In this document: piece by piece, positions 1-13,605 of the stretch
Layout of the letters: the number at the start of each line of letters is the position of its first letter
Numbering within the stretch: position 1 is the stretch's first letter
Virus genome (UHGV): UHGV-0206243
DNA length: 13,605 nt
Direction: 5' to 3' (one strand)
Origin: a virus
The notes under the pieces: model-generated
What the model saw: only the letters and a program-made list of their open reading frames with translations
What the model was told of the DNA's origin: nothing
Databases searched by the model: none
Position numbers and translations under genes: made by a program

Positions 1-63
1 AATCGGTGGAGCTGCATGACAAAGTCATCGGGCATTATCTGAACATAAAACACTATCAATAAG

Positions 64-1449
64 TTGGAGTCATTACCTGATACTCTGAGAAGAGAAACTT
101 TAGAATCATTTGCTATGATTATGCGATTCACTATACAGACAGTAAAAAATAATGATGAGTTGGTCGCGAAGGCCAATAATTTGATAAATGAATCTTTGAA
201 TGCTATTGTTAATTTTGATGAGTTTGAGGAGGCTAAATTAAATATTATTGCTGATAAATTGTGCCAGTTGATTATGCTTTTTAGAGATGCTGGCAATAAT
301 ATTATGTTTAGCCGGGCGACCTCAGAAAACTTACGCAGATTTATATATGAATGCCCATTGAAGAGAATCAAAGATTGCCTAACTAAAGTTGTTTCTATTT
401 CAGGAAATAAATTGTCTGCATCTAAAATAAGTTATGACTTCAGATATGATAAAAATAAAGGTGTGGTAAAGGTTTCGAGATTTGTTCTTCTAAATAAGAA
501 TGATGAAAGAATAGTTGAGCTGTTACCCAAAAAGAATAATGTCGTTGTATTGTCGGATGTTATCCCTCAAGAAGTATTTAGAGGATGTAAGTCTGATATC
601 TTAGAAATCATGAATCCTTATTCTTTGGGGCTATTCCCTGTCAATGAAGGACGTGGTTTTTATGTTTTTTTTGGAAATTCCTACAACCCTGTTGTTAACT
701 TTTTGTCACATGTTGTTTCTCTGGGAGTATTAATGCTTTCAAAAATGTTTGATGGCGAAAATGTTAATCATGTCAGCCCGTTGAGGGCATTTCCTCAGCG
801 TTATTATTTATTAGATAAAACAGTCAATCATGCTCAGTTAAATTCTGCTGATGGCTCTGAGTTGGCGGAGATTCTGAAGAAAAATACAAAAATAACAGAA
901 AACATAAACCTTCTTCTCGCTGAATTTAACTTAGCGGTTGATATAGTTAGAGTTAATGACATAATTCATAAGATAGTTATAAACCAAGATGCTGTTAATT
1001 TAGAATTGACAGATGTAGGGTTTGGAATATCACAAGTGTTGCCTGTCTTGGTTCAAGCTTATTTGTCACCAAAGGGCTCGATTACAATAATAGAACAACC
1101 AGAAATACATTTGCATCCTAAAATGCAGGCATGGTTAACTGACGCATTAATTAAAATATCTATGCAAGAAAAGAAAATTTTTATTATTGAAACACATAGT
1201 GATGCATTAGTTAGACGGATTAGATTAAGAATTGTTGATGAATCAAGCGAACTTACTGAGGACCATGTGGCAATCTATCATCTTGAGCGAGATGAAGAGG
1301 GAACATCAACCTTACTAAATAGAGTGGCTGTGAATTCTGATGGAGATATCACATGGCCAAATGAGTTTATGGATGTTGAGATTCAGGATACAATTAGAAT
1401 ACAGGAATTAAAAATACAAAAAATAATGAACTCAAAGGGAGTTCATTGA
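64..1449 (+). CDS. Hypothetical ABC/SMC-type ATPase C-terminal-module protein (signature-like, Walker-B-like and H-loop motifs; no Walker A); candidate defence component
   Basis: 461-codon ORF in about one-third-GC DNA. C-terminus reads GFGISQVLPVL...ITIIEQPEIHLHP...IFIIETHSDAL, resembling the signature/Walker B/H-loop end of AAA_21/DUF3696-type ATPases. No GxxxxGK[ST] anywhere. Start is uncertain: TTG at 64 follows an in-frame stop at 46-48, first ATG is at 112, and no clear Shine-Dalgarno precedes either. Confidence 0.6.
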   Translation: MESLPDTLRRETLESFAMIMRFTIQTVKNNDELVAKANNLINESLNAIVNFDEFEEAKLNIIADKLCQLIMLFRDAGNNIMFSRATSENLRRFIYECPLKRIKDCLTKVVSISGNKLSASKISYDFRYDKNKGVVKVSRFVLLNKNDERIVELLPKKNNVVVLSDVIPQEVFRGCKSDILEIMNPYSLGLFPVNEGRGFYVFFGNSYNPVVNFLSHVVSLGVLMLSKMFDGENVNHVSPLRAFPQRYYLLDKTVNHAQLNSADGSELAEILKKNTKITENINLLLAEFNLAVDIVRVNDIIHKIVINQDAVNLELTDVGFGISQVLPVLVQAYLSPKGSITIIEQPEIHLHPKMQAWLTDALIKISMQEKKIFIIETHSDALVRRIRLRIVDESSELTEDHVAIYHLERDEEGTSTLLNRVAVNSDGDITWPNEFMDVEIQDTIRIQELKIQKIMNSKGVH

Positions 1450-1450
1450 T

Positions 1451-2452
1451 ATGCTTTGTGCTGTTTGTTTGTGTCCTGAATTTGTTGCTGCTAATATTTC
1501 TGATGTTAAAGTTTTTAGCGGTTTTTTTATTGAAACCATTGTTAATGGTGAAAATGAGTTGATTCTTGATGCTGATGGAAAAATTCGCTTAGGTTATTTA
1601 AAGTCTTGCGGAAACAACAAGGATTCTTTTTTGTTTTTTAAGAAGTGGGAGTCTGAGTTATCTAAAGCTCCTTCAGGCAAGATATTGCGTACACCAGTGC
1701 CGAATAGTTCTGAGGATATTAAGGATATAGTTGTTTGTGCAGTTGCTAATGCAGCCACTACTTTTGATAAGCATATCGTAGTGTTAGATAATAATAGTTA
1801 CTCTGGATATATTGATGAATTAATCAGGCAAAGGATTAATTTGTTAAATCTTAATAGTATAAGCTTAATATCAAAGGATGGTCGAGTGCAGCGTCCTTTG
1901 AATTTTATAAAGTTTGATAGTGATTTATCTTGGGTGCTTCAAAGATTGGGGCGTCGCTCTGCTAAAGGATATGGTGAAGATGATTTTAATGATTTTATAC
2001 GGGATATGTTATTAGCTAAGAATTATGAGGTAAAAGATCAAACTAGAGAGGGAGAGTCTCAATCTGGTAAAAGTGCGGGTGAATTAGATCTTGTTATTGA
2101 AGATAAAGGAAATCTATTTGCTATAATAGAAGCATTGATTTTAAAATCTCTAGATCAAGCTAACATATTAAAGCATTATTCAAAGCTAATTGGTAACTAT
2201 AATCCTATTAATGTTAAACGCTTGTTTTTAATTGCTTATTATACTGGTGCAAAATTTGATGCTTGGTGTGAGAGATACATTGATTATCTAAAAGAGATTA
2301 CTCCGGTAGATATTGGTGTAGAATCTCATGAGATAGTTGGGATTAAAGAAGTGGAGACTCCATATATAGGTTTGAGAAAAATTGAACATCATTTTAGATA
2401 TGCGGGAGAACATTATTTTTGTGTTCATTATGCAGTCAAGATGGCTCGGTGA
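1451..2452 (+). CDS. Hypothetical protein, putative effector partner (possible PD-(D/E)xK-like nuclease core)
   Basis: 333-codon ORF. Shine-Dalgarno AAAGGGAG sits about 10 nt upstream, inside the 3' end of the preceding gene, and the ATG is 2 nt after that gene's TGA. Segment GELDLVIEDKGNLFAIIEALILK resembles the beta-strand core of PD-(D/E)xK nucleases but is not canonical. AT-rich like its neighbour. Confidence 0.6.
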   Translation: MLCAVCLCPEFVAANISDVKVFSGFFIETIVNGENELILDADGKIRLGYLKSCGNNKDSFLFFKKWESELSKAPSGKILRTPVPNSSEDIKDIVVCAVANAATTFDKHIVVLDNNSYSGYIDELIRQRINLLNLNSISLISKDGRVQRPLNFIKFDSDLSWVLQRLGRRSAKGYGEDDFNDFIRDMLLAKNYEVKDQTREGESQSGKSAGELDLVIEDKGNLFAIIEALILKSLDQANILKHYSKLIGNYNPINVKRLFLIAYYTGAKFDAWCERYIDYLKEITPVDIGVESHEIVGIKEVETPYIGLRKIEHHFRYAGEHYFCVHYAVKMAR

Positions 2453-2464
2453 TGTTTAATATGA

Positions 2465-2490
2465 ATGCACCTATAGGGTGCATCATTTTG
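2465..2490 (+). terminator. Candidate intrinsic terminator after the cargo operon
   Basis: Inverted repeat ATGCACC / GGTGCAT around a 5-nt loop, followed by CATTTTG, starting 12 nt after the stop at 2450-2452. The T-run is short, so this is weak. Confidence 0.35.
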
Positions 2491-2589
2491 CATGTTTAAA
2501 TACGTTCTCTATGTATGTGCGCTAGGCTTGACTGGCGCGCTTGTACTATGTTTATGCAACTGCATTAAAACCGACCCATGAAGCGGGCG

Positions 2590-2608
2590 GGCGAGGCGGG
2601 GAAAGCAC
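2590..2608. other. cos: P2-type cos cohesive-end sequence
   Basis: GGCGAGGCGGGGAAAGCAC matches the 19-nt P2 cohesive end as I recall it, and it lies just beyond the 3' end of Q as in P2. Confidence 0.8.
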
Positions 2609-2750
2609 TGCGCGCTGGCGGTGGTGCTGATTTTATTTTTTCAGCGTCTGAGCGCGTCGTGATGGCGTTTGGATTGTTCGCCGGGGCGTTGGTGTGTATG
2701 CGGGCTGTTTTGTGCGGTGGTGAGCGTGTGAGGGCGTGATGACGGGGTGT

Positions 2751-2773
2751 AAAAAAGCCGCCCGCAGGCGGCG
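2751..2773 (-). terminator. Intrinsic terminator downstream of portal gene Q
   Basis: On the minus strand: GCCGCC-TGCG-GGCGGC hairpin followed by TTTTTT, a few nt after the Q stop at 2778-2780. Confidence 0.7.
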
Positions 2774-2777
2774 ATGT

Positions 2778-3812
2778 TCAGCCGTTGTCAGTGTCCAGTG
2801 AGTAGTTTTTAAAGCGGATGACCTCCTGACCGAGCCAGCCGTTTATCTCGCGGATCCTGTCCTGTAACGGGATAAGCTCATTGCGGACAAAGACCTTTGC
2901 CACTTTCTCAATATCACCCAGCGACCCGACGTTCTCCGGCTTGCCGCCCATCAACTGAAAAGGGATGCGGTGCGCGTCCAGCAGGTCTGCGGCGCTGGCT
3001 TTTTTGATATTAAAAAAATCGTCCTTCGTTGCCACTTCACTGAGCGGGATAATTTTAATACCGTCGGCTTTTCCCTGTGGGGCGTAGAGAAACAGGTTTT
3101 TAAAGTTGTTGCGGCCTTTCGACTTCACCATGTTTTCGCGAAGCATTTCGATATCGTTGCGATCCTGCACGGCATCGGTGACGTACATGATATATCCGGC
3201 ATGAGCGCCGTTTTCGTAATACTTGCGGCGGAACAGCGTGGCCGACTCATTCAGCCAGGCAGAGTTAAGGGCGCTGAGATATTCCGGCAGGCCGTACAGC
3301 TCCTGATTGATATCCGGCTCCAGCAGGTGAAACACGGAGCCGGGCGCGAAAGGTGTCGGCTCGTTGAAGGATGGCACCCACCAGTAAACATCCTCCTCCA
3401 CGCCACGGCGGGTATATTTTGCCGGTGAGGTTTCCAGTCTGATGACCTTACCGGTAGTGCTGTAGCGCTTTTCCAGAAACGCATTACCGAACACCAGAAA
3501 ATCCAGCACAAAGCGGCTGAAATCCTGCTGGGAAAGCCACGGATGCGGGATAAATGTCGAGGCCAGAATATTACGTTTGACGTAAATCGGTGAGCTGTGA
3601 TGCACGGCAGCACGCAGGCTTTTTGCCAGACCGGTAAAGCTGACCGGTGGCTCATACCATCTGCCGTTACTGATGCATTCGACGTAATCCAGAATGTCAC
3701 GGCGGTCGAGTACCGGCACCGGCTCACCAAAGGTGAATGCCTCCATTTTCGGGGCGCTGGTGGTCATTGTTTTTGCCGCAGGTTGCGGTGTTTTCCCTTT
3801 TTTCTTGCTCAT
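2778..3812 (-). CDS. Q: Capsid portal protein
   Basis: 344 aa, the length I recall for P2 gpQ. Sequence matches recalled P2 portal; its ATG overlaps the stop of the upstream terminase remnant. Confidence 0.92.
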   Translation of the reverse strand: MSKKKGKTPQPAAKTMTTSAPKMEAFTFGEPVPVLDRRDILDYVECISNGRWYEPPVSFTGLAKSLRAAVHHSSPIYVKRNILASTFIPHPWLSQQDFSRFVLDFLVFGNAFLEKRYSTTGKVIRLETSPAKYTRRGVEEDVYWWVPSFNEPTPFAPGSVFHLLEPDINQELYGLPEYLSALNSAWLNESATLFRRKYYENGAHAGYIMYVTDAVQDRNDIEMLRENMVKSKGRNNFKNLFLYAPQGKADGIKIIPLSEVATKDDFFNIKKASAADLLDAHRIPFQLMGGKPENVGSLGDIEKVAKVFVRNELIPLQDRIREINGWLGQEVIRFKNYSLDTDNG

Positions 3813-4774
3813 CAGTAAAACTCCAGAATGGTGGATGTCAGCGGGGTGCTGATACCGGCGGTGAGTGGCTCATTTAACAGGGCGTGCATGGTCGCCCAGG
3901 CGAGGTCGGCGTGGCTGGCTTCCTCGCTGCGGCTGGCCTCATAGGTGGCGCTGCGTCCGCTGCTGGTCATGGTCTTGCGGATAGCCATAAACGAGCTGGT
4001 GATGTCGGTGGCGCTGACGTCATATTCCAGACAGCCACGGCGGATAACGTCTTTTGCCTTGAGCACCATTGCGGTTTTCATTTCCGGCGTGTAGCGGATA
4101 TCGCGCGCGGCGGGATAGAACGAGCGCACGAGCTGGAACACGCCGACACCGAGGCCGGTGGCATCAATACCGATGTATTCGACGTTGTATTTTTCAGTGA
4201 GTTTGCGGATGGATTCCGCCTGGGTGGCAAAGTCCATGCCTTTCCACTGATGGCGCTCAAGTATTCTGAATTTGCCACCGGCCACCACCGGCGGTGCCAG
4301 CACCACGCATCCGGCGCTGTCGCCACGGTGTGACGGGTCGTAACCAATCCATACCGGGCGGGAGCCGAACGGATTGGTGGCAAACGGCGCGTAGTCTTCC
4401 CATTCTTCCAGCGTGTCGACCATGCAGCGTTGCAGCTCCTCGAACGGGAACACTGACGCCTTGTCGTCAACAAATTCACACATGAACAGGTTTTTAAAAT
4501 CGTCGGCGCTGTTTTCGCGTTTGAGCTGCTCAATGTCGAACAGCGTGCAGCCGCCTTTCAGCGCGTCCTCAATGGTGACAATCTGCCGCCACTGACCGTC
4601 CGCACAGAGAAGCCCACCGGCAAGAGCGTTATGACTGACGTCGATTTCCACGCGTTCGGCGGCGCTGGCGCGTCCCCGGTTGAACAGTTCACCCGACCAG
4701 AACGGGTAGGCGTCGTGCGCCAGCGTGGACGGGGTGGAGAAATAGGTCGAGCGCAGGTGACTCTGTGAGGCCAT
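3812..4774 (-). pseudogene. P: Terminase large subunit, C-terminal (nuclease-domain) remnant; N-terminal ATPase region deleted
   Basis: 320-codon ORF ending directly at the Q start, as in the P2 P-Q operon. Contains nuclease-domain-like segments (IGIDATGLGVGV, DPSHRGDSAGCVV) but no Walker A. Recalled P2 gpP is about 590 aa. The frame is closed by a stop at 4787-4789, right beside the lysB start. Confidence 0.8.
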
Positions 4775-4783
4775 ACCTGAACC

Positions 4784-5209
4784 ATGTCAAAGCTGATGAT
4801 TGTGCTGGTTGTGTTGTTATCACTGGCGGTGGCCGGTCTGTTTCTGGCGAAGCATGAAAACGCCAGCCTGCGCGCCTTGCTGGACAGGGCGAACAACGTC
4901 GCCAGTGAACAGCAGACGACCATCACCATGCTGAAAAATCAGCTTCATGTTGCCATCACCAGGGCAGACAAAAACGAGCTGGCGCAGGTGGCTCTGCGTC
5001 AGGAACTGGAGAACGCCGCGAAGCGTGAAGCACAGCGCGAGAAAACCATCACGAGATTACTCAATGAAAACGAAGATTTTCGCCGCTGGTACGGTGCTGA
5101 CCTGCCTGATGCTGTGCGCCGGTTGCACCAGCGCCCCGCCTGCACTGACGCCAGTGATTGTCGCCAACGCCTGCCCGAAAGTGAGTCTTTGCCCGATGCC
5201 GGGCAGTGA
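4784..5209 (+). CDS. lysB: Rz-like i-spanin LysB
   Basis: 141 aa with an N-terminal hydrophobic segment (MSKLMIVLVVLLSLAVAGLFL), matching recalled P2 LysB. Confidence 0.9.
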   Translation: MSKLMIVLVVLLSLAVAGLFLAKHENASLRALLDRANNVASEQQTTITMLKNQLHVAITRADKNELAQVALRQELENAAKREAQREKTITRLLNENEDFRRWYGADLPDAVRRLHQRPACTDASDCRQRLPESESLPDAGQ

Positions 5210-5354
5210 CCCGGAGACGAACGGCGATTTAAGTGCCGATATCCGGCAGCTTGAGAACGCGCTGGCACGCTGTGCCAGCCAGGTAAAAATGATTAAACAC
5301 TGTCAGGACGAAAACGATGCTCAAACCCGACAGCCTGCGCAGGGCGCTGACTGA
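5064..5354 (+). CDS. lysC: Rz1-like o-spanin lipoprotein LysC
   Basis: 96 codons in the +1 frame, starting inside lysB and running into R. Lipoprotein signal MKTKIFAAGTVLTCLMLCAGC. The track ORF starts upstream at 4947; the start at 5064 is chosen from the signal peptide. Confidence 0.8.
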   Translation: MKTKIFAAGTVLTCLMLCAGCTSAPPALTPVIVANACPKVSLCPMPGSDPETNGDLSADIRQLENALARCASQVKMIKHCQDENDAQTRQPAQGAD

Positions 5355-5784
5355 TGCCGTCACGGTGCTGAAAACCAGTCCAGAGATGCTGCGGATATTC
5401 GTGGATAACGGGAGTATTGCCTCCACACTGGCGACGTCGCTGTCATTCGAAAAGCGTTACACGCTCAATGTGATTGTGACCGACTTTACCGGTGATTTTG
5501 ACCTGCTCATCGTGCCGGTGCTGGCGTGGCTGCGGGAAAATCAGCCCGACATCATGACCACCGACGAAGGCCAGAAAAAGGGCTTCACGTTTTATGCGGA
5601 CATCAACAATGACAGCAGCTTTGATATCAGCATCAGCCTGATGCTGACCGAGCGCACGCTGGTCAGTGAGGTTGACGGCGCGCTGCATGTGAAGAATATC
5701 CCGGAACCACCGCCGCCGGAGCCGGTCACCCGCCCGATGGAGCTTTATATCAATGGTGAACTGGTGAGTAAGTGGGATGAATGA
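5317..5784 (+). CDS. R: Tail completion protein R
   Basis: 155 aa; matches recalled P2 gpR in length and sequence. Confidence 0.9.
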   Translation: MLKPDSLRRALTDAVTVLKTSPEMLRIFVDNGSIASTLATSLSFEKRYTLNVIVTDFTGDFDLLIVPVLAWLRENQPDIMTTDEGQKKGFTFYADINNDSSFDISISLMLTERTLVSEVDGALHVKNIPEPPPPEPVTRPMELYINGELVSKWDE

Positions 5785-6229
5785 GTTTAAGCGTTTTGAA
5801 GACCGGCTGACCGGACTGATTGAGTCGCTGTCACCATCAGGGCGTCGGCGACTGAGTGCCGAACTGGCGAAACGTCTGCGGCAGAGTCAGCAGCATCGTG
5901 TGATGGCACAGAAAGCCCCGGACGGCACCCCCTACGCGCCACGCCAGCAGCAGAGCGCCAGAAAAAAGACCGGTCGCGTTAAGCGAAAAATGTTTGCGAA
6001 ACTTATCACCAGTCGTTTTTTGCATATCCGCGCCAGCCCTGAACAGGCATCAATGGAGTTTTACGGCGGGAAGTCACCGAAAATCGCCAGTGTGCATCAG
6101 TTCGGTCTGTCGGAAGAAACCCGGAAAGACGGTAAGAAAATTGATTATCCGGCGCGTCCTCTGCTCGGCTTTACCGGTGAGGATGTGCAGATGATTGAAG
6201 AGATTATCCTGGCTCACCTCGACCGTTAG
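5777..6229 (+). CDS. S: Tail completion protein S
   Basis: 150 aa; matches recalled P2 gpS; overlaps the R stop. Confidence 0.9.
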   Translation: MNEFKRFEDRLTGLIESLSPSGRRRLSAELAKRLRQSQQHRVMAQKAPDGTPYAPRQQQSARKKTGRVKRKMFAKLITSRFLHIRASPEQASMEFYGGKSPKIASVHQFGLSEETRKDGKKIDYPARPLLGFTGEDVQMIEEIILAHLDR

Positions 6230-6230
6230 T

Positions 6231-6248
6231 TGTGCCATTCCCGACACA
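6231..6248 (+). promoter_or_regulatory. Candidate Ogr-dependent late promoter activator site (TGT-N12-ACA) upstream of V
   Basis: TGTGCCATTCCCGACACA is an exact TGT-N12-ACA dyad in the S-V intergenic gap, the form described for P2 late promoters. Its spacing to the V ATG at 6296 is tighter than I would expect. Confidence 0.45.
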
Positions 6249-6295
6249 TCATCGTTACATTGCCGCCGGTATGACCCGGAGGCATCCTTCCCGTT

Positions 6296-6931
6296 ATGAA
6301 CACTCTCGCAAATATCCAGGAACTCGCGCGCGCACTGCGCAACATGATTCGTACCGGCCTTGTCGTCGAAACCAACCTTAAAGCCGGTCGCTGCCGTGTG
6401 CAGACCGGCGGCATGTGCACCGACTGGCTTCAGTGGCTGACCCATCGCGCCGGACGTTCGCGCACATGGTGGGCACCTTCCGTGGGGGAACAGGTGCTGA
6501 TTCTGGCCGTGGGCGGTGAACTCGACACGGCGTTCGTTCTGCCGGGGATTTATTCCGGCGATAACCCCGCGCCGTCTGCGTCGGCGGATGCCCTGCATAT
6601 CCGTTTCCCTGACGGGGCGGTGATTGAGTATGAACCTGAAACCAGTGCACTGACGGTAAGCGGAATTAAAACGGCCAGCGTGACGGCTTCTGATTCTGTT
6701 ACTGCCACGGTGCCGGTGGTCATGGTGAAAGCGTCAACCCGCGTCACCCTGGACACACCGGAGGTGGTCTGCACCAACAGGCTGATTACCGGCACGCTGG
6801 AAGTACAGAAGGGTGGGACGATGCGCGGCAACATTGAACACACCGGCGGTGAACTCTCATCAAACGGTAAGGTACTGCATACCCATAAACACCCCGGCGA
6901 CAGCGGCGGCACAACCGGGAGTCCTCTATGA
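6296..6931 (+). CDS. V: Baseplate spike/assembly protein V
   Basis: 211 aa; matches recalled P2 gpV. Confidence 0.92.
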   Translation: MNTLANIQELARALRNMIRTGLVVETNLKAGRCRVQTGGMCTDWLQWLTHRAGRSRTWWAPSVGEQVLILAVGGELDTAFVLPGIYSGDNPAPSASADALHIRFPDGAVIEYEPETSALTVSGIKTASVTASDSVTATVPVVMVKASTRVTLDTPEVVCTNRLITGTLEVQKGGTMRGNIEHTGGELSSNGKVLHTHKHPGDSGGTTGSPL

Positions 6932-7275
6932 CAGCGCGTTATCTCGGAATGAATCGCAGTGATGGCCTGACTGTCACTGACCTTGAGCATATCAGCCAGA
7001 GTATCGGCGATATCCTGCGCACACCGGTCGGCTCACGGGTGATGCGTCGTGATTACGGCTCGTTGCTGGCGTCAATGATTGACCAGCCGCAGACTCCGGC
7101 GCTTGAGTTGCAGATTAAGGTCGCCTGTTACATGGCAGTGCTGAAATGGGAACCCCGCGTCACCCTGTCATCCGTCACCACTGAGCGCAGTTTTGACGGG
7201 CGAATGACGGTCACGTTAACCGGCCAGCACAACGACACCGGCCAGCCACTTTCGTTAACCATCCCTGTGAGTTGA
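6928..7275 (+). CDS. W: Baseplate protein W (gp25-like)
   Basis: 115 aa; matches recalled P2 gpW; GGGAG Shine-Dalgarno upstream; ATG overlaps the V stop. Confidence 0.92.
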   Translation: MTARYLGMNRSDGLTVTDLEHISQSIGDILRTPVGSRVMRRDYGSLLASMIDQPQTPALELQIKVACYMAVLKWEPRVTLSSVTTERSFDGRMTVTLTGQHNDTGQPLSLTIPVS

Positions 7276-7279
7276 AACC

Positions 7280-7384
7280 ATGCCGATTATCGACCTGAAC
7301 CAGCTACCCGCACCGGATGTGGTCGAGGAGCTGGACTTTGAAACCATTCTCGCCGAACGCAAGGCGACACTGATTTCCCTTTAA
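7280..7384 (+). pseudogene. J: Baseplate protein J, N-terminal 34-codon stub
   Basis: [34 protein letters not shown] matches the recalled P2 gpJ N-terminus, then hits TAA at 7382-7384 where sheath-gene sequence begins out of frame. Confidence 0.85.
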
Positions 7385-8193
7385 CCGGTGTTAAACCGCG
7401 TATTCTTGGTGTGCCGGGGCTGGATACCAAAGAGGTGGCTGTTGCACTGGCATCAGTCTGTCAGAAGCTGCGCGCTTTCGGGTATATCAGCGCATGGGGC
7501 TGTAAAACCATTTCCGAGGTGAAAGCCTACCGCCAGAATTTCAGCCAGCGTGAGCTGATGGTCATCTGGCCGGATTTCCTCGCATGGGATACAGTCAACA
7601 GTACCACCGCCACCGCGTATGCCACCGCCCGTGCGCTGGGTCTGCGTGCCAAAATCGACCAGGAGCAGGGCTGGCATAAAACGCTGTCCAACGTCGGGGT
7701 AAACGGTGTTACCGGCATCAGCGCGTCCGTATTCTGGGATTTGCAGGAGTCCGGTACCGATGCTGACCTGCTTAACGAGTCTGGCGTCACAACGCTGATT
7801 CGCCGCGACGGTTTCCGATTCTGGGGTAACCGTACCTGCTCCGATGACCCGCTGTTCCTCTTTGAAAACTACACCCGCACCGCGCAGGTGTTGGCCGACA
7901 CGATGGCTGAGGCGCACATGTGGGCGGTGGATAAGCCCATCACCGCAACGCTGATTCGCGACATCGTTGACGGCATCAATGCCAAATTTCGTGAGCTGAA
8001 AACAAACGGCTATATCGTGGATGCGACCTGCTGGTTCAGCGAAGAATCCAACGATGCGGAAACCCTTAAGGCCGGAAAACTGTATATCGACTACGACTAT
8101 ACACCGGTGCCTCCTCTCGAAAACCTGACCCTGCGCCAGCGTATTACCGATAAATACCTGGCAAATCTGGTCACCTCGGTTAACAGCAATTAA
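7384..8193 (+). pseudogene. FI: Tail sheath protein FI, C-terminal portion only
   Basis: Sheath-frame homology ([18 protein letters not shown]... to ...[10 protein letters not shown]) begins at about 7384; the track ORF starts at GTG 7411. About 260-270 codons remain of a recalled ~396-aa protein. No native start or promoter. Confidence 0.85.
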
Positions 8194-8205
8194 GGAGCCT
8201 GACCG

Positions 8206-8724
8206 ATGGCAATGCCGCGCAAACTCAAGTTAATGAACGTCTTTCTGAACGGCTACAGCTATCAGGGCGTTGCAAAGTCCGTCACGCTGCCAAAACTGAC
8301 CCGTAAGCTCGAAAACTATCGCGGTGCGGGGATGAACGGCAGCGCACCGGTAGACCTCGGCCTTGATGATGATGCGCTGTCAATGGAGTGGTCGCTCGGG
8401 GGCTTCCCGGATTCGGTTATCTGGGAGCTTTACGCCGCAACCGGCGTGGATGCCGTGCCGATTCGTTTTGCAGGCTCTTACCAGCGCGACGATACCGGCG
8501 AAACGGTGGCCGTCGAAGTGGTCATGCGTGGACGTCAGAAAGAAATCGACACCGGCGAGGGCAAACAGGGAGAAGACACCGAGTCGAAAATCTCCGTGGT
8601 CTGCACCTATTTCCGGCTGACGATGGACGGTAAGGAGCTGGTCGAAATCGACACCATCAACATGATTGAGAAGGTGAACGGCGTCGACCGGCTGGAGCAA
8701 CACCGCCGCAATATCGGCCTGTGA
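8206..8724 (+). CDS. FII: Tail tube protein FII
   Basis: 172 aa; matches recalled P2 gpFII; AAGGAG Shine-Dalgarno upstream. Confidence 0.92.
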   Translation: MAMPRKLKLMNVFLNGYSYQGVAKSVTLPKLTRKLENYRGAGMNGSAPVDLGLDDDALSMEWSLGGFPDSVIWELYAATGVDAVPIRFAGSYQRDDTGETVAVEVVMRGRQKEIDTGEGKQGEDTESKISVVCTYFRLTMDGKELVEIDTINMIEKVNGVDRLEQHRRNIGL

Positions 8725-8780
8725 TTTTCATCCGGTCAGCCTGGCTGACCGGTTAACACCGATTCAGAAGTGAGAAAACC

Positions 8781-9056
8781 ATGAACAAAGAAAATGTGAT
8801 TACCCTGGACAATCCGGTCAAGCGTGGTGAGCAGGTTATCGAACAGGTCACGCTGATGAAACCCAATGCCGGGACGCTGCGCGGTGTCAGTCTGGCTGCG
8901 GTCGCGAACTCTGAAGTCGATGCACTGATTAAGGTGCTGCCGCGCATGACGGCACCGATGCTGACCGAGCAGGAAGTCGCCGCGCTGGAACTGCCTGACC
9001 TTGTGGCGCTGGCCGGTAAGGTGGTCGGTTTTTTGTCGCCGAACTCGGTGCAGTGA
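8781..9056 (+). CDS. E: Tail assembly chaperone E
   Basis: 91 aa; matches recalled P2 gpE. Confidence 0.9.
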   Translation: MNKENVITLDNPVKRGEQVIEQVTLMKPNAGTLRGVSLAAVANSEVDALIKVLPRMTAPMLTEQEVAALELPDLVALAGKVVGFLSPNSVQ

Positions 9057-9208
9057 CGTTTCCGAAAAATCTCTCGGTCGATGACCTGATGGCAGATGTG
9101 GCTGTGATATTTCACTGGCCGCCATCAGAACTGTATCCCATGAGCCTGACCGAACTCATCACATGGCGCGAAAAGGCGCTCCGGCGAAGCGGAAACACGA
9201 ATGAGTAA
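8781..9208 (+). CDS. E': Tail assembly chaperone E+E' (programmed -1 frameshift product; slip site TTTTTTG at 9029..9035)
   Basis: I translated the -1 frame from the T6G slip site by hand: it is open to TAA at 9206-9208 and ends ...LTELITWREKALRRSGNTNE, about 142 aa in total, overlapping the T start. Confidence 0.8.
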
Positions 9209-11648
9209 CAATGTAAAATTACAGGTATTGCTCAGGGCTGTTGACCAGGCATCCCGCCCGTTTAAATCCATCCGTACAGCGAGCAAGTCGCTGTCGGGGG
9301 ATATCCGGGAAACACAAAAATCACTGCGCGAGCTGAACGGTCAGGCGTCCCGTATTGAGGGATTTCGCAAGACCAGTGCGCAGCTCGCCGTGACTGGTCA
9401 TGCACTTGAAAAGGCTCGGCAGGAAGCCGAAGCCCTTGCCACACAGTTTAAAAACACCGAACGTCCGACCCGTGCTCAGGCGAAAGTGCTGGAGTCCGCG
9501 AAGCGTGCGGCGGAGGACTTACAGGCGAAATATAACCGCCTGACGGATTCCGTTAAACGCCAGCAACGGGAACTGGCCGCTGTGGGAATTAATACCCGCA
9601 ATCTTGCACATGATGAGCAGGGACTGAAAAACCGTATCAGTGAAACCACCGCACAGCTTAACCGTCAGCGCGACGCGCTGGCGCGTGTCAGTGCGCAACA
9701 GGCAAAACTTAACGCAGTCAAACAGCGTTATCAGGCAGGCAAGGAACTGGCCGGAAATATGGCCTCGGTGGGCGCTGCCGGTGTGGGGATTGCGGCGGCG
9801 GGAACGATGGCCGGAGTTAAGCTGCTGATGCCCGGTTATGAGTTTGCGCAGAAAAACTCAGAATTGCAGGCCGTGCTCGGTGTGGCAAAAGATTCCGCCG
9901 AAATGGCCGCGCTACGCAAACAGGCGCGCCAGCTCGGCGACAATACCGCCGCCTCGGCGGATGATGCGGCCGGTGCGCAGATTATTATTGCGAAAGCCGG
10001 TGGGGATGTTGATGCCATTCAGGCGGCAACGCCGGTCACGCTGAACATGGCGCTGGCGAACCGCCGCACGATGGAAGAAAACGCCGCCCTGCTGATGGGG
10101 ATGAAATCCGCCTTTCAGCTTTCAAACGATAAGGTCGCTCATATCGGGGATGTTCTCTCCATGACGATGAACAAAACCGCCGCCGATTTTGACGGCATGA
10201 GCGATGCGCTGACCTATGCCGCACCTGTGGCAAAAAATGCCGGTGTCAGCATTGAAGAAACCGCCGCGATGGTCGGGGCGCTGCATGATGCAAAAATCAC
10301 AGGCTCAATGGCGGGGACGGGAAGCCGTGCCGTGTTAAGCCGCCTGCAGGCACCGACGGGAAAAGCATGGGATGCACTCAAAGAGCTTGGAGTGAAAACC
10401 TCAGACAGCAAGGGAAACACCCGGCCAATATTTACCATTCTGAAAGAAATGCAGGCCAGTTTTGAGAAAAACCGGCTCGGTACTGCCCAGCAGGCTGAAT
10501 ACATGAAAACTATTTTCGGGGAGGAGGCCAGCTCAGCCGCCGCCGTGCTGATGACTGCCGCCTCAACCGGAAAGCTGGACAAACTGGCCGCTGCGTTTAA
10601 AGCCTCAGACGGAAAGACCGCAGAGCTGGTAAATATCATGCAGGACAACCTCGGCGGTGACTTTAAGGAGTTTCAGTCCGCTTATGAGGCGGTGGGGACT
10701 GACCTGTTTGACCAGCAGGAAGGCGCACTGCGTAAGCTCACGCAGACGGCCACAAAGTATGTGTTAAAACTCGACGGCTGGATCCAGAAAAACAAATCAC
10801 TGGCGTCAACCATCGGCCTTATTGTCGGTGGTGCACTGGCGCTGACTGGCATCATCGGTGCAATTGGTCTTGTAGCCTGGCCGGTTATCACCGGCATCAA
10901 TGCCATCATCGCGGCAGCAGGCGCAATGGGGGCAGTCTTCACGACGGTTGGCAGTGCTGTTATGACGGCCATCGGGGCGATTAGCTGGCCGGTTGTGGCC
11001 GTGGTGGCCGCCATTGTCGCCGGGGCGTTGCTTATCCGTAAATACTGGGAGCCTGTCAGCGCATTCTTTGGCGGTGTGGTGGAAGGGCTGAAAGCGGCAT
11101 TTGCGCCGGTGGGGGAACTGTTCACGCCACTTAAGCCGGTGTTTGACTGGCTGGGCGAAAAGTTACAGGCCGCGTGGCAGTGGTTTAAAAACCTGATTGC
11201 CCCGGTCAAAGCCACCCAGGACACCCTGAACCGTTGCCGTGACACGGGCGTCATGTTCGGGCAGGCACTGGCTGACGCGCTGATGCTGCCGCTTAATGCG
11301 TTCAACAAACTGCGCGGCGGTATTGACTGGGTACTGGAAAAACTCGGCGTCATCAACAAAGAGTCAGGCACGCTTGACCAGACTGCCGCCAGAACTCATG
11401 CCGCCACGTATGGCACCGGTGGTTATATTCCGGCGACCAGCTCTTATGCTGGCTATCAGGCTTATCAGCCAGTTACGGCACCGGCTGGCCGCTCTTATGT
11501 GGACCAGAGTAAAAACGAATATCACATCAGCCTGACGGGGGGTACTGCGCCGGGGACACAGCTTGACCGCCAGTTACAGGATGCGCTCGAAAAATACGAG
11601 CGGGATAAACGTGCGCGCGCCCGTGCCAGCATGATGCATGACGGTTAA
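9201..11648 (+). CDS. T: Tail tape measure protein T
   Basis: 815 aa; coiled-coil-like N-terminal region and a Gly/Ala-rich hydrophobic C-terminal region; matches recalled P2 gpT. Confidence 0.92.
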   Translation: MSNNVKLQVLLRAVDQASRPFKSIRTASKSLSGDIRETQKSLRELNGQASRIEGFRKTSAQLAVTGHALEKARQEAEALATQFKNTERPTRAQAKVLESAKRAAEDLQAKYNRLTDSVKRQQRELAAVGINTRNLAHDEQGLKNRISETTAQLNRQRDALARVSAQQAKLNAVKQRYQAGKELAGNMASVGAAGVGIAAAGTMAGVKLLMPGYEFAQKNSELQAVLGVAKDSAEMAALRKQARQLGDNTAASADDAAGAQIIIAKAGGDVDAIQAATPVTLNMALANRRTMEENAALLMGMKSAFQLSNDKVAHIGDVLSMTMNKTAADFDGMSDALTYAAPVAKNAGVSIEETAAMVGALHDAKITGSMAGTGSRAVLSRLQAPTGKAWDALKELGVKTSDSKGNTRPIFTILKEMQASFEKNRLGTAQQAEYMKTIFGEEASSAAAVLMTAASTGKLDKLAAAFKASDGKTAELVNIMQDNLGGDFKEFQSAYEAVGTDLFDQQEGALRKLTQTATKYVLKLDGWIQKNKSLASTIGLIVGGALALTGIIGAIGLVAWPVITGINAIIAAAGAMGAVFTTVGSAVMTAIGAISWPVVAVVAAIVAGALLIRKYWEPVSAFFGGVVEGLKAAFAPVGELFTPLKPVFDWLGEKLQAAWQWFKNLIAPVKATQDTLNRCRDTGVMFGQALADALMLPLNAFNKLRGGIDWVLEKLGVINKESGTLDQTAARTHAATYGTGGYIPATSSYAGYQAYQPVTAPAGRSYVDQSKNEYHISLTGGTAPGTQLDRQLQDALEKYERDKRARARASMMHDG

Positions 11649-11662
11649 GGAGGTGACGAAAA

Positions 11663-12142
11663 ATGATGCTCGCGTTAGGTATGTTTGTTTTTATGCGCCA
11701 GACGCTGCCACACCAGACCATGCAGCGTGAATCAGATTATCGCTGGCCGTCAAATTCCCGTATCGGTAAACGGGATGCCTTTCAGTTTCTCGGTGTTGGC
11801 GAGGAAAACATCACGCTGGCCGGTGTGCTTTATCCCGAACTGACCGGCGGCAAGCTGACGATGACCACGCTCAGGCTGATGGCAGAGGAAGGTCGGGCGT
11901 GGCCGTTGCTGGATGGTACCGGCATGATTTACGGCATGTATGTCATCAGTAAGGTGAGTGAAACAGGGAGTATTTTCTTTGCAGACGGCACACCCCGAAA
12001 AATTGATTTTACGCTGTCGCTCACCCGCGTTGATGAATCACTGGCCGCGCTTTATGGCGATATCGGTAAACAGGCGGAATCGCTCATCGGTAAGGCTGGC
12101 AGTATGGCGACTAAATTCACGGGTATGACGGAGGCGGGATAA
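11663..12142 (+). CDS. U: Tail protein U
   Basis: 159 aa; AAGGAGG Shine-Dalgarno upstream; matches recalled P2 gpU. Confidence 0.9.
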   Translation: MMLALGMFVFMRQTLPHQTMQRESDYRWPSNSRIGKRDAFQFLGVGEENITLAGVLYPELTGGKLTMTTLRLMAEEGRAWPLLDGTGMIYGMYVISKVSETGSIFFADGTPRKIDFTLSLTRVDESLAALYGDIGKQAESLIGKAGSMATKFTGMTEAG

Positions 12143-13305
12143 TGCTGGATGCGCTGACATTTGATGCAGGCAGTACGCTGACGCCGGATTACATGCTGAT
12201 GCTCGACAGCAGGGATATTACCGGCAATATCAGCGACCGTCTGATGAGCATGACCCTGACGGATAACCGGGGCTTTGAGGCTGACCAGCTTGATATTGAA
12301 CTGAACGACGCCGACGGGCAGGTCGGGCTACCGATTCGTGGCGCTGTCCTGACGGTGTATATCGGCTGGAAAGGTTTTGCCCTGGTATGCAAAGGGAAAT
12401 TTACCGTTGATGAGGTTGAACACCGGGGCGCGCCGGATGTGGTTACCATCCGCGCCCGGAGTGCAGATTTCCGCGGGACGCTTAATTCCCGCCGGGAAGG
12501 CTCCTGGCATGACACCACGCTCGGCGCGATTGTTGAGGCGATAGCCTCCCGTAACAGGCTGGAAGCCAGTGTCGCTCCGTCACTGGCCGGAATTAAAATT
12601 CCGCATATCGACCAGTCGCAGGAGTCTGATGCGAAATTCCTGACCCGCCTTGCTGAACGCAACGGCGGTGAGGTGTCGGTAAAAATGGGAAAACTGCTGT
12701 TTCTCAAAGCGGGGCAGGGGGTGACGGCCAGCGGTAAAAAAATCCCGCAGATTACCATCACCCGCAGCGACGGCGACCGTCATCATTTTGCGATTGCTGA
12801 CCGTGGAGCTTACACCGGCGTAACGGCAAAGTGGTTACACACCAAAGACCCGAAGCCGCAAAAGCAGAAGGTAAAACTGAAACGCAAAAAGAAAGAGAAA
12901 CACCTGCGCGCACTGGAGCACCCAAAAGCGAAACCGGTCAGGCAGAAGAAAGCGCCAAAAGTACCGGAAGCGCGCGAAGGTGAATATATGGCCGGTGAGG
13001 CTGACAATGTTTTTGCCCTGACCACGGTATATGCCACGAAAGCGCAGGCCATGCGCGCCGCTCAGGCGAAGTGGGATAAACTGCAACGGGGCGTTGCGGA
13101 GTTCTCCATCAGCCTGGCTACCGGTCGGGCAGATATTTACACGGAAACACCGGTTAAAGTGTCAGGCTTTAAGCGCGTCATAGACGAGCAGGACTGGACA
13201 ATCACTAAGGTGACACATTTTCTGAATAATAGCGGCTTCACGACGTCCCTGGAGCTTGAGGTCAGGCTTTCTGATGTGGAGTACGAAACAGAAGATGATG
13301 AGTGA
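12142..13305 (+). CDS. D: Tail protein D
   Basis: 387 aa; GGAGG Shine-Dalgarno upstream; matches recalled P2 gpD, including an internal lysine-rich stretch. Confidence 0.9.
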   Translation: MLDALTFDAGSTLTPDYMLMLDSRDITGNISDRLMSMTLTDNRGFEADQLDIELNDADGQVGLPIRGAVLTVYIGWKGFALVCKGKFTVDEVEHRGAPDVVTIRARSADFRGTLNSRREGSWHDTTLGAIVEAIASRNRLEASVAPSLAGIKIPHIDQSQESDAKFLTRLAERNGGEVSVKMGKLLFLKAGQGVTASGKKIPQITITRSDGDRHHFAIADRGAYTGVTAKWLHTKDPKPQKQKVKLKRKKKEKHLRALEHPKAKPVRQKKAPKVPEAREGEYMAGEADNVFALTTVYATKAQAMRAAQAKWDKLQRGVAEFSISLATGRADIYTETPVKVSGFKRVIDEQDWTITKVTHFLNNSGFTTSLELEVRLSDVEYETEDDE

Positions 13306-13323
13306 TGTTTTTATTTTATCTAT

Positions 13324-13352
13324 TTGTTTTATAAGGATAAATTAACTAAAAT
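13324..13352 (+). promoter_or_regulatory. Candidate sigma70 promoter for ogr
   Basis: TTGTTT, 17-nt spacer, TAAAAT in the AT-rich D-ogr gap; a GAAGAGG Shine-Dalgarno and the ogr ATG follow. Confidence 0.45.
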
Positions 13353-13386
13353 GGCACCATCAACAAAACCGGAAGAGGTGCTCGCG

Positions 13387-13605
13387 ATGTTTCATTGTCC
13401 TTTATGCCAGCATGCCGCACATGCGCGTACAAGCCGCTATATCACTGACACGACAAAAGAGCGTTATCACCAGTGCCAGAACGTGAATTGCAGCGCCACG
13501 TTCATCACTTATGAGTCGGTACAGAGATACATCGTGAAGCCGGGAGAAGTCCACGCCGTGAGGCCGCACCCGTTGCCGTCAGGGCAGCAAATTATGTGGA
13601 TGTAA
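13387..13605 (+). CDS. ogr: Late transcription activator Ogr (zinc-finger)
   Basis: 72 aa from MFHCPLCQHA... to ...QQIMWM with a Cys-x2-Cys...Cys-x4-Cys pattern; matches recalled P2 Ogr. The track ORF's TTG start at 13324 lies in the promoter region and is rejected. Confidence 0.9.
   Translation: MFHCPLCQHAAHARTSRYITDTTKERYHQCQNVNCSATFITYESVQRYIVKPGEVHAVRPHPLPSGQQIMWM

Follow-up and report, generated by a model that had tools for sequence, protein, structure and literature searches.

Menshen (NsnA-NsnB-NsnC; Millman 2022; Li et al. NAR 2025, PMC12065111) and HEC-03 (Payne et al., bioRxiv 2024, 10.1101/2024.01.29.577857) are the described defence systems to which the locus reported here is related. 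The Menshen effector NsnC consists of an inPIN domain and a variable nuclease, and is predicted to be clamped by the DUF3696 tails of NsnB (PMC12065111). HEC-03 is a validated two-gene defence system in which both genes are required and which is toxic on induction (10.1101/2024.01.29.577857). In P2, the interval from gene A to the portal gene is a hotspot for defence genes (Vassallo 2022; Rousset 2022).

The locus lies in a 13,605-nt stretch of the UHGV virus genome UHGV-0206243; this whole stretch is the window, to which all coordinates refer. We consider it likely that it represents a candidate anti-phage cassette of two genes, mobile and carried as cargo in the tin/old hotspot of P2, of which the window holds an inactivated copy. 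The gene pair has been deposited as sequence, i.e. ORF555/ORF333 of phage P2-EC5 (AM157364; found in ECOR5), and was presumably first described in a 2006 paper by Odegrip on the variable locus of P2. Table S5 of Rousset et al. 2022 lists exactly this pair (WP_024249463 and WP_024249462) as P2 cargo; the protein and DNA starts of the pair are absent from the tables of tested systems of the same paper. A literature search found no experimental characterisation and no phage-resistance experiment for the gene-pair family, and searches for P2-EC5, ORF555 and the WP accessions turned up P2-EC58 and otherwise irrelevant matches.

Locus and IS1 insertion

The ORF list of the window contains two + strand ORFs, at 64-1449 and 1451-2452, that are coupled through a TGA stop (1447-1449), a one-base spacer and an ATG at 1451, with the motif AAGGGAG (1435-1441) just 5' of the ORF333 ATG. 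The GC content is 0.29-0.37 over positions 1-2550 versus 0.49-0.63 elsewhere in the window. The 19-mer GGCGAGGCGGGGAAAGCAC, which we take to be the P2 cos cohesive-end sequence, has one exact match at 2590-2608 (+ strand; none in 200 shuffles). The same 19-mer is present in P4 sequences of Rousset Table S2. The cos site marks the right edge of the tin/old hotspot, which is flanked by the P2 portal gene Q (2778-3812, - strand; 98.9% identical to a region of E. coli E308 annotated as phage portal protein). In intact relatives, P2 gene A lies directly upstream of the gene pair, and the pair occupies the P2 tin/old position, from the gene A side to the cos side. The earlier note had described two coupled, AT-rich + strand genes left of cos and had read them as horizontally acquired cargo at this hotspot; the ORFs, the spacer, the GC contrast and the flanking landmarks bear out the description and support the reading. 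Its suggestion that an upstream gene might belong to the cassette does not hold, as in intact prophages that gene is P2 gene A.

Positions 1-77 (+ strand) are the right end of IS1 including its terminal inverted repeat (...AAGTTGGAGTCATTACC); these terminal 77 nt are 100% identical to IS1 and match IS1 family transposase copies in >5000 plasmids at 100%. IS1 also supplies the TTG at position 64 and the four codons after it (MESLP). Identity to the E. coli E308 gene, which is intact and encodes 555 aa (NZ_CP030281; the cassette and its upstream sequence lie at 3004000-3007010), starts at base 78 with the final base of codon 99 and is 100% from there on; there is no match before base 78. Because 1-77 is IS1 and the identity to E308 starts at 78, the first ORF is a 5'-truncated pseudogene without residues 1-99, the Walker A motif among them. 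The remaining 3' part of the ABC ATPase gene (78-1449, + strand) runs from the third base of codon 99 through codon 555 to the stop. It still encodes the GFG signature (1018-1026), the Walker B motif IIEQPE (1087-1104), the H-loop histidine (1195-1197) and, at about 1381-1434, the C-terminal helix. Walker A is missing from the window because IS1 removed codons 1-99; the intact protein carries it as GANSCGKS at aa 28-35. Hence, the gene start at 64 and the lack of a Walker A motif reported earlier both trace to an insertion that had gone unnoticed: the start lies in IS1 sequence, the true gene is broken by IS1, and the apparently exotic trait is an insertion artefact in an IS1-inactivated pseudogene.

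The promoter of the ATPase gene falls outside the window. Furthermore, the prophage in the window has two internal deletions, with ~10.8 kb of morphogenesis genes gone, and is decaying. From the loss of Walker A and promoter to IS1, and from this ~10.8 kb prophage loss, the cassette copy in the window is therefore very probably non-functional.

A terminator scan predicted a 10-bp stem-loop at 1424-1448 (+ strand) over the ORF333 Shine-Dalgarno sequence and the ATPase stop (MFE -12.7 kcal/mol, z = -4.0). It is specific to the allele in the window and was absent from eight other family members, which ruled it out as a conserved coupling device; since it is not conserved, it was left out of the mechanism proposed below. 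The scan also placed a terminator-like hairpin with a T-rich tail at 2465-2493 (+ strand), 13 nt after the ORF333 stop, which is the probable end of the cassette transcript.

The two gene products

The intact ATPase (555 aa; ORF555 of P2-EC5, WP_024249463) matched the PADLOC profiles for NsnB (2.3e-51), the HEC-03 ATPase (5.2e-43, 145.7 bits), PDC-M55A (4.7e-41) and AriA (3.3e-28), and Pfam AAA_15 and AAA_21 above threshold; an NCBIfam search with both proteins of the pair gave noise only. The product of the first gene is an OLD/SMC-class ABC ATPase of NsnB/HEC-03-like type, and the earlier statement that neither protein could be matched fails for the ATPase. Walker A, the GFG signature, the EQPE Walker B and the H-loop are invariant across 52 ATPase sequences. 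The alignment to the NsnB profile reaches position 338 of 345. An AF2 model, made with P0200 (94% identical to the E308 protein) as first row, had a pTM of 0.84; in it, the ABC core is followed by one C-terminal helix (534-551). The protein also carries a helical insert of ~120 aa. Pfam DUF3696 scored below threshold (12.7 bits vs a cut-off of 22); ATPase relatives at 41-45% identity carry DUF3696 (PF12476).

The second gene (ORF333; 1451-2452, + strand; WP_024249462, 333 aa) is intact. Its AF2 model (pLDDT 86.4) confidently comprises an N-terminal PIN-like domain (aa 1-140; nt 1451-1870, + strand) and a C-terminal domain with a restriction-endonuclease fold (aa ~150-333; nt ~1898-2449, + strand). 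Strand beta1 of the N-terminal domain reads C-x-C-P (C6, C8 and P9 conserved) where PIN domains have an aspartate, and D40 is the only invariant acidic residue; the full set of four conserved acidic catalytic residues of PIN nucleases, with an aspartate at the end of beta1, is thus not present in this domain. As its fold is PIN-like, we read it as a PIN-like domain that is probably non-catalytic.

A PD-(D/E)xK domain has an alpha-beta-beta-beta-alpha-beta core with an aspartate on beta2 and the (D/E)xK motif on beta3. In the model of ORF333, the core order is H176-189, E193-195, E214-218, E221-231, H236-249 and E257-264. D213 and E227 are invariant in the family at the beta2 and beta3 positions, the position of the canonical lysine (229) is methionine or leucine, and K245, on the next helix, is invariant. 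The model thus points to a PD-(D/E)xK-type putative nuclease, with predicted catalysis resting on a relocated lysine, K245; the domain may instead be an inactive, DNA-binding restriction-endonuclease fold.

ORF333 matched no family in Pfam or NCBIfam, and none of 49 family members matched the PADLOC models, those for NsnC and the HEC-03 partner included (for the latter, 0/49 at E <= 1). Searches of PDB sequences with ORF333 alone and with a 49-sequence profile gave no match. The absence of TOPRIM and HNH domains, as stated earlier, was borne out in profile searches of both proteins, and the pairing of an ABC ATPase with a nuclease, which the earlier note had taken as the general logic of the locus, is likewise supported.

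Distribution and alternative explanations

The gene pair was seen in Escherichia (two variants), Enterobacter, Budviciaceae, two Pseudomonas, Shewanella and on a Vibrio plasmid, as well as on Salmonella/E. coli contigs, one of them beside an IncFII repA gene. The ATPase gene lies directly 5' of the partner gene, abutting or overlapping it; the PGAP annotation of the Vibrio locus shows a 52-nt gap. The C-terminal domain of ORF333 is a mobile module in its own right: it is represented by >1000 proteins at 50% clustering, has no Pfam family, is fused to Roc-COR, LRR, STAND (nSTAND3 NTPases among them) and pentapeptide proteins, and was also found in a type I RM locus and in a TIR/Schlafen island. 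A partial gene upstream of a homologue with the C-terminal domain only was considered as an ATPase tail, and was rejected on testing.

An ATPase and a restriction-endonuclease fold might also make up an ATP-dependent restriction-type nuclease (McrBC-like/type IV) that directly recognises and cuts foreign, e.g. modified, DNA, in place of an abortive-infection toxin that is freed by a trigger. We regard this as unlikely: the locus has neither a methyltransferase nor a domain recognisable as DNA-reading, the nearest relatives of the ATPase (NsnB, HEC-03, AriA, PtuA) regulate a bound toxin, and the PIN-like domain suits an adaptor role.

Prophage stabilisation by a toxin-antitoxin or addiction module, with the nuclease as toxin held in check by the ATPase, would agree with the translational coupling of the two genes, with the toxicity of HEC-03 when induced, and with the match to AAA_21, which Pfam calls a putative AbiEii toxin of a type IV TA system. 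However, the ATPase gene is broken and the nuclease gene intact in two independent lineages, by IS1 in the window and in Enterobacter roggenkampii, where an IS1-like left-end remnant is found; a constitutively toxic nuclease should not survive the loss of the ATPase unless its expression has ceased. Deletion of either gene is non-toxic in PARIS. Such a module is therefore improbable.

The NsnB match of the ATPase and the NsnC-like layout of ORF333 (PIN-like domain plus nuclease) would also fit a Menshen system that has degenerated from three genes to two through loss of the sensor gene, NsnA (ParB-DUF262). Against this, no NsnA/DUF262 gene was found beside the pair in the nine loci examined, from Escherichia to Vibrio (six or more genera), and the flanks of the pair lack one in E308, ten E. 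coli contigs and eight further genera or contexts; gene A takes the upstream place in P2. Furthermore, the restriction-endonuclease fold is absent from the 15 reported NsnC-C effector families. The pair has been kept as a pair with correlated divergence (41-51% identity for the ATPase, 33-45% for the partner), hence we see a stable two-gene family and a recent loss is unlikely, which leaves this explanation with very little probability. Foldseek against the PDB with the ORF333 model gave nothing at E <= 1e-3 and Can2 as best match (E 2.3e-3, Foldseek probability 0.60), and the PADLOC CARF_PDDEXK model matched at 0.0076, but a Can2/Card1-type ligand-gated nuclease, whose Rossmann-like N-terminal domain would be CARF-like and would bind a nucleotide second messenger, is highly improbable.

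Proposed function and relation to known systems

The reading we prefer, i.e. a mobile cassette that was inactivated in the window, makes the intact form a plausible candidate defence cassette. The analysis establishes the gene structure, the IS1 truncation, the folds, the conserved residues, the strict synteny of the two genes across many contexts and the homology of the ATPase to defence ATPases that have been validated. For the intact form we infer a defence phenotype, an ATPase-effector complex, a trigger and a substrate, and the mechanism proposed here is drawn by analogy from the NsnB-NsnC complex as predicted (4:2 stoichiometry) and from the Septu and PARIS complexes, whose structures are solved. 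An ATPase oligomer would hold the effector by its PIN-like domain via the C-terminal helices, and would sense a phage cue, perhaps through the helical insert; ATP binding or hydrolysis would then release or activate the nuclease, which would cut nucleic acid, and infection would stop.

A joint reading of these observations, which we put forward tentatively, is that the intact cassette is related to Menshen and HEC-03 but has no name and no sensor gene, so that the ATPase itself would sense infection via the helical insert and control an effector made up of a dead PIN adaptor and an unannotated restriction-endonuclease-fold domain; the latter would be a widespread module of conflict systems, and the repeated IS hits on the ATPase gene would reflect a cost of carriage.

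If the intact cassette protects, the principle of Menshen and HEC-03, an ABC ATPase clamping a toxin-bearing PIN-like adaptor, would extend to a two-gene form, and a DNA-type PD-(D/E)xK effector would bear on RNA versus DNA targeting by Menshen/HEC-03-like systems. It would also name an effector domain that Pfam, PADLOC and NCBIfam miss and that occurs in >1000 protein clusters, ROCO and STAND NTPases included, and would add one more entry to the catalogue of the P2 tin/old hotspot.

Membership in PD-T4-4, Septu, Gabija, Lamassu, PARIS and OLD was rejected, as the effector does not match. In P2 Old, class OLD nucleases and Gabija GajA, a TOPRIM nuclease is fused to the ATPase, whereas the cassette nuclease is separate and of PD-(D/E)xK fold; there is no TOPRIM match and no helicase gene, and the ATPase ends in a single helix. 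For Septu, the PtuA matches were weak (1e-8 to 1e-10) and an HNH domain is missing from the partner. PD-T4-4, HEC-02 and other pairs of an NTPase and a PD-(D/E)xK protein (Vassallo 2022; Ragucci 2025 preprint) represent the same operon type on E. coli mobile elements, but the ATPase match to PD-T4-4_A was weak (5.4e-9) and covered a short stretch, and the effector matches neither PD-T4-4_B nor the HEC-02 NERD model. PARIS (AriA-AriB; Rousset 2022) also comprises an ABC ATPase and a separate nuclease effector in P4/P2 hotspots, with an ATPase scaffold that releases the effector; the similarity to AriA is confined to the ABC core, there is no DUF4435/TOPRIM AriB in the cassette, and ORF333, with no match to either domain, differs in fold.

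HEC-03 shares with the cassette the two-gene arrangement of an ABC ATPase and a PIN-domain protein. The match to its ATPase profile (named HEC-03B in PADLOC, flipped relative to the preprint) is of moderate score, so the ATPase is a relative and no close member of HEC-03; the HEC-03 partner is described as a VapC-like PIN protein, whereas ORF333 is without the beta1 aspartate and has an added restriction-endonuclease domain. Menshen differs from the cassette in its NsnA ParB-DUF262 sensor gene, which is found in no cassette locus, and in its NsnC-C families (BECR, Toprim, PLD and others), which do not include the PD-(D/E)xK/restriction-endonuclease fold; moreover, the cassette ATPase has the extra ~120-aa helical insert and sub-threshold DUF3696, and ORF333 gave no match to the NsnC model of PADLOC. 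NsnB is the best profile match of the ATPase, which has the altered ABC motifs of NsnB (GxG for SGG, a non-DE Walker B) and, in the model, a C-terminal helix. The predicted layout of the effector, with a probably inactive PIN-like domain at the N-terminus and a putative nuclease at the C-terminus, would conform to the rule for NsnC.

Gene pair and IS1 truncation

At the left end of the window, two plus-strand ORFs lie at 64-1449 (461 codons, TTG start) and at 1451-2452 (ORF333, 333 codons), separated by a single base (TGA at 1447-1449, ATG at 1451), with AAGGGAG at 1435-1441 ahead of the ORF333 start. The GC content is 0.29-0.37 over 1-2550 versus 0.49-0.63 elsewhere in the window, except for its last approximately 500 bases (0.44-0.46). 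Downstream follow a terminator-like hairpin (2465-2483), the P2 cos 19-mer (2590-2608) and the portal gene Q on the minus strand (2778-3812); this bears out the earlier note, which had described an AT-rich gene pair in tight coupling immediately left of cos. A 10-bp stem-loop at 1424-1448 (z = -4 against shuffled sequences) spans the Shine-Dalgarno sequence of ORF333 together with the stop codon of the ATPase gene; as it is not shared by eight other family members, it is probably allele-specific.

The window opens inside an IS1 element, of which only the terminal 77 nt are present (bases 1-77; 100% identical to IS1 in more than 5000 plasmids, where they are annotated as IS1 family transposase), and bases 78-2560 match a P2-like prophage in E. 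coli E308 at 100% identity. There, the first gene comprises 1668 nt and encodes a protein of 555 aa (annotated as "AAA family ATPase", WP_024249463). In the alignment, identity with E308 sets in with the final base of codon 99; the TTG at 64 and the MESLP encoded from it derive from IS1, not from the ATPase gene. The first ORF represents a 5'-truncated gene that lacks the codons for residues 1-99. Among the lost residues is the Walker A motif (LLGANSCGKS; positions 26-35 of the intact protein), so the missing Walker A of the earlier note, the most exotic-looking feature of the pair, is an artefact of the insertion. Outside the window lies the ATPase gene promoter; the first 297 nt of the gene, and a target-site duplication if there is one, must likewise be located there, on the far side of IS1. 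The IS1 junction was found in none of the complete E. coli genomes of the collection, and is present in one metagenome scaffold. The cassette copy in the window is very probably dead.

The prophage in the window is decaying as well. Compared with the E308 locus (L003), it matches in three blocks: window 78-4780 (L003 20001-24703), 4779-7388 (30425-33033) and 7382-11747 (38119-42483). A 5.7-kb deletion extends from terminase P, which has lost its N-terminal half, past lysA into the very start of lysB, and a 5.1-kb deletion extends from baseplate gene J, most of which is gone, across I, H and G into the 5' portion of the sheath gene. Both junctions are clean (at about 4779-4780, 2-nt overlap, and about 7382-7388, 7-nt overlap), with no IS at either, and the ORFs at 3812-4774 and 7411-8193 represent truncation or fusion products. 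Many assemblies encode the identical ORF333 protein; the intact 555-aa ATPase gene lies directly downstream of gene A in all 10 places listed with it, and the portal gene follows the cassette in nine, the exception being L022, where the cassette abuts baseplate gene J across a deletion. Prophage decay was also observed in other carriers of the intact cassette with identical ORF333, the E. coli contigs L022 (baseplate J directly after ORF333) and L028 (terminase shortened to 163 aa, integrase next). The cassette seems to outlast the phage morphogenesis genes.

The two-gene family and its ATPase

At every locus examined, the gene for an ORF333 homologue directly follows that for an ATPase of the same type (539-604 aa), with the genes overlapping or 1-12 nt apart (52 nt between the annotated genes in Vibrio). 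These loci comprise Pseudomonas veronii (adjoining AlpA-type island genes), P. fluorescens, Shewanella, a chromosomal locus in Budviciaceae, Salmonella/E. coli contigs (one beside an IncFII repA gene), Enterobacter roggenkampii (ATPase gene truncated) and a Vibrio coralliilyticus plasmid (27% identity). In E. coli GCA_044695805.1, a second, divergent allele (L010 1987-4689; ATPase 48% and partner 42.5% identical) occupies the same P2 hotspot, with the portal gene on one side and gene A on the other, and points the opposite way. The divergence of ATPase and partner is correlated, no DUF262 gene is present at any locus examined, and the pair forms a stable two-gene family.

In E. roggenkampii GCA_019584245.1, the left-end remnant of an IS1-like element with an InsA zinc-ribbon ORF (L007 4640-4774) abuts the ATPase gene, truncated to 410 aa, with an intact ORF333 homologue downstream. 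The left IS1-like end is involved here and the break point differs from that in the window; this is an independent IS disruption of the same ATPase gene in another genus. Repeated disruption may mean that the intact system carries a fitness cost. Metagenome contigs with the Enterobacter allele break approximately 250 nt upstream.

The full-length ATPase matches Pfam AAA_15 (7.6e-25) and AAA_21 (2.2e-17) and the PADLOC models NsnB of Menshen (2.3e-51), HEC-03B (5.2e-43), PDC-M55A (4.7e-41) and AriA (3.3e-28), and weakly GajA, PtuA and PD-T4-4_A. The earlier note could match neither protein to known defence families; for the ATPase, this does not stand. Walker A, the D-V-G-F-G-I-S-Q signature, the I-E-Q-P-E-x-H-L-H-P Walker B region and the H-loop are invariant in 52 family members. 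In an AF2 model of a 94% identical stand-in (P0200; pLDDT 83.7, pTM 0.84), the ABC core carries a helical insert (about 93-211), and a terminal helix spans 534-551. Pfam DUF3696 is sub-threshold in this ATPase and is found in relatives of 41-45% identity.

The effector ORF333 and its C-terminal domain

Searches of Pfam, NCBIfam and PDB sequences gave no match for ORF333, and its sole profile match is the PADLOC CARF_PDDEXK model (0.0076). With a word-indexed search, no more than 53 clusters were retrieved, each of approximately 333 aa, from Enterobacterales and Pseudomonas. The AF2 model (49 sequences; pLDDT 86.4) shows two domains. The N-domain is PIN-like and probably non-catalytic, since family members have C-x-C-P where PIN nucleases carry their first catalytic Asp. 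The C-domain, modelled as a REase fold (window 1898-2449, aa approximately 150-333; no Pfam family), has a more conserved core (approximately 60% identity, against approximately 40% for the N-domain). All 49 sequences share D213 (start of beta2), E227 (beta3), K245 (next helix), E211, D196, Q197, R199 and E200 in this domain, and have Met or Leu where the canonical Lys would stand.

A full profile search yielded 1108 cluster representatives at E < 1e-3, most of which cover only residues 140-331 or so (examples among P0075, P0095, P0109, P0147, P0161 and P0086). The C-domain forms the C-terminal part of fusions with Roc-COR/LRR GTPases and an nSTAND3 NTPase and is also found in a pentapeptide-repeat protein; stand-alone homologues are found within a type I RM locus (L016) and beside Schlafen/TIR genes (L017). 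It is a mobile module with the distribution usual for a conflict-system effector domain.

Prior record and comparison with known systems

The pair was deposited previously as ORF555/ORF333 of phage P2-EC5 from ECOR5 (AM157364), and is listed among P2-encoded loci in Table S5 of Rousset et al. 2022 ("AAA_15/AAA_21 + hypothetical, WP_024249463 + WP_024249462"), though not in their tested set; the interval from gene A to the portal gene is a defence hotspot (Vassallo et al. 2022). A literature search found no functional study of the pair. The locus was already catalogued and its ATPase is clearly related to known systems; the effector family and its domain are widespread and lack annotation. The cassette is a plausible, unvalidated candidate anti-phage system of the ABC-ATPase plus nuclease kind. 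In the mechanism that we infer, an ATPase oligomer would grip the effector via its PIN-like domain, and a phage cue would cause the ATPase to free or activate the putative PD-(D/E)xK nuclease.

Membership in PARIS, OLD/Gabija, Septu and PD-T4-4 was ruled out by the effector in each case. Menshen (Li et al. NAR 2025, PMC12065111) consists of NsnA (ParB-DUF262), NsnB (ABC ATPase with DUF3696 tail, tail pairs of which are predicted to clamp the inPIN domain) and NsnC (inactive PIN plus variable nuclease; 15 effector families, REase not among them). That survey started from NsnA and thus did not extend to pairs lacking it. HEC-03 (Payne et al. 2024 preprint, 10.1101/2024.01.29.577857) is a validated two-gene system of an ABC ATPase and a PIN protein, which needs both genes and is toxic when induced. 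In the preprint, HEC-03A denotes the ATPase and HEC-03B the PIN protein, whereas the PADLOC-DB model named HEC-03B (PDLC04148, 458 positions) matches the ABC ATPase; the names appear to be swapped between the two. The cassette lacks the defining NsnA of Menshen, and its effector does not match the HEC-03 partner profile; it has the ATPase type in common with both systems, and its GxG signature and non-DE Walker B are those reported as departures in NsnB. It also shares the two-gene form with HEC-03 and, as modelled, the effector layout with Menshen NsnC.

What the first reader, a model, noticed from the sequence alone, without database searches (positions are those of the whole stretch)
64..1449. 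ABC-ATPase C-terminal module without Walker A and with Walker B reading EQPE instead of DEPE
The last ~130 residues carry the signature-like, Walker-B-like (ITIIEQPEIHLHP) and H-loop (IIETHSD) motifs of AAA_21/DUF3696-type ATPases, but no P-loop exists in the 461 aa. At the positions of the usual Asp-Glu pair the protein has Glu-Gln, the substitution that traps hydrolysis-dead ABC/SMC/Rad50 mutants. Either this is a split ATPase with the Walker A half encoded upstream, or a naturally inactive ATPase-derived sensor or scaffold.
Basis: partly seen in the sequence, partly recalled or inferred. Interest (0 to 1): 0.7.

Follow-up and report, generated by a model that had tools for sequence, protein, structure and literature searches.

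The report
IS1-truncated phage-defence ATPase gene
The "ATPase without a P-loop" is the tail of an ordinary 555-residue defence ATPase gene whose first 99 codons, including the P-loop, were cut off by a recent IS1 insertion; the unusual EQPE motif is real but normal for its family.

Summary
But the ORF is not a natural protein. Window 1-77 is the exact right end of a 768-bp IS1 element, and homology to the host gene starts at base 78. The TTG start and the first five codons are IS1 sequence or hybrid. In intact copies the gene encodes 555 aa with a canonical Walker A (GANSCGKS, residues 28-35). One such copy is a metagenome scaffold 100.000% identical to window 78-13605. The window therefore holds a recently made pseudogene, not a split or P-loop-less ATPase.

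EQPE does align to Walker B: E at the Asp position, Q at the catalytic-Glu position. It is conserved in 117/120 close homologues and 135/138 cluster representatives down to 31% identity. Nearly all full-length members also have a Walker A. The published Menshen NsnB ATPase has the matching EN.

The gene belongs to a two-gene cassette: an NsnB-like ABC ATPase plus a 333-aa protein modelled as a PIN-like domain fused to a restriction-endonuclease-like domain. The cassette sits in the gpA-gpQ defence hotspot of a defective P2-like prophage. The finding is ordinary. One side lead: the clade's loss of the Walker B glutamate goes with a conserved Glu before the H-loop His.

The parts
1..77 (+). Right end of IS1: the 3' end of insB (stop codon at 40-42) and the terminal inverted repeat (55-77). 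The IS reads in the same direction as the ATPase gene.
   Evidence: Thousands of IS1 matches to window 1-~110 in E. coli genomes. Exact match to the last 77 nt of an annotated 768-bp IS1A element, L027 810-1577.
78..1449 (+). 3' 1372 nt of the ABC-ATPase gene (last base of codon 99, codons 100-555, stop). This is a 5'-truncated pseudogene that has lost 296 nt, including Walker A.
   Evidence: Alignment to the intact gene L001:3705-5372 starts exactly at window 78. The protein is identical from Asp100 onward. 100.000% identical to the intact allele in L015.
64..77 (+). Artefactual start of the 461-aa ORF: the TTG and the following codons are IS1 sequence.
   Evidence: Gene callers in public assemblies used either this TTG (461 aa) or the ATG at 115 (444 aa).
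1018..1035 (+). Signature-motif equivalent GFGISQ (GxG in place of SGG); full-length residues 413-418.
   Evidence: Invariant D411-V-G-F-G-I-S-Q418 in alignment A3. The published NsnB description gives GxG in place of SGG.
1087..1119 (+). Walker B and D-loop, IIEQPEIHLHP. E438 (nt 1093-1095) is at the Asp position; Q439 (nt 1096-1098) is at the catalytic-Glu position.
   Evidence: HMM alignments to OLD 6p74 (EEPE) and PtuA (DEIE; engineered DQIE). Invariant in A3. EQPE in 117/120 and 135/138 homologues.
1183..1203 (+). H-loop IIETHSD (His472), with the clade-specific Glu470 two residues before the His.
   Evidence: E470 and H472 are invariant in A3. E-[TS]-H-S occurs in 10 of the 11 sampled Walker B variant ATPases, against [ST]-T-H-S in canonical relatives.
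1451..2452 (+). Intact partner gene (333 aa): N-terminal PIN-like domain lacking most of the PIN acidic residues, plus a C-terminal restriction-endonuclease-like (PD-(D/E)xK-type) domain. Presumed effector.
2778..4774 (-). P2-type portal gene (gpQ, 2778-3812) and a terminase gene remnant (3812-4774, 320 of 590 aa). These mark the right border of the gpA-gpQ cargo hotspot.
   Evidence: Pfam Phage_portal, Terminase_6N/6C. Annotation of intact prophages. Deletion junction at ~4779/4780.

Best explanation
The ORF at 64-1449 is the 3' remnant of a 555-codon gene disrupted by IS1. The IS1 right end abuts the last base of codon 99. This removes the N-terminal beta-hairpin, the Walker A P-loop (GANSCGKS, residues 28-35), helix 1 and the Arg59 segment that matches the Q-to-R replacement described for NsnB. 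The remnant has also lost its own promoter and start codon, so the 461-aa protein is very probably not made or not folded, and the cassette is inactivated in this strain. These last points are inferred.

The intact gene encodes an NsnB-like (DUF3696-related) ABC ATPase. It is followed, with one base between stop and start, by a 333-aa protein modelled as a PIN-like plus restriction-endonuclease-like fusion. The pair is low-GC cargo (33% against 56%) in the gpA-gpQ defence hotspot of a P2-like prophage. That prophage is itself defective, with two internal deletions.

By analogy with HEC-03, Menshen NsnB-NsnC, Septu and PARIS, the intact ATPase would oligomerise, hold the nuclease partner in check, and release or activate it on sensing infection, in a way that depends on ATP binding. 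This is inferred, not shown here.

The E-Q Walker B is the native, conserved state of the clade, not a defect of this copy.
For: IS1 boundary:
- Window 1-77 is the exact end of an annotated IS1A element; homology to the gene begins at base 78.
- Intact 555-aa gene with Walker A in E. coli E308, N61 and ARS-C301 and in 10 further assemblies.
- L015 carries the same defective prophage. It matches window 78-13605 over 13,528 nt with 0 mismatches and 0 gaps, and its ATPase gene is intact.
- The same IS1/gene junction occurs in five independent short-read contigs.

Family:
- PADLOC NsnB 2.3e-51, HEC-03B 5.2e-43, PDC-M55A 4.7e-41, AriA 3.3e-28.
- Full-length Pfam AAA_15 7.6e-25.
- AF2 model pLDDT 83. 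Foldseek best matches are GajA, retron Eco8, OLD, PtuA and SMC/Rad50 heads.
- EQPE is conserved together with Walker A.
- NsnB is described as having DE replaced by EN, Q by R and SGG by GxG (PMC12065111).

Partner and context:
- Partner fold.
- Cassette conserved in Pseudomonas and Shewanella.
- Hotspot described in PMC9122126.
- HEC-03 (ABC ATPase plus PIN protein, both genes required) was validated experimentally (10.1101/2024.01.29.577857).
- Prophage deletions. GC content.
Against: - The other side of the IS1 is not visible. The window starts inside IS1, and every public contig carrying the junction also ends in IS1. I cannot say whether the 5' 296 nt survive upstream (simple insertion) or were deleted.
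- Expression of the remnant was not tested. Read-through from insB, or internal starts such as the ATG at 115, could give some product.
- Anti-phage activity of this particular cassette has not been shown anywhere I could find.
- The partner does not match PADLOC models of NsnC or of the HEC-03 PIN protein.
Confidence: 0.96

Rival explanations
1. Functional split ATPase: the Walker A half is a separate upstream gene whose product assembles with this C-terminal half.
For: The missing N-terminal part did lie directly upstream in the ancestral allele. The 5' 296 nt might still exist on the far side of IS1; this is unseen.
Against: All intact copies are one continuous 555-codon gene. The break is exactly at an IS1 terminus and falls inside codon 99. 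The event is so recent that there are no differences from the intact allele over 13.5 kb. A 99-aa fragment would end within a beta-sheet element of the AF2 model.
Confidence: 0.01
2. A naturally P-loop-less ATPase-derived sensor or scaffold, that is, a genuine 461-aa protein family.
For: Gene callers have deposited the 461-aa and 444-aa forms as proteins.
Against: Those calls all come from contigs that begin inside IS1. 125 of 140 cluster representatives have a Walker A within the first 90 residues, and two of the other 15 were seen to be short fragments. The N-terminus of the ORF is IS1 sequence.
Confidence: 0.01
3. Assembly artefact: the IS1 end was joined to the gene by misassembly, and the gene is intact in the organism.
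For: The window and all related contigs end in a repeat, which is where assemblers make errors.
Against: The identical junction 40-mer occurs in five contigs from five different samples and assemblers (L021-L025). The join is exactly at the IS1 terminus, as expected of transposition.
Confidence: 0.03
4. EQPE marks this copy, or the clade, as a hydrolysis-dead ATP-binding switch.
For: Q occupies the catalytic-Glu position. The engineered E-to-Q change is used to trap the related PtuA (PDB 9nnk). Walker A is strictly kept, so nucleotide binding appears to be selected.
Against: Q is not specific to this copy. It is under strong conservation across more than 130 representatives, so it is a functional state rather than decay. 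An invariant Glu470 before the H-loop His accompanies the loss and could supply the base. No biochemistry exists either way.
Confidence: 0.35

Closest known systems
Menshen NsnB ATPase (NsnABC; Millman et al. 2022; analysis in PMC12065111)
   Same: Best PADLOC match (2.3e-51). ABC ATPase of the AAA_15/OLD-ABC type. Several homologues carry a DUF3696 hit. It has the same set of non-canonical motifs: Walker B acid-amide pair (EN in NsnB, EQ here), Arg59 in the segment that fits the published Q-to-R change, and GxG in place of SGG. It is followed by a gene for an inactive-PIN plus nuclease protein.
   Different: There is no NsnA (ParB/DUF262) gene. The ATPase gene follows gpA after 240 bp of non-coding DNA. 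The protein is longer (555 aa against 349-387 aa for the three sampled Menshen ATPases). The partner's C-terminal domain is restriction-endonuclease-like, and its sequence does not match NsnC models.
HEC-03 (Payne et al., bioRxiv 10.1101/2024.01.29.577857)
   Same: Two-gene system of an ABC ATPase plus a PIN-domain protein, with both genes required for defence. The ATPase matches the PADLOC HEC-03 model at 5.2e-43.
   Different: The HEC-03 partner is described as a VapC-like PIN protein. Here the PIN-like domain lacks most catalytic acidic residues and is fused to a restriction-endonuclease-like domain. The partner does not match the HEC-03 model. This cassette is untested.
PARIS (AriA/AriB), Septu (PtuA/PtuB), Gabija GajA and OLD nucleases
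   Same: Same ABC-ATPase fold and the hhhh-acid-x-P-E-x-x-L-H-P Walker B/D-loop block. Same logic of an ATPase controlling a nuclease. P2 old occupies the same prophage hotspot.
   Different: These have a carboxylate at the catalytic position (EE or DE) and [ST]-T-H-S at the H-loop. Their effectors are Toprim or HNH nucleases.
IS1 insertional inactivation of prophage cargo genes
   Same: A 768-bp IS1 ends precisely at the break. Another strain (GF47) has an IS1 in the same hotspot next to different cargo.
   Different: Nothing unusual. A 2026 preprint reports that pseudogenes with similarity to defence genes are rare in P2 elements, about 2% of pseudogenes, so this is one of the uncommon cases.

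Membership tests
ABC-type ATPase (AAA_15/AAA_21, OLD-ABC clade) | Walker A GxxxxGK[ST] | tested here: not met
   Absent from the window ORF. Present as GANSCGKS at residues 28-35 of the intact gene. The window copy fails only because of the IS1 truncation.
ABC-type ATPase (AAA_15/AAA_21, OLD-ABC clade) | Walker B, D-loop and H-loop block that aligns with solved members | tested here: met
   Aligns with OLD 6p74 and PtuA. Pfam AAA_15 and AAA_21 above gathering scores.
ABC-type ATPase (AAA_15/AAA_21, OLD-ABC clade) | ABC ATPase fold | tested here: met
   AF2 model of the full-length homologue P0001 (pLDDT 83, pTM 0.83). Foldseek probability 1.00 to GajA, OLD, PtuA and SMC/Rad50 heads.
ABC-type ATPase (AAA_15/AAA_21, OLD-ABC clade) | Catalytic Glu directly after the Walker B acidic residue | tested here: not met
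   Gln439, conserved across the clade.
ABC-type ATPase (AAA_15/AAA_21, OLD-ABC clade) | ATP binding and hydrolysis | not testable with these tools
   Needs purified intact protein.
Menshen (NsnABC) | NsnB-like ATPase with acid-amide Walker B, Arg for the Q motif, GxG signature | tested here: met
   PADLOC NsnB 2.3e-51. Motifs in A3 against the published description.
Menshen (NsnABC) | NsnA (ParB/DUF262 plus ParBDB) gene directly upstream | tested here: not met
   In intact loci gpA is followed by 240 bp and then the ATPase gene. No DUF262 gene in E. coli, Pseudomonas or Shewanella loci. Sampled true Menshen loci do have one.
Menshen (NsnABC) | NsnC-like effector: N-terminal inactive PIN plus C-terminal nuclease | tested here: inconclusive
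   The fold agrees: PIN-like N-domain, restriction-endonuclease-like C-domain. No sequence match to NsnC models. A restriction-endonuclease fold was not among the NsnC effector families in the passages I read.
HEC-03-type two-gene ABC ATPase plus PIN system | Two adjacent co-oriented genes: ABC ATPase and PIN-domain protein | tested here: met
   Gene order and 1-nt spacing. PADLOC HEC-03B 5.2e-43 for the ATPase. PIN-like fold in the partner.
HEC-03-type two-gene ABC ATPase plus PIN system | Anti-phage activity requiring both genes | not testable with these tools
   Shown for HEC-03 itself, not for this cassette.
IS1 insertion | Exact IS1 terminus at the break | tested here: met
IS1 insertion | Target-site duplication and the second junction | not testable with these tools
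   The left junction lies outside the window and is absent from all contigs found.

The most novel reading that the evidence does not exclude
The whole DUF3696/NsnB-like clade, including this family, may have moved its catalytic glutamate. Eleven ATPases were sampled from four phyla, from two-gene cassettes and from three-gene Menshen loci. In all eleven, the residue after the Walker B acid is Q, N or S. In ten of them (the eleventh gave no H-loop match) a Glu sits two residues before the H-loop His (E-[TS]-H-S). Canonical DE/EE relatives (OLD, PtuA, a DEPE plasmid ATPase) have [ST]-T-H-S. Either Glu470 takes over as the catalytic base, or these proteins are natural slow or non-hydrolysing ATP switches.
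Probability: 0.3. Interest if true: 0.5.

Novelty: new member of a known kind. Interest (0 to 1): 0.15.

Why it matters
For the scan, this is a caution. An ORF that starts at a window or contig edge next to an IS end can look like a domain-deleted protein, and such truncated calls are already deposited as proteins.

Biologically it documents a recent IS1 knock-out of a candidate defence cassette in the P2 gpA-gpQ hotspot, a kind of event a recent survey reports as uncommon.

The intact cassette (an NsnB-like ATPase without NsnA, plus a PIN-like/restriction-endonuclease-like protein) is an untested relative of HEC-03 and Menshen. It is found in Enterobacterales, Pseudomonas and Shewanella.

The clade-wide pairing of E[QN]PE with ETHS gives a concrete mutational test of how these defence ATPases use ATP.

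Tried and rejected
- **IS1/gene junction in one genome per species (genome contigs):** no match.
- **Source strain in 5,426 complete E. coli genomes:** the six long matches all start at base 78, so the disrupted allele is not there.
- **Other side of IS1 via exact-protein look-ups of the 461-aa and 444-aa forms:** every contig stops inside IS1.
- **An N-terminal fragment protein reading into IS1:** none found. The search returned only unrelated partial calls, plus two contigs that stop at nt 172 of the gene.
- **Partner protein against Pfam, NCBIfam and PADLOC:** no significant family. Fold comparison was needed.
- **Promoter scan of 1-2800:** no more sites than chance, 13 against 11.6, so nothing can be said about expression of the remnant.
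- **Supplementary alignments of the Menshen paper:** not held.
- **Rejected: a match to NACHT C-terminal helical domain 2.** E 0.047, below threshold.
- **Rejected: PARIS membership.** The AriA match is weaker than NsnB, and there is no DUF4435 partner.

Full report
**Observation**

The ORF 64..1449 (+, 461 aa, TTG start) is present. It contains GFGISQ (nt 1018-1035), IIEQPEIHLHP (nt 1087-1119) and IIETHSD (nt 1183-1203). It has no GxxxxGK[ST], nor any GK[ST]. Pfam AAA_15 and AAA_21 match only with the C-terminal parts of their profiles: positions 244-374 of 374 and 192-303 of 304.

**What the left edge is**

A megablast of window 1-2600 against complete E. coli genomes gave thousands of IS1 hits to the first ~110 bases. 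It gave only six long matches, and all six start at base 78.

Window 1-77 is an exact copy of the last 77 nt of an annotated 768-bp IS1A element (L027 810-1577). That element ends in the IS1 terminal repeat ...ATCAATAAGTTGGAGTCATTACC. Bases 1-42 are the end of insB.

In the six genomes, the sequence matching window 78 onward lies inside a 1668-nt gene annotated "AAA family ATPase" (WP_024249463.1, 555 aa). Window 78 corresponds to nt 297 of that gene.

Translation of the intact gene gives LLGANSCGKSALINSL, a canonical Walker A at residues 28-35. The window ORF is identical to this protein from Asp100 to the end. Its first four codons are IS1 sequence and the fifth is a hybrid codon.

The missing P-loop is thus the result of an IS1 disruption. 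The 461-aa "protein" is a mechanical ORF.

**How recent and how real**

An exact-protein look-up of the truncated terminase found a metagenome scaffold, L015. It carries the same defective prophage but an intact 555-aa ATPase gene, preceded by gpA and the early genes up to the integrase. Its reverse complement matches window 78-13605 over 13,528 nt with no mismatch and no gap. The IS1 event is therefore very recent.

The same IS1/gene junction 40-mer occurs in five contigs from five different samples (L021-L025), so it is not a one-off misassembly.

All of these contigs stop inside IS1, as does the window. The junction was not found in one-genome-per-species contigs. The far side of the IS1 is therefore unseen. 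I cannot say whether the 5' 296 nt persist there.

**Context**

Compared with the intact P2-like prophage of E. coli E308, the window aligns in three blocks: 78-4780, 4779-7388 and 7382-13605. About 5.7 kb is lost between the first two (part of the terminase gene through the lysis genes). About 5.1 kb is lost between the last two (baseplate J to tail sheath). The window ends at ogr.

The ATPase gene and the following gene lie between the replication endonuclease gene gpA and the portal gene gpQ. This is the P2 hotspot that holds old and tin in P2 itself and many defence systems in other prophages (PMC9122126). Other prophages found here carry different cargo at the same place, including a TIR-domain gene, an AAA_23/MC5/CTD9 set and a 976-aa AAA_22 protein.

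The cargo has 33% G+C against 56% for the phage genes.

**The ATPase family**

The full-length protein matches:
- AAA_15 (7.6e-25) and AAA_21 across both halves;
- PADLOC NsnB (2.3e-51), HEC-03B (5.2e-43), PDC-M55A (4.7e-41) and AriA (3.3e-28).

An AF2 model of a 94%-identical homologue, built with 60 sequences, has pLDDT 83 and pTM 0.83. Its best Foldseek matches are GajA, the retron Eco8 effector, Thermus OLD, PtuA and SMC/Rad50 heads.

In that model the residues lost to IS1 form strands 2-27, the P-loop, helix 31-48 and strand 83-89. The remnant therefore lacks part of the core sheet.

**Is EQPE Walker B, and is it a defect?**

HMM alignments place IIEQPEIHLHP on IIEEPEMYLHP of Thermus OLD and on IDEIELHLHP of retron PtuA. 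In OLD, E276 is described as replacing the Walker B Asp, and H283 is the D-loop residue (PMC7049728). E438 is therefore the Asp equivalent and Q439 sits at the catalytic-Glu position. PDB entries of PtuA include the engineered DQIE form (9nnk).

The motif is not a lesion of this copy.
- EQPE is present in 117 of the 120 best homologues, down to 40% identity.
- It is present in 135 of 138 motif-bearing 50%-cluster representatives, down to 31% identity; the other three read QQPE.
- 125 of the 140 representatives have a Walker A within the first 90 residues, and two of the other 15 were seen to be short fragments.
- In a 60-sequence alignment the invariant residues are G28, G33-K34-S35, D411-V-G-F-G-I-S-Q418, E438-Q-P-E441, E470 and H472. 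R59 is nearly invariant.
- This matches the published description of Menshen NsnB: DE replaced by EN, the Q motif by Arg, and SGG by GxG (PMC12065111).

**A wider sample**

tblastn against plasmids returned mostly "DUF3696 domain-containing" ATPases. Eight were fetched.

| Loci | Gene context |
|---|---|
| L034-L036 | Three-gene Menshen: DUF262 gene, ATPase, third gene |
| L030, L031, L033 | Two genes, no DUF262 |
| L032 | ATPase plus a DUF2325 protein |
| L037 | Canonical DEPE ATPase |

Seven of the eight plasmid ATPases, together with three members of this family (eleven loci in the table in all, including L037), gave ten Walker B variant proteins. They read EQPE, ENPE or DSPE at Walker B. 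Nine of the ten gave a recognisable H-loop, and all nine read E-[TS]-H-S. The DEPE protein, OLD and two PtuA proteins read [ST]-T-H-S.

This pairing suggests one of two things: the catalytic base has moved to Glu470, or the clade works as a binding switch with little hydrolysis. This is inference from a small sample. I had no model coordinates to check the geometry.

**The partner**

Window 1451-2452 encodes a 333-aa protein with no Pfam, NCBIfam or PADLOC family. It is 100% identical to a protein seen on 302 contigs and has about 50 homologues, mostly of ~333 aa.

It follows the ATPase gene in Pseudomonas and Shewanella chromosomes too, at 35% and 33% identity, again with no DUF262 gene.

Invariant residues cluster in the C-terminal domain: D196, E200, E211, D213, E227, K245. 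The PIN-like domain keeps only D40 of the usual acidic set. This is the NsnC-type layout of an inactive PIN plus a nuclease.

HEC-03, a two-gene system of an ABC ATPase plus a PIN protein, has been shown to defend against phages and to need both genes (10.1101/2024.01.29.577857).

**Mechanism**

Shown: the gene structure, the IS1 break, the motif mapping, the conservation, the predicted folds and the genomic context.

Inferred, by analogy with HEC-03, the Menshen models, Septu and PARIS: the intact ATPase oligomerises, binds the nuclease partner through its C-terminal region, and couples ATP binding to release or activation of the nuclease on infection.

Inferred for this window: the cassette is dead, because the ATPase has lost its promoter, its start codon and 99 residues of its core. 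The partner gene is still intact only because the event is recent.

**Verdict**

The headline feature, an ABC ATPase module without Walker A, is an IS1-made pseudogene and is ordinary. The EQPE motif is real, correctly mapped, and typical of a known clade. The underlying cassette is a new, untested member of the ABC-ATPase-plus-PIN-effector kind of defence system.

Noticed in passing
window 4779-4780 and 7382-7388: Two internal deletion junctions of the P2-like prophage. The first joins the terminase gene to the lysB region (~5.7 kb lost). The second joins baseplate J to the tail sheath gene (~5.1 kb lost). The same defective prophage occurs in at least 13 other places in public assemblies.
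   Followed up: partly
window 1451-2452: The intact 333-aa partner gene has no family match but a confident two-domain model: a PIN-like domain lacking most catalytic acids, plus a restriction-endonuclease-like domain with invariant D213, E227 and K245. It is conserved next to the ATPase in E. coli, Pseudomonas and Shewanella.
   Followed up: yes
window 1183-1203 (full-length E470-T-H-S) and loci L030-L037: In the sampled DUF3696/NsnB-like ATPases, loss of the Walker B catalytic Glu (Q, N or S instead) goes with a Glu two residues before the H-loop His. Canonical relatives have S or T there. This may be a relocated catalytic residue.
   Followed up: partly
L038 3001-3172 and L039 382-552: Two independent assemblies (a genome and a metagenome) have contigs that stop at exactly nt 172 of the same ATPase gene with no IS sequence visible. 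This may mark another breakpoint in this gene, or the unseen left junction of an IS1-associated deletion.
   Followed up: partly
L027 810-1577: E. coli GF47 has a complete IS1A in the same gpA-gpQ hotspot, next to a different cargo gene (a ParB N-terminal domain protein). IS1 has therefore hit this hotspot more than once.
   Followed up: no
window 1424-1448: A 10-bp-stem hairpin (TAATGAACTCAAAGGGAGTTCATTG) spans the ATPase stop codon and ends just before the partner's start at 1451. It could affect coupled translation. Terminator-like hairpins are over-represented in 1-2800: 9 found against 1.3 expected.
   Followed up: no
window 78-2452 versus 2778-13605: The two cargo genes have 33% G+C against 56% for the phage structural genes, as expected of horizontally acquired hotspot cargo.
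   Followed up: yes
L016, L019, L020 (same hotspot in other prophages): Other cargo found between gpA and the portal gene: a TIR_2 protein with small ORFs; an AAA_23 645-aa protein with MC5 and CTD9 domain proteins; and a 976-aa AAA_22 protein.
   Followed up: no

Follow-up and report, generated by a model that had tools for sequence, protein, structure and literature searches.

In P2 and its relatives, the cohesive-end (cos) site lies between the terminator of the portal gene Q on its right and a variable lysogenic-conversion locus on its left. In an intact phage of this kind, the terminase, composed of gpM and gpP, would nick the two strands 19 nt apart and so give the virion DNA cohesive ends with 5′ overhangs of 19 nt. 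A "55-bp core" is common to the cos regions of P2, P4, and 186 (credited to Ziermann and Calendar, 1990, by PMC5694545 and PMC9594776), and longer cos flanks are reported to have raised the transduction of P2 cosmids more than 1000-fold (PMC9594776). The gpA-gpQ locus adjoining cos is a hotspot for defence systems in P2-like phages (Rousset et al., 2022, PMC9122126), and retrons replace DNA adjoining cos in a 186-like prophage (Dodd and Egan, 1996, as cited in PMC5694545); a variable cargo island next to cos in P2-like phages is established and already published knowledge. The satellite P4 carries the same 19-nt sequence, the 55-bp core, and three TGCAT motifs at −124, −111, and −101 (distances here and below are counted from the 19-mer), and outside the cos region it has nothing in common with P2. 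It has an int gene and an attachment site of its own and relies on the terminase and capsids of a helper phage. Defective P2-related prophage remnants are carried by Escherichia coli B and K-12.

Here we analyze 13,605 nt of the virus genome UHGV-0206243 (the window, meaning the whole stretch at its full length). The original prediction for this DNA was that an intact P2-type cos, flanked by a cargo island, marks the physical ends of a phage genome, and that the capsid-less prophage around it, cargo included, could in principle still be packaged in trans by a co-resident P2-like helper.

Results

The Window Contains an Intact P2-Type cos Core

The sequence GGCGAGGCGGGGAAAGCAC occurs as a single copy in the window, at 2590–2608 on the plus strand. 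It is identical to cosL (1–19) and cosR (33575–33593) of P2 (NC_001895), and on the strength of this identity we annotate it as the 19-nt cohesive-end sequence, the equivalent of cosN. It also follows the 19-mer pattern of the P2 family (Peduoviridae), GGCG(A/T)GGCGGGGAAAGCA(C/T), and 200 dinucleotide-preserving shuffles gave no match to GGCGAGGCGGGGAAAGCAC with three or fewer mismatches. The predicted cohesive end is therefore both exact and unique. With regard to the ends of virion DNA, the database records of P2 and of fiAA91-ss both begin with this 19-mer, and on this evidence the site would indeed mark the physical ends of the genome, as had been proposed.

For comparison of the surrounding sequence, the linear P2, P4, and 186 records were end-joined and then aligned by anchoring them on the 19-mer. 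The three records have a block in common that begins with TGCATTAAAACC, 29 nt left of the 19-mer, and ends with GCGCGC, 7 nt to its right; this places the 55-bp cos core at 2561–2615 (plus strand) of the window. The core agrees with that of P2 at 53 of its 55 positions; both mismatches, a C>A and a G>A substitution within P2 CCGCCCCGT (window CCGACCCAT), carry the bases found in 186. Five cultured Peduoviruses (9W, GMS190, vB_YpM_50, vB_EcoM-569R9, and vB_YpM_22) show one to four core differences each from the window and are near-identical to it over 2609–2680, and every variant core base of the window occurs in 186 or in cultured Peduoviruses. The exact 55-mer of the window is present in 25 IMG/VR contigs. 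As far as sequence comparison can tell, the site falls inside the natural variation of working cos sites. Alignment to the cos regions of P2 and 186, which had been suggested as a check for a mutated site, points to flanks that are not altered beyond this natural variation, because the TGCAT repeats at −111 and −101 are exact (the one at −124 reads TGCAC).

The site also occupies the position typical of the P2 family, with the portal-gene terminator on one side and the right-end variable locus on the other. A 53-aa open reading frame that crosses cos (2578–2739) was rejected as spurious, as it has no Pfam match and its frame is broken by 1-base indels in P2, 9W, and YpM_22. With gathering thresholds, Rfam gave no matches anywhere in the window.

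The Right Flank Matches P2

To the right of the 19-mer, a GT-rich non-coding spacer (2609–2756), which is at least 90% identical across 25 loci and has no counterpart in P4, leads to tQ, the intrinsic terminator of the P-Q operon (2757–2772, minus strand). The terminator scan found six G-C pairs followed by TTTTTT at this position, which corresponds to P2 tQ at 160–181. The portal gene Q (2778–3812, minus strand; PF04860) is intact and encodes 344 aa. The region between cos and tQ is rich in G and T on the plus strand, with a GC skew of +0.27 and an AT skew of about −0.22 to −0.26. The GC content is 0.29–0.37 to the left of about 2550, 0.49 in 2401–2700, and at least 0.57 from 2551, so that the compositional break predicted at cos is borne out as a jump from 33% to 57% near 2550. 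A GT-rich region and the Q terminator had been predicted on the right and AT-rich cargo on the left; both are found there, except that the first 125 bp on the left hold motifs conserved across the family and are not simply cargo.

The closest described site, that of P2, shares this arrangement of tQ and Q to the right and a variable locus to the left, as well as TGCAT motifs at the same distances. Compared with P2, the window has the two 186-like core bases, TGCAC at −124, and the motif CTGGCGCG at −58, which P2 lacks. Unlike the cos of P2, that of the window lies inside a deleted prophage without a terminase of its own.

TGCAT Repeats Stand at Fixed Distances to the Left of cos

Homology among P2-like phages stops about 7 nt to the left of the 55-bp core, near 2554. 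Beyond this point, the left flanks are unrelated between phages, with the exception of TGCAT motifs at fixed, ungapped distances from the 19-mer. The window contains exact copies of this family repeat at 2479–2483 (−111) and 2489–2493 (−101) and the variant TGCAC at 2466–2470 (−124), all on the plus strand. A terminator-like hairpin, with the −124 and −111 copies as the two arms of its stem and TTTTGCATG after it, is present in many lineages; the equivalent in the window, ATGCACC-TATAG-GGTGCAT (2465–2483), is followed by CATTTTGCAT, and the terminator scan reports the whole element at 2465–2493 on the plus strand. The anchored alignments also place CTGGCGCG at 2532–2539 (−58 to −51, plus strand). 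Near −58, this motif is semi-conserved and frequent, being present in P4, 186, and many P2-like cos regions and absent from P2.

We counted the repeats by lineage, a lineage being defined by a spacer (−95 to −40) less than 70% identical to the others. In a first set of 20 lineages, TGCAT was found within 1 nt of −101 in 18, of −111 in 14, and of −124 in 6, against a background frequency in these flanks of about 0.017 per position. For a second set, 53 Enterobacterales cos sites were collected from Kosakonia, Phytobacter, Mangrovibacter, Citrobacter, Raoultella, Erwinia, Edwardsiella, and other genera by scanning genome contigs with the degenerate 19-mer and removing chance matches in GC-rich, non-enterobacterial sequences by requiring a P2-type core. 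These sites represent 36 lineages, and the same three positions (±1 nt) were occupied in 29, 27, and 18 of them, respectively. The motifs are also found in P2, P4, 186, and Enterobacter phage ENT4, and the array was seen at −124 to −97 in loci L001, L009, L010, L036–L046, and L051–L167. A scan of IMG/VR for P4-type cos sites gave only three loci, too few to use.

The spacer of about 60 bp between the repeats and the core is unrelated in sequence among lineages and constant in length. Because its length is fixed while its sequence is free, and because P4, which outside the core has no other sequence in common with P2, depends on the same terminase for its packaging, we infer, short of a demonstration, that the TGCAT repeats at −124, −111, and −101 belong to the packaging signal, of which they may be an unrecognized part. 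Such a role is consistent with the effect of flank length on cosmid transduction (PMC9594776), and the array suggests that the functional packaging signal reaches about 125 bp to the left of the 19-mer.

The Surrounding Prophage Is Heavily Deleted

The window was aligned to P2 (NC_001895) by blastn. The right end of P2, including cosR (P2 33546–33593), matches 2561–2608 of the window at 95.8% identity, and cosL, tQ, Q, and the 3′ part of P (P2 1–2189) match 2590–4780 at 97.1%. These are followed by lysB, lysC, R, and S (4779–6231; P2 7917–9369; 96.1%), by V, W, and the start of J (6296–7388; P2 10308–11400; 97.2%), and by the 3′ part of FI together with FII, E, T, U, D, and ogr (7382–13605; P2 18031–24254; 97.1%). 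The cos site is no better conserved than the 96%–97% identical backbone around it.

The first deletion, corresponding to P2 2190–7916, has removed the 5′ 270 codons of P as well as O, N, M, L, X, Y, K, and lysA, and joins P2 2189 to P2 7917 at 4779/4780. The P2 alignment and Pfam show that the large terminase gene P (3812–4774, minus strand) is thereby truncated to the C-terminal 320 of 590 aa; the product matches only profile positions 121–215 of Terminase_6N, plus Terminase_6C, and the ATPase domain is missing. The second deletion (P2 11401–18030) has removed most of J, all of I, H, G, and fun(Z), and the 5′ part of FI, and its junction at 7382–7388 joins P2 11400 in J to P2 18031 in FI across a 7-bp microhomology. 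Between S and V, 64 bp (6232–6295) replace P2 orf30 and its flanks (P2 9370–10307), a known variable spot in P2-like genomes. As a result of the deletions, the prophage in the window is without the small terminase, head genes, lysis genes (lysA etc.), tail fibers, and an intact sheath, and with these essentials of lytic growth lost it is a defective (cryptic) prophage. The description of the prophage as capsid-less was correct and, with O, N, M, L, X, Y, K, lysA, and the 5′ part of P all gone, understated the damage.

Related Contigs Extend the Element and Place It in the Chromosome

Contigs with the same architecture were found by a look-up of the truncated 320-aa P product. L008 is 100% identical to the whole window, IS1 included, and L002 is 100% identical to 78–13605 and extends further, the prophage sequence being 100% identical between two independent assemblies. 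In L002, the whole element measures 19,250 bp (57% of the P2 genome), lies between cpxP and fieF, and ends in perfect 47-bp direct repeats, GACACCATCCCTGTCTTCCCCCACATGATGTGGGGGTTTTTTTTATC, at 658–704 and 19908–19954 of the reverse complement. Its int open reading frame is full length (336 aa), and its A gene encodes 756 aa. The cpxP-fieF attachment site is served by an int allele that is only 70%–80% identical to P2 int. A third deletion, at 18965–19163 of L002 and outside the window, amounts to 852 bp missing in comparison with L004, a full-length relative with the same int allele (99.7%). Gone with it are the whole of cox and the Pe/Pc region, together with the 5′ end of B and the 5′ half of the repressor gene C, and the relic is therefore without immunity, excisionase, and early promoter.

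In a second, independent P2 relic, L006, P2 2185 in P is fused directly to P2 23485 in D (9849–10001 of the contig). All that remains of this prophage is ogr, D′, ′P, Q, cos, the early region, and a cargo of another kind (AAA_23, MC5, and CTD9). The junctions of L006 and of the window within P are separated by 4 nt (P2 2185 versus P2 2189). We rejected a deletion hotspot in P as probably an artifact of the look-up, because a query with the exact 320-aa product selects junctions just upstream of its ATG.

The 38-mer spanning the deletion junction had no exact matches in IMG/VR viral contigs or in JGI metagenomes, and none of the complete RefSeq E. coli genomes has this architecture, deletion set, or cpxP-fieF location. 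This distribution gives no sign of horizontal spread. The same combination of cargo and cos is present in E. coli E308 (H46), over a 24-kb match that takes in full-length prophage genes, and in two IMG/VR contigs of 25–27 kb (L029 and L034). With the junction absent from these collections and the cargo and cos found elsewhere, the relic appears to have arisen recently, by the decay of a phage with this cassette, and to have been inherited vertically.

The Cargo Is a Candidate Defence Cassette

The cargo ATPase gene is interrupted by an IS1 element, whose terminal 77 bp form the left end of the window (1–77); this stretch matches IS1A/IS1B ends at 100% identity in 4,961 of 5,426 complete E. coli genomes. 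At the same site, the ATPase sequence of L002 is uninterrupted, and L008 carries the IS1. The 3′ part of the gene (78–1449, plus strand) encodes an ABC-type ATPase (Pfam AAA_15, 4.7e-15; AAA_21, 8.2e-12), about 99 N-terminal codons of which lie beyond the IS1 junction. A 461-aa open reading frame with a TTG start listed at 64–1449 is an artifact, since it starts inside IS1. The intact ATPase of L002 (555 aa) matches the PADLOC models NsnB (2.3e-51), HEC-03B (5.2e-43), PDC-M55A (4.7e-41), and AriA (3.3e-28), all of which are candidate-defence models. The second cargo gene (1451–2452, plus strand) encodes a 333-aa protein of no recognized family, with no match in Pfam and none in PADLOC at E ≤ 0.001, where the single weak match is to CARF_PDDEXK (E = 0.0076).

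In L002, the gene order is A, the 555-aa ATPase, the 333-aa open reading frame, cos, and Q. As in the gpA-gpQ hotspot of P2-like phages, a low-GC two-gene cassette thus stands between A and cos, and the left flanks of the 20–36 lineages are unrelated beyond the cos elements, as expected of this hotspot. By its position and its PADLOC matches, the cargo is a candidate defence cassette in the published hotspot. The P2 hotspot genes old and tin read away from cos, whereas the cargo genes of the window read toward it. The cassette further differs from described hotspot systems in that its ATPase gene is interrupted by IS1 and in that it is a candidate for defence only.

Discussion

We conclude, with a probability of about 0.88, that positions 2466–2615 of the window are a P2-family (Peduovirus) cos within a recent, heavily deleted relic, and that the site has survived passively and is not demonstrably in use. 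Cos has its usual place here, with the portal gene Q and its terminator on one side and on the other the variable old/tin locus (gpA to cos), the known hotspot for anti-phage cargo. The relic has lost its head genes, small terminase, lysis, tail fiber, and baseplate genes, and half of the sheath gene; cox, the early promoters, and the 5′ half of C are likewise gone, and an IS1 sits in the cargo. In the course of events that we propose, cos would have persisted as a small target (about 150 bp) in young DNA. The identity of the site, its position, the deletions, and the conservation of its motifs are read directly from the alignments; a helper terminase, we infer from them, would still cleave it. 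Cos is no better conserved than its neighbors, and passive persistence is the simplest account. Against it stands the independent relic L006, which also keeps ′P-Q-cos-cargo-A...int with its late genes lost. This could hint at selective retention of that segment, the look-up itself being biased toward such junctions.

The known defective P2-related remnants of E. coli B and K-12 have likewise been inactivated by internal deletions and IS insertion and likewise remain at their attachment site. The relic differs from them in its own set of deletions and in its cpxP-fieF site, neither of which was found in complete RefSeq E. coli genomes. P4-like satellites combine alpha, epsilon, delta, sid, and psu with cos, int, and att; the relic resembles P4 in having int and att and otherwise contains only P2 backbone genes. 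Unlike P4, it has no alpha primase-helicase, no sid, no genes for helper derepression or transactivation except ogr, and no excisionase. It is a decaying prophage and not an adapted satellite.

There is virtually no chance that the 19-mer is an accidental or non-functional look-alike and not a cos. The degenerate pattern does match by chance in GC-rich genomes outside Enterobacterales, and 67 of the 120 loci returned were without a P2-type core, but the match in the window lies inside 11 kb of collinear P2 homology and comes with the full 55-bp core and the flanking motifs, and the shuffles gave no match; these results together already refute this reading. It is a different matter whether the relic can still be mobilized. 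A P2-like helper, co-resident or superinfecting, would have to provide Int/Cox, Ogr, terminase, heads, and tails, upon which a circle of 19–20 kb would be packaged from its own cos and carry the cargo to new hosts. The signal required in cis appears intact, extended motifs included, the perfect 47-bp att repeats flank 19,250 bp with a full-length int (336 aa), and the int allele is shared (99.7%) by phages of full length (L004 and L005). P2 terminase packages any cos-bearing circle in trans, as it does for P4, P4 cosmids (PMC2231350), and P2 cosmids (PMC9594776), and under-length DNA is tolerated, P4 cosmids of 4.7–8.7 kb having been packaged in heads of 11.6-kb capacity (PMC2231350). Against this, the monomer, at 57%–60% of P2 length, is an awkward size and the dimer would reach 115%, and the helper must share the Int specificity of the relic. 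The deletions of cox, Pe/Pc, and parts of C (5′ half) and B (5′ end), together with the loss of the int promoter region, leave the relic unable to excise or replicate unaided, Cox being needed for excision (P2 annotation, NC_001895). Gene A of P2 is described as cis-acting (Liu et al., 1993, as cited in PMC5694545), and a helper should therefore not replicate the relic; if A acts as described, then with Pe lost the element would not be amplified. Moreover, IMG/VR and JGI metagenomes lack the deletion junction, complete RefSeq E. coli genomes lack the architecture, and the cargo in the window is inactivated by IS1. Mobilization of the whole relic is for these reasons decidedly unlikely. The original prediction was right about the identity of cos and the loss of the capsid genes; its further step, from an intact cos to packaging by a helper, is not supported as stated, given the loss of cox, Pe/Pc, C, and B sequences, the cis-acting A, the IS1 in the cargo, and a distribution that gives no sign of spread. 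An intact cos alone is no proof that the element can still spread.

Alternatively, cos might act as an initiator of recombination: a helper terminase would cut it in the chromosome, and the break would drive homologous exchange by which the cargo is marker-rescued into a viable phage. The cargo is bounded by conserved P2-like sequence, with A on one side and cos-Q on the other, this cargo and this cos also adjoin each other in E. coli E308 (H46), L029, and L034, and Rousset et al. offer the speculation that exchange at the hotspot is driven by cohesive ends (PMC9122126). These lines of support are entirely indirect, and ordinary RecA-mediated recombination requires no cut at cos. P2 terminase prefers monomeric closed circles, which makes cutting of cos within the chromosome doubtful, and we know of no evidence that it cuts a chromosome-embedded cos. 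(PMC6893505 touches on this preference in general terms.) Recombination initiated at cos is fairly unlikely, and marker rescue of the cassette, possibly stimulated by a cut at cos, seems more plausible than packaging of the whole relic. It is very improbable that the relic represents an early satellite-like stage, in which most virion genes have been shed, att, int, A/ori, Q, the complete extended cos, and the cassette have been kept, and excision and packaging could be taken over by a P2-like helper of matching integrase type. The second relic, L006, with its ′P-Q-cos-cargo-A-int segment, is compatible with such a stage, and if it were real, decaying prophages would be helper-mobilized defence cassettes. 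More generally, should relics be packaged or donate their cargo to incoming phages, decayed prophages would be active reservoirs for the exchange of defence systems. As it stands, the survival of cos in a decaying prophage adds little beyond confirming the P2-type cos annotation and placing the cargo in a published hotspot.

The TGCAT array at fixed distances may be the only item that goes beyond the known literature, and it is possibly useful for the design of P2/P4 cosmids. On a smaller scale, the terminator scan also reported a pair of hairpins with T-runs that flank the 19-mer almost symmetrically, at 2574–2588 on the minus strand and 2612–2627 on the plus strand, which probably reflect a partial dyad symmetry of the nicking site.

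Follow-up and report, generated by a model that had tools for sequence, protein, structure and literature searches.

A junction between the terminase gene interior and lysB as a probable deletion scar in a dead P2-type prophage of Escherichia coli

Phage P2 (Peduovirus P2, NC_001895) and the intact P2-like prophages of strains E308 and H15 are the closest described relatives of the locus analysed here. They share its gene order and orientation at 96–99% nucleotide identity. Short-homology illegitimate recombination, to which the locus can also be compared, has reportedly been measured in E. coli through aberrant lambda excision. Grounded prophages decay mainly via deletions (review PMC6379469).

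The window, the whole stretch of 13,605 nt that we analysed, is catalogued as a virus genome (UHGV-0206243). Its likeness to P2-like prophages covers cos-Q-P', lysB-lysC-R-S, V-W-J' and 'FI-FII-E-T-U-D-ogr, with cargo genes between A and cos. Primes mark the truncated ends of P, J and FI. An exact look-up of the 320-aa terminase product encoded in the window found a public contig (L009, ENA ERZ19637427) that equals the window at 13605/13605 positions. A second contig (L003, ENA ERZ28639330) equals window 78–13605 at 13528/13528 positions and extends to the host flanks. The features of the window are as follows.

1–77, no strand assigned: terminal 77 nt of IS1, ending in ...AAGTTGGAGTCATTACC (IS1 inverted repeat) and interrupting the cargo ATPase gene
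64–2452, plus strand: cargo pair in the P2 old/tin position, between A and cos (L003 12323–14993)
2561–2608, plus strand: joined cos site (cosR/cosL), equal to P2 33546–33593; window 2590 onward equals P2 1 onward
2778–3812, minus strand: portal gene Q, full length, 344 aa, from the ORF and comparison with P2
3812–4780, minus strand: terminase large-subunit remnant P'; P2 homology runs to 4780, and the ORF from Met271 (ATG 4774–4772) to the natural stop
4779–4780, no strand assigned: deletion junction 1, shared GA, from three-way alignments with P2 and the E308 and H15 prophages
4781–4796, plus strand: last bases of lysA, 18 nt when the GA is included, overlapping the lysB start; P2 7934 is window 4796
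4784–5209, plus strand: lysB (Rz-like spanin), full length, 141 aa, with 100% nucleotide identity to lysB of H15, E6474 and 101EVA
5064–5354, plus strand: lysC (Rz1-like spanin), 96 aa, Pfam LysC 1.4e-16, equal to P2 8202–8492
5317–6229, plus strand: tail completion genes R (5317–5784) and S (5777–6229), intact, from ORFs and P2 comparison
6231–6248, plus strand: TGT-N12-ACA box of late-promoter type upstream of V, the sole one left near a late operon
6296–7275, plus strand: baseplate genes V (6296–6931) and W (6928–7275), intact, from ORFs and P2 comparison
7280–7384, plus strand: J', the first 34 codons of baseplate gene J, closed by a TAA at junction 2
7382–7388, no strand assigned: deletion junction 2, from J codon 35 to the FI interior, overlap TAACCGG (FI) / TACCCGG (J)
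7389–8193, plus strand: tail sheath remnant 'FI, without about the first 127 codons; ORF 7411–8193, 260 aa
8206–13605, plus strand: FII, E, T, U, D and ogr, all full length, from P2 alignment and ORFs

Colinearity with P2 falls into four blocks at 96–98% identity by blastn. The first, window 2590–4780, equals P2 1–2189 at 97.1% and holds cosL, Q and the 3' part of P. The second, window 4779–6231, equals P2 7917–9369 at 96.1% and holds the lysA end, lysB, lysC, R and S. The third is window 6296–7388, equal to P2 10308–11400, with V, W and the first 109 nt of J. The fourth runs from the FI interior to ogr (window 7382–13605, P2 18031–24254). The two halves of cos are joined, the state to be expected of a prophage. 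The spacer between S and V (6232–6295) is short and has no P2 orf30; the H15 and E308 prophages share this form, which marks it as natural variation rather than damage.

In L003 the remnant spans about 19 kb and lies between cpxP (LTXXQ) and fieF-pfkA. Its order is int, B without the first 114 nt, orf80-83, A, the cargo pair, cos, Q and P', followed by lysB, lysC, R, S, V, W, J', 'FI, FII, E, T, U, D and ogr. Compared with P2 it has lost three intervals. Two lie in the window, P2 2190–7918 at junction 1 and P2 11401–18037 at junction 2. A third deletion, outside the window (L003 18965–19149), took C, cox, orf78 and the first 114 nt of B, and with them the immunity repressor and the excision factor. 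Absent are O, N, M, L, X, Y, K, lysA, I, H and G, and P, J and FI are truncated. The element is thus a dead P2-type prophage in the E. coli chromosome, with at least three deletions and an incomplete functional gene set. Unlike P2, it would be predicted from its gene content to make no heads, tails or plaques, to be unable to lyse and to be unable to excise with Cox.

At junction 1 (window 4760–4790) the plus strand reads ...GTGAGGCCATACCTGA followed directly by ACCATGTCAAAG.... On the minus strand, the ATG at 4774–4772 opens the 320-aa ORF (3812–4774). Its frame reads upstream through GGT TCA GGT CAT to a TGA at 4789–4787. On the plus strand, the ATG at 4784 opens the 141-aa ORF (4784–5209). 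A reading made from the sequence alone had placed the end of the terminase frame at 4787–4789, a few bases from the lysB ATG at 4784. Those coordinates are exact, and the observation of a P–lysB junction is confirmed.

The sequence-only reading had left the breakpoint and any microhomology to pairwise alignment with a complete P2-like genome. Aligned with P2 and with the E308 and H15 prophages, the junction is fixed by all three references at GA (4779–4780), a 2-bp overlap and the sole bases common to both flanks. Window 4780 is P2 2189 and window 4781 is P2 7919. Measured on P2 the gap is 5,729 bp; on the E308 and H15 prophages it comes to 5,723 and 5,728 bp, respectively. Both prophages have the uninterrupted arrangement. 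E308 is 98.9% identical on the P side, and H15 is 100% identical over 4779–5300 (the lysB side) and 98.7% identical over 4779–7388. On both sides order and orientation are those of P2, and the join shows neither inserted or filler DNA nor an inversion. These alignments support reading junction 1 as a probable deletion.

By the P2 feature table, the lost interval holds roughly the first 269 codons of P, the genes O, N, M, L, X, Y and K, the sites where P and O transcription begins with their shared activator site (P2 3016–3127), and lysA (P2 7509–7934) except for its last 18 nt. The claim that the whole block from P to lysA is missing therefore holds except for that lysA remnant (4779–4796). 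Removal of the whole head block had also been proposed; O, N, M and L are indeed gone, but Q and the C-terminal 320 residues of P survive. Genes moved elsewhere in the prophage would speak for rearrangement instead of loss. The 21-kb locus that comprises the entire remnant, from int to ogr, and its host flanks (L003/L011) has no copy of any gene that junction 1 removed.

What remains of the terminase is gpP residues 271–590, identical to P2 at 319/320 positions. P2 P extends to 2993, and the 5' 45% of the gene is missing. In Pfam terms P' keeps Terminase_6C whole and only profile positions 121–215 of Terminase_6N. It has neither Terminase_5/HTH nor the first 120 profile positions of the ATPase domain, both of which the full-length protein has (6N 2–215). 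With O, N, M and L absent and the terminase deprived of its N-terminal DNA-binding and Walker-A part, no head would be possible. LysB (141 aa) and LysC (96 aa) are intact and their partners, holin Y and endolysin K, are gone. Lysis would thus be impossible, and the surviving spanin pair would be harmless. The pair had been called an orphan; it is one in having no holin or endolysin, but it is not isolated, as R, S, V and W follow it. Loss of the lysis genes may have carried a selective advantage.

Transcription of the flanking genes was probably affected as well. By P2 promoter positions, junction 1 removed PP and PO, and junction 2 removed PF. Loss of both Ogr-dependent divergent late promoters would leave Q-P' and lysB-lysC-R-S promoterless, and no sigma-70-like promoter consensus occurs within 4300–5300. 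Both operons are accordingly predicted to be transcriptionally orphaned. The box at 6231–6248 is by its position a putative late promoter of V, for a motif with a chance expectation of 3.1 matches per window and one other match, at 693–710, inside a cargo gene.

Junction 1 is not the only lesion: J' meets 'FI at junction 2 (7382–7388), and another deletion lies outside the window. The 'FI product matches Pfam Phage_sheath_1 at profile positions 25–168 together with sheath_1C. An identical J–FI 18031 junction occurs in elements that differ by 2.5–5% (the related loci are L011–L020 and L022). In L020, at the same chromosomal site, the P–lysA block is intact and the J–FI junction already present. 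L020 is only about 97.5% identical to the window, so it is not the direct ancestor, and the order of the deletion events is merely suggested.

As a side observation, junction 2 gave rise to the sequence TTTAAC CGGT GTTAAA (7375–7398), in which two 6-bp arms form a perfect inverted repeat around a 4-nt spacer; neither parent sequence has the repeat whole.

The IS1 end at 1–77 is not part of a deletion. Both the window and L009 have their cargo ATPase gene interrupted by IS1, and in L003 the gene is intact and encodes 555 aa. Since L003 is otherwise identical, the IS1 insertion is younger than all three deletions. The ATPase, truncated here, is of the AAA_15/AAA_21 type (Pfam AAA_15, 7.6e-25), and its best PADLOC matches are NsnB (2.3e-51), HEC-03B, PDC-M55A and AriA. 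Its 333-aa partner (1451–2452) has no match in Pfam or PADLOC. The pair also occurs in E. coli E308, JX21CE8, PSJ-12 and N61. We regard it as a candidate defence pair of unclear type.

Junction 1 recurs, 100% identical, in independent assemblies, and its gene neighbourhood is shared by 19 of the 24 contigs read. By BLAST, none of 5,426 complete RefSeq E. coli genomes spans it. Exact-pattern scans of GTDB representative genomes and JGI metagenomes gave no match, and no INPHARED phage spans it. Neither the exact pre-deletion ancestor (more than 99.9% identical) nor an intermediate was found among the contigs read. The truncated P and J products are present in NCBI as DAH59292.1 and DAH59287.1, third-party annotations from a single 'Caudoviricetes sp.' MAG.

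We conclude, with a probability of roughly 80%, that junction 1 is the scar of one illegitimate recombination event during decay of a P2-like prophage. Recombination of the non-homologous, RecA-independent type would have acted on a prophage integrated between cpxP and fieF. It would have joined P codon 269/270 (P2 2189) to P2 7919, a position 5 nt before lysB begins, using an overlap of at most the 2-bp GA and discarding about 5.73 kb. Junction 1 would then be one step of a stepwise decay, since the same element has two further deletions. The sequence-only reading spoke of one precise deletion. A single colinear deletion does explain the join, but its precision amounts to 2 bp of microhomology. 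An overlap of that length often arises by chance, so it argues only faintly for a microhomology-mediated event at junction 1. Sister junctions in related remnants show 0–13 nt of imperfect microhomology.

Several enzymes were considered as sources of the junction. A site-specific recombinase product was rejected: the flanks share only GA. The invertase and Int cores known to us gave no match at the breakpoints either, which we take as a lead only. Nicking by the P2 A protein was likewise rejected, its ori nick sequence (GCGCCTCG followed, across the nick, by GAGTCC) being unlike either flank.

Related remnants carry 2–5 deletions each, and some of their endpoints recur. A look-up of the 34-aa J' product returned one left end (...TTCCCTTTA; breakpoint ...CCCTTTA) joined to many right-hand partners. 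In P2 coordinates these lie at 13464 (H), at 18031, 18132, 18351 and 18476 (FI), at 21296 and 21630 (T), at 23830 (D) and at 24208 (ogr). The 34-aa look-up selects for a stop at codon 35, and we therefore ran a protein search of N-terminal J fragments, setting aside frameshift variants and adapter-contaminated sequences. This gave 17 distinct tails after Tyr35, compared with 1–2 true junctions at any other codon from 18 to 70. J codon 35 thus has at least 25 different partners, at least 8 at the DNA level and 17 by protein tails. All Tyr-class tails that map exactly or within one residue have TAC or TAT, often TACC, at the partner site, which is microhomology with TTTACCCGG of J. The remnants are not one clone, as they occupy three attachment sites (fieF, yegQ, pflA) and differ by 2–5% in sequence.

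Other positions recur too. D 23482–23486 is joined to P 2185 (L007), to P 2505 (complete genome GmF046) and to J35. The P 2113–2118 breakpoint is found in L014, L019 and the complete genome 26561 (L027), and ogr 24052 is joined to J35, J45 and about J90. FI 18132/3, P 1501/3 and A 28278/9 were each seen at two or three loci. The loci with recurring breakpoints are L007, L012, L014, L016, L017, L019, L020, L022, L026 and L027. In a table of 27 junctions, TA lies in the overlap at 9 of the 16 not selected via J35, and TA makes up 4.45% of P2 dinucleotides. The J site falls in the 8-nt loop of a predicted imperfect hairpin of unremarkable stability (z -1.5), whose arms read GGCGAC/CTGAT/TTCC...GGAA/ATCAG/GTCGCC. 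P2 11229 is also listed among the exactly recurring breakpoints. By eye, and from the motifs as we know them, neither Chi, Ter, gyrase and topoisomerase I motifs nor integron-core, invertase (gix/cix) and IS200/IS605 target motifs fit the recurrent sites consistently. A J-truncation BLAST survey of complete genomes gave a partial best hit in 12 of 1,511 records. Searches of JGI metagenomes for alternative J junctions returned only unrelated low-GC marine phage contigs. Four of these (L021, L023–L025) share an exact 20-mer, GCGACACTGATTTCCCTTTA, with P2 J in unrelated surroundings, and were set aside as chance matches.

These endpoints hint, tentatively, that P2-type prophage decay may be non-random, with a few nucleotide positions serving as recurrent deletion endpoints for many partners. 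To our knowledge, exact breakpoint recurrence is not a general feature of short-homology illegitimate recombination. Junction 1 could then be the product of a site-preferring deletion process on P2-like prophages, one with break or template-switch points, possibly at pause or hairpin sites, and partners chosen through short, mostly TA-containing microhomology. The dominance of J codon 35, the other recurring positions, the excess of TA and the hairpin loop at the J site all favour such a process, and the P end of junction 1 (2189) lies 4 nt from the break at 2185 in a second, independent remnant, L007. That coincidence, however, was partly created by the look-up itself, which returns the same 320-aa product for breaks from 12 to perhaps at least 180 nt upstream of Met271. 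The overlap at junction 1 is GA and not TA, and its two ends fold no better than shuffled sequence (z -0.3 and -1.5). Nor is the J hairpin statistically exceptional. IMG/VR scans gave no match to a further junction at P 2189 or P 2185, and the lysA end (7917) appears in no other junction. The link of junction 1 to the recurrence pattern is weak, and we consider this origin doubtful.

Other readings bear on the number of events, on their cause and on the reality of the join. The gap could have come from two or more successive smaller deletions, the last erasing the earlier scars, and the several separate deletions of this element and its relatives make such a history conceivable. L020, at the same site, nevertheless retains the whole P–lysA block, and no intermediate was found among the contigs read, so that one event is the more economical reading. 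We think successive deletions unlikely. Domestication, with the deletion kept because the remnant was useful as a tailocin or as a fixed carrier of a defence system, would fit the intactness of all retained genes, the candidate defence pair in the cargo position and the removal of lethal functions along with holin, endolysin and head genes. Q, lysB, lysC, R, S, V, W, FII, E, T, U, D and ogr have their full P2 length and no internal stop. Neither stops nor frameshifts occur among the retained genes, and decay is so far limited to three deletions plus the IS1 copy in the gene for the cargo ATPase. The element may therefore be young, or selection may act on part of it, in which case its decay would not have been purely neutral. 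Yet intact ORFs may reflect nothing but youth, and a tailocin is excluded by a J cut at codon 35, the absence of I, H and G and a sheath without its N-terminal third. There is also no holin or endolysin, the PO and PF promoters are gone, and in the sub-lineage to which the window belongs IS1 has disrupted the cargo ATPase, all of which makes domestication quite improbable. An assembly or binning chimera might be suspected from the identity of the window to a metagenome contig that ends in IS1, but separate assemblies and samples yielded the very same join (ERZ28639330, ERZ19637427, with 17 more contigs of the same architecture), and a 2-bp overlap cannot mislead a k-mer assembler. An IS-mediated adjacent deletion fares no better, as no IS sequence lies at or beside 4779–4781 or anywhere in 4700–4860, the sole IS1 end being 4.7 kb away. 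Artefact and IS-mediated deletion are both extremely improbable.

The preferred reading thus remains a single illegitimate recombination event. For a non-viable remnant catalogued as a virus, the junction matters chiefly for annotation. The ORFs for terminase, J and sheath encode only parts of these proteins, and the spanin genes have been left without lysis partners. If the reuse of endpoints is real, it would suggest a specific break or template-switch mechanism, for example replication pausing at a hairpin loop, and junction 1 would be one product of that process. Large assembly collections permit cataloguing of prophage deletion breakpoints, and the catalogue assembled here shows strong exact reuse. 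Should that reuse hold, P2 remnants would form a natural data set on how illegitimate deletions are targeted in bacterial chromosomes.

Three known systems place the junction in context. R-type tailocins likewise consist of a P2-type tail gene cluster without head genes. In contrast to them, the remnant has an incomplete baseplate, fibres and sheath and has lost the lysis cassette and two of three late promoters. With J' at 34 codons, I, H and G absent, FI lacking about 127 codons and Y and K absent, it was rejected as a tailocin locus. A paper on an ST131 'tailocin' concerns an intact prophage and has no bearing on the remnant (PMC9205054). The ogrK-yegZ remnant of E. coli K-12 is, like the present element, a P2-type product of decay by deletion that keeps the ogr end beside the host junction. 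That remnant sits at the yegQ site, starts inside D at about P2 23742 and is about 0.5 kb long, whereas the present element lies at cpxP/fieF and spans about 19 kb. Its breakpoints differ, and it was rejected as a match for junction 1. The closest likeness in kind is to short-homology illegitimate recombination: a non-homologous join in direct order, with zero to a few shared base pairs and no recombinase site. In this sense junction 1 is one more example of a familiar event, a scar such as prophage decay ordinarily leaves.

Follow-up and report, generated by a model that had tools for sequence, protein, structure and literature searches.

Genes and features of the locus

The window (the whole stretch of 13,605 nucleotides that was analysed, from virus genome UHGV-0206243) is explained in its entirety, by blastn against phage P2 (NC_001895), as IS1, cargo and P2 homology, with each retained block ~97% identical to P2. 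At its left edge the right end of an IS1 (1-77, plus strand) interrupts the ATPase gene of a two-gene cargo that occupies the old/tin position (78-2553, with the genes at 78-2452, plus strand) and consists of an AAA_15/AAA_21 ATPase without its 5' end and a 333-aa protein. The joined cos region follows (2561-2608; its 19-nt cohesive-end sequence is 2590-2608, plus strand), and then, on the minus strand, Q and the 3' portion of P (2590-4780, equivalent to P2 1-2189). The other deletion junction of this element lies at 4779-4780, where P2 2189 is joined to P2 7917 with GA common to both sides, and leads into lysB, lysC, R and S (4779-6231, P2 7917-9369).

Between S and V there is no orf30 but a 64-bp spacer (6232-6295), with a TGT-N12-ACA dyad (6231-6248, plus strand), the expected Ogr-type late activator site of pV, upstream of V. 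The spacer is equally short in the E308 and PSJ-12 prophages and therefore represents natural variation, not a third deletion. Both V (6296-6931) and W (6928-7275) are intact; they lie on the plus strand 5' of the J stub and form with the beginning of J a block (6296-7388, plus strand) that corresponds to P2 10308-11400. The stub itself (7280-7384, plus strand) comprises 34 codons of the baseplate gene J and a TAA stop made by the junction. The crossover dinucleotide TA (7382-7383), which joins P2 11394-5 to 18031-2, is an instance of the recurrent endpoint that we call J35. Everything beyond it (7382-13605) corresponds to P2 18031-24254: the 3' two-thirds of the sheath gene FI (codons 127-396 and the stop; 7384-8193, plus strand), in a frame that differs from that of J, and FII, E/E', T, U, D and ogr (8206-13605, plus strand), colinear with P2 18855-24254 and with ogr at 13387-13605.

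Colinear late-gene order, a 19-nt cos site and an ogr late activator gene mark the element as a member of the P2 family: it is a P2-type (Peduovirus) prophage carrying two internal deletions. It is also defective, the full morphogenesis and lysis gene set being broken by the absence of O, N, M, L, X, Y, K, lysA, most of J, all of I, H and G and the 5' part of FI, and the junction between J and FI is ordinary prophage decay. The attR of the window lineage departs from that of P2 ahead of the core (TTTTTTGTGACACCATCCCTGTCTTCCCCC...; positions 16284-16345 of contig L003 against P2 24343-24383), so this prophage uses another integrase/att specificity, at a site adjoining fieF.

Motifs of the Ogr type, TGT-N12-ACA, are well established for the late promoters of P2. 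The P2 record NC_001895 annotates the activator site of pV, and after the deletion its dyad would be the sole remaining late promoter for V-W-J'-'FI-FII-E-T-U-D, which may now form one fused operon that is read as a single transcript.

Anatomy of the J-FI junction

J starts at ATG 7280 and its codon 35 is TAA 7382-7384, so that the stub has the 34 codons, and ends at the stop, that the preliminary description assigned to it. The last base that can only be J is T7381 and the first that can only be FI is A7384, leaving TA 7382-7383 common to both (three-way alignment and base-level extension); in P2 coordinates the breakpoint is 11395|18031. In the three-way alignment the window reads CCCTT-TA-ACCGGTGTT, P2 J reads CCCTT-TA-CCCGGAAGA and P2 FI reads GTCGG-TA-ACCGGTGTT. 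CCGG 7385-7388 is present in both parents, which brings the homology to TA[C/A]CCGG, 6 of 7 bases. The preliminary description had placed the joining at a shared CCGG/ACCGG segment; there is indeed homology there, but the crossover is at TA, A7384 being already FI-type. Aligned to P2 J and to P2 FI, the two flanks are homologous to their respective parents, as had been anticipated, and both are ~97% identical to them.

FI of P2 is 17652-18842, and P2 18031 is the second base of its codon 127. Of the 396 FI codons, 126 (32%) are missing and, the two frames being different, the TAA stop is a product of the junction. The absent interval, P2 11396-18032 (6,637 bp), takes with it the rest of J, I, H, G, fun(Z), the activator and start sites of pF and the 5' part of FI. 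This agrees with the losses listed in the preliminary description (the rest of J, I, H, G, the Z/fun locus, the F late promoter and the first third of FI) and, with the window fully accounted for by IS1, cargo and P2 homology, there is no alternative tail-fibre module. What is left of FI has as its longest open frame one of 260 aa that starts at GTG 7411 and matches Phage_sheath_1 from profile position 25 only, plus Phage_sheath_1C; no Shine-Dalgarno sequence is seen ahead of GTG 7411 when the window sequence is read. Because the rest of J, I, H/G, pF and the first 126 codons of FI have been removed, the prophage can no longer build a tail.

There is no IS and no recombinase-type repeat at the junction, and the only IS1 in the window, at 1-77, is 7.3 kb off. 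With 2-7 bases of homology (TA being the exact common sequence), both flanks colinear with one parent and no mobile element, the junction has the features of an illegitimate deletion. It contains no Din-type invertase site, and its resemblance to an att core is partial.

One event, and what followed it

The junction is base-for-base identical in four independent public contigs from different samples, L003 to L006, which were taken from matches to the 260-aa FI fragment. Identity to the window is 100% over 13.5 kb for L003, 100% over 13.1 kb for L005, 99.98% for L006 and 99.93% for L004; on those that reach into the flank, the genes after ogr are fieF, pfkA, sbp, cdh and tpiA, so that the contigs carry the element at the same site. 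The exact FI fragment occurs in 43 blocks of a large assembly collection, and the 34-aa stub on 91 contigs, with six single-substitution variants, which implies that the scar has persisted and diverged. A junction-spanning query found its two halves in complete E. coli genomes (1,678 of 5,426), in no case joined to each other, a 28-mer across the junction had no match in GTDB species representatives or in IMG/VR, and the 4779-4780 junction was likewise in none of the complete E. coli genomes. The absence from complete genomes might raise the suspicion of an assembly error or chimera, but the four contigs with the same junction come from different assemblers as well as samples, two of them are 100% identical over 13 kb and the stub protein is on 91 contigs; the likelihood of an artefact is vanishingly small. 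The exact junction arose once and has since been inherited, with slow divergence, in a rare E. coli lineage that lies outside the complete genomes.

The contigs also allow events to be ordered. L004 has the J-FI junction, yet its P2 2429-9369 is uninterrupted, with O, N, M, L, X, Y, K and lysA kept; the 4779-4780 deletion, which removes these eight genes and the 5' part of P, is absent from it. L003 has both deletions and a whole cargo ATPase (555 aa), whereas in the window IS1 additionally cuts the ATPase gene ~99 codons in. Since L004 combines the J-FI scar with head and lysis genes and L003 combines both deletions with a whole ATPase, the order that these sequences show is J-FI deletion, then P-lysA deletion, then IS1. 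The J-FI junction, which had been called the second deletion, is accordingly second along the window but not second in time. Two observations on the P-lysA deletion may be added: its right end falls on one of P2's better att-core-like sites (AACCATGTCAAGGCTGATGATT), and in another prophage, L013, an independent P-side endpoint (P2 2214) lies 25 bp from that of the window.

IS1 is the youngest change in the window copy, because the otherwise identical L003 has the ATPase gene whole. The cargo at the old/tin position, described earlier as kept, is present, then, but not intact. It comprises an ABC-type ATPase of 555 aa (whole in L003, 2372-5042), whose best PADLOC matches are NsnB, HEC-03B, PDC-M55A and AriA, and the 333-aa protein, which falls in no Pfam or PADLOC family. 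The same pair, at 99.6-99.9% identity, is carried by P2-type prophages at pflB-pflA (E308, JX21CE8, N61 and PSJ-12), and it is probably an uncharacterised defence pair. The PSJ-12 prophage (NZ_AP027622.1, 1259392-1283364) has a near-complete J that abuts E' (P2 12122|19616) and an inversion that splits its head and early regions; its different junction indicates that loss of the fibre/sheath region is recurrent even where the junctions differ.

A recurrent endpoint in gene J

A survey of related genomes had been proposed as the way of telling a clonal junction from a recurrent one. Its outcome is divided: the exact junction is clonal and its J-side endpoint is recurrent. The cluster formed by the stub at 90% identity also contains stubs with different tails, all of which leave J just after Tyr35, and a scan of IMG/VR with a window-derived pattern that included a discriminating base yielded two further junctions at J35. 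Searching at the protein level with residues 1-60 of J gave 109 short proteins. Once frameshifts, adapter artefacts and proteins truncated at contig ends had been excluded, there were ~32 distinct non-frameshift J N-terminal stub types that break in codons 27-56, 20 of them at codon 34/35 (binomial 3e-16); on a conservative count the figure is 15 of 27 (binomial 2e-11). About half of the hotspot count comes from protein tails and not from DNA.

The frameshifted J stubs (P0113, P0116, P0133, P0135, P0140, P0141 and P0143, at J codons 32-36) begin in the run ATTTCCCTTTACCCGGAAG and could be homopolymer sequencing errors or real slippage; stubs starting in that run were left out of the hotspot count.

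Besides that of the window, eleven junctions at J35 have been verified in DNA, ten of them deletions with different partners and one with J35 as its right end, and all their J-side ends lie inside CCCTT|T|A|C|C, a span of ~5-6 bases. J35 is joined within FI to codon 161 through a shared TA (L011) and to codon 140 through TACC (L015), to FII through TTA (L016), to ogr through CCTTTA (L017), to codon 291 of J itself through TACC (L013), to an H variant (L018), to I through ACC (L019) and to D through TA (L023); in L020 only the J side of the breakpoint is placed, and in the APEC O78 genome (NC_020163) a V|J deletion, with TAC shared, has J35 as its right end. The stub protein P0032, with the tail YGR*, was verified in DNA as J35|D. 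The prophages that use J35 are 96-98.7% identical to the window element, and are on that account separate lineages; they occupy other chromosomal sites, such as yegQ, and have two to five further internal deletions each. In complete genomes a J35-centred 200-nt query gave 7 partial-only records against 2 for a control query at J codon 135, a contrast in the same direction, though a small one. The J-side endpoint is not random: it recurs. The literature searched contains no account of a hotspot in J, nor of endpoints that recur among P2 remnants.

L016 (GCA_000351965.1; KB733421.1, 1419327-1429500) is a scrambled P2 remnant with a tandem duplication of FII-E (P2 19066-19600 present twice) and a fragment of L on both sides, adjoining its J35|FII junction.

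Other reused endpoints and their sequence context

As a control, the same stub analysis was applied to the first 75 residues of the tail gene R. Of the ~17 junction types obtained, 4-5 are at GTGGA[TA]ACGGG (codon 30, referred to as R30; p ~1e-3), a weaker concentration than that at J35; one R30 junction, in which R30 is joined to ogr, was checked in DNA (L024). Codon 57 of R (CTTTACCGG), predicted from the J35 sequence, was not clearly hot in this control. Partner sites are used more than once as well: CCTTTA|TGCC in ogr is a partner of J35, J45 and R30, and GGTTAC|ACACC in D is a partner of J35 and R30. P2 10669/70, 6480/1 and 9166-70 each figure in two independent junctions. By locus, 10669/10670 is used in L013 and L016, 6480/6481 in L013 and L021, 9166-9170 in L019 and P0157, and 24048-24053 in L017, L024 and P0087. 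Endpoint reuse is not confined to J35, there being several sites with two or three independent deletions that have differing partners.

The hot sites have a common look, that of a 3-5-base A/T island containing TA and flanked by G/C runs; at J35 the short island is TTTA, clamped by G/C runs. As a general rule of crossover, TA does not hold: it fits J35, J45 and R30, but of 18 further junctions in these prophages only ~2 use it. GG(N)TA stands upstream of the partner TA in 8 of 10 cases against a background of 15% (p ~7e-6), a regularity that was noticed after the fact.

How the deletion may have arisen

The J-FI junction very probably goes back to one illegitimate, homology-poor deletion that an integrated P2-type prophage underwent and whose scar was then inherited vertically; its endpoint at J35 is non-random. 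What is observed is how the junction is built, that it arose once, in which order the changes came and that the endpoint recurs; the manner of joining and the reason for the fragility of J35 are inferred. We favour microhomology-mediated joining, or template switching, at a TA site that would be fragile and is clamped by G/C. While the prophage was integrated, its DNA would have broken, or a strand would have switched, at the TA of J codon 35; a 3' end reaching into TACCCGG could then have paired with TAACCGG in FI codon 127, an imperfect 7-base match, and the C/A mismatch would have been resolved toward the FI template base. Removal of the mismatch in favour of the template is proposed as the reason why base 7384 is FI-type. 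The deletion took the rest of J, I, H/G, the cargo at the fun(Z) position, pF and the first 126 codons of FI. Its scar was then passed on by vertical descent at the ogr-fieF site of one E. coli lineage, with head and lysis genes (4779-4780) lost afterwards and IS1 gained in the cargo gene last.

Several local features that might mark J35 for breakage were considered and set aside. A 9-bp bulged stem, CTGATTTCC[CTTTACCC]GGAaGATCAG, places J35 in its 8-nt loop, but the stability of this hairpin is no better than that of shuffled sequence (z -0.5 to -0.9) and the other hot sites have no stem, which leaves it as a weak contributor only. J35 has no similarity to the gpA ori nick site, GCGCCTCG|GAGTCC, and on reading its flanks no Chi sequence (GCTGGTGG) is found. 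CCGG adjoins several endpoints, as it might if they were scars of restriction at CCGG/CCNGG, but many partners lack CCGG and the FI127 side retains bases that a C|CGG cut would remove.

The most substantial competitor of microhomology-mediated joining or template switching at J35 makes a tyrosine integrase the source of the break, which would start at J35 as a pseudo core site and leave an end that was then joined through a few matching bases. The P2 int gene is co-transcribed with the repressor gene in lysogens. At yegQ/yegR, P2 has the 18-nt repeat GCCCGTGTAAGGGAGATT on either side, and the bottom strand of J35, CCGGGTAAAGGGAAAT, matches this repeat at 13 of 16 positions with one gap; R30 reads CGTGGATAACGGGAG, and at J35 and R30 alike the crossover TA falls opposite that of TAAGGGAG. 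The J-side breakpoints fall within ~6 bases (CCCTT|T|A|C|C), which is the width of an overlap region, and 10 of the 57 P2 sites scoring >=6 against the core coincide with catalogued endpoints where ~2.8 would be expected. The resemblance was found, however, after several other ideas had been tried, and J35 ranks only ~22nd-35th among the core-like sites in P2. Of its pseudo-att arms one is good (ATTTCCC|TT against ATCTCCC|TT), but a full match requires a gap, and gaps would disturb the spacing of the two cleavages. At least three integrase/att types are represented among the users of J35: the P2 type (L017, L023), the E308 type (L013) and that of the window lineage, with its different attR. 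Partner sites are core-like on one side at best, and the overlap of sites could stem, with no causal link, from a composition that they have in common, TA islands flanked by G/C runs. We consider such an origin of the break unlikely, if deserving of attention, and hold the same low expectation of its general form, that P2-type prophages break at a few defined att-core-like sites (J35, R30, CCTTTA|TGCC in ogr, V 10669 and others) cut by their own integrase. Were it true, the integration machinery would be a built-in cause of prophage grounding and the window junction one of its products.

The remaining proposals are more distant. As described for the IS-excision enhancer IEE and IS629 (PMC9943667), deletions have one fixed end, variable partners and microhomology, and leave no IS behind. 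The J35 pattern matches that description, and the window lineage carries IS1 elsewhere, so that a former IS at J35, removed with flanking DNA by an activity of that type, might be imagined. But there is no IS or IS footprint at J35 in any of the 12 DNA-verified loci (the window and the eleven others), an interruption of any kind near J35 occurs in only 7 of 1,509 complete-genome records, and the reuse of partner sites (ogr with J35, J45 and R30; D with J35 and R30) is unpredicted by a one-ended IS model; the proposal is improbable. An IS-mediated adjacent deletion was rejected, since no IS end abuts the junction. Still less is to be expected of deletion through quasi-sites by a tail-fibre invertase of the Din family (Cin/Pin/Gin-like). 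Relatives such as the E308 prophage do have an invertase gene beside FI, within the deleted interval, and a 2-base crossover is typical of serine recombinases, but the E308 crossover sites, TTCTCCAAAACC-AA-GGT... and ...AAACG-TT-GGTTT, have AA/TT centres, and J35 (CCCTT-TA-CCCGG) and FI127, lacking AAACC/GGTTT arms, do not conform to the 26-bp AAACC-NN-GGTTT site. That the element is no decaying prophage but a domesticated tail-like bacteriocin (tailocin) is a thought prompted by its loss of head genes and its retention of many tail genes, ogr and a late promoter; it is refuted by the gene content of an element whose sheath lacks 126 N-terminal codons and a promoter and ribosome site of its own, and in which J, I, H, G, holin and endolysin are absent, so that the gene set of an R-type tailocin is not there.

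Significance and relation to known systems

The junction records the disarming of a P2-type prophage in one E. coli lineage: tail, then head and lysis, then an IS in the cargo. As a deletion the J-FI junction is itself ordinary, and its added value is the recurrent breakpoint. At least 12 independent DNA-verified rearrangements, and ~20 when protein-level stubs are included, end in the same five bases of J. If that recurrence holds in a full census, decay of P2-family prophages is partly sequence-directed, and its cause (DNA structure, a nuclease or a phage integrase) would then be testable with a 20-30 bp substrate in a tractable phage.

Set against P2 itself (NC_001895), the element of the window is alike in gene order and ~97% identical at the nucleotide level over cos, Q, P', lysB-S, V, W, J' and 'FI-ogr. 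It differs in its deletions of P2 2190-7916 and 11396-18032 and in having no orf30, another cargo at the old/tin position, another attR and another chromosomal site.

One-fixed-end deletion hotspots reportedly were described by Michel and Ehrlich in 1986 at the replication-origin nick sites of M13 and pC194. The likeness to J35 is that an endpoint recurs at a defined nucleotide while its varied partners share few bases with it; the difference is that the fixed end in M13 and pC194 is a known Rep nick site and J35 does not resemble the nick site of P2 gpA. Vaccinia topoisomerase, according to what Shuman is said to have found in 1991, acts at CCCTT. J35 contains CCCTT, part of it is reminiscent of one arm of the P2 att core, and in both respects it is like the secondary sites of tyrosine integrases and type IB topoisomerases. 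The breakpoints at J35 fall within the 6 bases that follow, and the integrases of the prophages that use it differ.

E. coli K-12 has a P2 remnant with ogrK and a D fragment beside yegQ/yegR. The window element, at ~20 kb, is far less reduced than the cryptic remnants of E. coli (~1-3 kb) and is at another site. It is like them in being a P2-type prophage that has been reduced by internal deletions while integrated, and two of the remnants, L017 and L023, have the same J35 endpoint.
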